Positions 1 through 64,000 of a stretch of 64,000 nucleotides of DNA are shown one piece after another. The notes under the pieces are model-generated. The model was not told the DNA's origin and made no database searches. It was given only the letters and a program-made list of their open reading frames with translations. Positions within the stretch are counted from its first letter, which is position 1. Each line of letters opens with the position of its first letter. The stretch is from Escherichia phage vB_EcoA_4HA11, in the sequence record MN445184. One strand, given 5' to 3'. The position numbers and the translations under genes are program-made.

Positions 1-224
1 TGACATGGGCGCGGCTTACACCAGCATCCCAAGGTCTTTCCATCTAATTCAAGGAGTTCATCTTCGGTGATATCCCCTTCAATCAGGCGCACATACAAGT
101 CGTCTTCAAACAACTCAATACAGTTTCCCCGCCCGTGGTCTTTGACCTCGAACGGGTTTCCCCATTTGCCAGGACGGCCAATGTAGACGTCGTGTGGTTC
201 CTTCTTGAAGTGGACGACTTTCAT
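1..224 (-). CDS. DUF4326-like protein, N-terminal part (3' end of gene lies beyond the left window edge)
   Basis: ATG at 224..222, frame open to position 1; translation MKVVHFKKEPHDVYIGRPGKWGNPF...LGCWCKPRPCH carries the GNPF and CWC-x-P-x-x-CH signature of this family. Confidence 0.5.
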   Translation of the reverse strand, partial: MKVVHFKKEPHDVYIGRPGKWGNPFEVKDHGRGNCIELFEDDLYVRLIEGDITEDELLELDGKTLGCWCKPRPC

Positions 225-379
225 ATGATTGTATCAGCTAACCAGTATGCTGCCCAAACGCTTACACCACCGTACATAAAACCATAGATAATTTCTCCAG
301 AGTTTATGTGGCGTAAACACATATTCACAGAACAAATTGTGATTAAAATCAAAAATACCAAACAAATAGTAGCCATCAT
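221..379 (-). CDS. small hydrophobic protein (52 aa), below ORF-track cutoff
   Basis: ATG 379..377 overlaps the upstream stop (ATGA) and its own stop overlaps the next start; translation MMATICLVFLILITICSV... is membrane-like. Confidence 0.3.
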   Translation of the reverse strand: MMATICLVFLILITICSVNMCLRHINSGEIIYGFMYGGVSVWAAYWLADTII

Positions 380-690
380 GACATATCCTCATAATTAGAT
401 AGATTGATCAAGAAGGACAGGTTCCGGTCATATATGAGGTCAATGGCCTTGCGGCTACCCACAGCCTCACATGTCCAATAACTGTAATTCCCTGCGATCT
501 TCAATGCTAGTCGGACGACATGACGCCTCATATTGTACTGAGCCAACTGATATCGGGCGCGTGTCTTCTTGCGCCAGCATTGATTCTCCGCTTTGTACTT
601 GTAGAGGATCATCAGGCGAACGGCTTTGTACAGGCGCTTTTCAGCGCCCTTGGATTTCTTTGATACACGAATCAGGCTACCCATGATCAA
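376..690 (-). CDS. hypothetical basic protein
   Basis: 104-aa ORF, 4-bp overlap with the SbcC-like gene, same strand as neighbours. Confidence 0.4.
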   Translation of the reverse strand: MIMGSLIRVSKKSKGAEKRLYKAVRLMILYKYKAENQCWRKKTRARYQLAQYNMRRHVVRLALKIAGNYSYWTCEAVGSRKAIDLIYDRNLSFLINLSNYEDMS

Positions 691-3020
691 TCCTTCTTAA
701 TCACTTCGGTCATGCCATTACGCAGACCATAACGAATGTTATGTTGGAAATATTCTTGGAACTCCTGTTCACGCTGACTGATGACAAACAGATTGTTCCC
801 ACCAAATTTATGTTTCAGCATCTCAACCGATTCTTGTACGCCACGCTCGCTCATGTTCTCAAGGATTTCATCTAACACAAACAGGTTACATTGCACCGAC
901 GCCTTGAGGTTGGCCACGTCCCGTAGGGCTAATGTCACAGCCAGATTGAGTCGGCTGCGTTGTCCTGTAGACAGGGAGAATATGCTTTGCCCTTTACGAC
1001 CTGCAGCGCTCATGGTGATTTCAAATGTATCATCAACAGCAATATCCAAGAACATATTGAGTGCTTCAAGATACTCGTTTATTTTACTATTGAGGAAAGG
1101 CAAATACAGGCTGATAATTCGAGCCTTGGTCTGATCATCTTTTAGGAAGAACAGAAGATGGTTCAGGTCTTGCAATTTCTCATCCAACTCTACGCGCCGC
1201 GCATTCAGATCTTCCATTAATGCCGTGATGCGAGCGATCTCTCCTTCCAGGGCTTCAGTTGGTGTCGGCTTAACCGCCAATTTACGCTCTAAATCGGCAA
1301 TGGATGCCTCTAGAGGGGCACGGCGTGATTTCAGGCTGGTGAGTTTATCAGCCGTGTCGTTGATACTCTTAGAGAGCTGCTCACGCGCTTGACGGATTGA
1401 CGTCGTGATATCTTCGTAACGGGTGTCTACGGCCTTGAGGACGTCGTTAATTTTGGACTGTTGTTCCCGCTGTAAAGATGTTTTCTCAACAGCAGCGACA
1501 TCATAGAATCCTTGGATGTCGCGTTTTAATGTAGCGATCGCCGATTCCGCTTCTCGGATTTCATTGCGCAAAGCATCCAGTTCTTTGTCAATAACCGAAA
1601 TCTGAGAAGATAATTCTGAATCTCTGACATTGTAATTCTCAATCAGGGAATTCACTTCTTCTAGGGCTGTATCAACCTGAAGAATCTTGTCAGTCAGTTC
1701 ACTGATTTGTGGATAATATTGACTTTCAATGCGTGATTTGGTATCGTCCGACACTAATTGCGTACACGTAGGGCAAGTGCCCATATCGTGGAAACGTTTG
1801 ATGGCAGATTCATGTCCTTCCATTTCTGTTACGAATTTGATACGGAAGTTCTCACCCTGCTGACGCCGCGCTAATGCTTTGTTCAGTTCATCCAGGTTAG
1901 CATTCCGTTGGCTGACCAGATCATTTTTACGTTCCGCGACTACCGCCATTCTCTCCCGAATTTCTTGTAATGAACGTTCGCCATCAGACACCTCGATACG
2001 TTCATAGTCTTCAGCCTTGGTATCAGCATCATCCTGAACTGCTTGGATTTTGGCCGCATACTCTTCATTGATGGAATCGATATCCACCTTCATTTCAGCG
2101 TTCAGGCGATTACGGACTTCTGATAATTCAGTTTCTAATTTAGAATCTTGGGCACGGAATTCCGTCAGTTCGTCTTGAGAAGCACCAATATCTGAATTCA
2201 AACTATTCAGACGTTCCTTCTCTTGGACAAGGATATCAGCAGATTGTTGCTGGATCATCGCATTGGAATTATTGATCTGTTCCAACTGCGCTTGCTGGCC
2301 TTTTAAATTTACATCATGAAAGGCGTAATCATTGGTGACCGTCGTGAGTTCATTCGTTACTGTCTTGATAGATGCTTTTACATCTTCATTCATCAGACTG
2401 AAGAACCCCAAATCCCAGATTGTCTCTACCATAGCGCGACGGTCGGCAGTGTACATTTCCGTGAATGGGATGAACTTCTCTTTGCCCAGAACCAGGGAGT
2501 TCTCAAACATCTTCTGGTCCACGCCAATCAGGTTCACAATATATTTGTTCATGTCGGCTTTGGCCGCATCATTCACGACCTTCTTCCACTCACCGTCTAC
2601 CATCTGATAGACTTCTACGAAATCAGGTTTGATACCACGACGGACTTTCCATTCACTTCCTCGAGTGGAGAACTCAACTTCACCCACGCATTCCTTTTTG
2701 TTTTGGGAATTGACTAATCCGGCTTTCTTTTCTTTCTTGCTGTATGTGTCATTATACAGAACGAAGAACAGCAGCCAGACAAGCATGGTGGATTTACCAG
2801 CGCCATTGTCATCGGATGTAACCAAGGTTGCCGAATTGCGTTGGTAATCAATTTCCATGAATTCATTACCGATAGAACGGAAGTTTTTAGCGCGACCGCG
2901 ATGGAAAGTCAGTTTGTGGGTAATTTCCCCACGGATTTCAAATGGTGCTTCAACAGAAACAGGAGTGTCCGCTTCTTTCAGAAGGGAACCGAATTTAGAC
3001 AGTAGATCTACATTGCTCAT
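687..3020 (-). CDS. gp46: SbcC/Rad50-like recombination nuclease ATPase subunit (T4 gp46-like)
   Basis: 777 aa; Walker A NGAGKST near N-terminus, long coiled-coil middle, C-terminal ABC signature region; directly downstream of an SbcD-like gene as in T4 47-46. Confidence 0.85.
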   Translation of the reverse strand: MSNVDLLSKFGSLLKEADTPVSVEAPFEIRGEITHKLTFHRGRAKNFRSIGNEFMEIDYQRNSATLVTSDDNGAGKSTMLVWLLFFVLYNDTYSKKEKKAGLVNSQNKKECVGEVEFSTRGSEWKVRRGIKPDFVEVYQMVDGEWKKVVNDAAKADMNKYIVNLIGVDQKMFENSLVLGKEKFIPFTEMYTADRRAMVETIWDLGFFSLMNEDVKASIKTVTNELTTVTNDYAFHDVNLKGQQAQLEQINNSNAMIQQQSADILVQEKERLNSLNSDIGASQDELTEFRAQDSKLETELSEVRNRLNAEMKVDIDSINEEYAAKIQAVQDDADTKAEDYERIEVSDGERSLQEIRERMAVVAERKNDLVSQRNANLDELNKALARRQQGENFRIKFVTEMEGHESAIKRFHDMGTCPTCTQLVSDDTKSRIESQYYPQISELTDKILQVDTALEEVNSLIENYNVRDSELSSQISVIDKELDALRNEIREAESAIATLKRDIQGFYDVAAVEKTSLQREQQSKINDVLKAVDTRYEDITTSIRQAREQLSKSINDTADKLTSLKSRRAPLEASIADLERKLAVKPTPTEALEGEIARITALMEDLNARRVELDEKLQDLNHLLFFLKDDQTKARIISLYLPFLNSKINEYLEALNMFLDIAVDDTFEITMSAAGRKGQSIFSLSTGQRSRLNLAVTLALRDVANLKASVQCNLFVLDEILENMSERGVQESVEMLKHKFGGNNLFVISQREQEFQEYFQHNIRYGLRNGMTEVIKKD

Positions 3021-3022
3021 TA

Positions 3023-4138
3023 TTATGCATCCAATGTGTTCAGGCGTTGTTGGGCAGCATTATAGAATTGTTCTGCTAATTTGCAAACATTTTCAGGGCG
3101 CTGGATATTATTGGCGGCGCGGATATCTTTCTTCAAGACTTCCACCGCATCAGTAGCCACCATCTCTTCAGTGACTTCTACCTTCTCGGAAGCAACAGTA
3201 ATCGTCCGATCGATGAAGTTGTAATCGATGCATTTACAGCGCTTCAATGCGTCACAGAACTTTTCATAATGCTTGGCATTGTCACGGTTCTGTACAATCA
3301 CCTTAACGATTTGCCCTTCAATACCCAAAACATTGTTTAACCAATCGGGGTCGATCCAATTACCTTCAGTATCAGAAGACATTTGGGTGTAGTCGTATTC
3401 CACGAACCGGAACAACGTTTGTTGTTCGTTGTTGGGGATAAACAATTCCCCGCCATTCATGTCGTCTACATAGAATCCTCGGTTCGTCCCGTCTTTGTGG
3501 TCTTCCCAGGTAAGGTGATAAGGAGTCCCAATATACTGAATGTTACCTTCCATCGAACGGGTATGGAAATGTCCGGTATCCACGCGCTCGAATTTCGAAA
3601 GGAGCGCCAAGTCGATCTGACCTTTATCACATACAGAGGACTGGTACATTTTGAACCCTGCCAACTCCAGATGCGCAAAACAGTACTTGGCGTCTGTATC
3701 TTGTATCGCTTTAATGGACGCATCATAGTTCTCTTTGTTAATCCACGGCAGTAGGAGGGTCTTGACACCTTCAATCATTACTTCAGTTGGTTCGCTGTAA
3801 TAATGATAAACATCCGGTGCCAATTCATTAAGATAAGAAGGCCAGTTAATACGATTGGACTCTTCTAACGTGATATCATGGTTGCCGACGATGCCATTCC
3901 ATTTAATACCTGCTTTGCGCAGCGCTGGCGTCAATTCATCTTTCAACCAATCTTTATCGCGACCATACATGAATTTGCGAACATCAAACGTATCACCAAA
4001 TTGCCAAACTTCTTTAATATCGGCGTCAACCAATTCTGGAATAAAATAATTGATGAGATAATTCTTTATGAATTCTCGAACGTAACGGGAACCATTACGG
4101 CTCCCAATATGTAAATCGCCAATTTTAGCAATCGCCAT
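3023..4138 (-). CDS. gp47: SbcD/Mre11-like nuclease subunit (T4 gp47-like)
   Basis: 371 aa; calcineurin-like phosphoesterase motifs (GDLHIG, GNHD, GHFH); paired with SbcC-like gene. Confidence 0.85.
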   Translation of the reverse strand: MAIAKIGDLHIGSRNGSRYVREFIKNYLINYFIPELVDADIKEVWQFGDTFDVRKFMYGRDKDWLKDELTPALRKAGIKWNGIVGNHDITLEESNRINWPSYLNELAPDVYHYYSEPTEVMIEGVKTLLLPWINKENYDASIKAIQDTDAKYCFAHLELAGFKMYQSSVCDKGQIDLALLSKFERVDTGHFHTRSMEGNIQYIGTPYHLTWEDHKDGTNRGFYVDDMNGGELFIPNNEQQTLFRFVEYDYTQMSSDTEGNWIDPDWLNNVLGIEGQIVKVIVQNRDNAKHYEKFCDALKRCKCIDYNFIDRTITVASEKVEVTEEMVATDAVEVLKKDIRAANNIQRPENVCKLAEQFYNAAQQRLNTLDA

Positions 4139-4931
4139 TATTTTGTTGCTCCCGTTCTAATGCTCGTTTCTTTGCTTCTTCCCAATCTGGTTCCATAGAA
4201 CATATTTCGTCTTCCAGATTGAATTGAGTAGAGCCGAAGTCATAGTCTGAATTATCTTCGGCGTCGGCGGTAATGGTATTTTCACTCTTTGTGAGACATT
4301 GAAGTATACCGCGAGGAATTTTCTTATTCTTTTCCTCTTCTTTGATGGCGATTTGCTTTTGGCGTTCCTTTTCGCGCTGGGCTTCTTTCTTAGTTTCAAA
4401 ATTTCCGATACGCTCACGAAAGTCCATTGTTATACCAGTGCTGTCTACGAATGTCTGTTGCTGGAAGTCTGGGTCATCTGATAATGCAGCGAAACCACCT
4501 GCTTCTTCAAATGAACGCAACTTGATATAATTGTGTTCTTCTTCACTGGTGAGTTTCTTGGCGAATGAACGATCGGCGCACATCGTTACCCAAGAGAAGA
4601 AATTGATTTTTCCTTTCTTGCCGATATGACTGACGTCAAATGTATGGAGGTAACGAAGGATGTTGACAACGGCCTCACTGACCATGTCTTCGCGGTATGG
4701 ATAATCACGATAGTTGTAGCGCATACTCATGTTCTTAATAATCATCTGAACATTCATGGCCACATAATTGGGGATTCTTGGTAGGGGTGTTCCTTCGGCC
4801 AAAGCCTTTTTGCGAGCCGGAATCCAATCTCTCAATATTCCAACAACACGGTCATTATCTTCGTCTGTGAAATATTTGGTGACGTTATCACCCCTGTCTA
4901 CAAAATTCATACCCATCGTGATAATCCTCAA
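4125..4931 (-). CDS. gp55: late-transcription sigma factor, gp55-like, with extra charged C-terminal tail
   Basis: Central region (RDW..., MRYNYRDYP..., RYLHTFD, FAKKL) parallels T4 gp55; sits next to 47/46 as in T4. Track start is TTG; in-frame ATGs at 4916 and 4910 with GAGGA upstream are likelier. Confidence 0.55.
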   Translation of the reverse strand: MRIITMGMNFVDRGDNVTKYFTDEDNDRVVGILRDWIPARKKALAEGTPLPRIPNYVAMNVQMIIKNMSMRYNYRDYPYREDMVSEAVVNILRYLHTFDVSHIGKKGKINFFSWVTMCADRSFAKKLTSEEEHNYIKLRSFEEAGGFAALSDDPDFQQQTFVDSTGITMDFRERIGNFETKKEAQREKERQKQIAIKEEEKNKKIPRGILQCLTKSENTITADAEDNSDYDFGSTQFNLEDEICSMEPDWEEAKKRALEREQQNNGDC

Positions 4932-5470
4932 ATACCAATGAATTCATTGAAAGAACCAACGACTTTCTTGACCGAGAAACGGTTATTTTCAAGAACCATT
5001 GAACTATCTTCTTTGGCTCTAACGCTCCACTGATCCGCAATTTCGTTGCCCATCGTTCCTGCATGACCTTTCACCCATTTTAATTCAAGTTCACAAATTG
5101 AACAAACTTTGTCATAATAATCGAACAACTCGAGCAGAAGTTCTGTGTTCTTAGGCGGCATTCCTTCATATTCCCATTTACGACGCCACTCCAAAACGCT
5201 ATTGATAACATATTGGCTGTCGGATATAATGCGGGCTGGGGGAATGCAGCGTTCACCACAATTAGAGAATTTCCATAGGATCTTCATTGCGTTTATAACC
5301 CCGAGTAACTCAGCTATATTGTTCGTTGACGGCGGGGGTAAATACCCATAAAACACTTTCCATTGCTCTCCAGTGATTGGACTGATGGCAAATGCCCAAC
5401 CAGCGGCTCGTGTCTTCTGAGGGGACGATGCCCCGTCAGTGTATATTTCAATCATGTATAAGTATCCCAA
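4928..5470 (-). CDS. rnhA: ribonuclease HI
   Basis: Motifs YTDGAS, NNIAEL, SDSQYV, WVKGHAG..NE.AD match bacterial RNase HI; likely ATG at 5455. Confidence 0.85.
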   Translation of the reverse strand: MGYLYMIEIYTDGASSPQKTRAAGWAFAISPITGEQWKVFYGYLPPPSTNNIAELLGVINAMKILWKFSNCGERCIPPARIISDSQYVINSVLEWRRKWEYEGMPPKNTELLLELFDYYDKVCSICELELKWVKGHAGTMGNEIADQWSVRAKEDSSMVLENNRFSVKKVVGSFNEFIGI

Positions 5471-5497
5471 ACTGGTTTTATCGATGAGGAACGAATC

Positions 5498-6265
5498 ATG
5501 TCAGAACGCGCATATCGTTTCAGTCTGACCGCCCCAGAAATTGAGCGTTTGCTCTTGTCCATAAACGACTCCATCCAAAAGCTGGACATCGTATATGACT
5601 ACACGGCGGGTGGGACTGAAGGTCAGGTCGCAGCTGCGTCAGCTGTCAAAAACATGTGGCTAAAACTTAATGAGATGGTCACAGGTGAAGGTCTTAAAGA
5701 CGCAATCAATGCAGCTAACGACAGCAACGTATTCACCGATTATTATAAGTCTATTTTAGATCGCGAAACTTGGAAATTTATTGGTTCTCCGGCAGATTTA
5801 TTAGCAAGGGACGATATAGACACTTCCAATTTTGAAGGCGGTGAAGTAATCCTCCTACAAAAGAACGCTTCGGGCAACCCAGAATTCCAATACTGGAAAA
5901 GAACTCCTGTGGCAGGAGGTGATCCAATATTTGGTTGGGAATCTGTTTATGAAGGAAACTCCAACGACTCTTCTATTGATATTCCGGTTGTTGGGACCAG
6001 CATACTGAAGACAATCCCAAAAGCATTGTTTCATATGGTCGAATTCCGAGTACACGCTCGAGAGTCTACCCTCGGTCATTGGCAGGACACTGATGGCAAA
6101 ATCGGTTATCGTGGTGAAGATCTGATTTATAGCCTGTATAATCATGTTCAAACCAAACCGATCGCAAATATATCTTTCAGCCAAGATGTGGACAATATGA
6201 TTATCACGATAACGACACTTGAACCAAATATCAAGTGCCATTTATCGTTTATTGCGGGTTATTAA
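5498..6265 (+). CDS. hypothetical protein (plus-strand gene in a minus-strand block)
   Basis: 255-aa ORF with GAGGAA SD 7 nt upstream of ATG. Confidence 0.5.
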   Translation: MSERAYRFSLTAPEIERLLLSINDSIQKLDIVYDYTAGGTEGQVAAASAVKNMWLKLNEMVTGEGLKDAINAANDSNVFTDYYKSILDRETWKFIGSPADLLARDDIDTSNFEGGEVILLQKNASGNPEFQYWKRTPVAGGDPIFGWESVYEGNSNDSSIDIPVVGTSILKTIPKALFHMVEFRVHARESTLGHWQDTDGKIGYRGEDLIYSLYNHVQTKPIANISFSQDVDNMIITITTLEPNIKCHLSFIAGY

Positions 6266-7983
6266 ACCTCAAACACTGCATCGGTGAACCAGGTTGGGAA
6301 GAATTCTGGGTTGCGCATCATAAGAGATTCAAAAGATGAATCAATGATGTATGTCGCAGCCCAGTCATCAACACCCCTGACCGAACGCCCACACATTTGA
6401 ACAATGCGCAGTACTGCATTGCGGAAATATGCCGACGGATCCACTGAATTGATATGTGCTATCAGTGGATCGCCCAGATAATCATAAGGGACTTTGATCA
6501 GTATTTGGAAACGGCTGTAATCCCCTTTGAAATCATAACCTTCTTCCATAGCCGGACTGGCAATGACGCATGGGGACTTTGTTCTAAAAGCATTTTCCAT
6601 AATATCCATCAACGCCTTTCGGGTACGCGGAACATGGATAAAATTCTGATATTTGCTGAATTTTTGTATTGCCAAGGCGCGATCATAACTCACTGTATGG
6701 ATAATGCCGGACTGACCTGGGTGGAACGCGATTATTTCATCAATATATTCCGTCAACCTTTTCATTTCATAGTCGCCCATATTGTTAGTCATCTTCACTA
6801 TGGGCATATAGTTGACTTTTCTGTTTTCAATTGGGATAGGATTGCCGATCTGAATGGAATGATAATCCCCCTGTCGAATACCCAATGAACGAGCATACGA
6901 ATCTATACCACAGATCGTTGCTGACATATGAACGTGATAATCGGCTTTTCGGAATAACCCGAATTCACTTACATCAGAAGGCATAACGGGTTTAAACCGA
7001 ATAAAGTCATCTCCCTTTTCCTGTACGATAAAGGTGCTGGCCTTTGTCTGAGACATAATACCACAATAATCACTCAAGTTATGCAAGACATCTATAATGT
7101 CTGCGAGTTTCATCACTTGGCTTTCACTCAGGCGGTCATCTTCAACCAATTCTTCAAGAACTTCCAACAAAGACTCCACTTTAAGATGGAGGTCTTCAAA
7201 CATCGAATGCATTTCACCAGACAAAGAATACAACTTGCCCAAGACATAGTCCTTGGTGCGTTCTACGATATCGGCAATGATAGAGACTATCTCCTTCCCT
7301 TCGGGGATAGTTCGCAGTCCGTCCACAGCCTTTGTATTGTATTCCATTATCGTGTGCTCTAGGAGCGTAGAGGGCATCTTATGACACTCGTCTAAGATCA
7401 GCATATCGGAACGGTTTTCAGGCTTCATACAGATGGTGGTGCACATCTCAATCATCATAGCTGCATTAGTGCAACGCAATGACGAAATATCAGTCCATAA
7501 ATTGCGCGCCTGTACATAAGGACAACGGCGTTTGCTACAATGCCCGTCGCGGCATGCTATACGGCATTGGACAGCGTTGTAATACACATCTGGGTGTACG
7601 TGGCAACGATAGTTCTTCTTGCCTTTCAGGATGTCTATCGCCACCGCCTTTTCAGCAGCATACTGATCTTGTAGACCTTTGGTAGGCGTACTGATAGACG
7701 TGCGGAATTGTCCATAAGGATCGGCCTGTAAAACCAAATGACGAATCACTTTATGAATTGTTGTCCCAATCAAAGATTTCCCCACGCCAGTTGGGGCTTC
7801 AATGATTACGTGTTTGACCTTTTTGTTGATAAGCGCATCTATGGCTTCGACGATGCATTCCATCTGGCCTGGGTTCGCTTTGTCATATGGGAATTCATCT
7901 TTGGTAAGGCGTTGTATTTCTTCCACAGGAACCTTACGGCCTATGGCGTCAATCGCCTTTCGGTGTTGATTAAATGCTGTCAC
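6262..7983 (-). CDS. DinG/Rad3-family ATP-dependent DNA helicase with Fe-S cluster cysteines
   Basis: Walker A APTGVGKS, DEAH-type box LILDECH, Cys cluster CRIACRDGHCSKRRCPY; GTG start preceded by AGGAGG. Confidence 0.7.
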   Translation of the reverse strand: MTAFNQHRKAIDAIGRKVPVEEIQRLTKDEFPYDKANPGQMECIVEAIDALINKKVKHVIIEAPTGVGKSLIGTTIHKVIRHLVLQADPYGQFRTSISTPTKGLQDQYAAEKAVAIDILKGKKNYRCHVHPDVYYNAVQCRIACRDGHCSKRRCPYVQARNLWTDISSLRCTNAAMMIEMCTTICMKPENRSDMLILDECHKMPSTLLEHTIMEYNTKAVDGLRTIPEGKEIVSIIADIVERTKDYVLGKLYSLSGEMHSMFEDLHLKVESLLEVLEELVEDDRLSESQVMKLADIIDVLHNLSDYCGIMSQTKASTFIVQEKGDDFIRFKPVMPSDVSEFGLFRKADYHVHMSATICGIDSYARSLGIRQGDYHSIQIGNPIPIENRKVNYMPIVKMTNNMGDYEMKRLTEYIDEIIAFHPGQSGIIHTVSYDRALAIQKFSKYQNFIHVPRTRKALMDIMENAFRTKSPCVIASPAMEEGYDFKGDYSRFQILIKVPYDYLGDPLIAHINSVDPSAYFRNAVLRIVQMCGRSVRGVDDWAATYIIDSSFESLMMRNPEFFPTWFTDAVFEV

Positions 7984-8118
7984 GTTGTTCCTCCTTTGGA
8001 TTCTGTTATAGTTTACCCGAATCCCAACAACGAAAAAGCCGAGGCATTAACCTCGGCTTCTCCTTTTAGCCTTGCGCCGCTGCACTGCAGACATGCGCTG
8101 GGCCGACGCCTGGTGTGA

Positions 8119-8433
8119 TTACTGGCCGTTGGCAGCAGCTTTCAGACCTTCACCGACTTTGAATTTAACTACATTTTTCGCTTCGATCTGGATCTGTTGT
8201 CCGTTCAGCGGGTTGCGGCCAGTGCGCGCTTCCTGATGTTTAACTTCGAACGCGCCGAAGCCTACGAATTGGACAGATTGGCCAGCCGCGACTGCAGTTT
8301 TCACGCCATTGATAAAAGATGCAACGATTTTCTCAGCTTCGCCTTTGGTCATACCCTGGGTTTGAGCGATGTGGGCGATAAAATCAGTACGGTTCATTCG
8401 GATTACTCCAGTTGGTTGTTTACGATGTTTCAC
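8119..8433 (-). CDS. HU/IHF-family DNA-binding protein
   Basis: MNRTDFIAHIAQ...GFGAFEV...RTGRNPLNGQ matches the HU fold signature; probable true start ATG 8397 with GGAG SD (92 aa). Confidence 0.85.
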   Translation of the reverse strand: MKHRKQPTGVIRMNRTDFIAHIAQTQGMTKGEAEKIVASFINGVKTAVAAGQSVQFVGFGAFEVKHQEARTGRNPLNGQQIQIEAKNVVKFKVGEGLKAAANGQ

Positions 8434-8480
8434 TACAAGAGGACTACAGCTTACCTAACAAATATTATTGAATAAAGCGT

Positions 8481-9275
8481 TTATTTGCCGACGTTCAGCA
8501 TTTTACCTGAGCCGGATCCGTCAACGATTAGAGTACATTTCCCACTGTTGGCGCAAGATTGCAACACCATGTTATATTCGTGTTGTAAATATTCAGGTGT
8601 CAGAGATGTCGTCAGTTTCTGATTCGCCTTGGCTTCTTGGTCGCGAATTTCAACGTTCTTTCTTGCTGTATCCAAACGTTTGTCGGCCATGACATTATCA
8701 CGGATAGATTGCTCAATCGAAGGATCTGTCAGCGCCTTTTTCACCAACACACGTGTGATTGTGAACATGCCAGGCGCAGCAGTTTCCAATTGCTGCTGGG
8801 TGCGTTCCTTGATCATCTTTTCTAACTCAGCCCGTTGGGTGTGAATTGTCATAGAATCCAAAGAGGAAACGGCGTCCATCGTTGAGGATGCTGCGGCGGT
8901 TTTAACCAGGTTGAATCCCACCGCTATCGTGCCGTCACCGAGTTCAGCGCTCTGACCTGCAAATTTGGTATGGAACCAAGGAACCTTCGCGACGTTCGGT
9001 GTGTAATAAACGTCCACATCCAGATCTTCCAAGGTCAGGTTGTCTTTGGCCTTTGGCGTCATTTTCGTCAGACTCACGACGGCTTCTTTAGTCGTATAGA
9101 CATCTACACTTGAAACGAAACTGGTGTAGATACCTGCGGTTACAGGGTTCATGTCCACTTCACCCCATTGGGTTCGAACACCGACGTTTCCTTCATCGAT
9201 AACACCGCCGCAGCCCGAAAGAAGGCTTGCCGCTAGGACCATAATTGCGCCAAATACCAGTTTCTTGAACATCAA
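8481..9275 (-). CDS. lipoprotein, possibly SPFH/band-7-like
   Basis: Signal peptide plus lipobox MFKKLVFGAIMVLAASLLSGC; ATG at 9272; domain assignment is tentative. Confidence 0.55.
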   Translation of the reverse strand: MMFKKLVFGAIMVLAASLLSGCGGVIDEGNVGVRTQWGEVDMNPVTAGIYTSFVSSVDVYTTKEAVVSLTKMTPKAKDNLTLEDLDVDVYYTPNVAKVPWFHTKFAGQSAELGDGTIAVGFNLVKTAAASSTMDAVSSLDSMTIHTQRAELEKMIKERTQQQLETAAPGMFTITRVLVKKALTDPSIEQSIRDNVMADKRLDTARKNVEIRDQEAKANQKLTTSLTPEYLQHEYNMVLQSCANSGKCTLIVDGSGSGKMLNVGK

Positions 9276-9490
9276 TGTACTCCTTCAAAAATGTAAATAT
9301 AAGCACCCAATGTGAGTGCAGTTATTGTAACCGAAGAAATCAGCAGTAGGAAAGTTACTCTCACCCGTTTGCGCCAACGTTTACTTCGGTAGATTTTAGT
9401 CTCTTTCAAGTATTTGAAAAAGAAAAATAAAATGAATGTTGAAATTACGAATATGAACAGATAACGGATTAACCCGATCATATTTCCCAC
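9272..9490 (-). CDS. small membrane protein
   Basis: 72-aa ORF with two hydrophobic segments; stop overlaps the start of the lipoprotein gene. Confidence 0.4.
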   Translation of the reverse strand: MGNMIGLIRYLFIFVISTFILFFFFKYLKETKIYRSKRWRKRVRVTFLLLISSVTITALTLGAYIYIFEGVH

Positions 9491-9798
9491 CCTGTGCTAC
9501 GCAGATGATCAAAATAATCGTTGAGTTCGTCAATATCTTCGATATCAACCCAACGATCATCCAGTCCCATATCATTTAGATCTTCTTCAGTCAGATCATG
9601 TTGATAAATCTGAATGCCCGAAACATTACAATAATCCGGCTTGATATTGTTGTTGAACTGGAACAAATCATAATCAGCCAGAGTATTCTTCAGGCGCTGC
9701 GCTTCTTCAAATGTTGGAACCTCAACATGAAAAGCGATCCCAGGAACCTGGGGAATATGCCAAACACGAAATTTAAGTTCAAATGGTTTATTCGACAT
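9478..9798 (-). CDS. hypothetical acidic protein
   Basis: 106-aa ORF, Asp/Glu-rich C-terminus. Confidence 0.4.
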   Translation of the reverse strand: MSNKPFELKFRVWHIPQVPGIAFHVEVPTFEEAQRLKNTLADYDLFQFNNNIKPDYCNVSGIQIYQHDLTEEDLNDMGLDDRWVDIEDIDELNDYFDHLRSTGWEI

Positions 9799-10117
9799 GG
9801 GGTTCTCCCTGAGACAGTATGGTTTTCATCTGTTCACGCGTGATAATTGTTTCAACAAGATTCTCGTCAATCATCATTTCGTTTAACAGTTCACAACCCA
9901 GCACGTGTGGTCGTGCCATATACGGCATGGCGTTGAGTTTTTCTTCTATGTCAAGAACGCGCTTGACGGTCAGACCCATAGAAGAAAAGGGAACAGGATA
10001 AAAGAATGAAATAATCTGGTTATCCATCCCGTTTGAAAATCTTACCAACAATACATCACACCATACGCCGGACATATTACACCTCCAGACGGTTACAATG
10101 AGAAAGCGCGTTATCAA
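9788..10117 (-). CDS. hypothetical protein
   Basis: 109-aa ORF in operon-like tandem array. Confidence 0.4.
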   Translation of the reverse strand: MITRFLIVTVWRCNMSGVWCDVLLVRFSNGMDNQIISFFYPVPFSSMGLTVKRVLDIEEKLNAMPYMARPHVLGCELLNEMMIDENLVETIITREQMKTILSQGEPHVE

Positions 10118-10745
10118 TCTGTTCCCGAGACAGATATTCCAACGGGTTGCGAGAATACGCTTCTAACAGCAGCAGTTGGAGCACAGCGCGATTACGAGTT
10201 TCACTCTCCATCATGATACCGTTCATATGTGGTGAACGGGCTGTCCATACAACATACTGACCTAAATCGTCGTTGGCAGTCAGGCTAATGCGAAACTGAT
10301 TGCACAATTTGTCGATTAACACATAATCATGTGTGAACGTCCCTTCAGTTTTCCAGCTTGATTTCTTCACCTGAAGAGCTTCACCACGAGTTCTGAATTC
10401 TAACGTCACTCCATGAGTTTCATTGTCGAAATGAACAACTCTCTGAGTTTCATTTATTAGAGTCCGGTTCATATTATATGCGAAGAAACGGGCGTCGATC
10501 TCCCTATTGCTCATGGAATTAAAATCGATCGGCCAAAATCGTGCACGCATAATCGCGCCTTCTGGCAATACAATTAGTCCATTTTCACGGGAGACATAGC
10601 AAAGACGTTTAACTGCAGGGTCAGGATGTTCCACACAATAAACGGAAATTCCAGTGGGAAGGATAGCGTGGGCGACAACACCAGATCTTTCAAAATATAA
10701 ATTACCCTGGTCAGCCCCGATGATAATACGGCTCTTGTTGTTCAT
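10077..10745 (-). CDS. hypothetical protein
   Basis: 222-aa ORF. Confidence 0.45.
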   Translation of the reverse strand: MNNKSRIIIGADQGNLYFERSGVVAHAILPTGISVYCVEHPDPAVKRLCYVSRENGLIVLPEGAIMRARFWPIDFNSMSNREIDARFFAYNMNRTLINETQRVVHFDNETHGVTLEFRTRGEALQVKKSSWKTEGTFTHDYVLIDKLCNQFRISLTANDDLGQYVVWTARSPHMNGIMMESETRNRAVLQLLLLEAYSRNPLEYLSREQIDNALSHCNRLEV

Positions 10746-10801
10746 AATATAGATCTCTCAAATAAAGGCGGTTTAATAATAACCGCCCTTGTATTATAGA
10801 A

Positions 10802-11605
10802 TTATTTTATATCACCGACATACATGTTCAAACTTTCATCCCATTCTAAACGAACACGAATAGTGCCAGAATCGTTTGGGAAAGACAATTTGTCGCACAT
10901 ATGACGATTTGCATATGTTCCGCTCTTATTAACAGGATAATCTTTACCTTCACCGATTGCGAATCGTTTGAAGTTCCGACTCACCATCATATTGATGTTA
11001 GTCCACTGCAATTGTTCCCGTAGGGTTTTGCACAATATAATCTTCCCATTAGACCGGAAAGACACGAATAAATCATTTGGTGAAGAAAATCGTCTTTCTT
11101 GCGGACATAACTGCCTGATTGAAATAAATTCAGATTCTTCTTTATTCTCAACCGGAGACTTCACGGGTTCTTCTTTTCGTTTTTCTGCATATTGCTCAAC
11201 AGCCTTTTGGCTGACAGGCGGCAGATCAATAGAAGGGGAGATGACTGCTGGCTTAATGACTGGTGAAGTACGAGCAGCAACAAGTTTTTCCTGAGCTTCC
11301 AGAATTCTCTCTTGGCGAGATTTTGGTCGAGTATCAACCTTGGAGCTGAAATCACAAACCGTAACCCAGTCACCCTGGTCGTTGCGCTTGGCAACCAGAG
11401 TTAATTTGTAAATGATGCCCTGTAGCTTGCTTTCACGCATAGTGTCTGCAAACCAGAAAGCACACCCTTGCTCAAATTTTTCAGCGAAGACCACGCGACC
11501 ACCATCATGGATCAGAATAACCTTTGCTTTGCTAGGTGCGAACATTTTATTCTTTTCAACGATCGCCTCAGCGATCTTTTTGGTAATGATCATCACGAAA
11601 TACAC
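10802..11605 (-). CDS. hypothetical two-domain protein with Pro/Lys/Glu-rich linker
   Basis: 267-aa ORF. Confidence 0.45.
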   Translation of the reverse strand: MYFVMIITKKIAEAIVEKNKMFAPSKAKVILIHDGGRVVFAEKFEQGCAFWFADTMRESKLQGIIYKLTLVAKRNDQGDWVTVCDFSSKVDTRPKSRQERILEAQEKLVAARTSPVIKPAVISPSIDLPPVSQKAVEQYAEKRKEEPVKSPVENKEESEFISIRQLCPQERRFSSPNDLFVSFRSNGKIILCKTLREQLQWTNINMMVSRNFKRFAIGEGKDYPVNKSGTYANRHMCDKLSFPNDSGTIRVRLEWDESLNMYVGDIK

Positions 11606-11642
11606 CTTTCAGTTCAATGGGGAATAAAATTTTAACCTGAAA

Positions 11643-11963
11643 CTATCTTTGATTTCCAACGAAATTAGTTGCAATTTCACGGCACATAGTCAAATCTTTA
11701 ATAGTCTGTTTGCTGTTGTCTGCAGCAGATTCCATCATGGGTAAATCAAGCGCATTCTCTATCTGGTCCACACTATAGAGATCAAGGCGTTTCAATTCAC
11801 CTTCATAATCAGATAAAAGGATTGATGTGTCCTTATCATCCGGATGAAATTGTTGATATGTAGACAACCAAGCAGCACAAATATTCAACTTACTGGCCTG
11901 AGCTGCCAATACTTGGGAAGACATGAAAGCGTACAGGAATAACAATAAGATTTTGATTTTCAT
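11643..11963 (-). CDS. secreted hypothetical protein
   Basis: N-terminal signal peptide MKIKILLLFLYAFMSSQVLAAQA. Confidence 0.45.
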   Translation of the reverse strand: MKIKILLLFLYAFMSSQVLAAQASKLNICAAWLSTYQQFHPDDKDTSILLSDYEGELKRLDLYSVDQIENALDLPMMESAADNSKQTIKDLTMCREIATNFVGNQR

Positions 11964-12814
11964 CTTTCGTTCTCCTTCATCATATTATCGCAGTCAATTC
12001 TTGTTTGCTTGAGTTCACGCGAAAGCCTTGGGTCGTCTAGATTGACAGACAAATTAGTGGAAAGATCTTTCAAACCATTCTGAACACGGTCTTCATAATA
12101 ATGATCATTTTCCACTAGCCATGCTCTCAGGCCAAGGGCGCGAGTCCGCCATTCCTTTTTCAAACGTTGATCTGATTCTTGATCAGCACTATATTCAAAT
12201 ACTCGGATACATTGGTTGCCATCATTGATGAGATCCAGCTGACGTCGGCCAACCTGCACACCTTTTTGTAATGCTGGAGAAGGAAGAGAACGGCACTGTC
12301 TTACGGTCATTCGTCCTTGTGTGCCCATACGACCAGTCATAATAAGATCGCCAGCCTCCATGCCTCCTCGGTTAAATTCTTTGTCGTTCATATATCCTTT
12401 CAGGTTGAACGCGCCTTGCTTATATCGATTAAACTCAATACCAGCATTTACAACGGCATCTGTGACATTACCTGTGGCCCAGAGTTCAGCAAAGTTCTCT
12501 ATGGAACCAGTTTTGTCTATAGCGACGGCTTGGGAGAACCCAGCACAGTAGGAAAGATCAGACCACAGTTTTTCACCCGTGGAATTCAGCTTGGCGGTGG
12601 CAGGAAGTGCCAGACCAGCCAGCACAACCCCGATGATTAAACGTTTCATGGTGATTCTCCTTATTTCATTGGATAAAATGATAGGGCTGTCACCATGTTG
12701 AGTAAAGGGTTTCAATAAACTATCGTATTCAGAAACGGGTATCGCTGACCGTTCTGTATCGCACACCCTGAAACTGTTTAGCGAGTTTAACAAATTCCAT
12801 CGCTGGCAAATCAA
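11960..12814 (-). CDS. secreted hypothetical protein; probable true start ATG 12649
   Basis: Signal peptide MKRLIIGVVLAGLALPATA begins at internal Met (12649) with GGAGA SD; the track's N-terminal extension is probably not translated. Confidence 0.5.
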   Translation of the reverse strand: MICQRWNLLNSLNSFRVCDTERSAIPVSEYDSLLKPFTQHGDSPIILSNEIRRITMKRLIIGVVLAGLALPATAKLNSTGEKLWSDLSYCAGFSQAVAIDKTGSIENFAELWATGNVTDAVVNAGIEFNRYKQGAFNLKGYMNDKEFNRGGMEAGDLIMTGRMGTQGRMTVRQCRSLPSPALQKGVQVGRRQLDLINDGNQCIRVFEYSADQESDQRLKKEWRTRALGLRAWLVENDHYYEDRVQNGLKDLSTNLSVNLDDPRLSRELKQTRIDCDNMMKENER

Positions 12815-13178
12815 CTTTGTAGACCTTCATGCGCTGTTTGCCGTCCATGTTCAACGCAGCGACAAATCGGTGAGAACCGTCAACAACGTAATTGTCAGAA
12901 GATACCCAAACTCGACCCATAGGTTTCTTATTTCTGATCTGCTTCATGATCTTCCAGACCTTCATTTTATTGATTTCGTTCTGGGTAAGACGAAGCATTT
13001 TGATGGGCACTTGCGCAGCATCTATAGACACGCCGTTGTCTTCAAGATATTTGTGAAAATCTTCTTGTTTGTCGGCATCGATTTGCGGCATAGAAGAACG
13101 AGAAAGCCCGAGGTTCCCAACAGGGATCCTCAGGCCATTTATGATATTCATCCAGTCAATAAAGGATGTAAGGAACAT
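12729..13178 (-). CDS. ParB-like nuclease domain protein
   Basis: Motif YVVDGSHRFVAAL resembles the ParB/Srx DGxHR...AA core. Confidence 0.4.
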   Translation of the reverse strand: MFLTSFIDWMNIINGLRIPVGNLGLSRSSMPQIDADKQEDFHKYLEDNGVSIDAAQVPIKMLRLTQNEINKMKVWKIMKQIRNKKPMGRVWVSSDNYVVDGSHRFVAALNMDGKQRMKVYKVDLPAMEFVKLAKQFQGVRYRTVSDTRF

Positions 13179-13371
13179 GACACACCTCGGGATATAGGGT
13201 TATCCCTTAGTTAGTTCATCCACCTATCTTTTCTTCTCGATTCTTGTCGTTCCCTCCGCTTATGTTCAAACCGGAATAACAGATAGAAGAAATTACCACC
13301 CAATACGAAGATGACTCCGATTATCACCAGGATACCCTTTACAATTTCCCAAATTAATTCATTATCCAAAG

Positions 13372-13656
13372 TTACACCTCATCTTTATTAATTCCATCGA
13401 TTAAGACACGAGCGGAATCAAAATCTTCCCCGCTAGTATTCAGCATCTTAGTCAAATCATCAATTTCGTGAACTGGGCCAAGATCAGATTCTCGCAAAAT
13501 GAAACCCAGAATCCCATTCAACGCGGAAGTGATATCTCCCTTGTCGATATCATTTTTGATCACCATAAGTTTTACAACAGAATTAGTCTGACGGGAATCC
13601 AGATTTAATTTGTTTGACACCATGATGTTCAATTTGTTACGGATTATTCTTTGCAT
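13372..13656 (-). CDS. hypothetical protein
   Basis: 94-aa ORF. Confidence 0.4.
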   Translation of the reverse strand: MQRIIRNKLNIMVSNKLNLDSRQTNSVVKLMVIKNDIDKGDITSALNGILGFILRESDLGPVHEIDDLTKMLNTSGEDFDSARVLIDGINKDEV

Positions 13657-13668
13657 AATATAGCCTCT

Positions 13669-14172
13669 TCAAAATTGGAATGTTTGTTTCATAACGTTCA
13701 CCATGTAGGATGGATCTACTGGTGTTCTGTTATACGTGATCTTGCCCATGCCATTCAGACGTTCGACAATGCGCTCGGCATTCTCTTCTACTGCTGCCTG
13801 GGTCGGTTGGTAATCGTTCAAATAGATCGCGAGTTCCTGTCGATTGTCGGACGTCACCTGATTGCGGAGCGAAGGATAGTTGACAACATACCCACGAGAA
13901 ATCAGTTCGGCAACAAGCTGATCGTAACGCTCGATCAAATAAATGAGTTTGTCGCGGAAGAACAGCACATGACCTTCGTTGAGTTTGTACTGCTTTGGAG
14001 CGCCCTTGAGATTACGGCGTTTTCCATTCACCACGTTGAGGACAACAGGCGCAAGTTCTTTATACTCGGCAAGGAGGTGTTGGTCGCAAAGAGATTCAAC
14101 GGGAATAACATTGATGCGAGTCATGGTATAGTTCCTGCATTTCAAATCGACGGGGTAATCATACCCCGCCAT
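13669..14172 (-). CDS. denV: pyrimidine-dimer DNA glycosylase (endonuclease V, DenV)
   Basis: MTRINVIPVESLCDQHLLAEYKELAPV... closely parallels T4 endonuclease V N-terminus ([27 protein letters not shown]); likely start ATG 14124. Confidence 0.85.
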   Translation of the reverse strand: MAGYDYPVDLKCRNYTMTRINVIPVESLCDQHLLAEYKELAPVVLNVVNGKRRNLKGAPKQYKLNEGHVLFFRDKLIYLIERYDQLVAELISRGYVVNYPSLRNQVTSDNRQELAIYLNDYQPTQAAVEENAERIVERLNGMGKITYNRTPVDPSYMVNVMKQTFQF

Positions 14173-14183
14173 AATTTATAGAA

Positions 14184-14423
14184 TTAATTGATATGCTTCA
14201 AAAGAGCGAAAAGAATATTCGCCTTGGCTTTAACCTTACCGACGACACCCGTTTCGGCATCAACCTCTTCAGCAACCCATACTTTTCCTTTCTTGCTAAT
14301 GATAACATCTCGGCGCGAAGCATAGACTTCCTTGGTCATGTACACACGGCGGAATCCTTTAGCGCGGAGCAAGCCCCAATTGCGGTCTATTTCTACTGCC
14401 GTTTCTACTTTCTTGTTTGACAT
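14184..14423 (-). CDS. hypothetical basic protein
   Basis: 79-aa ORF. Confidence 0.4.
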   Translation of the reverse strand: MSNKKVETAVEIDRNWGLLRAKGFRRVYMTKEVYASRRDVIISKKGKVWVAEEVDAETGVVGKVKAKANILFALLKHIN

Positions 14424-14553
14424 GTTATAATCAACCTATTCAATTTCTGACCAACCCCACGTTAGCCAGTTATTGAATAATACGGCAAATGTTTATTCAA
14501 GTAAAGCCCTTGAAAGTAAAAATCCCCAATAATATTGGGGATTTCATGGATTA

Positions 14554-14871
14554 TTATTTGCAGAGAACAACGACGAGTTCAGCTAACTCTCCGAGGGTAG
14601 GATCATCTCCATGTTTACCCACCCACTCGTCACTAATTTCTACATCGTACTCTTCTTCGATTTCCATGACCAGCTCAATCATGTCAAGATCGTCACCACC
14701 GAGGTCATTCTTAACCCGTAACGGCGCTAATGCATCGATATTATCATCAATGTTATCAAACTTTTCCTTGTGATCCCCGTTGCGCCAAGTTTCCATGTTC
14801 AGGTTGTCACAAGCGTACTGAGCCAGAACACGCATTACTTCAACATAAGTTGGTTTGTTTGACATAAGCAT
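14554..14871 (-). CDS. acyl-carrier-protein-like protein with Asp replacing the phosphopantetheinylated Ser
   Basis: DLGGDDLDMIELVMEIEEEYDVEISDE aligns with E. coli ACP [27 protein letters not shown]; Ser position is Asp (codon 14691..14689). Confidence 0.6.
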   Translation of the reverse strand: MLMSNKPTYVEVMRVLAQYACDNLNMETWRNGDHKEKFDNIDDNIDALAPLRVKNDLGGDDLDMIELVMEIEEEYDVEISDEWVGKHGDDPTLGELAELVVVLCK

Positions 14872-14877
14872 ATCTCA

Positions 14878-14905
14878 AAATGAAGGCGGGTTTCCCCGCC
14901 AGTTG
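14878..14905 (-). terminator. rho-independent terminator-like hairpin downstream of the vWA gene
   Basis: GGCGGG-GAAA-CCCGCC on minus strand followed by UUCAUUUU. Confidence 0.45.
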
Positions 14906-14908
14906 AAT

Positions 14909-17323
14909 TTAGATTTTGACTTCTTTTTCAGCCAGTTCGGCAGTGACGGTGTATTTCACCCCATCAACTTCCACATCCATAGTGGATTCTTCCAAATCCA
15001 GGTCGGTAAACCAACCATGGCCTGCAACAATCCCATAAACTACCTTGGACAGCGTTTTGTTCAGGGCGCGGACTTCGTTGATAGCTGCTTTTGCTGCGTC
15101 TCCGATCCAACTTTCGATCAGCTTTTTCTGAGTCTCTTCCGGTACGCTGGTGATCATCGGTGATTTAACGAATGCATTGTATTCAGCCAGGGCATTAGCG
15201 ATCAGCTGATCAGCGACATTCAGTTTTTTACCGTCCGTCTGTTTTTTGATAACAGACGCGATGCTCGGCAGTGAAGATGCGCCTTTGATTTTCACATTCA
15301 ATTCACGACTCATATAGACATCGGTTGATTCTACAGAAGAAGTCTTCGGTGAAAATCCATAGTCGCGAATGCCGTTTGCTGACAGGAAATCAGCCGCTTC
15401 TTTGCCATATTTTGAAGCCAGACCAGTAGCGTTGCCTTTACCAACCAGTTCATCACGGTAGAATTTCAGAACTTTTTGCTTTGCCTTCAATGCTTCACGG
15501 CGCACATTGTCTGCAAAGAATTCAGCAGCACTGATATTCTTTGTCATGGCGCGGTTAACCATTGGGACACTTTCCAGATTTACAATGAAGACTTCCGGCC
15601 CACCAAACACATGAACACCCATGGCAGTCAAATCCTGTGCCACCTTAGCCCGAACAATCGGAGAATCTGCAGTGATAGGCATTGTTTTCAGGTTGATGAT
15701 ACCATCCTTGACAATAGTGTAATTGCGATAACGCCAGGTTCCCAGCTCTTCAGGAAGTTCATATTTCTTCTGTACAAACTCAGGCACAACAACCGTTCCG
15801 TGTTGAACTGTCTGCACACTGATGTTAGGACGTTCTGAATTGTAGACCAAATTGCTGATCGGGACAATCCCTTTATCATCTGCTGGATTGAATTCGGGGG
15901 TCCAATCTTCGTGCTCGGCCAGTTTGAGCGCCAGGGCTTTACGCTCTTCTTTAGAAGTCGCATTCGCAATCTCTTCGGCCAACTTGTCTTCGGTGTCATC
16001 AACTTTCTGTACAGTACCGCGCCCAATGCTCTTGTAAGAGAATAGCGGATGCTTGGTGACGATAGAGACATCGGCTTCGGCCAGGTAGGTCAAAACATCA
16101 ACAATGGTCGTTGCATCTTCAGCCGGAACCATATTATAATCGATGCCATCAACTCCTCGCAGAGATTCGTCTACGATAGCCTGAGTCAGATCGACTTTGA
16201 TGTTGGAATAGTCCTGCTTGGTGAAACAGTTGCTGTACTGTTTGATGAAGTGGACGTCACCCGTCTTCTTCAGCGCGGCCCAGACCAGATCGGCGTCCAT
16301 GGTATACACGCCGTAAAATGCCAGCACGTATGCCGCTTGGATGTCTGCCAGATTATCCAGCTGGTCGATCATGTTGGGGTTTACAACCCACAGCTGAGAA
16401 ACGCTTTCAGGGATGCTGACGTGGCCAATAGGGTGCTCTTCATCAGGATGCACAGCTAAAACAGTCGCCACGCCATTTTCAACATAAATGGCATGGGTAT
16501 AAACCAGAGGAACATCGACTACAACTTTCGGTGAAGAAGTTTTCAGCACGTTTTCCAATTCGGTCTGATATTCATTCTGGCCTTCGGCGAATACGTGGGT
16601 CGCACCAGAACGTTCTGCCATTAGCGCCAGCAGTTCGCGATTACAATACCAACCGTATTCGATGAAGGTAATGTTATCAAACGCTTTGGGCAGTACTTCA
16701 GCGGCATCCAGGATTTCATTAGAACGCCAGCAGTTGTCATATCCGTCGGTCATGAATGCCAGGTTGTTAACATAACCAGGTTTATTCAGGCTAATGGCAG
16801 TTTCCGCAGCCAGTTTCAGCGGCTCAACAAAACCAGTACAACCAGAAGGCTTCAGGAAACGGTCAATTAGATTATTGATCTCACTGAGGTCGGTTGCACT
16901 GTTAATCTGACGTCCGGCAAATACCGTTCCGAAATCACCGCGAGATGAAAAGTAAAGGATGCTCACAGTATCTTCCGGTTTCACCAGGGAAGGCAGGTTC
17001 TCCTTCAGATGCTTACGGACTTCTGGAAGTGAACGATACATGGAACCGGAGATATCCACAACGATTACATGGTTAGACGGCGCGACGGTCGCAACCGCAT
17101 TCTTAAATGTTAATGATTCAATCATCGTTTTGACCTTTTTGGGCTTTGGAGTGTGTTTGGAGTTCGCGTCGGCGTTCTCCAGCATAGTTTCAATGAAATC
17201 CCGGTTGTTTTCCATTTGGGCGACCAGAACATCACTGGGACGGAATGAATTGTCAAGACAATCAAGTCCGGCGCGTTTTAATTTGTTGTCGGTCATCAGG
17301 CTCTCGTGAGTTATATTTCCCAA
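14909..17323 (-). CDS. von Willebrand factor A (vWA) domain protein
   Basis: MIDAS-like VVVDISGSMY motif, downstream ...FMTDGYDN; track start is TTG, likelier ATG 17296 with GAGAG SD. Confidence 0.65.
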   Translation of the reverse strand: MGNITHESLMTDNKLKRAGLDCLDNSFRPSDVLVAQMENNRDFIETMLENADANSKHTPKPKKVKTMIESLTFKNAVATVAPSNHVIVVDISGSMYRSLPEVRKHLKENLPSLVKPEDTVSILYFSSRGDFGTVFAGRQINSATDLSEINNLIDRFLKPSGCTGFVEPLKLAAETAISLNKPGYVNNLAFMTDGYDNCWRSNEILDAAEVLPKAFDNITFIEYGWYCNRELLALMAERSGATHVFAEGQNEYQTELENVLKTSSPKVVVDVPLVYTHAIYVENGVATVLAVHPDEEHPIGHVSIPESVSQLWVVNPNMIDQLDNLADIQAAYVLAFYGVYTMDADLVWAALKKTGDVHFIKQYSNCFTKQDYSNIKVDLTQAIVDESLRGVDGIDYNMVPAEDATTIVDVLTYLAEADVSIVTKHPLFSYKSIGRGTVQKVDDTEDKLAEEIANATSKEERKALALKLAEHEDWTPEFNPADDKGIVPISNLVYNSERPNISVQTVQHGTVVVPEFVQKKYELPEELGTWRYRNYTIVKDGIINLKTMPITADSPIVRAKVAQDLTAMGVHVFGGPEVFIVNLESVPMVNRAMTKNISAAEFFADNVRREALKAKQKVLKFYRDELVGKGNATGLASKYGKEAADFLSANGIRDYGFSPKTSSVESTDVYMSRELNVKIKGASSLPSIASVIKKQTDGKKLNVADQLIANALAEYNAFVKSPMITSVPEETQKKLIESWIGDAAKAAINEVRALNKTLSKVVYGIVAGHGWFTDLDLEESTMDVEVDGVKYTVTAELAEKEVKI

Positions 17324-17379
17324 CTATTTCAACATGGGACTATTATATTACGACAGGCGGTATTGATGCCAATTAATAT

Positions 17380-17420
17380 AATAAAAATGCCCGATTGAAT
17401 ATAACCGGGCATTATATTAT
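17380..17420 (-). terminator. rho-independent terminator
   Basis: ATGCCCG...CGGGCAT stem (17387..17393 / 17406..17412) followed on minus strand by UUUUAUUAUAUU. Confidence 0.5.
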
Positions 17421-17446
17421 TGACAGGTTGAAATATTATTCAGAGC

Positions 17447-18319
17447 TTATTTAAAGGAGTCTACAATGGATTTGAAAATATAATCTTTGGAGCGTTGTTG
17501 TACCGGGAGTTCTCCATACGGAACCATGCAAGGGTGTTGCTTGGTCTGAGGGTCTTTGACTGGGCCATACACCCATCCCTCAGCCTCCTTCTCCGCCATC
17601 CAGCTCTCATGCGATTCGCTGGGCTTACGATCACCAGTGAGATGGAAGATAACACCTTTGCAAGCGCTCTCACGCTGCCAGGCCGGAGATTGTTCCCAAG
17701 GCAGTTGAGAGTCGTCACCAACAGACTTGCAGTATGCGCGGTTGGCTTCATGACAAATCTTGGCGATGCGCAGAACCAATGGCGAATAAGTGAGATCGAG
17801 TTTGGAGTTGGCGCGCAGGAAATCACTAACAGCCTTACGAGATTTGGCGTTGTGAGAGTCAACAACAAGTTCCATGTCATCCGGCCCACAAACGAAAGAC
17901 GCCAAGAAGCGCTCGCCATTTTCCGCTCTGAACATCACGTCCTGAATCATCACATTGAAGCCGAGGTGATAGGCCGGGCAGAGGGCGCTACGTTCAACAG
18001 CGTATTGATCGATCCGGATCTCTGCCGTTTCCGTGGCTTTGGCCAACAGATCTTGTTCAACAAGCGCCCGGTACGCCTCCAGCTGCCACAGCTGGTCGAA
18101 GGTGTTATTGTAGGAAATCTCTTTGCCCAGGGCTTCATCGAAGTTGGCCGGGTCTATGGATGTGCTGGGCTTGGTGCCGTGAACGACGAAGCCGTTATCC
18201 ATCTTGAAATGACAAGTGATAGCCCGGTGACCGCCGACTTCGCGGTCTTCGTAAATCACCTCAGCGATATGTGACTTCAGGACTTCAGGAGTGAGTTTGA
18301 TGCCAGTACGAGTTGTCAT
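17447..18319 (-). CDS. two-domain protein: N-terminal phage Gp49-like domain, C-terminal RyR-like domain
   Basis: N-term ITCHFKMDNGFVVHG...NFDEALGKEI...LEAYRAL; C-term HESWMAEKEAEGWVYGPVKD...PCMVPYGEL resembles RyR-domain signature. Confidence 0.5.
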   Translation of the reverse strand: MTTRTGIKLTPEVLKSHIAEVIYEDREVGGHRAITCHFKMDNGFVVHGTKPSTSIDPANFDEALGKEISYNNTFDQLWQLEAYRALVEQDLLAKATETAEIRIDQYAVERSALCPAYHLGFNVMIQDVMFRAENGERFLASFVCGPDDMELVVDSHNAKSRKAVSDFLRANSKLDLTYSPLVLRIAKICHEANRAYCKSVGDDSQLPWEQSPAWQRESACKGVIFHLTGDRKPSESHESWMAEKEAEGWVYGPVKDPQTKQHPCMVPYGELPVQQRSKDYIFKSIVDSFK

Positions 18320-18327
18320 GTGTTATC

Positions 18328-18702
18328 CTATGATATTTGTTTACAGACCTCCACTACTTTACGGCACATGACGATATCGAACAAGCCGATATGGCAATCG
18401 CGCTTCTTGATCCCCAGATTATGAGCCAGCCAGCTGTAAGCATCACTCCTGCTCCTCTGCCCACTTTTCCAGATAGGGTCAAACGACCTATGAGCTTCCT
18501 GCTTAGCAGCACGGAGAGCGGCATTCGCCATCCTTCCCAGAGGTTGTCTACCATCCCCATGGGTATGGCAACCCACACGAGCGTCGCATGGCGAGCATCC
18601 CCAGAACTTCAGTTTGTGTAGATCTGGGCGATGAGGGTAGAGTACATCACCACTGACGTATTTGGCAGGAAGACCGCAATAATCACAAATAACTTGTTTC
18701 AT
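18328..18702 (-). CDS. zinc-ribbon protein (DUF3268-like)
   Basis: CDYCG...CSPCDARVGCHTHGD cysteine pattern. Confidence 0.45.
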   Translation of the reverse strand: MKQVICDYCGLPAKYVSGDVLYPHRPDLHKLKFWGCSPCDARVGCHTHGDGRQPLGRMANAALRAAKQEAHRSFDPIWKSGQRSRSDAYSWLAHNLGIKKRDCHIGLFDIVMCRKVVEVCKQIS

Positions 18703-18714
18703 ATTCTTTACCTA

Positions 18715-18745
18715 AAAGAAACCCCGCACACGGCGGGGTTGCTCA
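18715..18745 (-). terminator. rho-independent terminator
   Basis: CCCCGC-CGUGU-GCGGGG hairpin followed by UUUCUUUU on minus strand, directly abutting the next gene's RBS. Confidence 0.5.
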
Positions 18746-18761
18746 GGCCGGAGCCGACAGA

Positions 18762-19133
18762 TTATTTCAGGAGTTTTTCCAGTTCTTCAACAGAGAGACC
18801 TTCCAGTTCCTGCTGTTTCTTACGCTGGATCAGTTCCATGATCGCCTGGTTATTCGCTTTACGTTCGGCGGCGGTTGCGCTTTCGTCACGTTCTTTCAGT
18901 TTAACACCGATGATCGCTTTCACGATATCGAAACGCAGTTGTAACTGAGAGTCGACTGCGCTTTTCACGCCGATGAAATCTTCTTCATCGCTGGCGGCTT
19001 CCTTCACCTGACGGCTGAGGTCTTTCGCCAGTTCGTTTAGGGCATTCAGGTTCAGATCCCAAACCTGCTCAACAGACAGCAGACCTTTGTTAGAGTTGAA
19101 ACGCAGTTTTAAACGGGTTGCTTGATCAAACAT
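18762..19133 (-). CDS. hypothetical coiled-coil protein
   Basis: 123-aa ORF. Confidence 0.45.
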   Translation of the reverse strand: MFDQATRLKLRFNSNKGLLSVEQVWDLNLNALNELAKDLSRQVKEAASDEEDFIGVKSAVDSQLQLRFDIVKAIIGVKLKERDESATAAERKANNQAIMELIQRKKQQELEGLSVEELEKLLK

Positions 19134-19170
19134 TTCATTGTTCCTTATTACGAATTTGTGGTCAAATCAA

Positions 19171-21189
19171 TTAGAAAATGACTTTTACAGTACGGTTAAA
19201 CGCGCCGGACACTTTGACGAACACGTGGTTGCGTTGCGTCGTCGAGAATCCCAGACCGGACAGTTGGTTTTCATTCGGCTGGACTTTCATTTTACTACCC
19301 AACATTTCAAAAACCTTACGATGTTTATCCAGTTCCGGCTTCAGATATTCGTTGTAGAAACCACGAGTACCTTCAGGATTAGCACAGCCTTCAAGAATGA
19401 AGAACACGTGCTTGTTGCCTGTCTGCTCGCCATCCCAATGGTTTGGTGAATTCAGGACCAGCTGTACTTTCTGGAAGGTCGCAGTCTTGATACCCCAAAC
19501 TTCTTTAGACTTATCAACATTAGCCAGTTCGGACTTAATGCCAACAACTTGTTTGTCTTTAACAGTCAGGATGACTGCAGTGATACGCCCCTGATCTTTC
19601 AGGCCAGGATGGCTGAAACGATGCGTTGCGCCTTTGTATTCTACTTCGACTTCAAACCCTTCGTCGATTTTTTCACGTTGATTGTAGTTGTGGATTTCGA
19701 AACGGTATTCACCATCGCGCAGCTTGCTTTCATCTGTAAAGATGATATTTTCCACCGGGGCGCGGTTTGGATCAATACCATCCATACCGTTCATATCGAT
19801 ATCCAGATGGGCACCTGTCATAGAGCGGCGATCACGGAAGTAAACGTGCTCCATGTTGTTGAACATATGCAGATCGAGGTCGTCGTTGTTGTGCCACGCC
19901 AAGGAAACGCGCAGATACCCGTCAACTTTACCACCAGCAGCCTTTACACGTTCTTTAATGGAATCGGTCACTTCACCGTTGTAAGACCAGGAGAAACCGT
20001 TGTTCCACTTGAACAGGTTAGGCGCATCTGGGTTCGCCGGAGCAACCAGGGACATCAGGTTGCTAGTATGAGAATTCTCTACAAGCACTTCCATTGAATG
20101 CGCTTTTGGCAGAACATTGCTCAGGAAATCATCAACGCTGATCTCTTCAACTTTTTCCAGGGATTTGGTCGGAGTTTTCACTTCGGCGGCCAGCTGTGCA
20201 AACGGATCCATCGCTTTCTGAGCGGCCAGATCTGCGAACAGAACGTTGTTGATTGTCAGATCATCGTAAACCGCATAACGACGCGCCAGTGAGTCTTCCA
20301 AACCCAGAGCAATAACTTCTTTCTGAGCGTTTTCGATCATGGATTTTGAAACCAGCGCTGTCGGACGTTTGTAGTTCGCCGGAGCAACTTTGGATTCAAA
20401 CGATTTAACAGCCTTTTCCAGTTCCACGCCTTCGCTGATATCTGTCAGCAGAGTGCCGATAACTGTGTTGCGGATGCCGTGTGGAACATGATTGTTTGAA
20501 CGGTATCCAGTATGCCACGCCCACAGAGAACGGGCTGATTCGGGGACTTGTTCATATGCCTTTTTGGTTTCAACAAATCCCTTCACTGCTGCTTTGTGTT
20601 CTGCGCCGCGATACAGAGAATTCTGGTCAATCAGTTCCAGAACGATTTCAGCTGATTCCAGAGTAATTTCACGCAGACCGCGTTCAAACAATTCAATAGC
20701 CTGGCGAATTTCACCTTTTTTCGAAGCGATTGCGTCCGGACGCAGAACATAGCTACCAAGTAATTGGGTATGGAAATGATTGTAAGTACGGATTTTGCCA
20801 TCTTCACCAGATTCGTGATTGTGAGACAGGCCGACTTTGGCAGAATCGTTAAAATAAACATCGACGATTGCGTGTTGTTTGACATACGCGGAAAGAGCCG
20901 CAGCCACCACGTCATATTCATTACCCAGATCAATGTTGTCCCAGATAGAAATTACGTTCAGTTCTGAATCGATGGTGACAACACCGCCGATGTTACGGAT
21001 GAATTGTTTACAGCAGGTGCAATCGTGTTCAGTACGTTCGCGGTACAGCGGGTTAGTACCAGCAGGGAAAGATGCCAGATACAGATCCCAAAGAGCATCT
21101 TTATCGATATTGGTCATGAACAGACCAGTTGCGGACATCGCCAGCACGTTGTTATTAACTGCCGTTGCGAAGGGTTTGAATTCTGCCAT
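19171..21189 (-). CDS. large hypothetical protein (672 aa)
   Basis: Long uninterrupted ORF; no motif I can assign by eye. Confidence 0.55.
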   Translation of the reverse strand: MAEFKPFATAVNNNVLAMSATGLFMTNIDKDALWDLYLASFPAGTNPLYRERTEHDCTCCKQFIRNIGGVVTIDSELNVISIWDNIDLGNEYDVVAAALSAYVKQHAIVDVYFNDSAKVGLSHNHESGEDGKIRTYNHFHTQLLGSYVLRPDAIASKKGEIRQAIELFERGLREITLESAEIVLELIDQNSLYRGAEHKAAVKGFVETKKAYEQVPESARSLWAWHTGYRSNNHVPHGIRNTVIGTLLTDISEGVELEKAVKSFESKVAPANYKRPTALVSKSMIENAQKEVIALGLEDSLARRYAVYDDLTINNVLFADLAAQKAMDPFAQLAAEVKTPTKSLEKVEEISVDDFLSNVLPKAHSMEVLVENSHTSNLMSLVAPANPDAPNLFKWNNGFSWSYNGEVTDSIKERVKAAGGKVDGYLRVSLAWHNNDDLDLHMFNNMEHVYFRDRRSMTGAHLDIDMNGMDGIDPNRAPVENIIFTDESKLRDGEYRFEIHNYNQREKIDEGFEVEVEYKGATHRFSHPGLKDQGRITAVILTVKDKQVVGIKSELANVDKSKEVWGIKTATFQKVQLVLNSPNHWDGEQTGNKHVFFILEGCANPEGTRGFYNEYLKPELDKHRKVFEMLGSKMKVQPNENQLSGLGFSTTQRNHVFVKVSGAFNRTVKVIF

Positions 21190-21285
21190 GGTATAGTCTT
21201 CCTGTTTCAGTTCAAAGTGAGCGCCCTTATCGGGGCGCGTCGTTAAAGTGAGGTCAATATACGCTGAAAAGATTTATTGAAAAGT

Positions 21286-21693
21286 TTAAACGGGAATCAT
21301 GTTTACTCGAATACTTCTGAACCGTTTCCCGTCATAACTGGTGTAACCAACAACCGTAACTGATCTTGTTCCCTTTGGATAACCCTTTGGAGTACTCACA
21401 ACGCGCACAGGGCGCTTGCTTTCTTTATCGTATTTCGAAATCAATTTCAAAAGATGTTTATCGATCTGGCTTAAACTATCACCATACACGGTATATTGAT
21501 ATTGCTCGCAATTACCCAACAAAATGATAAATTTATAAATTTTGTCGACCAAAGATCGACATTTTGGATCATCATAATGATGCCGACAGACTTGACATTC
21601 ATATTTCCCAGTATTCATGTTGAACAATTTTGTCGCCCGACTTGAACACGCTGGGCATACTTTCCATGAACGATGATGTTTTACGGGTTTCAT
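21286..21693 (-). CDS. zinc-ribbon hypothetical protein
   Basis: CPACS...CQVCRHH cysteine pairs. Confidence 0.4.
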   Translation of the reverse strand: MKPVKHHRSWKVCPACSSRATKLFNMNTGKYECQVCRHHYDDPKCRSLVDKIYKFIILLGNCEQYQYTVYGDSLSQIDKHLLKLISKYDKESKRPVRVVSTPKGYPKGTRSVTVVGYTSYDGKRFRSIRVNMIPV

Positions 21694-22916
21694 TTTTTCA
21701 TCTTCTCTAACAGATTAATAGAACGAACGGGAGTCTTCTGTAATGGCTGATTAACTTCACCACCATTATACCCCACCTTTCCTCGAGGTTTCTCCCCGCG
21801 CATCACCGCCTCAACGCAGCGGGTATATTTCTGAAGTTCACAGAACATGTTCTCCAACTGCATAACATTCATGCAACGGTCTTCCGGTTCTTCTGCCGAC
21901 CAAAATTCATTACGTTTATACCCGTACTGAGCGAACAATTGATCTTGATGATCACGAACCCAGAATATGCATTCTTCATGCGTCATGCCGTCCTTGTCCA
22001 AAAATAACAGATCGATACCAGCACGGCAACCTGGACCAGCGATAGTGAAGTGGTTTTCACTGAATGGATATTCATCGATGTATGTAAAATCAACCCAAAT
22101 CTGGTATGCCAAGAATGGTCCAAGCCCCTCAATGTCGTCATACATCGCCTGGTAAACAGAGTCGGGACGGCTAAATTCCCTGAGGCGATCAAAGTAATGA
22201 GGGTGTTTGTTGACGAATGCCTTCAAAGAGCGGATGACTCGCATCGGCATGTATGGTTCCCAGCCTTCTATTTTGTATTCACCAGGATTATCTTCGGCCA
22301 GCTTCTTGGCAACCTTGTAATCCATTTCATCTATAACACCGCCAACCCGATGGACTTTTACCTTCATGCCGCCAAAGCGTTGCTCCTTGTGGTTGACAAC
22401 TAGTTCAGGGAAAGCCAGGCATTGTTTCAGACCGCCTGTATTAAACGCATTGGTGAAAACTTTGCCACCTTTAGATTCGAATTCCTGAAGAACATCTCGA
22501 CACCATTCAAGATTTATGTTTCCGAATTCTTCGATCGTCCATGGACCACCCAAAGCCTGTATAGGTTCCCACATGTTGTACATTCGGAACAATACACAGT
22601 TGAACATTTTGTCAGATAGCGTGAGATCCTGATCGAGGATGATATTATTGATCAAATTTCGAGACTGCCTATCGTGCTCTCTCCGCACGTTACAAAACTT
22701 GACTTGGCGTAATACCGGATTATCCGTCCATGGCGCTGGAAGGCATTGCACGTCCTTCTTGACATGTATCGCATAACGATCCCTCATCCATTCATATGCC
22801 AGCTGGCGGTGGAATGAACTTAACATAGGATGGGCTGATTTGATTTTGGTTTCACGGACACCGCAATATGGGATGTCATGTGGTTTATCTTTCATGGTAT
22901 CCTCTCTAGAATACAA
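21690..22916 (-). CDS. hypothetical protein (408 aa), possibly enzymatic
   Basis: Long ORF, 4-bp overlap with downstream gene. Confidence 0.5.
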   Translation of the reverse strand: MYSREDTMKDKPHDIPYCGVRETKIKSAHPMLSSFHRQLAYEWMRDRYAIHVKKDVQCLPAPWTDNPVLRQVKFCNVRREHDRQSRNLINNIILDQDLTLSDKMFNCVLFRMYNMWEPIQALGGPWTIEEFGNINLEWCRDVLQEFESKGGKVFTNAFNTGGLKQCLAFPELVVNHKEQRFGGMKVKVHRVGGVIDEMDYKVAKKLAEDNPGEYKIEGWEPYMPMRVIRSLKAFVNKHPHYFDRLREFSRPDSVYQAMYDDIEGLGPFLAYQIWVDFTYIDEYPFSENHFTIAGPGCRAGIDLLFLDKDGMTHEECIFWVRDHQDQLFAQYGYKRNEFWSAEEPEDRCMNVMQLENMFCELQKYTRCVEAVMRGEKPRGKVGYNGGEVNQPLQKTPVRSINLLEKMKK

Positions 22917-22964
22917 AAACAGAGGCCATTATAGCCTCTGTTGTTTAGTGAATAACGGATTATA

Positions 22965-23915
22965 TTAATCGAAGCGAGAGAGGTGTGTCACAGTGTTTTG
23001 AACAGGTGCGCACGCGTATACACGAACATTAGCACCCCACACCCCACACAGCTTAGGCATATTGGTATCGTTAATGATATACGCTGGCACATAACTTTCA
23101 ATTTGGCCGTTAACATCTACGGGTCGAGAAGATTTTTCAACTGCCATAGAAAGAATTACTTCCAACGTTTTTGGAGATACCAACGCCACGCCGTTCATAT
23201 CATCAACAAATACCTGACCTTCTTCAATTGCCATGCTGGCAACGATGTCATTGATCTGACGGGAAGGGGTATTCGTCAGCATATCAGAGAAATCAGGCTC
23301 TTTGAACACAGCCATGTTTTTCAGGAATTTTCCTTTCGGATATTCTTTGCCATTCCACATCACAGTCTCATTCACTTTGATGCATGCCTGAGGGAATTCA
23401 CCTTCAACGCGTAACTGGCCATCTGGGAAACCGCGTGAATAATAATATTCCAGTGCCGGACCGACTTCATCTTCTGAGCGAATAAATTTGCTCATGTTAG
23501 AGGCAAACACACGTTGTAAACATTCATCACCATTAAAACCAGCGATATGGGCCACGCCGTCATTAACAGTTGTGATATCACCCTGAGCGTCCATGATGGC
23601 TTTCAGGATTTTATCCATATCAACATCATCGGTGTCTTCTTTTGGAGTTGCCACCAGCTCAAGTTTGATGTCATGATCGAAATAAGCCGCTTCCAGTAAT
23701 TCGCGGGTCTCTTCCAGAACCAGTTTGGCCTGATTGCGAATTTTACCGAAGTCAGGGGCTGTAATATATCCAGCCGCATTACCAAAAGCCAAATTCAATC
23801 TCACGTTTTTATTAAATGTAGTTGTCATAATATAGCGACTCCAGTTATTCGCTTTTTGCCCGACTTGGGCGAATAGTGTATTTTGGAACCAATTTCCACT
23901 CAGAAACTTGGTCAT
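22965..23915 (-). CDS. hypothetical protein
   Basis: 316-aa ORF; true start may be the internal Met at about 23828. Confidence 0.45.
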   Translation of the reverse strand: MTKFLSGNWFQNTLFAQVGQKANNWSRYIMTTTFNKNVRLNLAFGNAAGYITAPDFGKIRNQAKLVLEETRELLEAAYFDHDIKLELVATPKEDTDDVDMDKILKAIMDAQGDITTVNDGVAHIAGFNGDECLQRVFASNMSKFIRSEDEVGPALEYYYSRGFPDGQLRVEGEFPQACIKVNETVMWNGKEYPKGKFLKNMAVFKEPDFSDMLTNTPSRQINDIVASMAIEEGQVFVDDMNGVALVSPKTLEVILSMAVEKSSRPVDVNGQIESYVPAYIINDTNMPKLCGVWGANVRVYACAPVQNTVTHLSRFD

Positions 23916-24309
23916 GTTTTACAACTTTGATCCGAGACATGTCAGCCACTTCGGTTATTTGTTCCGGATGCAAGATCTTAACCATATTCCATTGCTCCAG
24001 AAGCCGTATAATCCGATTCATACGCAGGACATCTTCACGCGTAAAGCCGTTATAGTGCCCATCTAGCATGAACAAATGCTTGAAATGCACGATGTGATAT
24101 CTGCCAAATTTATGCAGGATATGACACGTTTGATACAAGGTGTTAGGCTCTTGACGAGTGTTAACCCCTATCCGACTCAGCGTTTCCTTGATACCCAGGA
24201 AAATCCCTGGTTTGTCTTGGTTCAATTGAACTTCAACCATACAGTCAACAATGCTGGCCTCATCGTTGACAGCTGAAAGTTTTAAGATGTCCAGCGTATT
24301 ACGCGCCAT
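23845..24309 (-). CDS. regA: RegA translational repressor
   Basis: LYQTCHILHKFGRYHIVHFKHLFMLDG and EWKLVPKYTI match T4 RegA; probable start ATG 24240 (131 aa). Confidence 0.8.
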   Translation of the reverse strand: MARNTLDILKLSAVNDEASIVDCMVEVQLNQDKPGIFLGIKETLSRIGVNTRQEPNTLYQTCHILHKFGRYHIVHFKHLFMLDGHYNGFTREDVLRMNRIIRLLEQWNMVKILHPEQITEVADMSRIKVVKHDQVSEWKLVPKYTIRPSRAKSE

Positions 24310-24338
24310 GACTCATACCCCTTTAACAATTATTTGAA

Positions 24339-24761
24339 TTACTTAGCCTTGCGCGGTTTGGCTTTTTCGTTGCTGTTGGAACGTTCGACCTTCGCCTTGA
24401 TTTCAGCCAGGACTTCTTTCGGCAGGAATCGAACATATTCTGAAGCCTTTTCAGGACTGATGTAATAATACTCAGAAATCAATTTCACATCAGGATCCAT
24501 AGCTCCCTTCTTAGACCACTTGTCATAGCGACGTTTTGCCGGAATGCTATGAAACGCCAGGTTCCATTGCATCCAAGGAGTAATGGCATGGAAGCGGTTC
24601 ATTTGTTCGGCAACCACAAGCGTGTCTTTACTCTGAGCAAGGCCGCGCCGAGTCATGAAAGGATCAAAAGCCTTTCTGATTTCGGGGTCTTCGGTCATCA
24701 ACAGATTCTCTTTGGTGCTATTCAACGCACCGAGGTAATCGAACAGTGACGGAGCGGCCAT
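24339..24761 (-). CDS. gp62: clamp loader small subunit (gp62-like)
   Basis: AKRRYDKWSKK parallels T4 gp62 RGKRYGKWAK; follows gp44 as in T4. Confidence 0.6.
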   Translation of the reverse strand: MAAPSLFDYLGALNSTKENLLMTEDPEIRKAFDPFMTRRGLAQSKDTLVVAEQMNRFHAITPWMQWNLAFHSIPAKRRYDKWSKKGAMDPDVKLISEYYYISPEKASEYVRFLPKEVLAEIKAKVERSNSNEKAKPRKAK

Positions 24762-24765
24762 AATA

Positions 24766-25755
24766 TTACTTCCATTTGATGTTGAGCATGACGTTAGTCA
24801 AGAAGTAAACGCCGTGCAACCAGACGTCGCCGACGGAACGATGTTCGATCTGAGACTGACCACAGACGCATACCAGATCAGGGATTGACTCGTTTTGAAT
24901 CAAAGGAGTCTTTTCCTTGTTCTGGGGAACGCAGAAATGGAAGAAACGGGAATAAAAATCTTCAGTGATGTAGTTTTGGTTGTCGGTCACCCACTGCTTC
25001 ATCCCAGCCCAATCATTGGTTTTTAGGAAATCCACCAACGCTTGGAATTCCCCTGCTTTAACCTGTGCCAGAGCGCGTTCATCGATTTTACCAAACGTGG
25101 TGGCATTATCCTGAAGAGTTCCCATAATTTTGCGATTATCTGGGAAATATGATTTCACAATGGAAGCAATTACACCAGCTTCATACGGAATGCCTTCCTC
25201 TGTCAGGATAGTTGCGCAACGACGCATGAATTGAAGTTTAACTTCATCTGCTTCCTTTTCAGACCAGATAAAATCAATTTCGCGACAGCGGGAACGCAGA
25301 GGTTCGTTAACGCGCTGTTTCGCATTAGTCGTCAGGATGAAGGAGCAGTTTTTGGAGACTTTCTCTACGATGCCTTTCAGGGATTCCTGTGCCGCCATAG
25401 AAAGTCGCTCAACTTCATCAAGGATAACGACTTTACGGCCACCGAAAACACTGACGCCAGTTGCGTATTGAATAACACGGTCACGGATGACATCAATGCT
25501 GTTATCCAGTGACGCATTGATCATCAACGGTTTGATACAACCGATTTCGTTGCAAACAGCCAGAGCAGAAGTAGTCTTGCCCGTACCAGGCTGAGGGGAA
25601 TAGAACAGCATTGAGGGGATGTTTCCATTGCCTGATGTAACATAGCCATGGATTTTTGCACGGACGTCTGAAGGGAGGACGATCTCATCCAGATTGTCAG
25701 GGCGATATTTGTTTTCCCACGCGTATTGATCTGTGACGATAGTGATGTTAGACAT
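24766..25755 (-). CDS. gp44: clamp loader large subunit, RFC-like AAA+ ATPase (gp44-like)
   Basis: Walker A PQPGTGKTT, Walker B VVILDEVE; SD AAAGAGG upstream of ATG. Confidence 0.85.
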   Translation of the reverse strand: MSNITIVTDQYAWENKYRPDNLDEIVLPSDVRAKIHGYVTSGNGNIPSMLFYSPQPGTGKTTSALAVCNEIGCIKPLMINASLDNSIDVIRDRVIQYATGVSVFGGRKVVILDEVERLSMAAQESLKGIVEKVSKNCSFILTTNAKQRVNEPLRSRCREIDFIWSEKEADEVKLQFMRRCATILTEEGIPYEAGVIASIVKSYFPDNRKIMGTLQDNATTFGKIDERALAQVKAGEFQALVDFLKTNDWAGMKQWVTDNQNYITEDFYSRFFHFCVPQNKEKTPLIQNESIPDLVCVCGQSQIEHRSVGDVWLHGVYFLTNVMLNIKWK

Positions 25756-25785
25756 TGCAGCCTCTTTAGATAAAACGTTTCAAAG

Positions 25786-25803
25786 GGCGGGGAAACCCCC
25801 GCC
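25786..25803 (-). promoter_or_regulatory. intercistronic hairpin between gp45 and gp44 genes
   Basis: GGCGGGG-loop-CCCCGCC stem about 20 nt upstream of the gp44 SD; weak U-tract. Confidence 0.35.
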
Positions 25804-25833
25804 ACCGATAATAAAGCGCCGAATCGTTATTGA

Positions 25834-26517
25834 TTAATCCAGCTGCATGCCGACGTAATAGTTGATGGTGCCGTCTGCGGATTGGAAGTTAACCAGTTGC
25901 ATTTCGGCACAGGCGCGGATCACGTAGTTGCCTTCGATCATTTTCAGGTTGACCACATCAACAGGCATAGCAAAATCACCCAGAGTTGTTTCACCCAACT
26001 CAACAGTGTAATCGTTGGAATTGTCGATAGTAGTGGTCGTGCCCACCAGACGAGTTTTACCGCCGCTGGCAACCAGACGTACAGTTTTGTGGCCCAGAGT
26101 AGAACAGGCGCGAGTCAGCTCTTTCATTTTTTCAGGAGTGACTGTTGCTTCAAATTCTACAGACGGAAGATCGATGCTGTCTGCCGGAACGACAGTCAGT
26201 TCTTTAGCGGAACGCCAGAATTGCAGTTGGGAGTTTTCACCTTTCAGCAAAATGTGGTCTTCCGACATTTCAATTTTACCGCCTTTAAAACTCGGCAGAC
26301 GCTGGATTGCCAGCAATTTGGTCAGATCCAGAATCGGGAATTCGAACGGGAAGTCTTCGTCAATGTCGGCAATAGCGATAACTGTACTGGAATCGTTAAC
26401 AGTGCGCAACTTTTTACCAGGTGCCAGAACGATAGAGGGGCAGATGGTTTCAAAGTTAGCCAGCAGTTGTAAAGTGCGTTCGGAGAGAGTGATCTCTTGC
26501 ATTAGTTGTATCCTCAA
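25834..26517 (-). CDS. gp45: sliding clamp (gp45-like)
   Basis: Length and N-terminal pattern (ITLSERTLQLLANFETI) parallel T4 gp45; track start is TTG, likelier ATG 26502 with GAGGA SD. Confidence 0.75.
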   Translation of the reverse strand: MRIQLMQEITLSERTLQLLANFETICPSIVLAPGKKLRTVNDSSTVIAIADIDEDFPFEFPILDLTKLLAIQRLPSFKGGKIEMSEDHILLKGENSQLQFWRSAKELTVVPADSIDLPSVEFEATVTPEKMKELTRACSTLGHKTVRLVASGGKTRLVGTTTTIDNSNDYTVELGETTLGDFAMPVDVVNLKMIEGNYVIRACAEMQLVNFQSADGTINYYVGMQLD

Positions 26518-26608
26518 AATATAGTGGGGTTCAAGTCATATTTGACGCAAATTAGTATCGCGTGTTTGTAGTTATAGAACAAGTGATAAATTGCCCTACG
26601 CGCGATAA

Positions 26609-26630
26609 ATAAATGCCTGACGGCATTTAT
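26609..26630. promoter_or_regulatory. perfect 9-4-9 palindrome ATAAATGCC-TGAC-GGCATTTAT in divergent intergenic region
   Basis: Read directly from sequence; sits in the 323-bp AT-rich gap between divergent genes. Confidence 0.35.
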
Positions 26631-26693
26631 AATATTCTGTTTTAATAAAACCTTTCTTTATCAGTCTACTCGCTTCGCTCGTGATAATACTCG

Positions 26694-26722
26694 TTGCTCG
26701 CAAAGCTCACAACTCGTATATT
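26694..26722 (+). promoter_or_regulatory. candidate sigma70-type promoter (TTGCTC-17-TATATT)
   Basis: Hexamers with 17-bp spacer about 120 bp upstream of the plus-strand gene at 26841. Confidence 0.25.
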
Positions 26723-26840
26723 ACGCACGGATTGTTCAACAAGAAAGCGATTTTTATTCAACAATTAAAATATTTTATTTGGTCTAAACAGAGCATGACA
26801 TTATTATGTAGCCAAGTTTGCTAACACGCGAGAAATACAT

Positions 26841-27206
26841 ATGAAGCAATTTGTTGGTTTATACGCAGTAGGGGAAGACCAAGAAGCAATTCTTTCCATA
26901 TCAGAACAACGTTCGTCATTAAAAGGCGTTTATTTACAAAGCCTTTTCTGTACATCGGGGTTTGTTGTGACACCGATGATGGTGATACCATTACTCCCAA
27001 ATAACAAAGGTCTGTATGTTGGCATTATTCAACAAGGCCAGGCGCGGGAAGTGAAAGTTGTTCCACTGCTGGCATCTAATGAAGAATTGTTTTCTCAGAT
27101 TCTTGAGCCGAAAGTGCTACAACAATGTATTGGCACGATCGACTGTTTATTTGGTTCCAACAAAGAAGGCGAGGCAACCCCCGCCTATGTGAACCAAGAT
27201 CTTTGA
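26841..27206 (+). CDS. hypothetical protein (plus strand)
   Basis: 121-aa ORF with ATG start after divergent intergenic region. Confidence 0.45.
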   Translation: MKQFVGLYAVGEDQEAILSISEQRSSLKGVYLQSLFCTSGFVVTPMMVIPLLPNNKGLYVGIIQQGQAREVKVVPLLASNEELFSQILEPKVLQQCIGTIDCLFGSNKEGEATPAYVNQDL

Positions 27207-27211
27207 AATAG

Positions 27212-28714
27212 TTAGAGCGCCACTTTTTTCATTTTAACAGGGTGGCGCTCCATAAGATAAAATTTATATCTCTCATGAGAATGCCTGAGAGCATGGTTGT
27301 AGGAACCGTTGTAGCGCAGGTTGTCTACCAGGTCCCAGATTCGCGCAACATCCTTAGAGGAATGCTGACGCATCAAACGCCCCAATGTCTGTATAACACG
27401 GATATAAGATTTGCTGGGATGGGCCAATATCAGATGATGGAGTTTTTTGATAGATACGCCCTGTTGCATAGTACCATATGATGCCAACAGTGTTATATCT
27501 TCCCCTTCTTCCATAGCAGCCTGAATCTGTTTACGAACTTCTGTCTTGACTTCCCCGTTGATGACGAATACGTTTTTCTTGACTGCCGATAGCATTTCAT
27601 AAACCAACATCATGTGTGCATCGATACGTTCGAACATGACCGCCACGTTCCCTTTCAAAGACAGAGCCATTCGGGCTATCAATTCATTGCGGCGTTCGTT
27701 AGCAATGAGAAATTCTATTTCCTTTTGATACTCAGCACCGTGCATTTCAATACAGTCTGCCATAGGATGTATGACTTCAATCATATTAACATTGATGTCT
27801 GCCGCATATCCTAGATCGATTAAATCGCGCGCTGTAATAATTTTATGATATGCGCCAAAGTGAGCAACGACTTGTAACCCTGCGACCTTTGTATTCGCCA
27901 GGGTTCCGGTTACTCCCAAACGTTGATCAGCGTTAATACAGTTGTTCAAGATGTAAGACAATTTATCTGATTTTGATGTATGTACTTCGTCGACGACGAT
28001 ATCTCCAAATTGATGGAACCACTCTTTGGGTTGGTTCTGGATACCTTGCCAAGTTGAAATAACTATGGGTTTGAAAATCTCTTTCGTTGCCCCTTCGTAT
28101 ATTGTCTGGACGTTCATCAATGGCTTCCATTCTGTCCCGTGGCTATATTCTTCGAAGTTGTCATACAACTGAGTCACCAAATGAATGGATGGTACAACGA
28201 TTAACGTCCTCAGATTACTTTCGAGGGCATCTCTGCGTTGCCTGTAGTAACGCGCCATGATGTACAAAATAAAGGATTTACCAGCACTCGTGGCAGCTTC
28301 GAGGACACATCTACTTTGCCGTATTGCTGTGGCAATAGAATCAAATTGATATTCGCGGACAAACGCTTTTTGATATTGTTTGTTTTCGTCTCGGTACACT
28401 GCATTCAATGTATCGATGAACGCATGAATTTCTTCATCCGGAATATCTTGAATATATTTTAAGGCCGGATCTAATTTGATGGTGTAACCGTTCATCTTAC
28501 AGAATTTGAACACCTCAAATAACAGGCCGATGTCGATAAGCCCAGAACTCTTTGTGAACAGCCGCACTACGCCGTCCCATTTACTGAACGGATTCGGTTG
28601 GAAATTAGGATCTTCAAATTTGAAGTAATCGTTGAGTTCTTCACGGATATAATCCTCGGTAAGGATCCGCATTCTAACTTCGTTCACTTTGACTATTTGG
28701 ATCTCAGACATCAC
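27212..28714 (-). CDS. uvsW: UvsW-like SF2 RNA-DNA/DNA helicase
   Basis: Walker A AATSAGKS, DEVH box VVDEVHTS, C-terminal HHLILAHPSKSYIRVIQTLGR..VARIWDLVD parallels T4 UvsW. Confidence 0.8.
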   Translation of the reverse strand: MMSEIQIVKVNEVRMRILTEDYIREELNDYFKFEDPNFQPNPFSKWDGVVRLFTKSSGLIDIGLLFEVFKFCKMNGYTIKLDPALKYIQDIPDEEIHAFIDTLNAVYRDENKQYQKAFVREYQFDSIATAIRQSRCVLEAATSAGKSFILYIMARYYRQRRDALESNLRTLIVVPSIHLVTQLYDNFEEYSHGTEWKPLMNVQTIYEGATKEIFKPIVISTWQGIQNQPKEWFHQFGDIVVDEVHTSKSDKLSYILNNCINADQRLGVTGTLANTKVAGLQVVAHFGAYHKIITARDLIDLGYAADINVNMIEVIHPMADCIEMHGAEYQKEIEFLIANERRNELIARMALSLKGNVAVMFERIDAHMMLVYEMLSAVKKNVFVINGEVKTEVRKQIQAAMEEGEDITLLASYGTMQQGVSIKKLHHLILAHPSKSYIRVIQTLGRLMRQHSSKDVARIWDLVDNLRYNGSYNHALRHSHERYKFYLMERHPVKMKKVAL

Positions 28715-28740
28715 TAATTTCCCCCAATATTATGGAGTAT

Positions 28741-29514
28741 TTAGCGATCCGCCCAGATTCCGTTCTGTTCTTTATCCATTTTGTGATACAGACGGACACG
28801 GTCAAACATTTTAGAAATAACGTCTTTGCGATCGAATTCGATTATGGTGGGAACAAGGGCATTTTCGTTGGATATAATATTGATTAAACGCTCTATCTTG
28901 ACATTAAACATTTGTTGAAACATGACGGAGTATAGACACAATTGAATACTATAATCTTCTATCATGCTTCGAGTTTTTAGGGTGTTAGATGTTTTGAAAT
29001 CGATTATGCTTGGAATTCCTTCGTAAACCCCGATGAGGTCAACACGACCAGCAAGACCCAGGACTTCGCTATATAATGGAATCTCTTGTGCATATATCTT
29101 GCTCATTTTGTTAAGGTAGGGGAAAACCTGTTTGAACATAAACACGTATTCCCCTGCAGCTTCCAGAACTTCCTTCATTGGTCTGTTTTTGAGATACAAC
29201 TCACAAGCCAAATGAAGTTTTTCCCCACGGTCTGCGCAACGATGTGTTTCTATATCAGCAGCTTCATGCCCCAACTTGTCCCGCCAGGCTTCTAACCATG
29301 TGTGGTCACCAGTACGCCCTAACATGGTCGTCACTGAAGTCAGTTTGACTCCAGTGGGAGAAACATAGTGACGACCATTTTCGGTAGTTACGCAAGTCAA
29401 TTCCTTAAAAGGCAAGGAATATTGCTGAAATGTATGATGACGATTTTCAAAGTCATTAAGTTTGCGCAAAGCCTGTAGAGAAACCATTACATCCCATCCA
29501 AATATTTTCGCCAA
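28741..29514 (-). CDS. possible PD-(D/E)xK nuclease-fold protein
   Basis: GRVDLIGV...IIDFKTS resembles a D...(D/E)xK core; sits between uvsW and uvsY-like genes. Confidence 0.35.
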   Translation of the reverse strand: MAKIFGWDVMVSLQALRKLNDFENRHHTFQQYSLPFKELTCVTTENGRHYVSPTGVKLTSVTTMLGRTGDHTWLEAWRDKLGHEAADIETHRCADRGEKLHLACELYLKNRPMKEVLEAAGEYVFMFKQVFPYLNKMSKIYAQEIPLYSEVLGLAGRVDLIGVYEGIPSIIDFKTSNTLKTRSMIEDYSIQLCLYSVMFQQMFNVKIERLINIISNENALVPTIIEFDRKDVISKMFDRVRLYHKMDKEQNGIWADR

Positions 29515-29942
29515 TCAATAGCATTCTTCACTTCATATCCGAGTTTGTTCAAACGATCTAAGCAACTTTCGATGAACTTGACTTTGGCTTTCTGCTCTTG
29601 AAGCATGCTAGACAATTCGATATAATCATCATCTGCTTTTACCCAAACATCTATATCAGATTTCAGGGGTCGAACTTTTAATGGGCGTTCAACATAAACG
29701 TTGGGCGGCAATTCCCCTGCATAAAATCGGCGTAAATAGAGATCTATTTGGCGAAATTTGCCAGTTAGATACTCCAGATATCTTCCTTCACGAATATAAT
29801 GGCGTTGCACAGTCATCCACGAACGACCAATTTTCAATGACATTTGGTCTAAGTTCATGTCTTCAGGATTTACCGAAATAAGAGGTTCCAATTCTGCCAT
29901 TATATCTTCGGTTTTCATCGTTTCAAGTTTTGTTTCGCTCAT
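29487..29942 (-). CDS. UvsY-like recombination mediator (tentative)
   Basis: Size and position next to uvsW as in T4; only weak sequence parallel. Confidence 0.4.
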   Translation of the reverse strand: MSETKLETMKTEDIMAELEPLISVNPEDMNLDQMSLKIGRSWMTVQRHYIREGRYLEYLTGKFRQIDLYLRRFYAGELPPNVYVERPLKVRPLKSDIDVWVKADDDYIELSSMLQEQKAKVKFIESCLDRLNKLGYEVKNAIDWRKYLDGM

Positions 29943-29980
29943 GATTTATTCCCTGCTGTTTCAACTCTCTGTATTATAAC

Positions 29981-30478
29981 TTATTGTTTATCAATTTCGC
30001 GGGTGACGCGAGTCGGAGTCAGTTTCAAATATTTGAACGTGACAGTCGTGACCAGTTGGGGAACCGCAGCATCCACATCCACCAATACGTTGTCCAAAGC
30101 TGTGGGACGGGCTTCTTCCAACAACAATTGTAGACCAACAGGGCGATTCATGTTATCAAGAAGGTCGATGGTGATGTCACGGCTAACAGCTAAATCAGAT
30201 CCAGCATTAGACGCAATCCAATTGTAAATCTGTTCCCAGTTGTACCAACTCTCATCGATAACGAACGTAAATACGATGGGGTCATACGTGAGACGTTCTG
30301 AAGGTATGGAGTTGAGCACATCGCCAGGGGATGGTCCCTCGATACCTTCAGAATACACTCCAGGAATACTGAAGTCATGTATTGAACGAGTAAGCAATAT
30401 CAGGTCTCCGATAGTTAAGCGCCATTTATCGGAAGCCGCGAAATTAGGATTTTCGTTTTTGAATTGTACACCTGTCAT
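29981..30478 (-). CDS. hypothetical protein
   Basis: 165-aa ORF with ATG start. Confidence 0.45.
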   Translation of the reverse strand: MTGVQFKNENPNFAASDKWRLTIGDLILLTRSIHDFSIPGVYSEGIEGPSPGDVLNSIPSERLTYDPIVFTFVIDESWYNWEQIYNWIASNAGSDLAVSRDITIDLLDNMNRPVGLQLLLEEARPTALDNVLVDVDAAVPQLVTTVTFKYLKLTPTRVTREIDKQ

Positions 30479-30541
30479 GTTAGCACCTTTGCTGTGGAGA
30501 ACGTTTTAGTGTTCCTGATACGCGGATTCAGAAAATGGATC

Positions 30542-31162
30542 ATGACGATGATAATGGTGCTTGCACTCACAAGTTGCCGTATCTTTGTCACGTCCGTCAT
30601 TTCTGTAACCGACCTCTGGGATCCTGAAATCAGAACCATACCTGTTAACATCTCAGCCGACATTGATAAATGCAATAAAAATATTCTGAATCAAGTAGTA
30701 TCTGATTTTCAGAACTTCCAGACTCTTCAAGCTGTTGGTTGTTTTGATGATAACAACCAGTCACTGAGACCATACTGGAAAACCACGATTCCCCTATTGA
30801 GGAAAGGTGACGAAGGAAAGATCCCATATCTATCCGCAAGTATTTATTACTCTCAGAATAATAGCATCATAGCGACTTTCAATCCTTCTTTCTTTGACAA
30901 ACTCAGAAGGAATACTCAAGCAAGGGACGTCGAAATCACCAGAGACGTTGCAATATCATTTCAGATAGTTAATAACACCAAATCTCCGATTCGAATTGCC
31001 ACTCAGGGTGTTTTCGTTAATGGATCTGCTGTGGGTAATGAAATGAACATCTATGAAATAAGACCAGGCGGTAAAGTATGGATTCGAATGAGTGATGTTG
31101 GGGTGAACTCCCTGGTGATGGAAGGTATCGAACCAGTGGGAGTTCTCCCCGCTAGACATTGA
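30542..31162 (+). CDS. putative lipoprotein (plus strand, divergent from neighbour)
   Basis: Lipobox-like LTSC after hydrophobic MTMIMVLA; track ORF begins at TTG 30464 which would give a longer signal with RGFRKW n-region. Confidence 0.4.
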   Translation: MTMIMVLALTSCRIFVTSVISVTDLWDPEIRTIPVNISADIDKCNKNILNQVVSDFQNFQTLQAVGCFDDNNQSLRPYWKTTIPLLRKGDEGKIPYLSASIYYSQNNSIIATFNPSFFDKLRRNTQARDVEITRDVAISFQIVNNTKSPIRIATQGVFVNGSAVGNEMNIYEIRPGGKVWIRMSDVGVNSLVMEGIEPVGVLPARH

Positions 31163-31891
31163 TTATTTCAGGGACTCTTTTAATTCTGGAGTCCCTATTT
31201 TATCAATAACGCCTCCAGCACAGAGATCTTTAGCCCATTCTCCAAGAACATTCGCAAAAGAGAAGTTTAGACATTCTTTGATCATACTTTCAATATGAGC
31301 AAGTTCTGCAGCTATCCCATCGGTGATATCGTTTATAACTCCATTGACGGCGGTTATTGCCTCATTGATATGTCCTGTTACTTCAGCAGCCAATTGCTGT
31401 AGTTTTGCCATCCCTTCTGAGGCACCTTCCATAATCATGTCATACAATTCCGATATCTTGTTTGTTACGGTCTGTAGAGCACCTTCCATAGCATTCAGCC
31501 ATTGGCGTCCTAAATCCTGAACAACACCAAAAGCCTTGTTGATCAAATCACAATTGTTTGGCTCTCGTGATATACCCTTCAGACCTGATTTGTATGACAC
31601 GGAAGTACCGATGCGAGAATACGCGTCATTGATACTTTGGTCTCCATATGTGTTCAGTGTCGTTATCCCCGTGTTGGCGGCGCTATACATGGTGGTGGCT
31701 GCTGTGAGTTTTTCTGGTGTTAGTCCACCAGCAACCATAGCCGCCTGCATCTCCGGAGTCGCGTTGGCAGTTATCAATGGTATATTGGTACTACCACTGG
31801 TGATTAAATCCTGTGAGGGACCGGAGAGGGACGGAAGCGGGTTGCTAAATGCATTACCAGAGGAAAGGACATCGTAGATTTGTGCGTTCAT
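31163..31891 (-). CDS. hypothetical protein, probably structural
   Basis: 242-aa ORF, Ala/Gly/Thr-rich. Confidence 0.45.
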   Translation of the reverse strand: MNAQIYDVLSSGNAFSNPLPSLSGPSQDLITSGSTNIPLITANATPEMQAAMVAGGLTPEKLTAATTMYSAANTGITTLNTYGDQSINDAYSRIGTSVSYKSGLKGISREPNNCDLINKAFGVVQDLGRQWLNAMEGALQTVTNKISELYDMIMEGASEGMAKLQQLAAEVTGHINEAITAVNGVINDITDGIAAELAHIESMIKECLNFSFANVLGEWAKDLCAGGVIDKIGTPELKESLK

Positions 31892-31922
31892 AAAATACCC
31901 CCAATTTTGGGGGTATTTATAA

Positions 31923-32183
31923 TCATGGAAGATGATAGATAAAATTCTCGCAGAACTTTTTGGTGTATTTCTTTAGAAATATAAATTTAGGTTCGCGTGG
32001 TGTATTTTTCAGATCATTTAGTGTGATATAACTGATTCGCGCCAGAAAGTACATGGTAAAAGCGACACAAAGAATCAAAATTAATTGCAGCATAGCTAAC
32101 TCCATATGGGTGTGAAGGCAAACATATTTATAACAATCGTTTGGTTTTGGGTTTGCCCATGAGAGTGATATTGACATTGACAC
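31923..32183 (-). CDS. small membrane protein
   Basis: 86-aa ORF with hydrophobic core LQLILILCVAFTMYFLA. Confidence 0.35.
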   Translation of the reverse strand: MSMSISLSWANPKPNDCYKYVCLHTHMELAMLQLILILCVAFTMYFLARISYITLNDLKNTPREPKFIFLKKYTKKFCENFIYHLP

Positions 32184-32595
32184 CTGCTTTTTTCATACGG
32201 GTAATCATGTCTTGCGTCCCAGTAGACGAACCATCCCATAATGCAATTCCAAAGACCTCAAGACCTTTTTGTTTGGCCAGGGTTGTAGCTTTGTCTAACA
32301 TATCTTTGTTACGTTGGTTTCCTGCGCCTTTCCCATATATCGTGTGATAATTCTTAGGGATCTCCATTGGTGTAACATGAACATAATTGATTTCACACCA
32401 ATCACGAGATATCAAGTCCACACCAACCGCTTCACCTTCTATAAAAGTTTCGATCTCGTGGGGATCTAACAGTTCATCCAGTTTGGCGAAGATTTTATCC
32501 CGCTCGGTTATTGAGCGGGAACCTGTAATGAGCACGACATATTTCTTCATAGAACTCACAGCGCCCCAAGATTGCTGATGACGTACAGGCTGCAC
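32128..32595 (-). CDS. SLOG/DUF2493-like Rossmann-fold protein
   Basis: MKKYVVLITGSR...GEAVGVD...YGKGAGNQRN..ML pattern; likely start ATG 32550. Confidence 0.5.
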   Translation of the reverse strand: MQPVRHQQSWGAVSSMKKYVVLITGSRSITERDKIFAKLDELLDPHEIETFIEGEAVGVDLISRDWCEINYVHVTPMEIPKNYHTIYGKGAGNQRNKDMLDKATTLAKQKGLEVFGIALWDGSSTGTQDMITRMKKAGVNVNITLMGKPKTKRLL

Positions 32596-32873
32596 AAGGG
32601 AGTCCCTGATGAACGAGGTTCTATGCTCATTCCCGAGAGGCGGATCAGTTCCAGCAAACCGTCGGTGGTCTGATACGCACGAGTCGAACCGTTTGGACGA
32701 TATAGCTCCAACTCGGTTCGCCCTTCCTTTAATGCGTTACGGATGCGTGTGAATACGCTGTGGGCTTGATATTTTTGACGTAGAATATCTAAACGGGTGA
32801 TGAGATTTCGACTGCGGCTGCGACGTCCCGTTGACGAAACAACTAATTTCATTTCTGGTGTTTTACAAGCCAT
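32556..32873 (-). CDS. hypothetical protein
   Basis: 105-aa ORF. Confidence 0.4.
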   Translation of the reverse strand: MACKTPEMKLVVSSTGRRSRSRNLITRLDILRQKYQAHSVFTRIRNALKEGRTELELYRPNGSTRAYQTTDGLLELIRLSGMSIEPRSSGTPLCSLYVISNLGAL

Positions 32874-32941
32874 GTTATAGTCCTCTATTTGTAGGGGTTG
32901 GGTATGATTTTAACATACCCGTTCAAATGGTTTAGAACAAA

Positions 32942-33406
32942 TTACAGATCTTGGCACTGATCGCAATATTCGTCGTATGTGAATGTCTCATCACACAGGC
33001 CGTCACGCATCATATCGGCCTTGGCTTCGCCAAACATTTTCAGGGTGATAACGTTGCCGTCTAAATCTTTACGAAGTTCGTTCGGCTTGGTTTCTATGAA
33101 GTCGAACACCACAAAGAACCCTTCGGTGACATATTTGATGGTTTTGTTGCTCAGCTTACGGATGCCACCATTCTTTTTGAAGATAGAGGTGCGGAGGTTT
33201 TCGAATTCGGCCAGATTGTCATCGTGATTCTTGATGGCGTTCAGCATTGCGTCAAGGTCGATTTCAGGACGAAGCATTTTGACCTGATCTTCGCGGTCAT
33301 AAGAAGTGAAAGATTCTATGTTGGTGATGCCCAGAGCGTTTTTAACAAACGCGTCAAATTTGGTGAAATTGTTGAATGCCCAGACGGAGATTTTTACGGT
33401 TGTCAT
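32942..33406 (-). CDS. hypothetical protein
   Basis: 154-aa ORF with ATG start. Confidence 0.45.
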   Translation of the reverse strand: MTTVKISVWAFNNFTKFDAFVKNALGITNIESFTSYDREDQVKMLRPEIDLDAMLNAIKNHDDNLAEFENLRTSIFKKNGGIRKLSNKTIKYVTEGFFVVFDFIETKPNELRKDLDGNVITLKMFGEAKADMMRDGLCDETFTYDEYCDQCQDL

Positions 33407-33460
33407 GATGTAGTTCCTTCATTTCAGAGTCAGTGTTGTGCTGCTTATGGAATGAAGTAT

Positions 33461-33489
33461 ACGGGGTTTATTGAAGAAGTAAACCCCGT
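33461..33489. terminator. 10-bp stem hairpin ACGGGGTTTA...TAAACCCCGT
   Basis: Perfect inverted repeat with 9-nt loop in intergenic gap. Confidence 0.4.
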
Positions 33490-33509
33490 TTATTGAATAA
33501 ATTTTAAAT

Positions 33510-33764
33510 TTATTTGAAGCGATCAGGAAGAGTGTCGTGAACCTCAGCGCTCAGCACCAGGAACTTGCCGTCTTTAGTAGGGAAGCAGTAGTCTTTCTTG
33601 ATGTGGCGCATGTGTTCAGCCGTAGCCGCTACACAGTCGTTAGTCACGTCGGTCTTCTCACCTACCCACATACTGGTTTTGGTATTCAATGTACCTTGGA
33701 AGATAGTGCCCGTCAATGGGCTTGCTCCAATCTTTTTGATTCTCATAATTTCTCCCAAGTCCAT
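33510..33764 (-). CDS. hypothetical protein
   Basis: 84-aa ORF. Confidence 0.4.
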   Translation of the reverse strand: MDLGEIMRIKKIGASPLTGTIFQGTLNTKTSMWVGEKTDVTNDCVAATAEHMRHIKKDYCFPTKDGKFLVLSAEVHDTLPDRFK

Positions 33765-34117
33765 GTTTGCGCCTTGGCTTTTCCGACTACTGGAACGTTA
33801 CGGTGCATGTTTCTGAAGCTGCCTGTCTGATAAAAACAGATCCTGATGCGTTCATTTTCGGTATGCTGTGCCCAAACATGATGACCGTCTGGGTATGGGT
33901 CGTGACCAGCGCTACCTCCTTGTAGGGCTGTTTTGGTAACGACATAATGCCCTTGCATGTAACCGAAGAATCCCTCAGGGGTGATATAACCAGAGTCCGT
34001 TTGCCAATCTCCCTTGCAATTAGAATACAAGAAATGCTTTGGCACCTGAGTTTCAACGGTCATTTCTTCTGTGAGGACGAACACATCGCCGACTTGAAGC
34101 AGTGGTAAATTGTTCAT
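33743..34117 (-). CDS. hypothetical protein
   Basis: 124-aa ORF. Confidence 0.4.
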   Translation of the reverse strand: MNNLPLLQVGDVFVLTEEMTVETQVPKHFLYSNCKGDWQTDSGYITPEGFFGYMQGHYVVTKTALQGGSAGHDPYPDGHHVWAQHTENERIRICFYQTGSFRNMHRNVPVVGKAKAQTWTWEKL

Positions 34118-34125
34118 AGTGGACC

Positions 34126-34566
34126 TCAGTTAATACGGAACAAATGTGGATAGCCACCAGGATGACCCTGGCCAGTAACGAACACGTCGAATTTTGAACC
34201 CTTGATCAGGCCAGGCAGATTGCCGGAGTCCAGCAATTCACGGATCTGCTCCATCGCCAACATCCAGGTTTTGGCAGGTTCGGCTTCTGCTTCTCCTCGA
34301 TTGAGTACGAGTTCACCTTCGGAATAGAACTTCCCGCTGTCCTTCATATAGTACAACGTGATATGAATGTACTGAGGGGACGGAACTAAACGCCAACCGT
34401 CGTCGATCAGATCTTGGCGATCATTGTCCAGTGACTGATAATCAATATCACCAGATGGCAAACCATAGCTGCGCATGTAGCGGAACTTCTCAACACGATC
34501 TTTCACGTCGGAGATGAAGAACTCTTTCGTGGCAGGGCTGATGAATATGTATTTTCCTTTTGACAT
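34126..34566 (-). CDS. hypothetical protein
   Basis: 146-aa ORF. Confidence 0.4.
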   Translation of the reverse strand: MSKGKYIFISPATKEFFISDVKDRVEKFRYMRSYGLPSGDIDYQSLDNDRQDLIDDGWRLVPSPQYIHITLYYMKDSGKFYSEGELVLNRGEAEAEPAKTWMLAMEQIRELLDSGNLPGLIKGSKFDVFVTGQGHPGGYPHLFRIN

Positions 34567-34626
34567 GATGTAGTTCTCTCAGTGATAGACCATATCATAA
34601 TAGCACTGAGGACTGATAAAGAAAAA

Positions 34627-35274
34627 CTACATGAAATCTTTTACCCATTCAGGGTCTTCCATAGGAACCCAATTTTCGTATTTGAACATTTTGTACATGT
34701 TATAGAACACTCGAATATTATTCCCGTCGTTCATCCGGTTACAAAATCGTTCATGCCCCCAACCTTCATTCTTCCATAATTGATAGAATTGGTCAGCCAT
34801 AGCCCAAACGTGTTGGCATTTAGTTGCCCTTGGACGCTTCCATATCCTGATTTCATTCTGCCATTTGATCTGGGCTTGCCGTGATGTTTCCGAAAATCCA
34901 ATTGGTTTGTTCTTTCCTCTTGTTACGTTAGACAAATGCGCCTTTGCTTCTTCGCTGAGTGGCCCAGTCCTTCCAAAATAAACGAGGGAACCATCTTTCT
35001 TAACATGGAAACGATTTAAACAAAGAGGATTGGTGTGAACGGATTCGATCAATTGCGCTTCAACTTGGAGGGCTTCCTCTCCATCCCGACATAGCATTAT
35101 CACTTCATGGGTGAAGTAATCTGGTCCATGTTGTGATATAAGGGATTGGACAACTTTCGAGGACGTAAAATATTTTACCCAAAGTTCTTTGGGGTGACAG
35201 TTCTTTGCGTGACGACATCCATAATAGATGTGTCCATCTTTTGATTCTATTTTGTAAACGTATGGTTGGTTCAT
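34627..35274 (-). mobile_element. GIY-YIG-type homing-endonuclease-like gene (Seg-like)
   Basis: N-terminus PYVYKIESKDGHIYYG matches the GIY...YIG spacing; freestanding gene between terminator and downstream genes. Confidence 0.55.
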
Positions 35275-35311
35275 AATTCCCCCTTTCAGGACATTATAAC
35301 CCCATACTTCT

Positions 35312-35340
35312 GAAATAAAAACCCCGCCGAAGCGGGGTTT
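35312..35340 (-). terminator. rho-independent terminator after the major capsid gene
   Basis: CCCCGC-UUCG-GCGGGG (35322..35337) followed by UUUUUAUUU on minus strand. Confidence 0.65.
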
Positions 35341-35355
35341 GTAAGTCGTTGTTAA

Positions 35356-36678
35356 TTAAAACAAACTTTTGATTAAGCCCTTCCTGAAATACGGGTTGCT
35401 GTCTTGAGCAATACCGTCAGCAGTCACGTAAACCTGCGGGTCTTGGTTAGCCGGAATCTGTACGAACGGGTTAGCACAGATGCCGTAACGGGTTTTGAAC
35501 GCCATACGCGGAGCGAAGGTGGTTTCACCCTGGGTGCGGTACATTTCCAGCGGCACATACGGCGCGAAGAAGATACCGGCATCCAGCGCAGTTGCGCCTT
35601 TGTATGCCAGAGTGATATATTCTGCTACAGCATACGGGTCAACATAGACGCGCATACCGTTGGACAGAACACCAGCGAAGGTCTGGCCAGTCGGGTCAAC
35701 AGCCAGTTTAGTGTTTTCCTGCAGAACCGGAGCATAGTCCAGCATGCCAGACATCGCCAGAGCGGATGCCACGTTCGGAGAACACAGAACACGGTTGCCT
35801 TTACCACGACGGGTGTCAACACCGATACCGTTCGCTTCAACTTCCAGCATGAAAGTCAGGAACTTCCATTTTTCCAGCGCCCAACGACCAGAGATGTCCT
35901 GCGCGATATCAACAACACCGTTGGTGCCGAATTTTTTGAAGCGAACAGCACTGAAGTTCATGGTGCGGATGAATTCACGGTTCATTTCCGCCTGAATTTC
36001 AGTTACCATCACGTCAGACAGGATATTATCCACGTCTTCGCCGTGAATTGCCATCATGTCCTGACGCAGTTCATGGCTGTAATCAGCATACAGGCCGCGA
36101 GACTTGGCAGTAACGGTCGCTTTCTGAACAGTAATACCAACACGCGCCCAAGGGTTGGTGGTAGTACCCAGCAGTTCAGCGTCACTTGACGGCATACCTT
36201 TACCGATAGTGGTCACGACAGAGCCGGAACCTTCGATTTCAGCCTGACTAAAGCCTGACGGGTCGCCAGCCTGTACAGTACCATCACCGGAATAGCCGGA
36301 ATCGGCTTCCTGCATGAACAGTTCTTTACGAGACTGTGCGGTGTTGGAACTGTCACCAACACCCTGGCGAGCGCGCAGTGCAAAGATCTGACCGTCAGGA
36401 CCAGACAGCGGCTGAACACCGAAGAAGTCCATCGCGATGTTGATCGGCGCCAGACGTTTTGCCATGTCGATCAGAACTGGCTGCCATTTACCGACAGTGC
36501 TGTTCACAGAACCAGGTGCGTCAGATTCGCCCAGGTTTTTTGCGTTCCATTCAGCCTGGTTCTGCATCAGACGGATGGTTACGTTTTCGGCAGACAGAGG
36601 TTGAATAGCTTCAGATTCTTTTTGGAGAACTGGCAGCCACTGTTTGCGCATTTCTTCGGTTACAAGTTTCTTAGTCAT
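35356..36678 (-). CDS. gp23: major capsid protein (gp23-like)
   Basis: 440 aa, last gene of the 20-...-21-22-23 order; HK97-fold-sized; highly expressed-gene context with terminator. Confidence 0.75.
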   Translation of the reverse strand: MTKKLVTEEMRKQWLPVLQKESEAIQPLSAENVTIRLMQNQAEWNAKNLGESDAPGSVNSTVGKWQPVLIDMAKRLAPINIAMDFFGVQPLSGPDGQIFALRARQGVGDSSNTAQSRKELFMQEADSGYSGDGTVQAGDPSGFSQAEIEGSGSVVTTIGKGMPSSDAELLGTTTNPWARVGITVQKATVTAKSRGLYADYSHELRQDMMAIHGEDVDNILSDVMVTEIQAEMNREFIRTMNFSAVRFKKFGTNGVVDIAQDISGRWALEKWKFLTFMLEVEANGIGVDTRRGKGNRVLCSPNVASALAMSGMLDYAPVLQENTKLAVDPTGQTFAGVLSNGMRVYVDPYAVAEYITLAYKGATALDAGIFFAPYVPLEMYRTQGETTFAPRMAFKTRYGICANPFVQIPANQDPQVYVTADGIAQDSNPYFRKGLIKSLF

Positions 36679-36718
36679 GATGCTCGTTCCTTACATTGAT
36701 ATTCAGTTAAGTTGAAAT

Positions 36719-36726
36719 TACTTAGT
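36719..36726 (-). promoter_or_regulatory. late-promoter-like motif variant ACTAAGTA upstream of capsid gene
   Basis: One mismatch from the recurring ACTAAATA motif. Confidence 0.25.
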
Positions 36727-36769
36727 AGTTCAAAATCAAGCCCCCTTTCGAGGGCTGTGGCTGCTAAAA

Positions 36770-37609
36770 TTAGCCGTTCAGCAAAGCACTGATCTGGCGA
36801 CGGACGGCTTCGTTGACTTCTTTGCCAACTTCGTCTTTGTCATCATCGTCATCGTCATCATCGTCGGCTTCACCTTCTTTCTTCGGTTTTTTACCTTCTT
36901 TGATGTCTTTTTCAGACTTGTCGCCATCCGGCTTGCCTTTTTCATTGTCTTTGCCGACTTTATCAGAGAAGTCATCTTTGCCTTCTACCAGGTTACGGAA
37001 GGTGCGCACACGGGATTCAAATTCAGACTCGGTCTGGAATTCAATACCTTCCAGCAGGTTGACAACAGTGTCTTTCTTGGTGTCAACCATACCTTCACAA
37101 ATACGATCAATGACATCATTGCGCTGGCGTTTGGTTTCACTTTCTTTGAGCTGAGCCAATTCAGTATTGGCAATGCTGGCGCGTTTCTCTGCTTCAGCCA
37201 GGCGGTTGGTGAGAGCTGCAATCTGACCGTCTGGGTCAGTGGCGAAACTAACACCTGCTTCTTTCAGAACATTAGAGAAACCAGTGAGGAAGCGTTCAGC
37301 AGCTTCGGTTTTGATCTGAGCGTCAATGGCCGGAGCATTTTTGTTAGCCCATTCTTCAACAACCGCGTTGAGGAACGAATCAACTTTTTCCGCCAACTGA
37401 AGAGTGAAATTTTCTTTAAGGTCTGCGACTTCTTTCTGGTGGGCTTCTACCAGAGTCAGGCGCTCAACGTTACCAGCCGCTTCAGTTTCTTGAATAGCTT
37501 GCAGACGGGCGGCTTCAACTTTAGATTCCAGCAGACCAGATACTTTGTCCAAGAAATCGGTGCTGAGGCCATTAACGCCTTCAAACAGTTTTTGCAATTC
37601 AGGTTTCAT
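36770..37609 (-). CDS. gp22: prohead scaffolding/core protein (gp22-like)
   Basis: Coiled-coil-rich acidic protein with poly-Asp tract, between protease and capsid genes. Confidence 0.65.
   Translation of the reverse strand: MKPELQKLFEGVNGLSTDFLDKVSGLLESKVEAARLQAIQETEAAGNVERLTLVEAHQKEVADLKENFTLQLAEKVDSFLNAVVEEWANKNAPAIDAQIKTEAAERFLTGFSNVLKEAGVSFATDPDGQIAALTNRLAEAEKRASIANTELAQLKESETKRQRNDVIDRICEGMVDTKKDTVVNLLEGIEFQTESEFESRVRTFRNLVEGKDDFSDKVGKDNEKGKPDGDKSEKDIKEGKKPKKEGEADDDDDDDDDKDEVGKEVNEAVRRQISALLNG
36839..36865 (-). repeat. nine consecutive Asp codons (poly-Asp tract in scaffold protein)
   Basis: GTC/ATC triplet run on plus strand. Confidence 0.8.
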
Positions 37610-37637
37610 GATAGTTTCCTTCTGAACGATTTTTCAG

Positions 37638-37645
37638 TATTTAGT
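37638..37645 (-). promoter_or_regulatory. late-promoter-like motif ACTAAATA
   Basis: About 28 nt upstream of scaffold gene ATG. Confidence 0.35.
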
Positions 37646-37655
37646 GAGCTGAATT

Positions 37656-38324
37656 TCAGCCCAGATGATTCAATGCTGCATCAAGGCGGCGCAGGAAGTC
37701 GTCTTCTACTTGAATATTGGTTTTCACCAACTGGTCTACAACTTTCCCTTTAACATCACGAGGCATCCAAATACCCGAAGCCTCATCAAGCTGCCATTCA
37801 ACAGATTCACTCACAGCCTTAACATAACAAACTTGTCCAGAAGGACGGTCGACTGCATCAACAGCGGTGAGCATAAAGCCAGGTTGAACGTCGTCATAAC
37901 CGTTTACCGACTTGGTCTCACCCAGACCACGTGTAGACACGGCCAGATTGAAGTCTGCTTCAGCCAATGCACGTATGATTTGGCCTTTTGGTGTATTTAA
38001 AATTCGCGCCCGACCGATGGCATTAGTGCCTTCCCAGAGAAGGGATTCGGTTTTGAGCGCTGCTTCCACCAGATTAGGGAAAGGATAGTCAGGATGTGTG
38101 ACTTCACCGATTGCGCGACGATCTTGGATATACTCTTTGTCGTATGCTTCGACAGCAGGAATACCCACTTTCTGCAGATCATAGTTACGCCCGTTACGGT
38201 TGACTTGGTTACACATCACAAACGGACCTTCGATGAACATGGCCTTCCCACCAGTTGAGGTTGTGACCTCACCGATTTGAAGATCCTTCCCTATCGCTGT
38301 GATCTCACGCAACAGTTTCATCAT
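37656..38324 (-). CDS. gp21: prohead core protease (gp21-like)
   Basis: MCNQVNRNGRNY, GEVTHP, STRGLG, VQPGF parallel T4 gp21 motifs. Confidence 0.85.
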   Translation of the reverse strand: MMKLLREITAIGKDLQIGEVTTSTGGKAMFIEGPFVMCNQVNRNGRNYDLQKVGIPAVEAYDKEYIQDRRAIGEVTHPDYPFPNLVEAALKTESLLWEGTNAIGRARILNTPKGQIIRALAEADFNLAVSTRGLGETKSVNGYDDVQPGFMLTAVDAVDRPSGQVCYVKAVSESVEWQLDEASGIWMPRDVKGKVVDQLVKTNIQVEDDFLRRLDAALNHLG

Positions 38325-38331
38325 AAACTCC

Positions 38332-38649
38332 TTACTTGTTCTTACTCAGTCCCATCATTTTGCGGAACTTCATAGCCTTTTTCTTGCGGCGCTCGATTTT
38401 ACGTTGATAGCCCATTCCCATACGCTTTTTAGAGCGGAGGGCTTTGCGGTTGCCGATCTTGCGAACACGACGTTCGCTGGCGTCCATAACTTCACAACGT
38501 GAACCATCAGCCGACAATTTGAACCCAGGGGCACATTTCAAGCGGCGGCGGCGTTTACCACGAGCGTTCACTTTATCGATGACTCGCTGCTCGTCCATAC
38601 GAGAGGCCAGGAAATCAGCGAACGTGGCGATCTCTGTGATTTCCATCAT
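38332..38649 (-). CDS. basic prohead core/internal protein (gp68-like position)
   Basis: Arg/Lys-rich 105-aa protein between portal and protease genes. Confidence 0.45.
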   Translation of the reverse strand: MMEITEIATFADFLASRMDEQRVIDKVNARGKRRRRLKCAPGFKLSADGSRCEVMDASERRVRKIGNRKALRSKKRMGMGYQRKIERRKKKAMKFRKMMGLSKNK

Positions 38650-38657
38650 GCATCTCC

Positions 38658-38828
38658 TTACTGGCCGTTGTTGTTTGAATTCATATCAGCTGCGATAGAA
38701 TCCAGAACATATGCTGTGCCTTGGTTTAATAGTTCTTGACTACGTGCATCAAGTTCCATGTTGCATTCTGCAACAGCAGTTTCAGTGTCACCGTCAATTA
38801 CTGCACGAACGATATCAATTGCGCTCAT
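38658..38828 (-). CDS. small acidic protein (56 aa; gp67-like position), below ORF-track cutoff
   Basis: ATG 38828..38826 MSAIDIVRAVIDGDTE...; stop followed by GGAGATGC and the next ATG. Confidence 0.35.
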   Translation of the reverse strand: MSAIDIVRAVIDGDTETAVAECNMELDARSQELLNQGTAYVLDSIAADMNSNNNGQ

Positions 38829-38855
38829 GATTTTGATCTCCGAATTAATTTTCTA

Positions 38856-38863
38856 TATTTAGT
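38856..38863 (-). promoter_or_regulatory. late-promoter-like motif ACTAAATA
   Basis: About 28 nt upstream of small ORF ATG, just past portal stop. Confidence 0.35.
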
Positions 38864-38869
38864 TGAACT

Positions 38870-40552
38870 TTAAATACTATCGTCTGTTGAACCAGAGAAT
38901 GGGATAGTCTCAGGTTTAAACTTCAACGGACTAACATCTGAACCGCTATAATTGCCAGTTTCATCTGCTTGAACCTTCGGATAGAGACCTTTCTTCTTCT
39001 CTTCCGCGATCTTCGTTTGTTGTTCTTTAACTTCTTCATCAGACATACGCAATACATTTCTCATGACGTAGTCTATGGAGAAAATGGAACCAACAAATGG
39101 CTCAACAGTGTTCAATGAAGCCAGACGATCATTCAAGATAGCGTTTTCTTGTTGTTCACGAATGTAACTATCGGATGTGAATTCAAACTTTATAAACGGT
39201 TTGATCTTCTCATTCCAATCCTTTTCATCCGTAACGCCTTTCAAAATTAACTGGCGGCGCAAGAATTCCATAAAGAAATGGGAGTAACGACGACGTAACC
39301 CAGCACAGAACTTGCTGAAACGCAGCTCTTCCTGTGTAATCTCCGCGAGGTTGGAACCCCCAATGTTAATAGATCCTTCCTCTTGGAGGCGGCTCTTAGG
39401 GATCATTAGAGCATCATAGAGTTTTTCACGGAAATAGTTCACGTGATCCATTTCGCCCAATTGATTCCCACCCCCAACAGTCGCAATCTCTGTAGCATTC
39501 TGACCTTCGCGGCGCGGCAACCAATAATCCTCTGCAATACCCATAAGATGGGCATTACCTGTTATCTTACCAGTGGTGCGGTCATATGCGTTGCGGTTTT
39601 TGAATTTACCCATCATCATGGTCATGTATTCTTCAGCAGATTTCTTACCGAGAGTACCGACGTCAAGATAGAATGCGCGTTTCTCAGGGGCGCGAGTGAT
39701 GGCATAAATTACAGTCGCATCTTCAGTCGTAACCAGGTTGTTCAACGGACGGATAGCAGGATTTAAAAGGCCTGGGACAATACCATTGGCCAATGGCTCT
39801 TCACCACTATCGATGTAAACAATGCTTTCGTCATCGAATACGAGTTCTTGTTGTGAAGGTTGGAAGTTTTGAGAAGTACCTGATTGACCAGTGAATTGGT
39901 TTCGATTATAATTCGGATTGTAATAGTATTTCAGCGTTACAGATTCGATCGCTTCTATACCACCTTCACGCATTGCCTTTTCAACGATGTACACAGGACG
40001 AATACAACGAGAATCCAGCATGACCAATTTCTTGATCCCGCCCTTCTTATTCGTTGGGTCAACAATCACATGATACGCTTGTCGACCATCTACATACCAT
40101 TTCCGAATCTTTTGATACGCCGTATTTTCAAAATCCATCAAATGAATCACTTCTTTGAAACATTCGGTGATAGATTCTTTGACTGATTCAGAAATACCAT
40201 CAACTTTGTCAAGATTGACTGTCACCGGAGTTTCGTCTTCCTCACATGTGACAACGTCATTAACAATGATGTCCACAGCTTTGCGGATTTCTGGCTGCTG
40301 GGCCATGGACTGATATTCTTCCACAACTGTTTTAACGCTGAGAAGTTCACTCTCAACGCCAACATAGTTGTAGGTGTTTGCACCGCCCTGAAGGATTATA
40401 GAACCGTCTTGAGCATCGTCCAGAGCAACAACTGTCGCCTTGGTGAGCAACAATTCATCTTGTTTTTGGGCTAACTTATCGGTGTCGACTTTGGCATTGA
40501 CTAAACCGCCGCCACCAAACAAACCGAAGAACCCCATGCCGTATCCAGCCAT
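38870..40552 (-). CDS. gp20: portal protein (gp20-like)
   Basis: DATVIYAITRAPEKRAFYLDVG...AEDYWLPRREGQNATEI... closely parallels T4 gp20 ([22 protein letters not shown]...TEDYWLQRRDGKAVTEV). Confidence 0.9.
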   Translation of the reverse strand: MAGYGMGFFGLFGGGGLVNAKVDTDKLAQKQDELLLTKATVVALDDAQDGSIILQGGANTYNYVGVESELLSVKTVVEEYQSMAQQPEIRKAVDIIVNDVVTCEEDETPVTVNLDKVDGISESVKESITECFKEVIHLMDFENTAYQKIRKWYVDGRQAYHVIVDPTNKKGGIKKLVMLDSRCIRPVYIVEKAMREGGIEAIESVTLKYYYNPNYNRNQFTGQSGTSQNFQPSQQELVFDDESIVYIDSGEEPLANGIVPGLLNPAIRPLNNLVTTEDATVIYAITRAPEKRAFYLDVGTLGKKSAEEYMTMMMGKFKNRNAYDRTTGKITGNAHLMGIAEDYWLPRREGQNATEIATVGGGNQLGEMDHVNYFREKLYDALMIPKSRLQEEGSINIGGSNLAEITQEELRFSKFCAGLRRRYSHFFMEFLRRQLILKGVTDEKDWNEKIKPFIKFEFTSDSYIREQQENAILNDRLASLNTVEPFVGSIFSIDYVMRNVLRMSDEEVKEQQTKIAEEKKKGLYPKVQADETGNYSGSDVSPLKFKPETIPFSGSTDDSI

Positions 40553-40576
40553 GATCTAAGTCCTCAACGTTTTCTT

Positions 40577-40605
40577 GTAATTAGTGAGGGGGAATAACAT
40601 TCCCC
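40577..40605 (-). promoter_or_regulatory. hairpin GGGGGAAT-GUU-AUUCCCCC followed by ACTAATTA motif variant upstream of portal gene
   Basis: 8-bp stem 40587..40605 plus motif 40577..40584. Confidence 0.35.
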
Positions 40606-40619
40606 CAGCACCGAGGACA

Positions 40620-41153
40620 TTACAATGACTTGTCAGAAACGGCTTGGAAATAACGCAAGTCGACAGTGAACTGTGTGTAAGAGTCCATTGCCGACATATC
40701 GAGTTCCAGTTGGCCGAGGTTTTGAGGCCAGCCGCCCTGTAAAGTCCATGTCTTAGTCACGTTGTCATTCGCGTCCAGAAGTTCCATGATGATATCACGG
40801 AAATAATCATCTGGATTCGCGCTGGCGCGGTTGTTTTCACTACCGTTGATGAATTGCTGCCACACTTCAAAAGCATTGTATGGAGCGTTGTTCACCACGT
40901 TAATGAACGTCACAGGAAGCGCTTCGAAACGACGATCCCCTGGGAACGGAAGTTCACGACCACCCCAGGGCACCAGAATTTCGCCCAGCTGACCTGTTGG
41001 GGTGTTGGTGGTTACAGCCAGCAAGGACACGTCACGAATTGTGTCGGAACCAGCAACAAAAGAAGGAAAGTTTACAGTCACACGCCAGCGGTGTTGGCGT
41101 TGTACGCCGCCCCCTCGTGACATGGCTGCGCGAAACTCATTGACTGTCGCCAT
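40620..41153 (-). CDS. gp19: tail tube protein (gp19-like)
   Basis: 177 aa, between sheath and portal genes as in T4. Confidence 0.65.
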   Translation of the reverse strand: MATVNEFRAAMSRGGGVQRQHRWRVTVNFPSFVAGSDTIRDVSLLAVTTNTPTGQLGEILVPWGGRELPFPGDRRFEALPVTFINVVNNAPYNAFEVWQQFINGSENNRASANPDDYFRDIIMELLDANDNVTKTWTLQGGWPQNLGQLELDMSAMDSYTQFTVDLRYFQAVSDKSL

Positions 41154-41183
41154 TTTTATATCTCCAAATAAGAGTACACAATT

Positions 41184-41642
41184 CTAATTAGTCGTCAATC
41201 TTTTAATCTTCATGGAAGAAAAATCAAATCCGTGGTCAACATTGCTTAAAACGGGTTCGATTTCACACAATTCCCAACGGGGATCTATGAGAGAAACAAG
41301 ACCAATGTGTTCACCTGTGGATGTCAATTTTGCTGCAGTTTTACCCAGCATATGACTTCCATCATTACCGCCTTTATTCATGTTGTAACCCATCTCATAA
41401 GAATTATATTGAGAGATGAGTTGCTTCTCTAATTCCCATTTATGGACTTCATCGGTCTGAGCAATTACAACGAAAGTAAATCCAGATGTTCCATACTTAC
41501 GCATGGCATCATACAATTCACTTTGGACTCCATGATGAAAAGCATTCGCAAAATGCTGATCATATCTTCGTTGTGGGTCATTGGTCACACCGATGTAGAC
41601 CTTTCCATTAGTTATCGTTTCAATTTTGTATGCGTATATCAT
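41184..41642 (-). mobile_element. GIY-YIG homing endonuclease (I-TevI-like catalytic domain)
   Basis: IYAYKIETITNGKVYIGVTNDPQRRYDQH...E...GYNMNKGG parallels I-TevI GIYQIKN..NNKVYVGSA...RWKRH...GYNI; inserted between sheath and tube genes. Confidence 0.75.
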
Positions 41643-41664
41643 TCAATAACTCAAATCAATAAGA

Positions 41665-41692
41665 CAAAGGAAAACCCCGCCGAAGCGGGGTT
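41665..41692 (-). terminator. rho-independent terminator after the tail sheath gene
   Basis: CCCCGC-UUCG-GCGGGG (41675..41690) then UUUUCCUUUGUCUUAUUG. Confidence 0.6.
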
Positions 41693-41698
41693 GGTCAT

Positions 41699-43627
41699 TT
41701 ATGAAGCAGCAACGATGCCGCCACCGGATTCGATTTCGCTGAACTCCATATCTGGTCGAACTGCAGCAAAATCCAAATAAATCCAGTTAATGCTGTACTC
41801 AGGCTTCAACCAAATACCAGCAACCATTTGGTTTGCCGCAATGATATCAGCAGTGTTGTTGTCTTCATCACATTTGACTTTACCATCGTAAATCGCGCCC
41901 ATATTTGCCAGCTGGCGAATATATGGACGAACCGCATTGCTGAACAGACCACGTGTAAACGCGTCATTGTTCTCACCAAGATAGTATTTGGCGATTGCGG
42001 CGATGTTCTGCTCAGCCATGATGAACAGGCCACGAACGTTGATACGGTCAAACGCCGACGGGCGGGTCAGGCCAGTTTTGTCACCATACAGGACGATGCC
42101 TTCATTGGAGAAGGTTACGATGCTGTTGATCTGGTTGCGGTACAACACAGCACGTTCATCAGAAGATGCAGACCACGCCATTCGATTATAGTTGTTGTAT
42201 TTACCACGGTTGTGGAACGCCGGAGATTTGTAGATACCCGCGATTTCAATGCTTCGCGCCCAAACACCTGCGGTGCCACCACAAGCCGGAATCCAACGCA
42301 TTTTGTCGTTGTACTTGTCGTACACATATGCCCAGTTATCATCCATGAAGAAATAAGAAGAGTCGCGAACAAGGCTTTCACGCCAAGCAACGACATCATC
42401 CATTTCACGACCACGGTTGCCAACAACCGTATCACGGAGCGGGGATACGAAAGATACGGTATCTTTTCGCTCAGTAGATAAGTCGATCAATGCTTGTTGC
42501 TCAATCAGTTCTTCACAGTACGCAAATACTGGCTTCGCATCATATGCTTCAGCATTGTTCAAGACTTGGATAGCTGCCACGCGGTTGATGTTATAATCGT
42601 CTACGCCGCCTTCTAATTCAACGACACCTGCAACCAGTTCGCTCGCGAAGGTATACACCCAATTTGAAGTATCGTTGATCACGTCTTTGAAGTACGCATT
42701 CGCGCCATCGGATTTTTTAGAACCCTGGGTGTTCTGCATCAGTTCGTATTTTTCAATGATGGAACCAGAAGCGCCAACAGTAGTGATTACGGCTGTTGCA
42801 GTCAGTCCTTTATCATCAGGAACGATAGCTGTAACGGCCTGAGGACCGATAGCTTTATGGGTCACGATGACAGTGTTGGACTTCACGACAACAGAAGAAT
42901 AAACACTTGTCAGGGAAGTTAGCGCTGTACCGATTTTGGTTGCCAAAGTGGCTGGAGTATCAGTATCCAGATATGCGATATCTTCACCTGCCACACTGAT
43001 GGTGCCAGCAGCAGTAGCCGTACCAGAAACGGAGATACGGTCAACCTGACCGACTGCGCCAGCAGAGTCGGTAATGCGGCCAACTTTGTCTACGACAACT
43101 ACATGGAATTCACCAGACTGAGGTGCGTATGCAAAGTTATTACGGAATTCCCAAGTCGAGAACCCAGCAGCATCACAAACATTGATAGCAATATCATTAC
43201 CCAGGGAACCTGGATAACGACCAGTCCAAGTGATGGACGCCGAAGGACTTGCTGTTTCAAAATCCAGTTTGTTTTTGATCGCAATCGCTGTCTGACCTTT
43301 GGTAACAGAGTTCTTGGCTAGAGGACCAACAACACGGGTCACCCATGCCATAGAGCTGTAAGACAAAAAGTCCGCGATTACGAGAAAATCGGTCGCAGTA
43401 CTGTCGTTGGGTTTGAAGAATTTCTTCACCAAACCTGTCTCACCACCAGTCACCAGCACTGGAAGTTCAACTTCACCCCATTGAAATTTGCCGACGGTCG
43501 CGCCCTGAACAACAACGGACGGAGACGTCTGAAGCGTGGCATCACGCTCAGTCCACTGAACGGACGGCGCAACGCTGAAGCTTTGAGTTGCCATAATATC
43601 ATTCCTTCTCGGTAGAGTTTCGCTCAA
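41699..43627 (-). CDS. gp18: tail sheath protein (gp18-like)
   Basis: About 630-640 aa between terminase and tube genes; track start is TTG, likelier ATG 43594 with AAGGAA SD. Confidence 0.8.
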   Translation of the reverse strand: MSETLPRRNDIMATQSFSVAPSVQWTERDATLQTSPSVVVQGATVGKFQWGEVELPVLVTGGETGLVKKFFKPNDSTATDFLVIADFLSYSSMAWVTRVVGPLAKNSVTKGQTAIAIKNKLDFETASPSASITWTGRYPGSLGNDIAINVCDAAGFSTWEFRNNFAYAPQSGEFHVVVVDKVGRITDSAGAVGQVDRISVSGTATAAGTISVAGEDIAYLDTDTPATLATKIGTALTSLTSVYSSVVVKSNTVIVTHKAIGPQAVTAIVPDDKGLTATAVITTVGASGSIIEKYELMQNTQGSKKSDGANAYFKDVINDTSNWVYTFASELVAGVVELEGGVDDYNINRVAAIQVLNNAEAYDAKPVFAYCEELIEQQALIDLSTERKDTVSFVSPLRDTVVGNRGREMDDVVAWRESLVRDSSYFFMDDNWAYVYDKYNDKMRWIPACGGTAGVWARSIEIAGIYKSPAFHNRGKYNNYNRMAWSASSDERAVLYRNQINSIVTFSNEGIVLYGDKTGLTRPSAFDRINVRGLFIMAEQNIAAIAKYYLGENNDAFTRGLFSNAVRPYIRQLANMGAIYDGKVKCDEDNNTADIIAANQMVAGIWLKPEYSINWIYLDFAAVRPDMEFSEIESGGGIVAAS

Positions 43628-43636
43628 TTTGAAAGA

Positions 43637-43644
43637 TATTTAGT
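43637..43644 (-). promoter_or_regulatory. late-promoter-like motif ACTAAATA
   Basis: About 43 nt upstream of sheath ATG. Confidence 0.35.
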
Positions 43645-43646
43645 GA

Positions 43647-45857
43647 TCAATTCTTAAACCACTCATCCATGGTCATCCCTGACATTTCGTTGAAAACTTG
43701 AATACCCCCGAAACCAGGCAAATGCTCAGTTTCGGATGGGGTGTCTCCAACGACTAAACCGCCAAATGGGAATACCTGCTGAGATTCAGTTGAAGACATT
43801 CGGTTTCTCATGTCCTGAGAAATACTTGTAGATGTCAAATCACTGAACCATTCTTGTTTTACCGCCCATGAATATAAGACCAACGGCATGACACAGTCAT
43901 CGTGACAACCGTCATCGGCTTCATACCGAGCGCCTTTGAACACAAATGTACTGAGTTCATCTATCGTGTCCTGGTCTTCTATCACCAACATTTCTTTCTC
44001 AATGAGCGCTTTCAGGTTAGCACAACCGATAGATCGGACTTTTCTGTTGGTATTGATACCAGGTTCCGGTTTACGCCCACCAATCCGTTTCCCCGTCCCT
44101 TTGTTATCTGTTGATGTGAATATGATTTCTGGATATTCTATCTCTTGATAAAGAATTGTAATAACCTGACCGCCGACGTCGTTGTTTGTTTCAACAAGGA
44201 CAGGACATTCCCCGTATTCGGTGCACATATCAGCTATCGTGTATGCATACATCATAGGAGGTATCGTATTATTCCTGTACTTGGCTGCTATGACATGCGG
44301 ATATTCAGTTATATCCAGAATTGTTAAGACGGAATAATCTCCTTCCACCCCCTTCCCAGTGTCCGCAATCCCAAAGTAGAGACGTTGTGGGTCGTATTCC
44401 TTATAAATCTTGGTGAATTCATTAGGTTCCCGATACAACTTGGACGTCATTTTATCTAAGCATTTGGCCGGAATCAATGAACCCACGGAACCACGGAACT
44501 TAATGCCAAATTCTTGATCGAAACGAGCATCCCCCAGACGGGCACGTTGTTTGGTTTCCCAATCTGGATCTTTGGTATATGCCGGAACCTTATACCATGG
44601 GACTTCAGTTAGGTGGAAGTCGTTGTATTGTGGATGGCGCGGATCTGCTTTGGTGACAATATCATAGAACAACCCTCGCTGGCCTTTCGGAGTACTTGTC
44701 AAAATACAGCGTGATGTATCGGCAGATGCAATGGCTGGGAAAGTTGATTCCCAAAATTCAAAGTCGTTTTCGATAAACGCGACTTCGTCAACGTACAAGA
44801 GCGATACAGAACGACCACGGATGGAGTCCGAAGACGTGGCATAAGCGTATATCTTAGAACCATTTTCAAACTCTATCAGGGTAGAACCAAACTTCTCACA
44901 ACCCTGCTGAAGGAAGAATGGAAGGTCTTGGTATGCCTTTCTGATACGGTCAAGAATTTCTATCGCTTGTTTCTCTTTGTTTGCCAGTACTGCGATTTCC
45001 TTATCAGAATGGAACATCGCATACCAAAGAAGAAACGCCGCCACCACGGTCGTGTTATGACTGAGAAAGCCATTCGTGTAATAACGTTGATCACTAGATT
45101 TGACCTGCAGATCGTACATATGGTGATATTCACCAGTCTGCCAAATCTCACGGATTTCTTCTGGACCTTCTGTCGTCATGATGTATGACCCAGCATTCAG
45201 GTCTTTGGCAAATGTCTCCTTCATGTCCGGAGTGAAGAACATATGTTCATCGGCCACGTTAATTCGCCTTCCGGTAACTGTGACAATAACGAATTCCGCA
45301 TATTTCTTCGTCTTATGCGCTGCGATAACCGGAACCCAGCCACTATCGGATTGTACAAAGTAACGTTTGCCGAAGCGGCTGTCCACGAACTTGTCATGGT
45401 TGCCAATGGTATTCAGCGGCACAGCGTGGTTGACGTCCTCGAATCGGCTGTGAAGCTCCCCTATGGTCAGGAGCAACTCCTCTTGGCTGAGAGTATCGTA
45501 AACTGTGACAAGCGTGTCGCCTTTTACACATTTTCCAGACTGACGAGCCTGGATGACCGCATTGAATCGATAGTCCTGAAAGTCATGGAACAACTGTTTC
45601 TGATAATCATGCATATCGAAAAGGATAAAGCCTTTATCGATCGTGGTTATCTTGTAATAGTTGGCGGCGAAGTAGTGTGCATCCATAGAACATTCAACGA
45701 ATTCGTCTTCTTGTTCATCTGTCAGCATTAACTCGACTCGAGGAGCACGCACAGAAGGTTTGCGCATAAACGTTTGGTCCATACGCAATTTCACATCGTC
45801 TATTTTGAACCCCGTTTTAATTGGGGCATATTCTATATCACGCTTCTGATACGCCAT
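43647..45857 (-). CDS. gp17: terminase large subunit (gp17-like) interrupted by an intein
   Basis: Extein flanks ARQSGK / TTVVAAFLLWYAMF match T4 gp17 P-loop SRQLGKTTVVAIFLAHF; nuclease-domain region downstream. Confidence 0.9.
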   Translation of the reverse strand: MAYQKRDIEYAPIKTGFKIDDVKLRMDQTFMRKPSVRAPRVELMLTDEQEDEFVECSMDAHYFAANYYKITTIDKGFILFDMHDYQKQLFHDFQDYRFNAVIQARQSGKCVKGDTLVTVYDTLSQEELLLTIGELHSRFEDVNHAVPLNTIGNHDKFVDSRFGKRYFVQSDSGWVPVIAAHKTKKYAEFVIVTVTGRRINVADEHMFFTPDMKETFAKDLNAGSYIMTTEGPEEIREIWQTGEYHHMYDLQVKSSDQRYYTNGFLSHNTTVVAAFLLWYAMFHSDKEIAVLANKEKQAIEILDRIRKAYQDLPFFLQQGCEKFGSTLIEFENGSKIYAYATSSDSIRGRSVSLLYVDEVAFIENDFEFWESTFPAIASADTSRCILTSTPKGQRGLFYDIVTKADPRHPQYNDFHLTEVPWYKVPAYTKDPDWETKQRARLGDARFDQEFGIKFRGSVGSLIPAKCLDKMTSKLYREPNEFTKIYKEYDPQRLYFGIADTGKGVEGDYSVLTILDITEYPHVIAAKYRNNTIPPMMYAYTIADMCTEYGECPVLVETNNDVGGQVITILYQEIEYPEIIFTSTDNKGTGKRIGGRKPEPGINTNRKVRSIGCANLKALIEKEMLVIEDQDTIDELSTFVFKGARYEADDGCHDDCVMPLVLYSWAVKQEWFSDLTSTSISQDMRNRMSSTESQQVFPFGGLVVGDTPSETEHLPGFGGIQVFNEMSGMTMDEWFKN
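45054..45530 (-). mobile_element. mini-intein (159 aa) within terminase large subunit
   Basis: Insert begins CVKGDTLVTV, ends GFLSHN, followed by Thr; splits the Walker A motif between GK and T. Confidence 0.75.
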
Positions 45858-46524
45858 CGTCTTCTTCCTTCACATCAACTGTTTCACCATCAATGATTTC
45901 ATCTTCTGGTTGTTGTGCGGCCTTTGCTTGTGCTCTTTCTTCAGCGCGACGGCGGGCATCTTCAATCGTCTTCAATAAATCGCGAGAAGATCGCGCCTTT
46001 TTCCCAACCGATACTGTTGTTGTTCCGTCTGGTGAAGTTGTAACATCCACTGTCGTGTCATCAACAGGTGGTTCTTTATCACCTGTTACTGCCTTGATGG
46101 TTTTCTGGTTTTCCATCAAGTCTTTATTCAGACCGCGCATGAGTTCACCCAATTCACGGAAAACAGAAAATGCTCGCGGAGCTTCTGTGGATGCAGCCAA
46201 TTTAGCGGCTTGTCCCATCATGAACATTGTGGCTTCTTGCATGGCATATGTTGTGTCGCGTATCCGTTTGTAATCCGTTGTAGCATCAGTGTCCGCAAAC
46301 TCAGGTACTTTGGATTCCTTGGAAGCAATATCCTCCAATGAAGGAGGTTCAGGAATCGGCTGATACCCTTCCGGACGTTCACCAAACCATTCACCTGTAT
46401 TTTCATCGAAGTCAATACCTGGACGAGGGGCGACAGCCTCCATCGCCTCCTTCCCAACTTCGTCTCGGGCGGTCACTGCATCAAGTGTGGCGAGTAACCT
46501 TTCTGACATATTGCTCATGATCAA
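45838..46524 (-). CDS. terminase small subunit (gp16-like, by position)
   Basis: Immediately upstream of and overlapping the large subunit; likely ATG 46518 with GGAGG SD. Confidence 0.5.
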   Translation of the reverse strand: MIMSNMSERLLATLDAVTARDEVGKEAMEAVAPRPGIDFDENTGEWFGERPEGYQPIPEPPSLEDIASKESKVPEFADTDATTDYKRIRDTTYAMQEATMFMMGQAAKLAASTEAPRAFSVFRELGELMRGLNKDLMENQKTIKAVTGDKEPPVDDTTVDVTTSPDGTTTVSVGKKARSSRDLLKTIEDARRRAEERAQAKAAQQPEDEIIDGETVDVKEEDDGVSEA

Positions 46525-47219
46525 TCCTCCGGATGATGTATGCCGTCTTTATCAACTCGGAACCACTCAGGAAGTTCCGACCATGGCATGTTCAAATCAT
46601 TAGACATTTCAATAATTATCTCTTTGATGACGTTTGGATCCCCACCGCCCGAACCATCATCAACCCAATAATCTTCTCCATAGATGTGACCATGTAATTG
46701 AAAATTGAATGAACAATCTATGTGTGGTGATTCTGTTGCGTCCCCTTCCCAGTTGTCAGAAATCGTGTGATTTACCAACATTATCTTCACGTTCTGATCT
46801 TGAGATAAAGTATCGTTGTCCTTTATCTGACAGTCAACAGAAGGAGTGAACACAGAATAAATTTGTTCTAATACTTGCAACATTTCGACCAATTTTTTAG
46901 TTCTGATATTGTATTCAAAATCTATAATGATCGGAATGCGTTGTTTGGACCGTGCCGTAGCGGTCGATATTTGGTTGTGGTATGACTTCGTCACCTGTTT
47001 ATTGATTTCGAACTGACCAAAGGACATTGTTGCAAATGGCAGCATATTGGCTGGCACGTTCCTGTTGAGGTCATTACGGCGGCCAATGGCCATATGCAGC
47101 GGAATTTCCATCAAGCCACGTTCGGTTTTGACTTTTAAATCTGACATGATAGCGTTGAACACATGTATGTATTTCAACAATGATTCATGATAGAAATATT
47201 TTTCAAATGGTCTGGCCAT
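46521..47219 (-). CDS. neck/tail-completion protein (gp15-like by synteny)
   Basis: 232-aa ORF upstream of terminase genes. Confidence 0.4.
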   Translation of the reverse strand: MARPFEKYFYHESLLKYIHVFNAIMSDLKVKTERGLMEIPLHMAIGRRNDLNRNVPANMLPFATMSFGQFEINKQVTKSYHNQISTATARSKQRIPIIIDFEYNIRTKKLVEMLQVLEQIYSVFTPSVDCQIKDNDTLSQDQNVKIMLVNHTISDNWEGDATESPHIDCSFNFQLHGHIYGEDYWVDDGSGGGDPNVIKEIIIEMSNDLNMPWSELPEWFRVDKDGIHHPED

Positions 47220-47221
47220 GA

Positions 47222-47863
47222 TTATTCCCCGAAGTCGATCTTCATTTTATTGGGCGAAAGATCTTTCTCTATTTCGTCCGCAAATTGGTTATCCGTTTGC
47301 AGGCTGGCGTCTTTGTACACACCGTCTCCTTCCAGATCCTGCAATCGTTTATCAATATCGTCTATTTCAGATACACCTGTATCGAAATCTTCGTTACCGT
47401 ATTGGAACAACGTACATGGTAGGGAATATGTGTACCATTTCCCAAATTGCATGAATTCTTCATCGTTATTCGGGTTATTCACTTTAAATATTTTGTTAGC
47501 CATAGGCAGATATATCAAATCACCTTCTTGAGGCATTTGTTCAAGGCCTGGACCATTACCAATAACTTCTGAAAAACGACGACGAGCAATAGTGAATGTC
47601 ACTTCATCTTGTAATTGGATACCGCCGAACTTTTCCCACATCTGTGTGTTGAAGCCTTGATAATCCTGCATGTACACTTCGATGTCAAACGCTTGGTCGA
47701 ATTTGTGTTCGGCCTCGTTTAAAATTGGGTATTTTTCAACAATAGAACGTGGAATATACTTGACATCAATCCCACGCAATTGTATCATCTCGACCACCAA
47801 GTCATCAATTAATTTTTGAGTCCCTTGGTGTGCAGTGTAATTGAAGTATCGAGAAGTAGCCAT
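47222..47863 (-). CDS. neck protein (gp14-like by synteny)
   Basis: 213-aa ORF; ACTAAATA motif 25 nt upstream. Confidence 0.4.
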   Translation of the reverse strand: MATSRYFNYTAHQGTQKLIDDLVVEMIQLRGIDVKYIPRSIVEKYPILNEAEHKFDQAFDIEVYMQDYQGFNTQMWEKFGGIQLQDEVTFTIARRRFSEVIGNGPGLEQMPQEGDLIYLPMANKIFKVNNPNNDEEFMQFGKWYTYSLPCTLFQYGNEDFDTGVSEIDDIDKRLQDLEGDGVYKDASLQTDNQFADEIEKDLSPNKMKIDFGE

Positions 47864-47887
47864 AATATTTTCCTCAAGATTTAAATA

Positions 47888-47895
47888 TATTTAGT
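47888..47895 (-). promoter_or_regulatory. late-promoter-like motif ACTAAATA
   Basis: 25 nt upstream of ATG 47863. Confidence 0.35.
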
Positions 47896-47921
47896 TGAAT
47901 TTGTTTTTAAGGTGAATCAAT

Positions 47922-48632
47922 ATGATCGTCCTGACAGAAGGAATTGCTTCTAAAAGAATCAAATCATATGCTTCTTCTAGAGGTGGAATATTTCACGGAT
48001 TTGTCGGTGGTAAATTTGTCACCAACCAAACTAAGTGTATTTTGTCTTGCGAATTTGGTCATGAATGGAACTCAGCAACTTATGCGAATTTGATAAATAA
48101 AGGAAGTTGGTGTCCTTCGTGTCGTGGAAACAAGAAGATCTCAAATGAAGAAGCTAAAATCAGGATATCGGAGTACGCCGTAAGCAACGGTGGTAAATTC
48201 ATAAATTTCATTGGCGGGAAGTACAAAGACAACGTGACAATTTGTGTCATGGAATGTTCTGAAACACACAGGTGGGAATCCAGGTACGGTAATTTAGTCA
48301 ACAGCCGAAGTTGGTGTCCGTATTGCGCAGAATCGGGTTACAATTATTCTAAGGAAGGTTTCTTATATATTCTAGTCAACGACGAAGGTTGTATGAAAGT
48401 GGGAATAACCAACTCACCTAAGAAACGCATAAATTGTTTAAGAAGCAGCACCCCGTTTGACTTCAACGTTCTAGAAATATTCAATTCAACCGACGGATTA
48501 TTTGTTTCCAGGTTGGAAAGAATTGCCCATAGAATGTGTAAGAGCGCGGGATATAAGGATTTTGACGGTGCTACCGAATGGTTTGTATATGACGGGTCAG
48601 TCGTAGATTTTATCAGAAATATTTTGAAGTAG
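47922..48632 (+). mobile_element. T5orf172/GIY-YIG-superfamily endonuclease-like gene with two N-terminal zinc-finger repeats
   Basis: Two repeats of C..C..H.W...WCP.C; C-terminal GFLYILVNDEGCMKVGIT...ATEWF; plus strand inside minus-strand structural block; AAGGTG SD. Confidence 0.55.
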
Positions 48633-48659
48633 CCATGACTTTACCCTCAATTTTGAAGG

Positions 48660-48667
48660 TATTTAGT
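48660..48667 (-). promoter_or_regulatory. extra copy of ACTAAATA motif on the 3' side of the plus-strand insertion
   Basis: Same 8-mer; no minus-strand start codon within 50 nt. Confidence 0.2.
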
Positions 48668-48697
48668 CAATCATTAATTCTTTTGAGGAATTGATAA

Positions 48698-48910
48698 ATG
48701 AAGGTTGAAGATATTAAAGAAACTCGTGACGGAAGGCGTGTGAGAATTATCTGTGTAGATGCTAAAATCGCCGATGGTTCATATAACATTGTGGGTCTTA
48801 TCAAAGGCGAAAAGGGAAATGATTTTATTGAATGGTGGGACGAAAAGAACGTGGTTGATGGTTATATTCTAGCAAATTCAGATCCTTCCGGACGCGACAT
48901 CAAGTTATAA
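48698..48910 (+). CDS. small hypothetical protein co-oriented with the endonuclease-like gene
   Basis: 70-aa ORF with GAGGAA SD. Confidence 0.4.
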   Translation: MKVEDIKETRDGRRVRIICVDAKIADGSYNIVGLIKGEKGNDFIEWWDEKNVVDGYILANSDPSGRDIKL

Positions 48911-48937
48911 AAAGAAAGGCGGGTTATCCCGCCTTCT
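48911..48937. terminator. bidirectional terminator hairpin
   Basis: AAGGCGGG-TTAT-CCCGCCTT stem between convergent genes. Confidence 0.55.
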
Positions 48938-48938
48938 C

Positions 48939-49748
48939 TTATCCCATCATGAAATCAATGGGGTATTGCTGACCAGTACGCAATTCTTCCTCCAACCGCT
49001 CTATCTCGGTCTCGGCCTCACTGAACATACTATCACCATCCAGTTCGATACCACCAGGGAGACGGATGCCTCTTGCCTTCTTAAGCACCTCTGCCCAACG
49101 GCGCTTGACCAATGCAGTCGCATACGCTTTCAACCACATATCATTCCATGCTTCAGCGTTTTCTTCCGATTCGGGGTCGATATTTTGATAACAACGAAAA
49201 GCCAGGGTTTCATCAACAATGGCAGCAAACTGCGGGTAAAGGCGTCGCTGGAACTTCTTGTACACAAAATTACGGCGAACATTTAAGACGCTTGTGATAT
49301 CCGACAGGCGTTGTTGCATGGAAACATAATCAATGAGACGAATAGAAACCAGCGCTGCTTTGGGGACAAGCATTGCTTGAGCCATTTGCCATTGAGGAGT
49401 TGCCCAGTTTCCGATTGACTCAATAGGAGGTCCAGGGATAACTTCAATCACATCGTCAATATCATCGGGAAATTCTATATACCCCTTGTCAATATCTTCT
49501 TGTTTAACTTGGTACAGGAAGAACGCATCTTGGCTACCATCACGATGATATTCCCAAAATTTCTGCAGAGCATCATCGACTGCATCTTCGACTTGTGAAC
49601 TGTCAAGGTTAATTTGGATCACAGGAGCGCCCAATTTACGCAAGACATAATTCATAAAAGATTTTTTGTCTCGAATCTTATTGACGGCCATTGTTATTCC
49701 CCTTTTGCTGCAAATCAGATACAGTAATCCGCAGTGTGCGAACATCAT
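48939..49748 (-). CDS. neck/head-completion protein (gp13-like by synteny)
   Basis: Likely start ATG 49691 with AAGGGG SD. Confidence 0.4.
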   Translation of the reverse strand: MMFAHCGLLYLICSKRGITMAVNKIRDKKSFMNYVLRKLGAPVIQINLDSSQVEDAVDDALQKFWEYHRDGSQDAFFLYQVKQEDIDKGYIEFPDDIDDVIEVIPGPPIESIGNWATPQWQMAQAMLVPKAALVSIRLIDYVSMQQRLSDITSVLNVRRNFVYKKFQRRLYPQFAAIVDETLAFRCYQNIDPESEENAEAWNDMWLKAYATALVKRRWAEVLKKARGIRLPGGIELDGDSMFSEAETEIERLEEELRTGQQYPIDFMMG

Positions 49749-50019
49749 CTGAAAGACTGCTGCTATTGAGTTTTAACTCAGCCATGTTTTGTTTGACATA
49801 TGCGAGGTCAGTATTCATGATCGCCATACGTTCACTCATGTCATTCACTTTCTGAAGAACTTGATCCATCTTGTTGGAATCTCGTTCCAATACATTCACG
49901 CGCGTTTCCATCCCGCCCATGAACCAAAGGAACGATGCTGCCGAGACCAATGCAGAAGCCACGACAGCGGTTAAGATACCACGGATGTCAAGCCCCGTTC
50001 TTTCAGCTTGCGTCGCCAT
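49678..50019 (-). CDS. membrane-anchored coiled-coil protein
   Basis: AGGAGG SD; N-terminal TM segment ILTAVVASALVSAASFLWF then coiled coil. Confidence 0.45.
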   Translation of the reverse strand: MATQAERTGLDIRGILTAVVASALVSAASFLWFMGGMETRVNVLERDSNKMDQVLQKVNDMSERMAIMNTDLAYVKQNMAELKLNSSSLSDDVRTLRITVSDLQQKGNNNGRQ

Positions 50020-50290
50020 TCTGACCTCCTTCGGGGATTTCGATCCCCAACTTTTCGGCCATCATTTTGATTGTCGCCTCCAGATTAGATATCTGGTTTG
50101 ATTGTTCAACAATGGTGGCTTCACGGGTTTCATTGCGTTGACGGGCTTGCAATGCAGCCATGCCAGCGGCGTGATCGGTGCAAATAATCGCGCCAGGGCA
50201 AGAACTGCTTCTCAACATGGATGCGTGCCCCTGTACTTTCACTCCACGCATATCTTTATCCTCTATTGGTTTGGTGGGCTTTACGCCCAC
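50003..50290 (-). CDS. small hypothetical protein
   Basis: Track start is GTG; likelier ATG 50251 with GAGGA SD. Confidence 0.35.
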   Translation of the reverse strand: MGVKPTKPIEDKDMRGVKVQGHASMLRSSSCPGAIICTDHAAGMAALQARQRNETREATIVEQSNQISNLEATIKMMAEKLGIEIPEGGQNGDAS

Positions 50291-50303
50291 CTTTCAACAT
50301 TAT

Positions 50304-53300
50304 TTATGCCAGAGCAATAAGACGGAAGTCTTTGAATGATGGAGGAGCAACGCGGTTCCCCCGTACAAGCGCTCGGACTTTCAGGCCAACAAACGGGTTA
50401 TTGCTCGCCACAGTCTTGTCATACTCATATTCAAAGAATGTGGAACCGTCGTTAACCAGAGGCGAAGTTGGGGTGACGTCTTCCCAAGCCACACTATCCA
50501 TCTCTTGCCCTGCTCGTAGAAGTTTCACCTGCACCTTCATCGAAGACTGAGATGGGAGCATTGCACCAAAGAACAACTTCACAGTAGAACACGGATTATC
50601 AAATCCGATGTCCTTTGTCACGTATTTGAAGACATCTTCAAATGGATCCACACCGTATGAGTTGAAGATTACGCTCAGGTCATCGCCATCAATCATTGGA
50701 GCAGTGTACACGTTGTTTTCACTACGCGTCATGGTGGCTCGGATTTGGAAATCCCCGACCTGACGATAGATACCTTCAGTCGGCAATGCCACGTCAGTGT
50801 CAGTTTCAAACTCAGCCCAATCAGACATAGAATTTGAAGTGGCATCGCGATAACGGTATTCCAATTTCAGAATTGAACCTTCCAGAGCCGAATTGGTAAC
50901 GCTGGCATAGAACATATCAACCAGATAATTGCCCAAGAAAGAAGCATTATCTCCACCGATTTGTCCATTGCTGTCTGCTGCCGTACCGACGTCAATCTTG
51001 AATGAAGTATAGCTCGCATCTGTCACAGTAAACGTTTTGTTAAGTTGTTCAGGAGTAAAGCCACAACCGCCTGTCAATTCAGAAAGAGTGACATTGTTCC
51101 CAGCAACCAAACCATGACCAGGTGCAAACACAGTCACAACAGAAGACCCGCTTACGCAGTTCAGAGTGTTCAATCCCAACGGACGTTGTTTTGGCCCGAG
51201 CTTCGGATCAAATGTTACAACGTTCTGTCCCGCAGCGAAGTTACAACGATATATGCGGAATTTCATATCAGCCATTTGGTTTGGAGACCATGTAGAACCG
51301 TTTGAAGAAGTGAAGAACACCCCTGTATACGGTTGTTTGGCGATATATTCGTTGGACAGAAGGTTTTTCTTGCCCATTTCCGCGATATACGCGTTGTAAT
51401 CCTGAGTATTCGCCAACAAAACGATAGCAAACTCAGTCGATGCTTGCAGATACACCGGATAATCAAAGGTGAACTTCGTACCGCCGGAAGAGTCTGTAGA
51501 GATCGTCACTTCAGACGGGTTCAAAGTTTTACGAGTAATGACTGTATGAGAAGGTAAGCCATTCTCCATCTCGCGAATTTCCAGAGTGATCGGAACATCA
51601 CGTGACTTGGTAGAGAAGAATACTTCCACGCCTTCAATATACTCGCCGCCATTCTTAGTCGCTACCATAAACGATTGGGCAATCGGATCACGCCATTGGT
51701 CGACCACAACTTCAGAAGTGCTGGTTTCGGTGCGAGTACTAGCAGTGTAACCCAGGACACGAGTGTTGACAAAGGTCTTTTGAATACCTTGTTTCTTACC
51801 GAAAGATTTATGAACAATTTCTGCATTGGTCAGTGTATCATCCGCAGATTTACTGTCAACAGGGCTATCCGTTAAGCGGAACACGTTATCGCCTGTGTTG
51901 AACTTGATTGTATCGTTCTGTGGAACGCGGAATATACCTTTAACAGCACCATTGGCATCAGTGGTGATTGGGTCACCGAAATTACCACCATTCGGTTTGC
52001 AATACAGATTGACGTCACGACCAGAGAAGAACGCATACATACGAGTGAAAGGTCGCAGCCCAGATGCGTCGAAAGAAATATCGATCTCGCGCATGTATGG
52101 GATAACTTGCGTCTCCACAATCTGTTCACCAGTCATGGTCGTGGTTGTTTTGTCCGTGTATGTATATGTGGTGACATCACGGGCAGAAACAGTCGTGCGG
52201 TAACGATATCCCCACCACACACCACCAGCGCCATGCGGTTCCCAAACACGATCAGAAACAGAAACAGTACGCCATGTTCCGTACACTGAACCTTCTTGTA
52301 CAGTACCACGGGTGTTGATCGTTTCATTGATAATACGCGGCGCAACATAATAGTTTTCGAACCAGTAGTCTGTGGTCGGGTTAATCTTCAAGAAACCTTC
52401 CCAATTGAATACTGCATACGGGTTAACGTTGATCGTCGTCGTCGCATATTCTTGGTTCACTGAGATTTCAGGCGTGTAATTACAAACCACCATCCCATCC
52501 ATCACTTTGTTCCAGCCAACAGGAGTCATGTCAACAACGTTCTGTTGTACAAACGGGCGTAGACGTCCGTTTTCGGTATCGATAGAACCCATCCAATCTT
52601 CAGACAAGTCATCAATCAACCGGAAGTCTTTGAACGGATCAGCTGCAATACCATTTTTGAAACGGGGATTGCCCGTGATGGGGTCGAACACTTGCTGTGT
52701 CATCGCTGAAGATTCCAACTGTGACAGAGAGGTATAGTATTCAACATTGGAAATACGGGTTTCCAGTTTACCGATATCGCGCATCGTATAACGACGATTG
52801 TCAATAGTGCGAATTTGGATATCATCAATATTCGGCGTATACGGTGGGATCAACAATTCATACAAACGCATGGCGTTCGCTGGGATTGCTGGAGAAGCCA
52901 GATTGTTCGAACTGATGCCACGAGCCACACCAAACACACCGTTATCTGCCAGATAAATCGCGTCAATACGCGGCAGATAATATTCTGTGTCCAGAATAAC
53001 TGCAGTGTTTGGACGAACCATATCTGTGTCAGAAGTTCCGTTGGTGATTTTCGGACGGAAATCCAAACTATCTGCCAGGCCGTACACCGCGCCTGATGTA
53101 GAAGATGTATAATTCGGGATATCTTTATAATCCATCGAAGTATACGAATCAGCAGAGAAGAAATCACCGGAACTGTGGGCGAAGTATTGATACACCACTG
53201 TATACGTCCCTGAGATTGCTCCAGCGCTGGATAACAAGTTAGACTTGTAATACCCTGCATCACGCTGTCCGCCATCTAGGACGAAGCTGGAGGTCACGTC

Positions 53301-55142
53301 TGCGCCAGTATCGTTTTTGACCGACACCAATTTCCAACCATCGTGATTCGCCAAAGGGCGGCTAGTCTGCGAGGTGAACGTCACTGTTTCAGTTGTTTCA
53401 GTGATGGTCTTCGTTTTGATTGTGGCCGTGGTACGAATCATCAGCGCCAGCAAATTGATTGACTGGTTAGCATTACCACTGCCCAGAGAAATCTGCAACG
53501 CCGAACCGACCGGAGAACCAGTCAAAGACAAAGAACCAGAGATATCGAACTGCGCTTCGGAACCATCAGATTTCGCTGCAGAGTACAACGAAAATTCTGG
53601 GGAAAAACTATATCCCAATGGAGCAGAAATAGAACCCGCGCCGCTGTTGTCCAACGTCACTTTATACGTTCTGAGAACAGTGTAGTTGATATCCACGGAG
53701 CCAGTTGGTGCTAAAGTCTTGACACCGAATACCGGAAGAGAGAAGATCAGATCTATCATAGAACTCTGGTTAAACTGATTGGATTCCAGTTCAGCAGAGA
53801 ACATGGTGATACCGCTTTCTTCGTAAGACACTTTGGTGATAGTGGATGCATCGCCAGTAACGACCAGGTCGCGCATATACAGACGAAATTCTGTTGAATT
53901 ACGTTCAGCTGATATACAAAGTGCTGTAGCCTGGGTAACGCCTGAAGCATTCAGTAATTTGTATCGAACGGTGCGGGATATCACTGGCACACCTTTAGAA
54001 TTCTTAGTGACCAGATAATTGCCTGTGGCCACCGCAACAGGGGTGTTGTTCAGGACATCGGTATCCCGCGCCTTATCAACGATCACCAACTCTTCCCCGA
54101 CGTTTTCGATACGGCGACCGCGAACATAGGAAATACCTGGTTTCATTACAGACACGAATTTACTTTCGTCGCCGCCATCAGCAGCATTGAATACACCACC
54201 ATTGTTATTGACTTTCAGGTGTTCGCGGATGTCGATCTGGTGCGTTGAAACGTTGTAATCGCCGTTGGTTTCATACGTCCGTTGGGCCAACGTGTCTTCC
54301 AGAATATTATAGGTGGACTGAGTCACCATAGACTGGATTTTACCATCACGAACTTTGGCCAGTTCAACAAAGTCTTCAACCACAGCATCATAATCAAATC
54401 GAGATAAGACCAGATCTATTCGAAGACGATGAGCGCCTGGGGCTTTGGAGTTAATCGTTCCCTGAGCATTTGAATAAAGGGATTCATCTTCTGTTTCAGT
54501 GACAATGGTTTCGGTGACTTTAAATCCGATGCGGTGGGAAGTGATGTTAGAAGTTTTGTCAACGATAAGAGTTGCGTCATCAACGTCTAGGAACATCCCA
54601 CGAATGAAGTAAACGCCTTTCGTCATACGAGCGACGATAGAACCAGTCACTGCAGCTGCGATACCATAACCAATACGAATGAAATTATCATTCACGTCGT
54701 AAGTCTGGAAATACAGATTATCGTTAACATGGAATCCGTCAGCATTACCCGCTTCAGTCATCTCAAGGATAGCCAGCATCGTATCAGGAGCAGACAGATC
54801 ACGTTCAAGAGACAACACACGCGCTTTGGCATTATTGTCCTTCCCCAAAACGTAGAGTTCAGAAATACCTTCCAGATCAGTGAATTCAGTACCACCAGCC
54901 AAAGTGAATTTCAAAGAAACTGCGGCATTGGTGATCGTCAGACCGCCAGGGATAACCATAGAACCATCTTTGAACAAATGGTTGCCTAATTTTTCAATTT
55001 GATCCTGAAGAATAGTCTGCATCTGGTTCAGTTCGCGAGTCTGAACCTTGATAGGCATCGGACGAAAAAGAATCCGTGAAAAACGTTTCCCAGGATTCCA
55101 GTCATCCCAATACGGGCGACGGTTTAAATTTGTAGATTGCAT
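50304..55142 (-). CDS. very large virion structural protein (1612 aa), function unassigned
   Basis: Single uninterrupted ORF with ATG start, own ACTAAATA motif and upstream terminator; Gly/Thr/Ser/Asn-rich. Confidence 0.7.
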   Translation of the reverse strand: MQSTNLNRRPYWDDWNPGKRFSRILFRPMPIKVQTRELNQMQTILQDQIEKLGNHLFKDGSMVIPGGLTITNAAVSLKFTLAGGTEFTDLEGISELYVLGKDNNAKARVLSLERDLSAPDTMLAILEMTEAGNADGFHVNDNLYFQTYDVNDNFIRIGYGIAAAVTGSIVARMTKGVYFIRGMFLDVDDATLIVDKTSNITSHRIGFKVTETIVTETEDESLYSNAQGTINSKAPGAHRLRIDLVLSRFDYDAVVEDFVELAKVRDGKIQSMVTQSTYNILEDTLAQRTYETNGDYNVSTHQIDIREHLKVNNNGGVFNAADGGDESKFVSVMKPGISYVRGRRIENVGEELVIVDKARDTDVLNNTPVAVATGNYLVTKNSKGVPVISRTVRYKLLNASGVTQATALCISAERNSTEFRLYMRDLVVTGDASTITKVSYEESGITMFSAELESNQFNQSSMIDLIFSLPVFGVKTLAPTGSVDINYTVLRTYKVTLDNSGAGSISAPLGYSFSPEFSLYSAAKSDGSEAQFDISGSLSLTGSPVGSALQISLGSGNANQSINLLALMIRTTATIKTKTITETTETVTFTSQTSRPLANHDGWKLVSVKNDTGADVTSSFVLDGGQRDAGYYKSNLLSSAGAISGTYTVVYQYFAHSSGDFFSADSYTSMDYKDIPNYTSSTSGAVYGLADSLDFRPKITNGTSDTDMVRPNTAVILDTEYYLPRIDAIYLADNGVFGVARGISSNNLASPAIPANAMRLYELLIPPYTPNIDDIQIRTIDNRRYTMRDIGKLETRISNVEYYTSLSQLESSAMTQQVFDPITGNPRFKNGIAADPFKDFRLIDDLSEDWMGSIDTENGRLRPFVQQNVVDMTPVGWNKVMDGMVVCNYTPEISVNQEYATTTINVNPYAVFNWEGFLKINPTTDYWFENYYVAPRIINETINTRGTVQEGSVYGTWRTVSVSDRVWEPHGAGGVWWGYRYRTTVSARDVTTYTYTDKTTTTMTGEQIVETQVIPYMREIDISFDASGLRPFTRMYAFFSGRDVNLYCKPNGGNFGDPITTDANGAVKGIFRVPQNDTIKFNTGDNVFRLTDSPVDSKSADDTLTNAEIVHKSFGKKQGIQKTFVNTRVLGYTASTRTETSTSEVVVDQWRDPIAQSFMVATKNGGEYIEGVEVFFSTKSRDVPITLEIREMENGLPSHTVITRKTLNPSEVTISTDSSGGTKFTFDYPVYLQASTEFAIVLLANTQDYNAYIAEMGKKNLLSNEYIAKQPYTGVFFTSSNGSTWSPNQMADMKFRIYRCNFAAGQNVVTFDPKLGPKQRPLGLNTLNCVSGSSVVTVFAPGHGLVAGNNVTLSELTGGCGFTPEQLNKTFTVTDASYTSFKIDVGTAADSNGQIGGDNASFLGNYLVDMFYASVTNSALEGSILKLEYRYRDATSNSMSDWAEFETDTDVALPTEGIYRQVGDFQIRATMTRSENNVYTAPMIDGDDLSVIFNSYGVDPFEDVFKYVTKDIGFDNPCSTVKLFFGAMLPSQSSMKVQVKLLRAGQEMDSVAWEDVTPTSPLVNDGSTFFEYEYDKTVASNNPFVGLKVRALVRGNRVAPPSFKDFRLIALA

Positions 55143-55174
55143 TTTGATGCTCCATAGAGTGCCATTTATAGAGA

Positions 55175-55182
55175 TATTTAGT
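55175..55182 (-). promoter_or_regulatory. late-promoter-like motif ACTAAATA
   Basis: About 33 nt upstream of ATG 55142, just downstream of a terminator. Confidence 0.35.
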
Positions 55183-55204
55183 ATACAGCCAACAAACAGG
55201 ATAG

Positions 55205-55233
55205 AAATAAAACCCCCGCCGAAGCGGGGTTTT
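55205..55233 (-). terminator. rho-independent terminator after the 770-aa tailspike gene
   Basis: CCCCGC-UUCG-GCGGGG (55214..55229) then UUUUAUUUCU. Confidence 0.65.
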
Positions 55234-55235
55234 TA

Positions 55236-57548
55236 CTATGATCCTATAATTTTATAGGTTAGAGAAGTATTACCATCAACTGGATCAGCATCTATTCCTG
55301 TCGGTCTTGACGCTGTCTTAACCATGACACCAGCGATAGTTTGTCCAGCTGTTGCACCTACATACTTAGAACAATTTACAGAATAGAATAATTGCCTGTA
55401 TTCAATATTACCCTGAATCTCACTTAGTACAACATAGGCCGCACCAGAATCCACTGGGCAGTTAGTATGTATGTTTACTTTTTCCGTGGTGGAGACTCTA
55501 AACATATGGCCGCCATCTGTAGATATACCAGCAAGCCCAATTAATGATAATGTCCCACCGGTTTTGATAAGGAAGCTACTACCAGAATTTGCCTTCAAGC
55601 TACCAGTACCTTCAAAATTAACCATCGGCAACTCCGTGTTAGAGGTAATGGCTATCTCACCTGGGTTAAGATAAACTCTTTTGCACTTGAATAGCTGGCA
55701 TAACTTTGAAATATTAAGTAGCTCTCTTATAGGTTTGGTTCCGTTAAATCCCCAGTTGTAGTTATTACCATTTACAGGATCTATGTATAGAGTGTCTGCT
55801 TTTACACCAACAACATCTTTGATATAGAAAATGTCACCAACTTCCCCAAATTGGAATTGACTTCCCATATTTGTACAGTCGAGTACCAATGTAGGGTAGT
55901 TACCAGTACCTCTAACGAGTTTTAAACCACCTACTGGCATTTGTCCTCTGACAACATTTCGAGCAGTTTCTGGGCAGTTTTTAAGGAAGTACATACTATC
56001 TAGATCAGGGTCTTGTCCGGAAAGACCTACCCCTGACAACGTAACATCTGAACTGGTATTGATCAGGTAGAAACTATGTTTTTTCTTCCCACCAGATGAT
56101 TCAATGTGGGGTTTATCAACCATAAATAAACCGTAGGAATCAGTATCCCGGCCAGCGTGAACAAAGTCGAATGATGCTTGTTCGATGATTGGGCTATTAA
56201 ACTTAACCTCTGAACCTGCAAACTGAGTGATGGCAACATCACCTACCTCAGTAAACCCTGCTGGTTTATACACCGCTTGTTCTAGCTCACCATTGGTATT
56301 ACCAAGGCGGGAAATGTAAGCATTGTTTACAGTAGCACCGCCATTAGAGTCAATGAACACTGCGCCCTGAGTTTTATACAGGATGCGTAGATTTTCATGA
56401 ACAGAACCCCATGATGCTGACTGCAACAATCCTACTCTTGGCAGTCTTGCTGTTGTAATATCGCTCCCTGTATTCTCCCCAATAGATAACCCTTTTGTAG
56501 TGCAACCTGCCCCACCTATCCATTTAACACCAACCTTTACACCTGGTGCTGTAATCAGGTTAAGGTTACTAATATCAATTTTTCTGGCACATGTTACAGC
56601 GTACCCATTATCAATATCTAACCCAGTAGGATAATAATCTACATCTTTATTGAGTTTGTATGAACCATCGGGTTGTTTACGGTACACCATTAAGCTGATT
56701 GCTGCTGTATTCTTATCTACTGGGTCATAAAACAATCCTTGCTTACACTCACGAGTAAAAAAGTTTGGTGCTGGCATTTCAATTGAAACACCTGGGGGTA
56801 TGTATAGCGTCTCTGTGAAACGGTATAACTTGGTCAGGTTAATTTTTACTGCTACTTTCTCCATGTACGAGTTTACAGCCGCAGCATCAGGAAGTGTTTC
56901 AGGAACGTTGTTTATGTCTGAAAGCATTTCTTTTAATTTTGAAGTATCGTCAGCTATTCCGTCGCCTACCGCATTGTACTGTTCAGGTGTGCGTACAGTT
57001 AATACATTATTTAGCGTCCCGTGCGGATGAACTCCAATCAACGAGCCATTGCCGTTTGCCAGTTGTGTTCTCAAAGAAGCATCACCAACACTAACCCACG
57101 CGCCAAGACCAATACCACCAGTTGATGCAGGAGTTGAACCGGCAGGGACAGCTTTAGGTAATGCTCCATCCCAGCGATACTTACCATCTGTATAAGTGAG
57201 TAATTCATTTTTAACGTTAAGCGTAGAACCAGAATCAAACGAACCAGGTAAGGTTACGTATTCTTCACGAGATACAGCTAATGCGCCTAAGTCTACAGAA
57301 CCTGCTGAATGTACAAGTACAGCAGCAGTATTAAGACTGACGGCAGTAGTACCAGAAGCAATACCAGCAGGTAAGGAATAAGCTCTTTGCGTTTCCTTGT
57401 CATAGATAACTTTATACCCCCCTAAATCTACACCAACCGAAAAGTAAACAATCTCAGATTGCTTAACCCCAAAGTGTCTAGCTACTGCTTGTTTGTTGGT
57501 TAGGATTCCAGTTGAACCCTTACCACCTTGACTAAACATCTCGTTCAT
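55236..57548 (-). CDS. tailspike protein (770 aa)
   Basis: N-terminal module shared with the 698-aa tailspike; C-terminal region Gly/Asn/Thr-rich beta-helix-like; AAAGAGG SD. Confidence 0.7.
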   Translation of the reverse strand: MNEMFSQGGKGSTGILTNKQAVARHFGVKQSEIVYFSVGVDLGGYKVIYDKETQRAYSLPAGIASGTTAVSLNTAAVLVHSAGSVDLGALAVSREEYVTLPGSFDSGSTLNVKNELLTYTDGKYRWDGALPKAVPAGSTPASTGGIGLGAWVSVGDASLRTQLANGNGSLIGVHPHGTLNNVLTVRTPEQYNAVGDGIADDTSKLKEMLSDINNVPETLPDAAAVNSYMEKVAVKINLTKLYRFTETLYIPPGVSIEMPAPNFFTRECKQGLFYDPVDKNTAAISLMVYRKQPDGSYKLNKDVDYYPTGLDIDNGYAVTCARKIDISNLNLITAPGVKVGVKWIGGAGCTTKGLSIGENTGSDITTARLPRVGLLQSASWGSVHENLRILYKTQGAVFIDSNGGATVNNAYISRLGNTNGELEQAVYKPAGFTEVGDVAITQFAGSEVKFNSPIIEQASFDFVHAGRDTDSYGLFMVDKPHIESSGGKKKHSFYLINTSSDVTLSGVGLSGQDPDLDSMYFLKNCPETARNVVRGQMPVGGLKLVRGTGNYPTLVLDCTNMGSQFQFGEVGDIFYIKDVVGVKADTLYIDPVNGNNYNWGFNGTKPIRELLNISKLCQLFKCKRVYLNPGEIAITSNTELPMVNFEGTGSLKANSGSSFLIKTGGTLSLIGLAGISTDGGHMFRVSTTEKVNIHTNCPVDSGAAYVVLSEIQGNIEYRQLFYSVNCSKYVGATAGQTIAGVMVKTASRPTGIDADPVDGNTSLTYKIIGS
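57069..57548 (-). repeat. N-terminal tailspike module, paralogous copy A
   Basis: About 160 codons similar at protein and DNA level to 62098..62577. Confidence 0.7.
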
Positions 57549-57574
57549 ACATACCTCTTTGTTTTTCTAGTAAG

Positions 57575-57590
57575 CCCCTCCTAAGAGGGG
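57575..57590. promoter_or_regulatory. hairpin CCCCTC-CTAA-GAGGGG in the 51-nt gap between two tailspike genes
   Basis: T-run follows on plus strand only. Confidence 0.35.
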
Positions 57591-57599
57591 TGTATTTTT

Positions 57600-60380
57600 T
57601 TAAATAGAAGAATCCAATATACGGTAACTAATTAACTTAGTAGGGTCTACCGGATTAATCAGATTGTAGTATCGTGAGGCTACATAATCGTTCTCGGAAG
57701 AGAACATACCAACATACACTTTAGCGCCCACCCCAGAACAAGCATCCCCACCAGCATTGCTATCTGAGAAGAACGTTAATGGGGAAGTTAATCCGAATAT
57801 AGAATTAAATGGTACGGCTAAATAAGCGCCTCGGAATGACCGTCTGATTCTCTTACCCGTCTGAATATTAAGAATACTCCACCAGAAATATCCTGGTTTA
57901 GCACCAATAGCTATATGATATGGTACACCACTTTGTAGTTTAAGGTCGTTAGGTAAATCCCCAGATAAAATTTGGGTTGTACCATCGCCCCCCAATAGCA
58001 AAGCAATTGTTTGTTTTCCAGAAGCGTCTATAACTAATTGAAGATGAAGACTGTTGGATGTATCACTAAACCCTGAACCAATGGCCATGAAGTTAAATAC
58101 TTCAGCTCCAGATATGGTGGGTACTACAACAGCAGCCATGGTAATACCTTCTGGACCTGCTGTTCTTGAATACAGTAATTTATCTTTGTTGGCTTGTGAT
58201 AGTCTCAGACCATTTACTTGCCCTACAGAAGATGGGACACTTACATAAACAGGTGTAGTGCTAACACCATCAAATGTAGGGGTCTCGTTCATGGTTTGCA
58301 AACCAGTCTTGGAATAATTAACCAATCCGTTAATGCTCAGGTCGGAATTGGTGGGGTTGATAATATTGTTATCACCAATAAAGTTAATGCCCATATAACC
58401 AGTCTCAACCACACCATTAATGGTGACACTACAATCATTAGACAGGAACTGAAAATTGCCTGCACTAGAGTTAGCACCTGAACCACTATTCGCGGCATAA
58501 TTGAGTCCTACGAATCCGTTGATAACTGCATCACTTTTGTTAAATACGATGTTGTAGAAAGTGTTGTTAGCATTGATGCCGTTACGATTGGTGTTCAATC
58601 CGTTCATGGAAATTGAATATGAATCGCTAATCTCAATGCCATTCCCGCCACAATCTTGTACCTCAATACCATTAATAACCATATTCTGGCTGTTATTAAT
58701 AGTAATGCCTGGAAACTGTCCTACTGTACCATAAGGTTGCCAGTTAGCCCAAATGAATTTACCGCCAATAATACGACCATTACCACAACCATCAAGAACT
58801 AGACATTGTTTACCGCAGGTATTAACCTGGATATTTGTCCAAGTCCAATCAGTAGTAGCACAACGGACACCCACCTGATTGATGTGGTTGACTAAAAGAG
58901 AATCTGTAGTAACACTAAAGTTACCACTATCAATATTTAACCCATATTCATCAAAACCTGCTATATGGACCTTAGAAATACACAAGTCCCGTCTTGGGTC
59001 TGCGGTAGTGTGGAACGGATAATCGGCTGAGAGACCTGAAGGAGTTTCTACATAGATACCTGTTGTGCCCGCAGTAAATGACGTGCCTTGTTGTGCACCT
59101 GTGCCATATACCCCAAAGGCGTCTAATACAATAAGGGAGCATGTATCTTTTATGGTAATACAATTCCCAGTAGCAGAAGGCAACTGATGCAACCTTGAGT
59201 AATGTAATCCAGACCCATAAATAGACGACGTATTATATTTTAACTGGATATTGCTAACGTAATGTACACCAGTTAATTGTGTGGCCTTACCACTATCCAC
59301 ACAAGATTGTACTGGAATAGTATCATCATTAGAACCACCCAAAGCACCAAACATGAATGGGTTAACTCTATCAGCATTAACACGTAACCATGCTGCGCCG
59401 CCAACAGTTTTGATCACAGTACCGTTATTATCAGTCTTTCCTGTACCATCAATTAACGCACGGAATACCCCTCCACCAAGAAGAGTACCCGCAGTGTGTT
59501 GCTTAAGAATAATGCGTTGTCCATCCATAGTGGGTTCAGTATTCCTGAGATCAGCAACAGAATGGCATTCTCCAATATACTTGGCACCATCATTGCGCCC
59601 CAGAGTGTTTATCACATTAATAAATGAATCTTCTAAAGGCAACAAATCAACCTGCACATCACCTGGGTTGTAATTCAATTTCCCAGCAGATACAGAAGAA
59701 ATGACAGAACCATCAGGAATGGTTGGTAAACCATAACTGGTTTGCGTCGCTATATCATAAACAACTTTCTTCCCATCCAACAAAGATATGGTGTCCGTAC
59801 TAACGATGACTTCAGAGTCTTTTACATTAGCAGAACGGGCGATTTCTTGAATACTTCGGTCAAACGCCGGACTGATATTCGGTTGTTTAACAGACATTTC
59901 AGCGACTACCCAAACGCCTGCAGTCAGTGCAGTTTGCAAAGACACTTTCCCTGTCGTGCTGTTATAGGAATATTCAATTTCGGGTGTTTTGTACTCGCCA
60001 CCGATATAAAGAGATTGGACACCATAGGATGTGAAATCAGGAGTGAACTCGGTTTCACCCCCTACGGCTTGAAATTTGTATATGCGGATACCTTTGGCTG
60101 TATCTTCTGGCGAAAGAATTTTATCGAATAAGCAATACACAACATCGCCTTTGGACAATGCGCGCCCGAGATTCAACGTATTTCCTTCGATTTCAAAGTT
60201 GTCTAAGGGAACTTGCATACCACCGTTGATTGTGACTACGCCAGTGACAGGATAGAACGGCAAGGAAAGGAAAGTTTCTCCACCAACATTTGATTTATAC
60301 GTGAAAGGAATCTGGTGGGGAGCTGTGATTACGCCGCCGAATAATTCTTCTACATTTCTGGTCATTTGAAAATACCCCAT
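57600..60380 (-). CDS. tailspike protein (926 aa)
   Basis: Long ORF with repetitive beta-helix-like Gly/Asn-rich C-terminal half; alternative in-frame ATG at 60365. Confidence 0.7.
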   Translation of the reverse strand: MGYFQMTRNVEELFGGVITAPHQIPFTYKSNVGGETFLSLPFYPVTGVVTINGGMQVPLDNFEIEGNTLNLGRALSKGDVVYCLFDKILSPEDTAKGIRIYKFQAVGGETEFTPDFTSYGVQSLYIGGEYKTPEIEYSYNSTTGKVSLQTALTAGVWVVAEMSVKQPNISPAFDRSIQEIARSANVKDSEVIVSTDTISLLDGKKVVYDIATQTSYGLPTIPDGSVISSVSAGKLNYNPGDVQVDLLPLEDSFINVINTLGRNDGAKYIGECHSVADLRNTEPTMDGQRIILKQHTAGTLLGGGVFRALIDGTGKTDNNGTVIKTVGGAAWLRVNADRVNPFMFGALGGSNDDTIPVQSCVDSGKATQLTGVHYVSNIQLKYNTSSIYGSGLHYSRLHQLPSATGNCITIKDTCSLIVLDAFGVYGTGAQQGTSFTAGTTGIYVETPSGLSADYPFHTTADPRRDLCISKVHIAGFDEYGLNIDSGNFSVTTDSLLVNHINQVGVRCATTDWTWTNIQVNTCGKQCLVLDGCGNGRIIGGKFIWANWQPYGTVGQFPGITINNSQNMVINGIEVQDCGGNGIEISDSYSISMNGLNTNRNGINANNTFYNIVFNKSDAVINGFVGLNYAANSGSGANSSAGNFQFLSNDCSVTINGVVETGYMGINFIGDNNIINPTNSDLSINGLVNYSKTGLQTMNETPTFDGVSTTPVYVSVPSSVGQVNGLRLSQANKDKLLYSRTAGPEGITMAAVVVPTISGAEVFNFMAIGSGFSDTSNSLHLQLVIDASGKQTIALLLGGDGTTQILSGDLPNDLKLQSGVPYHIAIGAKPGYFWWSILNIQTGKRIRRSFRGAYLAVPFNSIFGLTSPLTFFSDSNAGGDACSGVGAKVYVGMFSSENDYVASRYYNLINPVDPTKLISYRILDSSI

Positions 60381-60403
60381 AAGGATTTGCCAATATGGGG
60401 TAT
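60372..60403 (-). promoter_or_regulatory. 10-bp inverted repeat ATACCCCATA...TATGGGGTAT overlapping the ACTAAATA motif and first ATG
   Basis: Arms 60372..60381 and 60394..60403. Confidence 0.4.
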
Positions 60404-60408
60404 TTAGT
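60401..60408 (-). promoter_or_regulatory. late-promoter-like motif ACTAAATA
   Basis: Upstream of the 926-aa tailspike gene. Confidence 0.35.
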
Positions 60409-60439
60409 CTGAACTAATAAAATTTATGAACAAAGGTAT

Positions 60440-60470
60440 AATAAGAACCCCGCCAAAGCGGGGTTTTTGC
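60440..60470. terminator. terminator hairpin CCCCGC-loop-GCGGGG
   Basis: Stem 60448..60463, T-run on plus side, U-rich on minus side. Confidence 0.55.
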
Positions 60471-60480
60471 TCAAGATAAA

Positions 60481-62577
60481 TTAAAGTGTGTATGTTACAT
60501 AACTTCCATCTGGTTTTTTAGCAAGCAACCTCAATGCTCCGTCACTTCCGAAGAAGAATCCTATAGATGAATTATGTTCCAGAGCGCTCTCTGGTAATTG
60601 TAAAGGGGCAGCAGGTATACTCATATGCTTAAAGCCTAAGCGGTTAAGCTGAAACTCACCTACACGTACACCCTCCTGAATTGCCGAAAGCTTGACAATA
60701 CTTGCCTCACCCCCTGGTGTAGCAACCTGGCAATCTGCCGTCATAAGCAAAGATGGGTTTGTAGTACCACCCATAGCAGGTTGCATTGCAAGTGTCATTT
60801 GGTTGGCACTATGCTGAACATTGATATTACCTCCCTGAATATCGCTTATATAGGTACATAGTAATTTCTTAGTACCGGAACCAGCACAGGAAACATTACT
60901 TACTTCTGAAGACGGAGCGTATATAGCGTAACCTTGTGTAGTATATGCATGGATGTTAATACCACGAAGTCTACTACCTCCCTCACAGGTAAGCTGATTT
61001 AGGTTAGTTAAATCCTTATTCGCACCTACTACAGTAATGTTAGTAATATCATTGTTAGTACCCCTATCGAAGACGCCTTCCTTATGGGCCTCATAAGTAA
61101 CAACATTATCAATAATATTTTTCTGACCATCCCACCAAGCACCAATCCCCATACAATCACGAGTAATAATATTACGGATGATATGTTGAGTAGGTAGGTG
61201 GAACCATGGATACTCTGCGAGTGAGTAGTCATCCACACGTTCAGTTGGCGACCCTGTGTCAGCATTAACATCAATACCATCATAGTAACACTGGATTGTA
61301 GTTATATTGTCGAACACTAAACGGTAGTTCCTGGCTGAACGACCTCCAATTTCGTTCTGATAGGTTTTAATACCTGATTCTCCAACACGGTATGAGATTA
61401 AATCCCTTACTCCACCATCATGGTCTGTACCACCATCATTGCGAATGAACAGTACAGCGGAACCAGAGCCATATTTTATCTCACCCCCAACAACCCAGTT
61501 GCCAGTACCCCATGCAGTTGTATGATGGTTCTCAAATGTAATGCCCGATTCCAAAGCAATAAAATTGCGTGGATTCTTAACAAGAATCCTATTACATAAA
61601 GTAAATAGATAACCACCAAATGTAGCTTCTGGGTTCTCTACGATGATATTATCGCCGCTCATTATTCGCAAAGTAGCACCAGCAACCTGATTTTTTACAT
61701 TATCAGGAAGGTCGTCCCAAATATCTAAATCGTTAATATTTGGCTTATATCCAACATCCAAACGCTGCTGAACAGATGCCAGAACTTGTGTTGGGTCTGT
61801 AACCCAATTACCGTTTGCATCGAATCGGTAAACAGTATACGGCGTAGTTTTAGTATGCATGTGCGGTTTCTTAATTACTGAACCCGCACCCAAACCATTC
61901 CAAACCAACATACCATCGCCAATGAATTTTCCTTTGCATTCAATGATTAAAACTTTACCGCTAAAATCTACATTCTCATCTGCAGTAAAAGTGTAGTCAA
62001 CATCAATAAGCAATCCATCTACGGCTGCTGTCGCTGCATCCTGTAATGTAGAATAATCAGATAACTTTACTGAATATTTGAATTTCTTATTAGCTTCCTG
62101 CCTAAATGCAGCATCACCAACACTAACCCAAGCACCTAAACCAACGCCACCAGTTGATGCTGGAGTTGAACCAGCAGGAACAACTTTAGGTAATGCACCA
62201 TCCCATCGATATTTTTCATCATCGTGAACAAGAAGTTCATTTTTCACATTAATAGTATGGCCGAAATTAAAAGAACCAGGTAAAGTCACATATTCTTCGC
62301 GGCTTACTGCTAATTCCCCGAGATCAACAGAGCCAGAAGAATGAGTAAGGATGGCTTGTTCGTTCAGACTTATCGCAGTCGTTCCTGAAACAATACCTGA
62401 AGGAAGAGAATAAGCCCGTTGGGTAGACTCATCATAAATTACTTTAAATCCGCTGAGATCAATACCGACAGTGAAATAAATGACTTCGTCTTCTTTGACA
62501 CCGAAATTTCGAGCGATAGATTGTTTGTTAACTTCTATGGAAGTGGAGCCGCGTGGTTGATTGAATTGAGAAATCAT
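60481..62577 (-). CDS. tailspike protein (698 aa)
   Basis: N-terminal module shared with the 770-aa tailspike; remainder divergent. Confidence 0.7.
   Translation of the reverse strand: [698 protein letters not shown]
62098..62577 (-). repeat. N-terminal tailspike module, paralogous copy B
   Basis: Similar to 57069..57548. Confidence 0.7.
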
Positions 62578-62581
62578 GATA

Positions 62582-62613
62582 ATACCCCATAAAGGATGAC
62601 CAATATGGGGTAT
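62582..62613 (-). promoter_or_regulatory. 10-bp inverted repeat ATACCCCATA...TATGGGGTAT overlapping ACTAAATA motif
   Basis: Arms 62582..62591 and 62604..62613; GGGG of the 3' arm is the only SD-like element before ATG 62577. Confidence 0.4.
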
Positions 62614-62618
62614 TTAGT
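62611..62618 (-). promoter_or_regulatory. late-promoter-like motif ACTAAATA
   Basis: Upstream of the 698-aa tailspike gene. Confidence 0.35.
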
Positions 62619-62651
62619 CTGAATTAACAAAATTTTATAAACATGGATATA

Positions 62652-62680
62652 ATAAGAACCCCGCCGAAGCGGGGTTTTTA
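62652..62680. terminator. terminator hairpin CCCCGC-UUCG-GCGGGG
   Basis: Stem 62659..62674; sequence nearly identical to the one at 55205..55233. Confidence 0.6.
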
Positions 62681-64000
62681 CTATGATGTAAATTTCATTG
62701 CATCCCATGTTGTACCATTATGTCGATACCCGAAAATATTTGATGCCCCAGCAATAACATCATATCTGTCACCAGACGCATTACCAAAAGGCCTGTCAGG
62801 AACAGAAGTTGTGTCAGTTGCTAAAATGCCTTTAAACCACCATCCATTCTGGGTGTTTGGTTTGTATTTGTAAAATTGTTTAACATATGGTTGAGTTGGC
62901 GAGTCAACATTAATTTGCCCATGAATACCAGCGTATCCGTATAAAGGTTCACTGGTATTCACATCACTGTATACATCAATGTTGAAGTAGTAATCCTGTA
63001 CGGATAGTGGAGCTATCCCAAGCGCTGGATGCATCCATCTATCTGTTTTAATATCAGCAGTGAATTGCACAACACCAACAGTCACTCCTGCTGCTTGTTG
63101 CAATAAACCCAGGACACCACCAAACTGACATTTTGTCATATTCCATTTAATATGCATTTCATCAAGGTGAACAAGATAATCGTTGGCAAATTTATTGGTA
63201 AACCTTATGGCTGTGTTGTCTGATAATTGAGGTGAACCGTTGGTCCCGCAAGAGACAAAAGAGTCATTGCTGTTGAAAGTAGCACCTGTTTTTTGTTTAC
63301 CCAAGCGAACACACCCCCAAAAACCTGAGAAAGTGTTATTTTCACTAACAACTTCTTTGAAATAGTCCAGGTCATAAGCAACGTTTGCAGCTTTTTGTTC
63401 AGTTGTCCAATCTGCGGCTCTGTTTTTTTGCAATATGTTATTATTTGCAGAGTAAATAATTGCATTAATAGTGGTTGGGTCAGATGACAAAACAGACGGC
63501 TGCTGTGTTGTGAATGCCGCAGTATTAGGATACCCGATAACTTGCTTTTCTGATCGTAGCGTTACAGTATTACCAATAAATCTGGCAACAGTTGTAACGT
63601 TAGGTACGGTATCCAGAACCAAAGCACTACCTGCGTCCTCACAGACGTTATTTGTGAAGGTGACTATAGATGTCGATGTAGCACCGTCGTTAGCCTTCAG
63701 GAATGGGTAGCGAGCTTTTTTGGTGATGCATCCATCAACGATCCCATTACCATGACACTCAAATACCGTACACATGTCTGACATGGTTGGCTGGATACAT
63801 TTAACGTTATTTATAACGTAGCCATCGGAATGAATTCTTATTGATGAGTGGTCTATTAGGTTACTGTTTCCAGTCACAGCGTCAGCAACGCGATAGAAGT
63901 TGCAATTCTCTACACGCGTATTGTAGCTGTTGAACGCTGCCTGAGCTTCCTGGAATACCATTACGTTTGCACCAGGAGCATTCTTGACGTTAACTCCAGA
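62681..64000 (-). CDS. tailspike protein, C-terminal part (5' end probably beyond right window edge)
   Basis: Frame open to window end; Asn/Thr/Gly-rich beta-helix-like sequence. Confidence 0.6.
   Translation of the reverse strand, partial: SGVNVKNAPGANVMVFQEAQAAFNSYNTRVENCNFYRVADAVTGNSNLIDHSSIRIHSDGYVINNVKCIQPTMSDMCTVFECHGNGIVDGCITKKARYPFLKANDGATSTSIVTFTNNVCEDAGSALVLDTVPNVTTVARFIGNTVTLRSEKQVIGYPNTAAFTTQQPSVLSSDPTTINAIIYSANNNILQKNRAADWTTEQKAANVAYDLDYFKEVVSENNTFSGFWGCVRLGKQKTGATFNSNDSFVSCGTNGSPQLSDNTAIRFTNKFANDYLVHLDEMHIKWNMTKCQFGGVLGLLQQAAGVTVGVVQFTADIKTDRWMHPALGIAPLSVQDYYFNIDVYSDVNTSEPLYGYAGIHGQINVDSPTQPYVKQFYKYKPNTQNGWWFKGILATDTTSVPDRPFGNASGDRYDVIAGASNIFGYRHNGTTWDAMKFTS

What the first reader, a model, noticed from the sequence alone, without database searches (positions are those of the whole stretch)
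34627..35274. Second GIY-YIG-like endonuclease gene just downstream of the major capsid terminator
The N-terminus PYVYKIESKDGHIYYGCRHAKNCH has the GIY/YIG spacing with downstream Arg/His. The 215-aa gene lies between the capsid terminator and a run of small unknown genes. Together with the other endonuclease-like genes and the intein it points to a heavy selfish-element load in the structural module.
Basis: partly seen in the sequence, partly recalled or inferred. Interest (0 to 1): 0.5.

Follow-up and report, generated by a model that had tools for sequence, protein, structure and literature searches.

The report
Mobile GIY-YIG endonuclease gene beside capsid gene
The 215-codon gene just after the major capsid gene of this Salmonella Kuttervirus phage is a real, intact, selfish "homing" nuclease gene of the well-known Seg/GIY-YIG kind, which has hopped between related phages; it is an ordinary member of a known class, though it probably targets the very end of the capsid gene.

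Summary
Window 34627-35274 (minus strand) is an intact 215-aa gene directly after the major-capsid (MCP) terminator of a Kuttervirus phage (99.8% identical to Salmonella phage S117).

It is a free-standing Seg-like GIY-YIG homing endonuclease:
- PHROG 314 "homing endonuclease", E 6e-32.
- Pfam SegE_GIY-YIG just under threshold.
- Y7, Y17, G19, E72 and N87 are conserved.

Mobility is supported:
- The gene is 0/648 nt different from phage SS9, whose flanks differ.
- It is 97.5% identical to a Klebsiella phage copy whose MCP is 89% identical.
- It is only 79% identical to the copy in phage Hercules, whose MCP is 97% identical.
- dN/dS is 0.03-0.23.
- This lineage follows the MCP terminator in five Ackermannviridae genera, is absent from many relatives, and is frameshifted in PhaxI.

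New detail: the last 45 nt of MCP are a synonymous-variation hotspot, and the stop-to-terminator spacer type is linked to gene presence. This suggests the target lies there, but that is untested.

Identical or near-identical genes are already annotated as homing endonucleases. The finding is ordinary, with low-to-moderate interest.

The parts
34627..35274 (-). Coding sequence of the 215-aa free-standing Seg-like GIY-YIG homing endonuclease (stop codon TAG at 34627-34629)
   Evidence: ORF list and sequence. PHROG 314, E 5.7e-32. Identical protein is annotated 'homing endonuclease' in phage SeKF_64. dN/dS 0.03-0.23.
34999..35274 (-). N-terminal GIY-YIG catalytic domain (about residues 1-92). Conserved residues are Y5-V6-Y7, Y17-Y18-G19, R21, Y35-F36-x-S38-S39, E72 and N87.
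34870..34962 (-). Single NUMOD3-like linker repeat (residues 105-135). Relatives of 280 aa carry three repeats, and this one looks like a hybrid of the first and third.
   Evidence: Pfam NUMOD3 E 0.032, below cutoff. The alignment shows a ~66-aa in-frame gap relative to the long forms. 54 of 68 relatives match NUMOD3.
34630..34854 (-). C-terminal all-helical domain (residues 141-215), presumed DNA-binding; no Pfam family matches it
   Evidence: Helices 148-214 in the model. PHROGs 655, 26163 and 25551 ('homing endonuclease') match only this part. It is 100% identical to the C-terminus of the long-form relative P0003 and to the PhaxI fragment.
35260..35307 (-). Predicted leader hairpin. GTATGG (35307-35302) pairs with CCATAC (the Pro4-Tyr5 codons, 35265-35260), enclosing the Shine-Dalgarno sequence (35279-35283), the ATG and a TATAAT-like hexamer.
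   Evidence: Fold z-score -4.7 for a 106-nt stretch that also includes the terminator. The same outer stem is seen in 5 of 6 divergent leader alleles, with one G-C to A-U compensatory pair. Function is inferred by analogy with T4 I-TevI, segB and mobE (PMC2988022).
35319..35340 (-). Intrinsic terminator of the major capsid gene. The endonuclease cassette starts in its T-run.
   Evidence: Terminator scan. Conserved in both gene-carrying and gene-lacking relatives.
35341..35400 (-). Last 14 codons plus stop codon of the capsid gene (35356-35400) and the stop-to-terminator spacer (35341-35355). This is a synonymous-recoding hotspot, its spacer type is linked to endonuclease-gene presence, and it is the candidate homing site or co-conversion tract.
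   Evidence: Nucleotide diversity 0.225 against 0.028 in the gene body. 21/45 against 91/1275 segregating sites, Fisher p 3.6e-12, with the protein invariant except one P/V. Spacer signature association, p 3.3e-6.
34578..34610 (-). 3' untranslated inverted repeat CTCAGTG-(19 nt)-CACTGAG that travels with the endonuclease gene and abuts the ribosome-binding site of whichever gene lies downstream
   Evidence: Conserved after short and long forms whether the next gene is the orf142, orf185-like or orf184-like gene. Homology to the Klebsiella phage Bullseye copy ends at 34578.
34578..35316 (-). Whole mobile cassette as delimited by comparison with relatives that lack the gene and with cross-genus copies (about 740 bp)
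   Evidence: Alignments with S8, ECML-4, Trex and Bullseye.

Best explanation
This is an active, free-standing ('intronless') homing endonuclease gene of the Seg-like GIY-YIG type. It sits in a recurrent insertion slot right after the major-capsid terminator of Ackermannviridae phages.

The protein is modular. It has an N-terminal GIY-YIG nuclease domain, one NUMOD3-like linker repeat and a C-terminal helical DNA-binding domain.

Inferred mechanism: when a phage carrying the gene and a related phage lacking it co-infect one cell, the enzyme cuts the allele that lacks it near the slot. Recombinational repair then copies the ~740-bp cassette and a variable stretch of neighbouring DNA from the carrier genome. 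Carrier genomes escape cutting because the site is interrupted or recoded.

The most likely site is the capsid-gene stop-codon region and the spacer before the terminator. Translation is probably held back by a leader hairpin that hides the ribosome-binding site, as in T4 endonuclease genes.

Shown here: gene integrity, family and fold, purifying selection, patchy distribution, and discordance between the gene and its flanks. Inferred: cleavage activity, the target location, and the role of the hairpin.
For: Identity:
- PHROG 314, E 5.7e-32.
- SegE_GIY-YIG, E 6e-5.
- 45 of 68 relatives match SegE_GIY-YIG and 54 of 68 match NUMOD3.
- Foldseek top hit is the I-TevI catalytic domain, probability 1.0.
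- BFVD fold matches are Seg-like endonucleases.
- Y7, Y17 and G19 are invariant; E72 is present in 67/68, N87 in 66/68 and R21 in 60/68.

Functional constraint: dN/dS is 0.063 against Bullseye, 0.23 against allotria and 0.033 against Hercules.

Mobility, window compared with each relative:
- SS9: endonuclease gene 0/648 differences, capsid gene body 17/1278, orf142 39/441.
- Klebsiella phage Bullseye: endonuclease gene 97.5% identical, capsid gene 88.9%, downstream DNA unrelated.
- Hercules: endonuclease gene 78.8% identical, capsid gene 96.7%.

Patchy distribution:
- This lineage directly follows the capsid terminator in Kuttervirus, Taipeivirus, Limestonevirus, Agtrevirus and Nezavisimistyvirus.
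- Of 23 dereplicated IMG/VR loci, 9 carry it, 3 carry an unrelated Hef-like endonuclease, and about 11 carry none.
- The PhaxI copy is frameshifted.

Target clue:
- The capsid-gene tail has 8-fold higher diversity than the gene body, and the variation is almost all synonymous.
- The spacer type tracks gene presence: 'ACAG' within 12 nt after the stop occurs in 10/12 flanks without the gene and 0/17 with it.

The mechanism and the leader-hairpin precedent come from T4 SegB/F/G and I-TevI (PMC2988022, PMC2330249).
Against: - No cleavage data exist for this lineage.
- Pfam scores fall below the curated cutoffs: 23.7 against 25 for PF19835, and 11.3 against 22.6 for PF01541.
- The residue aligned to the catalytic Arg27 of I-TevI is Leu31. 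Whether Arg21 substitutes for it could not be checked without model coordinates.
- Model confidence is only moderate (pLDDT 72).
- This 215-aa form lacks two of the three NUMOD3 repeats found in long forms, which could impair or alter targeting.
- The capsid-tail haplotype is not strictly tied to gene presence. SS9 (gene present) and S8 (gene absent) share one haplotype, and Trex (absent) has a carrier-type spacer.
- The association test ignores shared ancestry.
- Hairpin covariation rests on one compensatory pair, and its 3' arm is constrained by coding.
Confidence: 0.85

Rival explanations
1. The gene is a decaying or already inactive endonuclease remnant. It persists only because it is linked to the essential capsid gene and supplies the leader of the downstream gene.
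For: - The short form has lost two NUMOD3 repeats.
- The canonical Arg position is Leu.
- Pfam scores are below cutoff.
- Frameshifted or split copies exist in PhaxI and SeF6a.
- The cassette's 3' hairpin abuts the downstream ribosome-binding site.
Against: - dN/dS is 0.03-0.23 across alleles that are saturated at synonymous sites.
- All family-invariant residues are intact.
- Identical copies sit in diverged genomic backgrounds, and a 97.5% identical copy sits in another genus. This implies recent transfer of this very short form.
Confidence: 0.07
2. The nuclease is active but domesticated. Its main role would be phage-versus-phage competition (marker exclusion of the capsid region), self-regulation, or defence against satellites, rather than its own spread. 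This overlaps with the best explanation.
For: - T4 Seg enzymes cause marker exclusion, and I-TevI doubles as an autorepressor (PMC2988022).
- Endonuclease genes cluster at essential genes and at recombination boundaries (PMC10448857).
- The slot next to the capsid gene is occupied in five genera, by two unrelated endonuclease families.
Against: - About half of the dereplicated relatives lack any endonuclease gene in the slot.
- Pseudogenes occur.
- Both facts fit a parasitic gain-and-loss cycle better than a retained benefit.
- Nothing in the sequence identifies an operator or a satellite target.
Confidence: 0.15
3. The patchy distribution and mosaic flanks reflect ordinary homologous or illegitimate recombination in a hypervariable accessory-gene region. 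No endonuclease-catalysed homing would be involved.
For: - The slot also varies in its small non-nuclease genes; the orf185, 184, 183 and 181 sets differ among CBA120, S8 and ECML-4.
- orf141 (33743-34117) is also present or absent among relatives.
- Mosaic breakpoints are scattered.
Against: - The occupant directly next to the terminator is repeatedly a nuclease gene, from two different families, across five genera.
- Diversity peaks sharply in the 45 nt next to the cassette and not at the other flank.
- The cassette boundaries are the same in Kuttervirus and Taipeivirus.
Confidence: 0.08

Closest known systems
Phage T4 Seg endonucleases (SegA-G), especially segD, which lies next to gene 23 (the major capsid gene), and SegB/SegF/SegG, which mediate intronless homing with co-conversion
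   Same: - Free-standing gene between conserved genes.
- N-terminal GIY-YIG domain of the SegE Pfam type, followed by a linker and a C-terminal DNA-binding part.
- Sporadic distribution among relatives.
- Flanking-marker mosaicism next to an essential gene.
- A hairpin that hides the ribosome-binding site, as described for segB (PMC2988022, PMC2330249).
   Different: - A different phage family (Ackermannviridae), whose DNA carries hypermodified thymidine.
- Same orientation as the capsid gene, whereas T4 segD is antisense.
- The C-terminal domain matches no Pfam family.
- No biochemical data exist.
- No direct sequence comparison with T4 Seg proteins was made here.
I-TevI (T4 td intron endonuclease; PDB 1LN0, 1MK0, 1I3J)
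   Same: - Tyr, Tyr, Gly and Glu align with the I-TevI catalytic residues.
- Modular architecture of nuclease, linker and DNA-binding domain.
   Different: - Not intron-encoded; Rfam finds no group I intron here.
- About 16-20% sequence identity.
- I-TevI Arg27 aligns to Leu31.
- NUMOD3 linker instead of a zinc finger.
- Different C-terminal domain.
Annotated homing endonucleases of Ackermannviridae: the F-Lim series in Dickeya phage LIMEstone1 (PMC3296691), 'GIY-YIG homing endonuclease' in phages Maynard, Marshall, STP07 and LPST94, and 'NUMOD3 motif family protein' in RC-2014
   Same: - Same lineage and same slot. Phage SeKF_64 encodes the identical protein; STP07 is 95% identical.
- Maynard and RC-2014 carry the 281-282-aa long form directly after the capsid terminator.
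   Different: - LIMEstone1 itself has a different enzyme in the slot, the 491-aa Hef-like F-LimVII.
- The window's form is the short, one-repeat variant.
- S117, the closest genome, labels the gene 'hypothetical protein'.
Endonuclease genes at recombination boundaries and near essential genes in ICP1 and other phages (Barth, Dunham & Seed 2023, PMC10448857)
   Same: - The endonuclease gene abuts an essential structural gene and marks a sharp change in nucleotide identity.
- In-frame loss of repeated DNA-binding modules.
- Domain shuffling between alleles.
   Different: That study centres on T5orf172 and HNH families in ICP1. Ackermannviridae are not mentioned in it.

Membership tests
GIY-YIG nuclease superfamily | 'GIY' and 'YIG' motifs about 10-11 residues apart on two adjacent beta strands | tested here: met
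   Y5-V6-Y7 and Y17-Y18-G19. Y7, Y17 and G19 are invariant in 68 relatives. They lie on model strands 2-11 and 16-24. hhalign pairs them with I-TevI Y6, Y17 and G19.
GIY-YIG nuclease superfamily | Conserved Arg following the YIG motif (I-TevI R27) | tested here: inconclusive
   In the hhalign alignment the R27 column is Leu31. The family instead conserves Arg21, in 60/68 sequences.
GIY-YIG nuclease superfamily | Metal-binding Glu on the third helix and a downstream Asn (I-TevI E75, N90) | tested here: met
   E72 (67/68) aligns to E75 and lies in helix 65-79. N87 (66/68) falls 3 residues from N90 in an alignment stretch that contains a gap, so the Asn match is approximate.
GIY-YIG nuclease superfamily | The alpha/beta fold of the catalytic domain | tested here: met
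   [not shown]
Pfam SegE_GIY-YIG (PF19835) / GIY-YIG (PF01541) | Score at or above the curated gathering threshold | tested here: not met
   PF19835 scores 23.7 bits against a cutoff of 25. PF01541 scores 11.3 against 22.6. Membership is supported only transitively, because 45 of 68 relatives match PF19835 at E<=0.001.
Seg-like modular free-standing endonuclease (GIY-YIG + NUMOD3 + DNA-binding domain) | NUMOD3 repeat(s) between the nuclease and the DNA-binding domain | tested here: inconclusive
   There is one NUMOD3-like stretch at residues 105-135, with E 0.032 and 14.6 bits against a cutoff of 20.4. Long-form relatives have three clear repeats, and 54/68 relatives match NUMOD3.
Homing endonuclease gene (functional definition) | Sporadic presence or absence at one locus among close relatives | tested here: met
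   The same slot is occupied or empty in different phages of several genera. Of 23 dereplicated loci, 9 carry the gene. Pseudogene copies also occur.
Homing endonuclease gene (functional definition) | Gene history discordant with that of its flanks (horizontal spread) | tested here: met
   Endonuclease gene against capsid gene: 0/648 against 17/1278 differences (SS9), 97.5% against 88.9% identity (Bullseye), and 78.8% against 96.7% (Hercules).
Homing endonuclease gene (functional definition) | Site-specific cleavage of the allele that lacks the gene, and repair-driven copying | not testable with these tools
   Only indirect signs are available: the synonymous hotspot in the capsid tail and the linked spacer type.
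Intron-encoded GIY-YIG endonuclease (I-TevI type) | Located inside a self-splicing group I intron | tested here: not met
   The gene lies between a terminator and the next gene. Rfam finds no intron in 33500-37000, and the only hits are sub-threshold and driven by the terminator.

The most novel reading that the evidence does not exclude
The last ~14 codons of the major capsid gene plus the stop-to-terminator spacer may be the homing site of a Seg-like endonuclease lineage. That lineage, together with an unrelated Hef-like family, has tracked the capsid gene through at least five Ackermannviridae genera.

On this reading, the extreme and almost purely synonymous recoding of the capsid tail records an arms race between cleavage and escape in an essential gene. 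The codon switches seen include Ser AGT to TCG/TCT, Arg AGG to CGT/CGC, and swaps among Leu codons. The short one-repeat form would be a retargeted variant that cuts closer to its binding site.
Probability: 0.4. Interest if true: 0.45.

Novelty: already known. Interest (0 to 1): 0.25.

Why it matters
For annotation, the S117-type 'hypothetical protein' should be named a Seg-like GIY-YIG homing endonuclease.

For biology, it adds a clean natural example of intronless homing next to an essential gene, in a phage family widely used for biocontrol and therapy. Such elements shuffle capsid-region markers between Salmonella, E. coli and Klebsiella phages. They can distort phylogenies built on the major capsid gene, because the last 45 nt behave very differently from the rest of the gene.

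The predicted target, the capsid stop-codon region of CBA120-like phages, is directly testable. If confirmed, it would provide a new site-specific nuclease that acts on hypermodified DNA.

Tried and rejected
- Sequence searches of the PDB with the protein and with a 14-sequence profile found nothing meaningful. Only fold comparison linked the protein to I-TevI.
- hhalign with the shallow alignment aligned just 19 columns. The 68-sequence alignment was needed.
- NCBIfam has no model for the protein.
- tblastn of the protein against the window found no paralogue, so the two GIY-YIG genes in the window are not recent duplicates.
- The four small ORFs that occupy the slot in CBA120, S8 and ECML-4 are not endonuclease fragments. 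They gave no similarity to the GIY-YIG or Hef-like proteins and matched only PHROGs of unknown function.
- I looked for a T4-type late promoter. TATAAATA is not enriched in the window (3 found, 2.1 expected). The leader motif TATGGGGTTATAAT is unique in the window. The sigma-70 scan found no promoter upstream of the gene. I therefore make no promoter claim.
- A simple rule that the capsid-tail haplotype predicts gene presence was rejected, because SS9 (present) and S8 (absent) share a tail. The spacer signature is the better correlate, but it has two exceptions.
- Alignment-based folding of the leader recovered only a 6-pair outer stem with one covarying pair.
- The predicted structure could not be inspected residue by residue, so catalytic geometry was not verified.

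Full report
**Where we are.** The window is a Kuttervirus (family Ackermannviridae) genome segment. Bases 33500-37000 are 99.8% identical to Salmonella phage S117. Another 288 phage records share the region, from Salmonella, Escherichia, Klebsiella, Dickeya, Serratia, Erwinia and other hosts. In S117 the gene in question is orf143, labelled 'hypothetical protein'.

**The observation.**
- It follows the major capsid gene (35356-36678, minus strand) and that gene's intrinsic terminator (35340-35319).
- A GGGGG ribosome-binding site precedes it.
- Four small genes of unknown function follow it.
- The coordinates, the context and the 'second GIY-YIG' wording are all correct. A 152-aa ORF at 41184-41642 is a clear Pfam GIY-YIG match at 45 bits. 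It is unrelated in sequence to this gene.

**What the protein is.**
- PHROG 314 'homing endonuclease' matches the full length at E 5.7e-32.
- Pfam SegE_GIY-YIG matches residues 5-75 at E 6e-5, scoring 23.7 bits and just missing the cutoff of 25. NUMOD3 matches residues 105-135 weakly.
- A profile search of 1.84 billion representative proteins returned 42,023 relatives at E<=0.001. Of 68 that I aligned, 45 match SegE_GIY-YIG and 54 match NUMOD3.
- In that alignment Y7, Y17, G19 and S39 are invariant. Y35, F36, S38, G50, E72 and N87 are present in 90% or more, and R21 in 60 of 68.
- An AlphaFold model (pLDDT 72) shows strand-strand-helix-helix-strand-helix for residues 1-80, a disordered linker at 90-106 and a helical C-terminal half.
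- Predicted viral structures that match are Seg-like endonucleases.
- I recalled the I-TevI sequence from memory and confirmed it against PDB entries 1I3J, 1MK0 and 1LN0. The family profile aligns to it at E 1.2e-5, pairing Y7 with Y6, Y17 with Y17, G19 with G19, Y35 with H31 and E72 with E75.

One deviation stands out. I-TevI Arg27 aligns to Leu31, and the family conserves Arg21 instead. I could not inspect model coordinates, so the equivalence of that Arg is unresolved.

The C-terminal domain (residues 141-215) has no Pfam family. It does match the C-terminal parts of three other 'homing endonuclease' PHROGs.

Compared with the 280-aa relatives, this protein lacks about 66 residues. One hybrid NUMOD3 repeat remains where the long forms have three. 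Barth et al. describe the same kind of in-frame repeat loss for other phage endonuclease genes (PMC10448857).

**Is the gene alive?** Pairwise Nei-Gojobori dN/dS is 0.063 against the Klebsiella phage Bullseye copy, 0.23 against allotria and 0.033 against Hercules, where synonymous sites are saturated. The protein is therefore under purifying selection. Decay does occur elsewhere:
- PhaxI carries a long-form copy with two 1-nt insertions.
- SeF6a has a split copy.

**Is the gene mobile?** Three comparisons show that its history differs from that of its neighbours (sliding windows).

| Compared with the window | Endonuclease gene | Capsid gene body | Other |
|---|---|---|---|
| SS9 | 0 of 648 nt differ | 17 of 1278 differ | orf142: 39 of 441 differ |
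| Klebsiella phage Bullseye_ER20 | 97.5% identical | 88.9% identical | downstream DNA unrelated |
| Hercules | 78.8% identical | 96.7% identical | |

The homologous block shared with Bullseye runs from 34578 into the terminator T-run at about 35316. This matches the boundaries seen against the relatives that lack the gene (S8, ECML-4 and Trex). The mobile unit is therefore about 740 bp and consists of leader, gene and a 49-nt tail. The tail contains the inverted repeat CTCAGTG...CACTGAG. That tail is conserved in front of whichever gene comes next, whether the orf142, orf185-like or orf184-like gene.

**The slot.**
- In CBA120 the space between the capsid terminator and the orf142 homologue holds four small genes: orf185, 184, 183 and 181.
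- S8 keeps the first pair and ECML-4 the second pair.
- The endonuclease gene always sits immediately after the terminator. What follows it varies: all four small genes (KpS110), three (SM5), two (allotria), or none, as in the window, S117, SS9, Hercules and Maynard.
- The same lineage occupies this position in Taipeivirus, Limestonevirus (RC-2014), Agtrevirus (SW16-7) and Nezavisimistyvirus (Bue1).
- LIMEstone1 has a different occupant, the 491-aa Hef-like F-LimVII (PMC3296691, Table 1).
- Among 23 dereplicated Ackermannviridae loci from IMG/VR, 9 carry this GIY-YIG lineage (3 short, 6 long), 3 carry the Hef-like gene and about 11 carry neither.
- T4 segD also lies beside gene 23 (PMC2988022).

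**Clue to the target.**
- Among 12 Kuttervirus capsid genes, nucleotide diversity is 0.028 over codons 1-425 but 0.225 over the last 45 nt.
- Segregating sites number 21/45 in the tail against 91/1275 in the body (Fisher p 3.6e-12).
- The encoded peptide ...YFRKGLIKSLF is unchanged apart from one P/V site further upstream.
- The changes include whole-codon switches: Ser AGT to TCG/TCT, and Arg AGG to CGT/CGC.
- The other flank, the orf142 5' end, shows no such peak.
- The 15-30 nt between the stop codon and the terminator fall into two classes. 'ACAG' within 12 nt of the stop occurs in 10 of 12 distinct flanks without the gene and in 0 of 17 with it. 'CTTA[C/T/A]' within 30 nt occurs in 2 of 12 and 17 of 17 respectively (p 3.3e-6, not corrected for ancestry). 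The exceptions are S8 and Trex.
- Trex also keeps the carrier-type T-run (TTTTTATTT), which hints that it lost the gene secondarily.
- Bullseye differs from its close relative Trex, which lacks the gene, mainly in the last ~100 nt of the capsid gene. There it carries window-like codons, as expected for a co-conversion tract.

I therefore propose that the enzyme recognises or cuts the allele ...ATC AAA TCT CTG TTC TAA [G/T]CGACAGGTTTTGATAAC found in genomes without the gene. I also propose that carrier genomes hold recoded, resistant versions. This is inference. SS9 and S8 share a tail haplotype, so the tail alone does not decide sensitivity.

**Expression.** After the terminator, the leader can fold so that GTATGG (35307-35302) pairs with the Pro4-Tyr5 codons CCATAC (35265-35260), burying the ribosome-binding site and the ATG. 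The outer stem recurs in five of six divergent leader alleles. It persists even in Bue1, where three extra codons shift the partner. There is one G-C to A-U compensatory change. T4 I-TevI, I-TevII, I-TevIII, segB and Aeh1 mobE use such hairpins together with an internal late promoter (PMC2988022). I found no support for a T4-type late promoter here, so only the hairpin is proposed, and weakly.

**Comparison with what is known, and novelty.** Multiple homing endonuclease genes in Ackermannviridae were described in 2012 for LIMEstone1 (PMC3296691) and reviewed since (PMC8472413, PMC6267328). The identical protein is annotated 'homing endonuclease' in SeKF_64, and 95%-identical copies are annotated 'GIY-YIG homing endonuclease' in STP07 and LPST94. 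The finding as stated is therefore already known at the annotation level. It is biochemically uncharacterised.

In the searched literature I found no description of the following:
- the conserved capsid-adjacent slot across five genera;
- the synonymous hotspot in the capsid tail;
- the spacer type linked to gene presence.

These are modest extensions of the T4 intronless-homing picture.

**Verdict.** This is an ordinary member of a known class. Interest is 0.25, rising to about 0.45 if the capsid-tail target and arms-race reading is confirmed.

Noticed in passing
window 45057-45530 (-), inside the large terminase gene 43647-45857: The 736-aa large terminase has a 158-aa mini-intein inserted in its Walker A motif: ARQSGK|C110...GFLSHN267|TTVVAAF. 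Cys1, the terminal His-Asn and the +1 Thr are all present. The Pfam Intein_splicing hit has E 8.6e-7 but scores 29.3 bits against a cutoff of 35.8. The gene has the same length in SeKF_64.
   Followed up: partly
window 41184-41642 (-): A 152-aa GIY-YIG endonuclease gene lies between the tail sheath and tail tube genes. It scores 45 bits on Pfam PF01541, and TIGR01453 'group I intron endonuclease' gives E 7e-13 but below cutoff. It consists of the nuclease domain only and shows no similarity to the 215-aa gene.
   Followed up: partly
window 47922-48632 (+): A 236-aa gene on the opposite strand to its neighbours combines a CapR zinc-finger DNA-binding domain with a MUG113/T5orf172 nuclease domain. 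This is the T5orf172 homing-endonuclease architecture described for ICP1 (PMC10448857).
   Followed up: partly
window 21281-21960, compared with L013 (SeKF_64) 20935-22207: SeKF_64 has a 309-aa annotated 'homing endonuclease' here. The window instead has a 135-aa ORF (21286-21693) with only weak zinc-ribbon matches. This is a second polymorphic endonuclease slot, beside the 5-hmdU DNA kinase gene (21690-22916).
   Followed up: no
window 33743-34117 (-): The 124-aa gene (S117 orf141, PHROG 7702) is present in the window, S117, Hercules and Maynard. It is absent from SS9, SeKF_64, PhaxI and allotria. This is another clean presence/absence polymorphism two genes downstream of the endonuclease gene.
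   Followed up: no
L016 (phage SM5) 2231-2254, compared with L006 (CBA120) orf185 3' end: In SM5 the last codons and stop of the endonuclease gene (...QNT*) are identical in DNA to the 3' end of CBA120 orf185. The following intergenic region is also the same. The endonuclease gene therefore replaced orf185 by a junction inside the coding sequence.
   Followed up: no
L015 (RC-2014) about 2880-2940, L019 (SW16-7), L006 (CBA120) orf184 leader: The leader of the orf184-like gene also forms a hairpin that buries its ribosome-binding site (CCTGTTGTA...TACAACAGGAG). In RC-2014 the hairpin contains GTATGGTTATAGAG...AACCATAC, which closely resembles the arms of the endonuclease-gene leader. This may be a shared regulatory design or promoter motif.
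   Followed up: no
window 34616-34626 (-), compared with the sequence after the terminator in S8 and CBA120: The 11-mer TTTTTCTTTAT directly follows the endonuclease stop codon in carrier genomes. The same 11-mer directly follows the capsid terminator stem in genomes without the gene. This may be a trace of the original insertion junction, or just a T-rich coincidence.
   Followed up: no
L005 (Klebsiella phage Trex_ER12) 2044-2400: Trex lacks the endonuclease gene. In its place, right after the capsid terminator, it has a 118-aa ORF (MTKSEINAILKDLGYGS...) that is also found in IMG/VR locus L040. I did not characterise it.
   Followed up: no
alignment A2/A3, proteins P0001 and P0003 against the window protein: The endonuclease alleles are mosaics. 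The long-form P0003 is only about 50-60% identical to the window protein in the N-terminal domain but 100% identical over the last ~60 residues. The S115-type allele shares a short 'RAKP-LQHVW' patch with P0003. This indicates domain shuffling between alleles.
   Followed up: partly

What the first reader, a model, noticed from the sequence alone, without database searches (positions are those of the whole stretch)
41184..41642. Freestanding GIY-YIG homing endonuclease between tail sheath and tail tube genes
The 152-aa protein starts MIYAYKIETITNGKVYIGVTNDPQRRYDQH, which matches the GIY...YIG...R..H catalytic core of I-TevI-type enzymes. It sits directly after the sheath terminator with no promoter motif of its own, inside an otherwise syntenic T4-order block (18-19). 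This is the typical footprint of a mobile homing endonuclease gene.
Basis: partly seen in the sequence, partly recalled or inferred. Interest (0 to 1): 0.6.

Follow-up and report, generated by a model that had tools for sequence, protein, structure and literature searches.

The report
Short GIY-YIG endonuclease between sheath and tube
The gene is a real but already annotated GIY-YIG homing-endonuclease-family gene of ViI-like (Kuttervirus) Salmonella phages; it sits in a slot that many selfish endonuclease genes use, yet this copy is a shortened, anciently inherited version rather than a recent insertion.

Summary
A 152-aa ORF lies at 41184..41642 on the minus strand, between the tail sheath and tail tube genes and just after the sheath terminator. 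It has a GIY-YIG catalytic domain: Pfam E=1e-11, all catalytic residues present, and a predicted fold matching the I-TevI catalytic domain at TM 0.82-0.84. The window is a Kuttervirus (Ackermannviridae). The same protein is CBA120 orf195, published in 2011 as a putative homing endonuclease and named as such in RefSeq, so the finding is already known.

The "recent mobile insertion" reading is only partly right. The sheath|tube slot is a homing-endonuclease hotspot with at least seven states: empty, this short gene, two full-length GIY-YIG types, tandem and opposite-strand combinations, and a Hef-like gene. The last 150 nt of the sheath gene are a recombination mosaic. A full-length relative has moved recently between genera. 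The 152-aa gene itself lacks the ~90-aa C-terminal domain (HTH-like by weak profile hints) of its full-length relatives. It forms one clade, occupies this slot even in distant relatives, and diverges in step with its neighbours. It is under purifying selection (dN/dS about 0.08).

Most likely it is a truncated resident that is still catalytically active. Whether it still homes is untested.

The parts
41184..41642 (-). 152-aa GIY-YIG endonuclease ORF (ATG at 41642, TAG stop at 41184-41186)
   Evidence: It is 99.3-100% identical to annotated proteins of Kuttervirus phages, including CBA120 orf195.
41364..41642 (-). Catalytic GIY-YIG domain, residues 1-93 (Y5, Y16, R26, H30, E72, N87)
   Evidence: Pfam residues 2-87. 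Alignment to I-TevI Y6/Y17/R27/H31/E75/N90. These residues are invariant in 120 homologues. AF2 pLDDT is above 90 and the secondary structure is beta-beta-alpha-alpha-beta-alpha. Foldseek to I-TevI gives TMt 0.82-0.84 and rmsd 1.7-2.0 A.
41253..41345 (-). Conserved three-strand beta mini-domain, residues 100-130 (LTSTGEHIGLVSLIDPRWELCEIE); function unknown, possibly DNA contact
   Evidence: This is the most conserved stretch of the family and is shared with the full-length relatives. AF2 predicts strands at 101-106, 112-117 and 128-130 with pLDDT about 80. There is no Pfam match even at E<=10.
41187..41252 (-). Low-confidence C-terminal tail, residues 131-152. It aligns with the NUMOD3-like segment of full-length relatives; the HTH-like domain that follows in those relatives is missing here.
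41673..41692 (-). Intrinsic-terminator-like hairpin after the sheath gene (8-bp stem, TTCG loop, T-rich tail); left boundary of the insertion slot
   Evidence: The hairpin sequence type differs among junction occupants.
41175..41191 (-). Conserved junction motif CTAATTAGAATTGTGTA; right boundary of the slot. It contains the ORF's stop codon and lies about 20-40 nt upstream of the tube start codon.
   Evidence: The motif is present in the empty site (Gloob) and next to every occupant, including distant contigs as CTAAATAGAATTG. It occurs only once in the window.
41699..41848 (-). Last 150 nt of the tail sheath gene: a recombination-mosaic (co-conversion-like) tract beside the slot
   Evidence: Within-genus identity drops from 89-99% over sheath nt 1-1700 to 72-91% over the last 150 nt. 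Mismatches between the window and KE27 are concentrated in the last 120 nt.
41699..43627 (-). Tail sheath gene (gp18-like); relatives annotate the start at the ATG equivalent to 43594
40620..41153 (-). Tail tube gene (gp19-like)

Best explanation
[quoted passage not shown] It resides in a slot between the sheath terminator and a conserved element upstream of the tube gene, and this slot is a landing site for homing-endonuclease genes throughout the Ackermannviridae.

This copy is a C-terminally truncated derivative. It keeps an intact I-TevI-like catalytic domain and a strongly conserved beta mini-domain. It has lost the ~90-aa C-terminal domain (HTH-like by weak profile hints) that its full-length sister lineage and the other GIY-YIG occupant of the slot retain. 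The truncation happened once, long ago. Since then the gene has been inherited vertically with the sheath and tube genes under purifying selection.

Shown: family, fold, catalytic residues, truncated architecture, locus polymorphism, vertical co-divergence, purifying selection, and mobility of the full-length relatives.

Inferred: the protein is still an active nuclease, made at a low level by read-through of the sheath terminator. During mixed infection it nicks or cuts the sheath-tube region of related genomes that lack it. Recombinational repair then favours inheritance of its own allele and flanks, as in the marker exclusion described for T4 Seg proteins. With no HTH domain, its targeting would rest on the catalytic domain, the mini-domain and the residual NUMOD3-like tail, or on a partner protein.
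For: Family and fold: Pfam GIY-YIG E=1.3e-11; PHROG 5123 at 1e-93; I-TevI catalytic domain by sequence and by fold, Foldseek E=2e-5, TMt 0.82-0.84, on a model with pLDDT 82.7. Y5, Y16, R26, H30, E72 and N87 are invariant in 120 homologues.

Hotspot: the same junction is empty in Gloob, Ag3, MK-13, P46FS4 and EspM4VN. It holds a 231-245-aa GIY-YIG gene in KE27, pertopsoe, ChubbyThor and Coodle. It holds tandem long+short genes in rabagast, L013 and L018, and the short gene plus an opposite-strand GIY-YIG gene in Phi_10. It holds a Hef-like 591-596-aa gene in Mutine and Ds5CZ; a Hef-like gene at this junction was published as F-LimVIII of LIMEstone1 (PMC3296691). It holds a 230-aa 'long' sister form in BRM 13314 and Menlow.

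Mobility of relatives: the 230-aa gene shows 0-3 mismatches per 100 nt between a Kuttervirus and a Taipeivirus whose flanks differ by 15-37 per 100 nt. The C-type gene of pertopsoe versus ChubbyThor has dS 0.48, against dS of about 1.2-1.4 for sheath and tube between the two genera, measured window versus ChubbyThor or Gloob.

Recombination scar: the last 150 nt of the sheath gene are mosaic.

Truncation: alignment with the full-length forms; no Pfam domain in the C-terminal 53 aa; TIGR01453 scores 49.1 bits, below the 56.05 cut-off, and covers profile positions 5-93 of 215 only, whereas the long form passes at 63.4 bits. The NJ tree places the short forms in one clade, sister to the long forms.

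Vertical inheritance and selection: window versus Klebsiella phage May gives dS 1.33 for the gene, 1.23 for sheath and 1.56 for tube, with dN/dS 0.085. The gene occupies the same slot in contigs with only 53-60% protein identity, and its divergence tracks that of the neighbours. tblastn gave no sign of decayed copies: about 205 records match at >=60% identity and 237 records cover >=80% of the protein, though frameshifts were not examined directly.
Against: No cleavage activity, target site or homing has been demonstrated for this protein or any close relative. Kutter et al. 2011 call it only 'putative'.

The gene lacks the DNA-binding domain that gives GIY-YIG homing endonucleases their site specificity, so it may be unable to home on its own.

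I found no case where the short gene is more similar between two phages than its flanks are. There is therefore no direct sign of recent horizontal movement, unlike its long relatives.

Under the usual invasion-fixation-decay cycle of homing endonuclease genes (established knowledge; Goddard and Burt), a fixed homing endonuclease gene should decay. Long-term purifying selection fits a domesticated function at least as well.

The mini-domain model is of moderate confidence (pLDDT about 80) and rests on about 17 informative sequences. The NJ tree has no bootstrap support values.
Confidence: 0.55

Rival explanations
1. Domesticated nuclease. The truncated GIY-YIG protein no longer homes. It is kept because it benefits the phage, for example by cutting the DNA of co-infecting relatives or of invading homing-endonuclease alleles (locus defence or exclusion), or by working with another phage DNA-binding protein in recombination or repair.
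For: Purifying selection with dN/dS about 0.08 over divergence that saturates synonymous sites. Fixed position in Kuttervirus, Taipeivirus and deeper relatives. Loss of the targeting domain with retention of all catalytic residues. The gene is retained intact even when a full-length GIY-YIG gene is inserted beside it, as in rabagast, L013 and L018.
Against: The gene is dispensable. It is absent from Agtrevirus and Limestonevirus and is replaced outright in several Kuttervirus isolates (KE27, pertopsoe, Mutine, BRM 13314). No partner protein or alternative substrate is indicated by any result. Exclusion of competitors is mechanistically the same as 'marker exclusion' by an active homing endonuclease, so this rival overlaps with the best explanation.
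Confidence: 0.25
2. Recently acquired, fully mobile I-TevI-type homing endonuclease. The gene is a young selfish insertion that spreads by cutting the intact sheath-tube junction of relatives.
For: GIY-YIG core, intergenic position, an empty site in some relatives, and mosaic flanks.
Against: dS of the gene equals dS of its flanks across genera. It occupies the same slot in contigs at 53-60% identity. It lacks the C-terminal DNA-binding domain. Islands of near-identity are seen for the 230-aa relative but not for this gene.
Confidence: 0.1
3. A non-specific host-DNA nuclease analogous to T4 endonuclease II (DenA), which is also a short single-domain GIY-YIG enzyme. It would degrade unmodified host DNA while the phage's hypermodified thymidine DNA is spared.
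For: Its size (152 aa) and lack of a separate DNA-binding domain resemble EndoII (my own knowledge; EndoII is 136 aa). Ackermannviridae DNA carries 5-hmdU-derived hypermodified bases (PMC8472413).
Against: The closest relatives by sequence, profile and fold are I-TevI-type homing endonucleases, and no EndoII structure appears among the top 50 Foldseek hits. It is the sister of bona fide two-domain, mobile endonuclease genes at the same slot. It is absent or replaced in many family members, which is unlike a core host-shutoff function.
Confidence: 0.05
4. An inactive remnant on its way to loss, that is, a pseudogene-like relic of a decayed homing endonuclease.
For: The C-terminal domain is lost. 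Two independent truncations (139 and 141 aa) in the sister lineage show that such decay happens at this slot.
Against: dN/dS is about 0.08. The catalytic residues and the mini-domain are invariant across members with as little as 53% identity, and no disrupted copies were seen.
Confidence: 0.05

Closest known systems
CBA120 orf195 / ViI (Vi01) 'GIY-YIG endonuclease' / PHROG 5123 'homing endonuclease with GIY-YIG motif'
   Same: This is the same gene. The protein is 98.7-100% identical, has the same length and sits at the same position between sheath and tube. Kutter et al. 2011 list it as one of two putative homing endonucleases of CBA120, 'a homolog of T4 segD' (PMC3184105).
   Different: Nothing differs in sequence terms. 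The literature I found does not mention the missing C-terminal domain, the vertical co-divergence or the multi-occupant hotspot.
I-TevI (phage T4 td intron endonuclease), the archetypal GIY-YIG homing endonuclease
   Same: The catalytic domain matches: Y-Y-R-H-E-N residues align, and the predicted fold superposes at rmsd 1.7-2.0 A with TMt 0.82-0.84.
   Different: I-TevI is intron-encoded, 245 aa long, and has a linker, a zinc finger, a minor-groove helix and an HTH DNA-binding domain (my own knowledge). This protein is freestanding and 152 aa long, has a beta mini-domain not present in I-TevI, and has no HTH. It falls below the TIGR01453 cut-off.
230-aa 'long' sister proteins at the same slot (Salmonella phage BRM 13314, Klebsiella phage Menlow; P0013-P0015)
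   Same: They are 58% identical over residues 1-130, including the mini-domain motif STGEHIG.VSL.DPRW..EIE, and occupy the same junction.
   Different: They carry an extra ~90-aa C-terminal region with sub-threshold NUMOD3 and HTH hints. They show recent transfer between genera, which the 152-aa gene does not.
T4 Seg proteins (SegA-G), freestanding GIY-YIG homing endonucleases that drive marker exclusion (e.g. SegB, PMC2330249)
   Same: They are freestanding and intergenic, lie between conserved genes, have a GIY-YIG N-terminal domain, and leave co-conversion-like mosaicism in a flanking gene.
   Different: Seg proteins are typically two-domain and sporadically distributed, and several have demonstrated cleavage (my own knowledge and the SegB paper's abstract). 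This one is truncated, near-fixed in two genera and untested.
F-LimVIII (LIMEstone1 ORF145), a Hef-like freestanding endonuclease upstream of the tail tube gene
   Same: It occupies the same sheath|tube junction in a related genus (PMC3296691 Table 1; homologues in Ds5CZ and Mutine).
   Different: It is an unrelated protein of about 591-596 aa with DUF7487 and weak restriction-endonuclease-like Pfam hints, and it is encoded on the opposite strand.

Membership tests
GIY-YIG nuclease superfamily (Pfam PF01541) | Profile match above the curated threshold | tested here: met
   45.1 bits against a cut-off of 22.6, E=1.3e-11, residues 2-87
GIY-YIG nuclease superfamily (Pfam PF01541) | Catalytic residues: the two Tyr of the GIY and YIG motifs, Arg, His, Glu, Asn | tested here: met
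   Y5, Y16, R26, H30, E72 and N87 align with I-TevI Y6, Y17, R27, H31, E75 and N90. They are invariant in a 120-sequence alignment.
GIY-YIG nuclease superfamily (Pfam PF01541) | beta-beta-alpha-alpha-beta-alpha fold | tested here: met
   The AF2 model has pLDDT above 90 over residues 1-93 with that order of elements. The best PDB matches are the I-TevI catalytic domain, then UvrC-N and Slx1.
Two-domain GIY-YIG homing endonucleases (I-TevI type; NCBIfam TIGR01453 grpIintron_endo) | Whole-protein score above the curated cut-off | tested here: not met
   49.1 bits against a cut-off of 56.05, and only profile positions 5-93 of 215 are matched. The 230-aa sister protein passes at 63.4 bits.
Two-domain GIY-YIG homing endonucleases (I-TevI type; NCBIfam TIGR01453 grpIintron_endo) | C-terminal DNA-binding module (NUMOD/HTH/zinc finger) tethered by a linker | tested here: not met
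   No Pfam family matches the C-terminal 53 aa even at E<=10. Alignment shows that the ~90-aa C-terminal region of the long forms is absent. Only a beta mini-domain and a degenerate NUMOD3-like tail remain.
Two-domain GIY-YIG homing endonucleases (I-TevI type; NCBIfam TIGR01453 grpIintron_endo) | [quoted passage not shown] | tested here: not met
   The ORF is intergenic, and no Rfam family reaches its gathering score anywhere in the window. The gene is freestanding.
Freestanding homing endonuclease genes of T4-like phages (Seg/Mob type) | Intergenic insertion between conserved genes, with an insert-free allele in relatives | tested here: met
   A 78-bp empty spacer is found in Gloob, Ag3, MK-13, P46FS4 and EspM4VN. 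The insertion boundaries map to just after the terminator and to CTAATTAGAATTG.
Freestanding homing endonuclease genes of T4-like phages (Seg/Mob type) | Sporadic distribution or phylogeny incongruent with the host genome (evidence of horizontal movement) | tested here: not met
   For this 152-aa gene, dS equals that of the flanks, and it occupies the same slot in all sampled Kuttervirus/Taipeivirus-type and deeper relatives that carry it. The feature is met for its long relatives.
Freestanding homing endonuclease genes of T4-like phages (Seg/Mob type) | Co-conversion or mosaic tracts in flanking genes | tested here: inconclusive
   A strong mosaic exists in the last 150 nt of the sheath gene. 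It cannot be assigned to this gene rather than to the other occupants of the slot.
Freestanding homing endonuclease genes of T4-like phages (Seg/Mob type) | Site-specific cleavage of the cognate insert-free DNA and unidirectional gene conversion | not testable with these tools
   This needs biochemistry and phage crosses. None was found in the literature for this protein.
T4 endonuclease II (DenA)-like host-DNA nucleases | Closest sequence or structure relationship to EndoII and conservation as a core function | tested here: not met
   The best profile, sequence and fold matches are all homing endonucleases, with no EndoII among the top 50 Foldseek hits. The gene is absent or replaced in many family members. 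No direct pairwise comparison with the EndoII sequence was made.

The most novel reading that the evidence does not exclude
The 152-aa protein is a domesticated homing-endonuclease fragment. It lost its own DNA-targeting domain long ago but has been kept for a very long time, to the point where synonymous sites are saturated, because it serves the phage. It might act as a defence of the sheath-tube locus against invading endonuclease alleles or co-infecting relatives, or as the catalytic subunit of a split nuclease that borrows a DNA-binding partner. It would then be a natural example of how a selfish homing endonuclease escapes the invasion-fixation-decay cycle.
Probability: 0.25. Interest if true: 0.55.

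Novelty: already known. Interest (0 to 1): 0.25.

Why it matters
As stated, the finding adds nothing new. The gene was published as a putative homing endonuclease in 2011 (CBA120 orf195) and carries that name in RefSeq for dozens of Kuttervirus genomes.

The comparative picture is of modest specialist interest. One 78-bp intergenic slot in the Ackermannviridae has been used by at least four unrelated or distantly related endonuclease genes. It shows clear recent transfer between genera and a recombination-scrambled gene end next to it. Its commonest occupant is a truncated form that has nevertheless stayed under strong purifying selection. That makes it a convenient natural system for asking how homing endonuclease genes persist after fixation, and for mining a compact I-TevI-like nuclease domain.

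It also has a practical side for phage-therapy genomics. Differences between closely related Kuttervirus isolates at this locus reflect endonuclease turnover, not changes in structural genes.

Tried and rejected
1. The first AF2 run used only 9 close homologues and gave a low-confidence model (pLDDT 56.7). It was replaced by a run on a 120-sequence alignment (pLDDT 82.7).

2. Direct phmmer against PDB sequences gave only marginal hits to I-TevI (E=0.014-0.044). The fold search was needed for a firm structural link.

3. I searched the window for paralogues of this gene and of the other junction occupants. There are none; only the ORF itself matched.

4. I looked for a promoter for the ORF. No sigma-70-like pair and no TATAAATA lie in the spacer. 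The sigma-70-like count in the region (7, against 4.4 +/- 1.8 expected) is not significant. The one good match (41431..41403, minus strand) lies inside the ORF and was not pursued.

5. I tested whether the conserved junction motif CTAATTAGAATTGTGTA is a repeated regulatory motif. It occurs only once in 64 kb even with 3 mismatches allowed, so no conclusion was possible.

6. Pfam on the C-terminal 53 aa at E<=10 returned nothing, so the mini-domain could not be assigned to NUMOD4, AP2 or any other known family.

7. Group I intron or other RNA element: none found.

8. The EndoII-like host-nuclease idea and the decaying-pseudogene idea were considered and set aside, for the reasons given under the rival explanations.

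9. Literature searches for a description of this hotspot in Kuttervirus or Ackermannviridae found only the LIMEstone1 table and the CBA120 sentence.

10. I did not verify the published 'segD homolog' label against the T4 SegD sequence.
Full report
**1. The observation**

The window holds an ATG-initiated ORF at 41184..41642 on the minus strand.

In the gene direction the order is as follows:
- large terminase, 43647..45857
- tail sheath, 41699..43627 (PHROG 23, 1e-113)
- this ORF
- tail tube, 40620..41153 (PHROG 45, 6e-57)
- portal, 38870..40552

This is the T4-like 17-18-19-20 order with one extra gene (the portal assignment follows relatives' annotations).

Six bases after the sheath stop codon there is an 8-bp GC-rich hairpin with a TTCG loop and a T-rich tail (41692..41673). 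The 56 nt between the hairpin and the ATG contain no sigma-70-like hexamer pair and no T4-type late motif TATAAATA. The description is therefore correct.

**2. What the protein is**

- **Profiles.** Pfam GIY-YIG (PF01541) matches residues 2-87 at 45.1 bits against a cut-off of 22.6, E=1.3e-11. PHROG 5123, 'homing endonuclease with GIY-YIG motif', matches end to end at 1e-93.
- **Catalytic residues.** Sequence alignment to the I-TevI catalytic domain pairs Y5, Y16, R26, H30, E72 and N87 with I-TevI Y6, Y17, R27, H31, E75 and N90. These residues are invariant in an alignment of 120 homologues.
- **Fold.** An AlphaFold2 model built on that alignment has mean pLDDT 82.7, and above 90 for residues 1-93. 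It shows the beta-beta-alpha-alpha-beta-alpha order of elements. Foldseek against the PDB ranks the I-TevI catalytic domain first (1mk0 and 1ln0, E=2e-5 to 1e-4, TM normalised to target 0.82-0.84, rmsd 1.7-2.0 A). UvrC-N and Slx1 follow far behind.

No Rfam family, and so no group I intron, was found anywhere in the window. The gene is freestanding.

**3. Where the window comes from, and whether the gene is known**

The 3-kb sheath-to-tube stretch is 99.8% identical to Salmonella phages SS3, SS9 and Se-G. It is 95-99% identical to more than 100 other Kuttervirus (Ackermannviridae, ViI-like) records.

The protein is 100% identical to that of Se-G, STP55 and others. It is 99.3% identical to Escherichia phage CBA120 orf195, annotated 'putative homing endonuclease SegD'. 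Kutter et al. [quoted passage not shown]

RefSeq names the gene 'homing endonuclease with GIY-YIG motif' in dozens of records. The finding is therefore already known as an annotation. I found no experimental work on it.

**4. The junction is a homing-endonuclease hotspot**

I fetched the sheath|tube junction from relatives and from metagenomic contigs. It occurs in at least seven states:

| State | Content of the junction | Examples |
|---|---|---|
| A | empty, 78-bp spacer | Agtrevirus-type phages Gloob, MK-13, Ag3, P46FS4, EspM4VN |
| B | the 152-aa gene | most Kuttervirus and Taipeivirus records |
| B-long | a 230-aa sister form | Salmonella phage BRM 13314, Klebsiella phage Menlow |
| C | a 231-245-aa GIY-YIG gene, 43% identical to B | KE27, pertopsoe, ChubbyThor, Coodle |
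| D | C and B in tandem | rabagast, L013, L018 |
| E | B plus an opposite-strand 262-aa GIY-YIG gene | Phi_10 |
| F | an opposite-strand 591-596-aa gene | Mutine, Ds5CZ |

State F corresponds to the Hef-like F-LimVIII that the LIMEstone1 paper lists upstream of the tail tube gene (PMC3296691).

The insertion boundaries are precise. The left edge lies just after the sheath terminator. The right edge is a conserved element, CTAATTAGAATTGTGTA (CTAAATAGAATTG in distant contigs). This element is present in the empty site too. It supplies the last codons and the stop codon of both the B and the long forms.

**5. Evidence that occupants of this slot move**

- The B-long gene of BRM 13314 (Kuttervirus) and of Menlow (Taipeivirus) differs at 0-3 positions per 100 nt. 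The flanking sheath, tube and portal genes differ at 15-37 per 100 nt. The island of near-identity coincides with the ORF.
- The C gene of pertopsoe (Kuttervirus) versus ChubbyThor (Agtrevirus) has dS 0.48. Sheath and tube between the two genera have dS of about 1.2-1.4, measured window versus ChubbyThor or Gloob.
- Over sheath nt 1-1700, identities follow taxonomy: 89-99% within Kuttervirus and 99% for Gloob versus ChubbyThor. Over the last 150 nt they collapse to 72-91%, even within a genus.
- Between the window and KE27, 17 of the 34 mismatches counted in the sheath gene (60-nt windows) lie in the last 120 nt, and none lie in the first 300 nt of the tube gene.
- Mutine (state F) is also recoded over the first ~300 nt of the tube gene.

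This is the pattern expected from repeated break-induced gene conversion next to homing endonuclease genes.

**6. The 152-aa gene is an old, truncated resident**

*Architecture.* Alignment with the long forms shows that B shares three parts with them:
- the catalytic domain;
- a strongly conserved segment, LTSTGEHIG-VSL-DPRW--EIE (residues ~100-130), modelled as three beta strands at pLDDT about 80;
- a degenerate version of the following NUMOD3-like stretch.

B lacks the remaining ~90 residues (NAKRF-LISP-G-E...GL-YS......TTGWQLIRIV). In the long form that region gives sub-threshold NUMOD3 and HTH hints.

The C-terminal 53 aa of the window protein match no Pfam family even at E<=10. Against NCBIfam TIGR01453 (group I intron endonuclease) the window protein scores 49.1 bits, below the 56.05 cut-off, and covers only profile positions 5-93 of 215. 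The long form passes at 63.4 bits.

*Phylogeny.* A neighbour-joining tree of the N-terminal 140 residues puts all short forms in one clade, sister to the long forms. Two independent truncations of the long form (139 and 141 aa) are nested within the long clade (no bootstrap values). One of them, in L017, keeps a remnant of the original 3' end.

*History.* Short forms with only 53-60% identity to the window protein sit in exactly the same slot in distant Ackermannviridae-like contigs. Divergence of the gene tracks that of its neighbours. For window versus Klebsiella phage May, dS is 1.33 for the gene, 1.23 for sheath and 1.56 for tube, and dN/dS is 0.085. Within the distant group, dN/dS is 0.084-0.086 where dS is measurable.

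Counts from tblastn give no sign of decayed copies: about 205 records match at >=60% identity, and 237 records cover >=80% of the protein. Frameshifts were not examined directly.

The gene is not essential. It is missing from Agtrevirus and Limestonevirus and has been replaced in several Kuttervirus isolates.

**7. Mechanism**

*Shown.* This is an I-TevI-like catalytic domain with every catalytic residue intact. It is followed by a conserved mini-domain and has no HTH. It lies between a terminator and a conserved element upstream of the tube gene, and it is under purifying selection.

*Inferred, about 0.55 overall.* The protein is made at a low level by terminator read-through and is still a nuclease. 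In mixed infections it nicks or cuts the sheath-tube region of related genomes that do not carry it. Repair from its own genome then favours its allele and flanks. This is the marker-exclusion behaviour documented for T4 Seg proteins (for example SegB, PMC2330249, abstract).

*Main rival, about 0.25.* The truncated enzyme no longer homes and has been domesticated, for locus defence or as part of a split nuclease. This would explain why a fixed gene has not decayed.

*Minor rivals.* The data argue against a young mobile insertion (0.1), an EndoII-like host-DNA nuclease (0.05) and a decaying relic (0.05).

Only cleavage assays and phage crosses can separate the first two.

**8. Comparison with known families and verdict**

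The protein is a member of the GIY-YIG superfamily; all three defining features tested were met. It descends from the two-domain homing-endonuclease lineage but does not meet the architectural definition of an I-TevI-type enzyme. The C-terminal DNA-binding module and the TIGR01453 threshold were both tested and not met.

It meets the positional criterion of a freestanding homing endonuclease gene, since an empty allele exists. It does not meet the criterion of incongruent, sporadic distribution.

The gene and its 'putative homing endonuclease' label are already in the literature and databases, so novelty is 'already known' and interest is low (0.25). What this analysis adds is the multi-occupant hotspot, the recent transfer of the long sister form between genera, the mosaic end of the sheath gene, and the long-term retention of a truncated form under purifying selection. 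I did not find these described in the literature searches I ran. They are of moderate interest to specialists in mobile elements.

Noticed in passing
window 45054..45530 (minus strand), inside the large terminase ORF 43647..45857: The 736-aa terminase large subunit carries a 159-aa intein-like insertion (aa 110-268) that splits the Walker A/P-loop...ARQSGK|CVKGDTLV...GFLSHN|TTVVAAF.... It has the canonical Cys1 and His-Asn/Thr+1 junction residues. Pfam Intein_splicing scores 29.3 bits, below the 35.8 cut-off. The insertion is too short to hold an endonuclease domain, so it looks like a mini-intein. Distant contigs L013 and L014 show 'Intein_splicing (faint)' in their terminases as well. The relatives' annotations shown do not mention it.
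   Followed up: partly
window 41175..41191 (minus strand); also L001, L002, L005, L006, L009, L011, L013, L015, L017, L018 next to the tube start: A conserved element, CTAATTAGAATTGTGTA (CTAAATAGAATTG in distant relatives), lies about 20-40 nt upstream of the tail tube start codon in every genome, whatever occupies the junction, including the empty site. It may be the promoter or a processing signal for the tube gene, since CTAAATA resembles the T4 late motif TATAAATA. It occurs only once in the window.
   Followed up: partly
L015 2590-3320 versus L016 2590-3320 (Salmonella phage BRM 13314 versus Klebsiella phage Menlow): The 230-aa GIY-YIG gene is about 99% identical between phages of two genera whose flanking genes are only about 80% identical. 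This is a clean island showing recent horizontal transfer between genera into the sheath|tube slot.
   Followed up: yes
L004 1125-1658 (Mutine tube gene) and L008 1387-1920 (Ds5CZ tube gene): Genomes carrying the opposite-strand Hef-like endonuclease share synonymous recoding at the 5' end of the tube gene (TTTCGCGCRGCC becomes TTCAGAGCAGCT). Mutine's first ~300 nt of the tube gene are about 20% diverged from other Kuttervirus. This may be a target site made resistant to cleavage, or a co-conversion tract of that endonuclease. Ds5CZ also keeps a remnant of the 3' end of a C-type GIY-YIG gene (…TTGWQLIRIV) beside the tube gene.
   Followed up: partly
public records OR844942.1 ('Enterococcus phage Efm 3-10', 111 kb) and MN871475.1 ('Pseudomonas phage Pa-sanjiao'): These records carry this protein at 100% and 99.3% identity, and Efm 3-10 matches the 3-kb Kuttervirus region at 98.9%. 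Their host labels look wrong: contamination, or mislabelled Kuttervirus genomes.
   Followed up: no
L017 2860-2995 (metagenomic contig ERR11042440_2016) and protein P0011: There are two independent internal deletions of the 230-aa form, giving 141- and 139-aa proteins. L017 retains the original 3'-terminal remnant (…GCCAGCTAATTAGAATTG). This shows that loss of the C-terminal domain recurs at this slot.
   Followed up: partly
window 41431..41403 (minus strand), inside the ORF: A 10-of-12 sigma-70-like match (TAGAGA-17-TATAAT) points toward the tube gene. The overall count of such matches in the region is not above the shuffled expectation, so it is probably chance.
   Followed up: no

Follow-up and report, generated by a model that had tools for sequence, protein, structure and literature searches.

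How can a phage package its DNA when the ATP-binding loop of its large terminase is interrupted by 159 amino acids? The question is raised by the terL gene of Escherichia phage vB_EcoA_4HA11 (MN445184), which lies in the stretch of 64,000 nucleotides that we have analyzed (the window). The window comes from a Kuttervirus (Ackermannviridae) and is about 99% identical to SS3, SS9 and CBA120. The translation of its terL gene reads 'AVIQARQSGK', then 'CVKGDTLVTV...GFLSHN' (159 aa, residues 110-268), and then 'TTVVAAFLLWYAMF'. The insertion point is inside the Walker A P-loop, between Lys109 and Thr269 (RQSGK/TTVVAAF). A previous reading of the sequence, which we will call the original prediction, had proposed a mini-intein at this place. 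Our results lead to the same interpretation, with a probability of about 0.93: the segment is a class 1 mini-intein without a homing endonuclease, found in frame in the Walker A motif of the gp17-type large terminase (TerL) of a Kuttervirus, and we infer that it splices.

As a discovery this adds little, since the same intein is annotated in sister genomes, where it has been known at the same residues since 2013. The GenBank annotation of phage Marshall (KF669653) contains an 'intein from Cys110 to Asn268', the TerL intein of Magnus (MN045230) is likewise annotated, and the genome papers of Marshall and Maynard (2013) and of Magnus (2019) report it (PMC3853055, PMC3868846, PMC6763660). This human annotation is independent evidence for our interpretation. 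Inteins of large terminases also belong to the most common ones in phages (Kelley et al. 2016, mBio).

The insert and its host gene

The host gene is, by its sequence, a large terminase of the gp17 type (Terminase_6). Pfam Terminase_6N is found with 60.3 bits (cut-off 22), which bears out the identity given to the gene in the original prediction. Terminase_6C is borderline, with 20.9 bits, just under its cut-off of 22.6. The exteins are 56% identical to the TerL of Vibrio phage D494 and 32% identical to T4-type gp17, over more than 90% of the length, and the terL ORF has 99.5% nucleotide identity with terL of Salmonella phages SS3 and SS9. No homing-endonuclease gene is present at the terS/terL junction of the window, in contrast to some relatives. 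A scan of the window for tRNA genes found none. The features of the locus are listed in Table 1.

Table 1. Features of the terL locus, in window coordinates
Feature	Coordinates	Strand	Remarks
terS (small terminase)	45838..46524	-	20-nt overlap with the terL start
terL precursor ORF	43647..45857	-	736 aa, 84.5 kDa; stop codon counted in the coordinates
N-extein (TerL aa 1-109)	45531..45857	-	last residues RQSGK, Walker A
Predicted class 1 mini-intein, 159 aa (TerL aa 110-268)	45054..45530	-	Cys1 to His158-Asn159; without endonuclease domain
Block A, intein aa 1-13, CVKGDTLVTVYDT	45492..45530	-	Cys1 nucleophile; C1 invariant in 26 family members
Variable surface loop, intein aa 31-45	45396..45440	-	sole low-confidence part of the model
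Block B, intein aa 88-99, RINVADEHMFFT	45234..45269	-	A93, D94 and H96 invariant in 26 family members
Blocks F and G, intein aa 136-159, HHMYDLQVKSSDQRYYTNGFLSHN	45054..45125	-	Asp140, terminal Ser-His-Asn; M138, D140, L156, S157, H158 and N159 invariant in 26 family members
C-extein (TerL aa 269-736)	43650..45053	-	Thr+1 first (TTVVAAFLLWYAMF), completing Walker A; remaining ATPase and nuclease domain after

The position first proposed for the insert, 45054-45530, is exact; it is read from 45530 to 45054 of the window, on the minus strand, which the original prediction did not name. Translation of the 736-aa ORF confirms that the insert starts with Cys, ends with His-Asn and is followed by Thr. 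This residue, Thr269, is both the Walker A Thr and the nucleophile at position +1 of the C-extein. A MAFFT alignment with three intein-free homologues places the insert between GK and T of Walker A, as had been claimed. It appears as one clean gap in Vibrio phage D494, Ralstonia phage RSP15 and T4-like RB14 gp17, whose P-loops (CRQSGKTTVVAAFLLWYALF, ARQMGKTTIVAGF and SRQLGKTTVVAIFLAHF, respectively) have a continuous GKTT. When residues 110-268 are removed in silico, the remaining 577 aa contain an uninterrupted RQSGKTTVVAAF, so the Walker A motif is restored as anticipated.

The residues associated with splicing are well conserved: C1, H96, D140 and S157-H158-N159 are unchanged across 26 sequences which are only 29-79% identical. 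Block B departs from the usual pattern. The Thr of TxxH is replaced by Ala93 in the whole family, giving a family-specific A-D-x-H in which His96 is kept; the same block is found in CatC and VidaL, both experimentally characterized. This Ala is weak counter-evidence, since the whole family has it, experimentally active relatives included.

Relatives and fold of the insert

A protein search with the 159-aa insert, restricted by its word index, gave two matches; the informative search was an exhaustive one with HMMER in a library of 1.8 billion proteins, from which we have assessed the best 150 homologues of the insert. Practically all of these (149 of 150) have a terminal HN with a possible nucleophile next to it, namely T in 94 cases, S in 54 and C in one. 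About two thirds (99/150) start right after the loop at aa 31-45 and are C-fragments running into the TerL C-extein. In the relatives this loop is the site of extra residues, of large inserts and of the breakpoint of split versions. For example, the intein of Vibrio SD25 has 20 extra aa there, and inserts at this place lengthen some inteins to 395-483 aa. The family is mostly of the atypically split AceL-TerL type. In Vibrio phage vB_VmeM-32, whose TerL is apparently split, we looked for the N-terminal half at the other end of the record and did not find it.

The isolated insert passes the cut-offs of two intein profiles, Pfam Intein_splicing (35.9 bits, cut-off 35.8, E 8e-9) and TIGR01445 intein_Nterm (24.9, cut-off 24.5). 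Full-length TerL scores just under the Pfam and TIGRFAM intein cut-offs, which only the excised segment passes. A profile of the family matches VidaL (1.7e-13), gp41-1 (4.7e-11) and CatC, the consensus atypical TerL intein (3.4e-9). With the single sequence of the insert, the best PDB match is CatC (E 0.0046).

An AlphaFold2 model of the insert, based on an alignment of 23 sequences, has a Hint fold with a pLDDT of 92.2 and a pTM of 0.85; prediction from the single sequence was uninformative (pLDDT 31). The pLDDT falls to 57-74 in the loop at aa 31-45 and is at least 93 elsewhere. The best 50 Foldseek matches in the PDB are all of intein/Hint type (inteins and the intein-like BIL2), among them VidaL (E 8e-11, TM 0.79/0.86) and the Pyrococcus RadA intein (TM about 0.8). 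Reaching both profile cut-offs with a Hint-domain fold, the insert is not a chance resemblance. The length of 159 aa is in the range of mini-inteins (about 130-200 aa). The prediction that 159 aa leave no room for a homing endonuclease also holds: Intein_splicing is the only Pfam match of the insert, no endonuclease domain is detected, and in the model the strands of the Hint fold and one 15-aa loop account for the whole chain.

All close relatives which we have sampled, in five genera of Ackermannviridae and one unclassified Vibrio member, have an intein at the same site. A search with a junction-spanning peptide found no close intein-less allele among the top matches, and every match with at least 90% identity spans 681 nt in two pieces, i.e., the intein is present. 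The original prediction had mentioned a conserved native domain as the finding that would speak against an intein. The segment is indeed carried by all close relatives, but the distant D494, RSP15 and RB14 gp17 are precisely without it. This is in keeping with a fixed intein and not with a native domain: the segment is precisely absent in distant relatives, its amino acids change much faster than those of the exteins, and its splicing residues are invariant. Fixation of this kind is what one would finally expect for an intein deprived of its endonuclease and lying in an essential motif, from which it cannot be imprecisely removed.

Proposed splicing and its alternatives

The class 1 splicing pathway is well established, and the steps which we propose for the TerL intein are taken from it. 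The Hint domain of the 84.5-kDa precursor would fold, an N-S acyl shift would occur at Cys1, and the side chain of Thr+1 would attack the thioester to form a branched ester. Asn159 would then cyclize, with the assistance of His158, which would free the 18.3-kDa intein, and an O-N shift would link GK to TT, giving a 577-aa, 66.2-kDa TerL with an intact P-loop. The ligated junction would read ...ARQSGKTTVVAAF..., and the unspliced form ...GFLSHNTTVVAAF.... Trypsin cleaves at the junction Lys, so spliced TerL would yield TTVVAAFLLWYAMFHSDK and no junction-spanning peptide.

Autocatalytic excision and ligation of the exteins are suggested by the intact residues and by the viability of the phages. 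With more than 200 records, such phages are easy to isolate and to propagate, so the essential TerL must become functional. Packaging should depend on splicing, because the ATP-binding loop would exist only after ligation. In the searchable literature we found no splicing experiment, either for this intein or for other TerL inteins of Ackermannviridae, and one proteomic study reports just four TerL peptides, whose positions are not given.

The segment could be something other than a splicing intein. It might be a degenerate Hint domain which does not splice and stays as a permanent insertion, with the terminase working with its 159 aa in place or another protein acting as the ATPase. Its presence in all close homologues would agree with this. 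Nevertheless, all catalytic residues (C1, H96, D140, H158, N159 and T+1) are present and have not varied among deeply diverged sequences and, from what is known of Walker A motifs, the GKT turn that binds phosphate cannot form in a P-loop split by 159 residues. The annotation of the syntenic region of CBA120 shows no other terL-like ORF, and we consider this alternative very improbable. Even less credible is a bacterial intein-like (BIL) or 'pretoxin HINT' domain, which would cleave or process the protein instead of splicing it. BIL2 structures do turn up in the fold search, with weaker matches from rank 31 downwards, and the homologous protein of Dickeya phages phiDP23.1 and phiDP10.3 is labeled 'pretoxin HINT domain protein' in GenBank. 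But this is an automatic domain name, and true inteins are the best matches in both sequence and fold. BIL domains occur in variable, non-essential proteins and lack a conserved splice-competent +1 context, whereas this segment interrupts a motif that is strongly conserved in an essential enzyme, and its +1 nucleophile and terminal HN are conserved. The anatomy of the junctions in effect already refutes a BIL domain. Such labels are misleading, as is the use of the unspliced terL sequence in trees or structure models.

A different alternative accepts splicing and makes it conditional: with a rate tuned by temperature, redox state, or binding to DNA or to the procapsid, the intein would act as a post-translational timer of packaging and not as a neutral passenger. 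The position in the catalytic loop fits this idea, since the precursor should be inactive, and regulatory roles of P-loop and TerL inteins have been discussed by Kelley et al. (2016, mBio). The intein is also fixed in every close relative examined and is under purifying selection, but an intein in an essential motif is difficult to delete precisely, which would account for the fixation just as well. The sequence does not indicate any sensor, and the intein-free D494 and RSP15 manage without the intein. A disulfide switch within the intein is excluded, because Cys1 is its sole cysteine: the Cys found beside block B in most family members is replaced by Val. A regulatory role therefore appears unlikely to us.

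Two alleles in Kuttervirus

Two deeply diverged alleles of the intein are found in Kuttervirus, with 78.6% amino acid and 72% nucleotide identity: K1, present in the window, and K2, present in Vi01 and Marshall. They are about equally frequent. The intein is annotated in none of the K1 records examined (SS3, SS9, CBA120, SenALZ1 and others), and in most Kuttervirus records with this allele, including CBA120, the gene has the plain label 'terminase large subunit'. Between K1 and K2 the intein has pN/pS values of about 0.146/0.774, and the extein pN is 0.000-0.014. Judging from these substitutions, the intein protein is under purifying selection, though its rate of change is about 10-30 times that of the exteins.

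Within each allele the identity is 99-100%, while the flanking terL differs by up to 13% between genomes. Of the six K2 genomes examined, four (barely, BSP101, SFP10 and SenM-2) have in common a 5' recombination boundary, located no more than about 15 nt from the splice junction. The terL gene is broadly mosaic, with several further breakpoints besides the intein boundary. The intein may still be moving as a unit between co-infecting phages without an endonuclease of its own, by homologous recombination guided by the exteins or with free-standing homing endonucleases acting in trans; or selection may keep up the dimorphism, for example if intein and exteins are co-adapted or if splicing is conditional. 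We make this suggestion only tentatively and consider it doubtful.

A more specific proposal, that K2 travels with a free-standing homing endonuclease (NUMOD3, F-LimIX-like, located between terS and terL in phage barely), has been rejected. The NUMOD3 gene is absent from many K2 phages (Vi01, Marshall, BSP101, SFP10 and others) and present in some K1 phages (SenALZ1, BRM 13313 and selz). In barely, the approximately 300 nt between this gene and the intein are mostly similar to the window (93-100% per 60-nt bin, 95.6% overall), which also argues against a linkage with K2. The drop in identity at the barely intein might be taken as an intein-specific homing event, but this reading is weakened by the broad mosaicism of terL and by the boundary shared by four K2 genomes, which may correspond to a single inherited event. 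In any case, the two-allele mosaic is a natural data set on the persistence and movement of an intein after the loss of its endonuclease.

Comparison with known inteins

The TerL inteins of Marshall, Maynard and Magnus share with the window intein the host gene, the insertion point, the size of 159 aa and the limits Cys110-Asn268. Marshall has the other Kuttervirus allele, and the intein of the Taipeivirus Magnus has 76% amino acid identity with that of the window. The Pyrococcus horikoshii RadA mini-intein (PDB 4E2T) has the same Hint fold (TM about 0.8), but its host is an archaeal recombinase and its identity to the window intein is about 15-17%. It is presumably also inserted at the P-loop of an ATPase, between GK and T, with Thr at +1.

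Among phage terminases, the Lys/Thr position in the P-loop has been described as a 'classic' intein site (Kelley et al. 2016, mBio). The mycobacteriophage intein TerL1-a is located there, as is the window intein: both interrupt a large terminase after the invariant Lys of Walker A, just before the nucleophilic Thr. The hosts differ: Terminase_1 for TerL1-a, gp17-type Terminase_6 for the window. The sole intein which Kelley et al. (2016) found in a Terminase_6-like protein, TerL6-f, is in the C-motif and not in the P-loop. Five terminase inteins at other sites do splice (TerL1-b, -c, -e, TerL6-f and Pham3880-g), and TerL1-a was left out of those assays (Kelley et al. 2016). The phages of E. coli and Salmonella in which the window intein is found are easy to grow, and they offer a convenient system for studying whether a P-loop intein has an effect on packaging timing or fitness.

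AceL-TerL, GOS-TerL, Cat (PDB 6DSL) and VidaL (6VGV) belong to the same intein sequence family as the window intein. Blocks B, F and G are common to the window intein and the AceL-TerL/Cat/VidaL family (C/V-A-D-x-H ... M-Y-D-L ... Y-Y-T-N-G-I-L-S-H-N), the fold search places VidaL first, and the profile of the family finds VidaL and CatC among its top matches. AceL-TerL and GOS-TerL are split, with N-fragments of 25 and 37 aa (review PMC11766414), and the natural split point of the AceL-TerL type corresponds to the variable loop at aa 31-45 of the window intein. The latter, in contrast, is contiguous and would splice in cis, from a single uninterrupted ORF across both exteins. It is thus a contiguous relative of the atypical split inteins used in biotechnology (AceL-TerL, Cat and VidaL).

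A mini-intein in the terminase P-loop

The terL gene of this phage lies on the minus strand. Its translation reads ...FNAVIQARQSGK, then CVKGDTLVTV...GFLSHN, then TTVVAAFLLWYAMF..., and removal of residues 110-268 gives a 577-aa protein with a continuous RQSGKTTVVAAF. The original prediction, a mini-intein splitting the Walker A motif, named no strand, but its coordinates and residues match the translation exactly. The ORF matches Terminase_6N clearly (Pfam, 60.3 bits, cut-off 22); the Terminase_6C nuclease domain is slightly below threshold (20.9 bits, cut-off 22.6). The small-terminase gene terS is found upstream, overlapping terL. In DNA sequence, terL shares 99.5% identity with the gene of the Salmonella phages SS3 and SS9 and 99.1% with that of CBA120, an E. 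coli phage of the genus Kuttervirus (Ackermannviridae), in which the surrounding gene order is the same: gp13/14/15-like genes, terS, terL, sheath, tube, portal. A GIY-YIG ORF between the tail-tube and tail-sheath genes is the counterpart of CBA120 orf195, described as "homing endonuclease with GIY-YIG motif".

Coordinates of terL, its intein and associated features
Feature	Record	Position	Strand	Basis
terL ORF, 736 aa	window	43647..45857	-	ORF translation
Insert, 159 aa, terL residues 110-268	window	45530->45054	-	translation
terS/terL overlap, 20 nt	window	45838-45857
GIY-YIG ORF, 152 aa	window	41184-41642	-	catalytic-domain Pfam E 1.3e-11
NUMOD3 endonuclease gene	L005 (phage barely); also L009, L012, L013	L005:1306-2187
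terL	L015 (Campylobacter phage CP21)	2494-6339
Annotated TerL	L016 (Vibrio phage vB_VmeM-32)	1102-3216

On its own, the insert scores above the curated thresholds of both Pfam Intein_splicing (35.9 bits, cut-off 35.8, E 8e-9) and TIGR01445 intein_Nterm (24.9, cut-off 24.5). Among 1.84 billion representative proteins, searched exhaustively with HMMER, there are 676 relatives, 299 of them at E<=1e-10. The His-Asn terminus is present in 149 of the 150 best homologues, with Thr as the next residue in 94, Ser in 54 and Cys in one. In an alignment of 26 contiguous family members (29-79% identity), the invariant residues are C1, K47, T74, A93, D94, H96, G122, M138, D140, L156, S157, H158 and N159. 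Among these are the nucleophile of block A, the His of block B, the Asp of block F and the Ser-His-Asn of block G; block B has Ala at the usual Thr position throughout the family. Cys1 is the only cysteine of the window intein. Just before block B most family members have Cys (C-A-D-x-H), the Ackermannviridae have Val.

For the insert, AlphaFold2 needed an alignment (pLDDT 31 with the single sequence). With 23 sequences, the model has pLDDT 92.2 and pTM 0.85, and is uncertain only in a loop, residues 31-45. The top 50 Foldseek matches in the PDB are exclusively intein/Hint-type domains (inteins and intein-like BIL2), among them VidaL (E 8e-11, TM 0.79/0.86), NpuDnaB, PhoCDC21-1, TFIIB mini-inteins, gp41-1 and Pho RadA (TM about 0.8). 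As had been expected from its length, no endonuclease domain is detectable in the insert, either by Pfam or in the model. Profile matches, invariant residues, fold and lack of endonuclease together identify the insert as a mini-intein of class 1, placed at the classic site in the P-loop of a gp17-type terminase.

Insertion, predicted splicing and earlier annotation

If all homologous terminases carried this segment, it could be a native domain. All close relatives examined do have it at the same position, and in all but Vibrio phage SD25 its length is the same; no close allele lacking the intein turned up in a query with a peptide spanning the junction. It is precisely absent, on the other hand, from Vibrio phage D494, the closest intein-free homologue (56% extein identity to the window TerL), and from Ralstonia phage RSP15 (43%). 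In a MAFFT alignment, these two and the T4-type gp17 of RB14 (32%) show a single clean gap, with unbroken P-loops: CRQSGKTTVVAAF in D494, ARQMGKTTIVAGF in RSP15 and SRQLGKTTVVAIF in RB14, the last one confirming the T4-type string given in the original prediction. Along with the Hint fold and the invariance of the splice residues, this precise absence in RSP15 and D494 argues for a fixed intein and not a native domain; as judged from the alignments, the segment is an insertion in TerL.

According to the established class-1 pathway, splicing would begin with an N-S shift at Cys1, followed by trans-esterification to Thr+1, cyclisation of Asn159 and finally an O-N shift. A precursor of 84.5 kDa would yield a TerL of 66.2 kDa and an intein of 18.3 kDa. 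With the Walker A Lys and Thr kept apart by the insert, ATP binding should need splicing, and hence so should packaging; in support of this, more than 200 propagating phage isolates have this gene. We have found no splicing experiment on any Ackermannviridae TerL in the searchable literature. TerL is the commonest intein host in mycobacteriophages, where the Lys/Thr position of the P-loop has been named "classic"; splicing was shown for five terminase inteins at other sites, the Lys/Thr TerL1-a being outside the assayed set (Kelley et al. 2016).

The call is correct, and the intein is already known and annotated in congeners. GenBank KF669653 (Salmonella phage Marshall, Kuttervirus) describes an [quoted passage not shown] and has mat_peptide features; Klebsiella phage Magnus is annotated likewise. 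The genome announcements of Marshall and Maynard (2013; PMC3853055, PMC3868846) and of Magnus (2019; PMC6763660) mention the interrupted large terminase. The stand-alone RefSeq "intein" protein of Marshall and Maynard is 79% identical to the window intein. Only the missing annotation of the window's allele, K1, in the records examined is new. Homologous TerL proteins with the intein are labelled "pretoxin HINT domain protein" in Dickeya phages phiDP23.1 and phiDP10.3 (KM209320.1, KM209271.1) and "hypothetical protein" in several Kuttervirus records, likely annotation errors due to the intein.

Distribution and alleles

All Kuttervirus members examined have the intein. Amino acid identity to the window intein is 76% in Taipeivirus (Klebsiella) and Limestonevirus (Dickeya), 75.5% in Agtrevirus (Shigella, Salmonella), 69% in Miltonvirus (Serratia) and about 35% in SD25, which has 20 extra loop residues. 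In CP21 a related intein is found three residues upstream in the P-loop (PRQ/C...SHN/SSKST); this terL is in pieces, CP21_125 and CP21_127, and the ORF between them, CP21_126, contains a stretch that resembles GIY-YIG on visual inspection only.

Two alleles are found in Kuttervirus, with 72.5% nt and 78.6% aa identity. K1 is carried by the window, CBA120 and SenALZ1, and by about 90 of some 190 Salmonella and Escherichia records, as estimated from identity bands; K2 by Vi01, Marshall, barely, BSP101, SFP10 and SenM-2. Purifying selection acts on the intein (pN 0.146, pS 0.774 between K1 and K2), whose amino acids change ~10-30 times faster than those of the exteins (pN 0.000-0.014). In base composition the window intein differs slightly from its host gene: it has 47.6% GC and 54.7% GC3, the exteins 42.5-44.5% and 45-48%.

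Intein DNA is 99-100% identical within each allele class, and terL on either side of it differs by up to 13%. We have resolved the mosaics by site-by-site parentage, comparing the window with L005 (barely), L007, L013 and L017-L021. The N-extein of barely, BSP101, SFP10 and SenM-2 resembles that of the window for the most part, to ~15 nt before the intein, and from there through the intein the sequence is Marshall-like. The 3' switch is at about nt 1120 in barely and about 1300 in SFP10 and BSP101, SenM-2 has none; in Mansal, recombination took place inside the intein. In the intein, pS between K1 and K2 (0.77) reaches the level seen between genera, but it is 0.41-0.56 in this pair's exteins, which points to an outside origin of one allele or to homogenisation of the exteins. 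Intein-specific mobility is not proven by this pattern, since mosaicism in the region is not confined to the intein, and we consider it rather unlikely that the two alleles are still being exchanged independently of an endonuclease, or that both are maintained in balance.

Some Kuttervirus, Limestonevirus and Agtrevirus genomes have a free-standing NUMOD3 (F-LimIX-like) homing-endonuclease gene between terS and terL, absent at the window's terS/terL overlap. We rejected it as driver of the alleles: it is found alongside both K1 and K2 and associated with neither. The TerL N-terminus is changed in its carriers (MAYKKEIDWAPEKTG vs MAYQKRDIEYAPIKTG). The gene is present in one selz clone (OL964736.1) and absent in the lab-made deletion mutant clone 8t2 (OL964747.1), which keeps the K1 intein; it is therefore dispensable.

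Relation to split TerL inteins

The same intein family is found between GK and T/S in other P-loop proteins, including DnaB-like helicases and, by C-extein motif alone, Clp/AAA-like ATPases. Only 13 of the 150 closest homologues (P0003-P0152) align with the whole intein. In 99 of the 150 the protein opens with the C-terminal ~113 intein residues; it starts a few residues ahead of about position 46 of the intein (M...RKFI[DE]...) and continues via ...YYTNGILSHN to a C-extein of TerL type. The split falls at the only floppy loop of the window intein, where SD25 has its insertion and some relatives carry the large inserts that bring their inteins to 395-483 aa. In the cultured Vibrio phage vB_VmeM-32, the annotated TerL also starts in split style (MNDKFLEINP...IASHN/TTVTAILLAHY), with a second intein further downstream; its N-terminal half is absent from the other end of the record.

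The naturally and atypically split inteins AceL-TerL and GOS-TerL, with N-fragments of 25 and 37 aa (review PMC11766414), have the same architecture as these 99 homologues. CatC (PDB 6DSL), an engineered consensus of split TerL inteins, is the best single-sequence PDB match to the window intein, and both CatC and VidaL are strong matches to the family profile.
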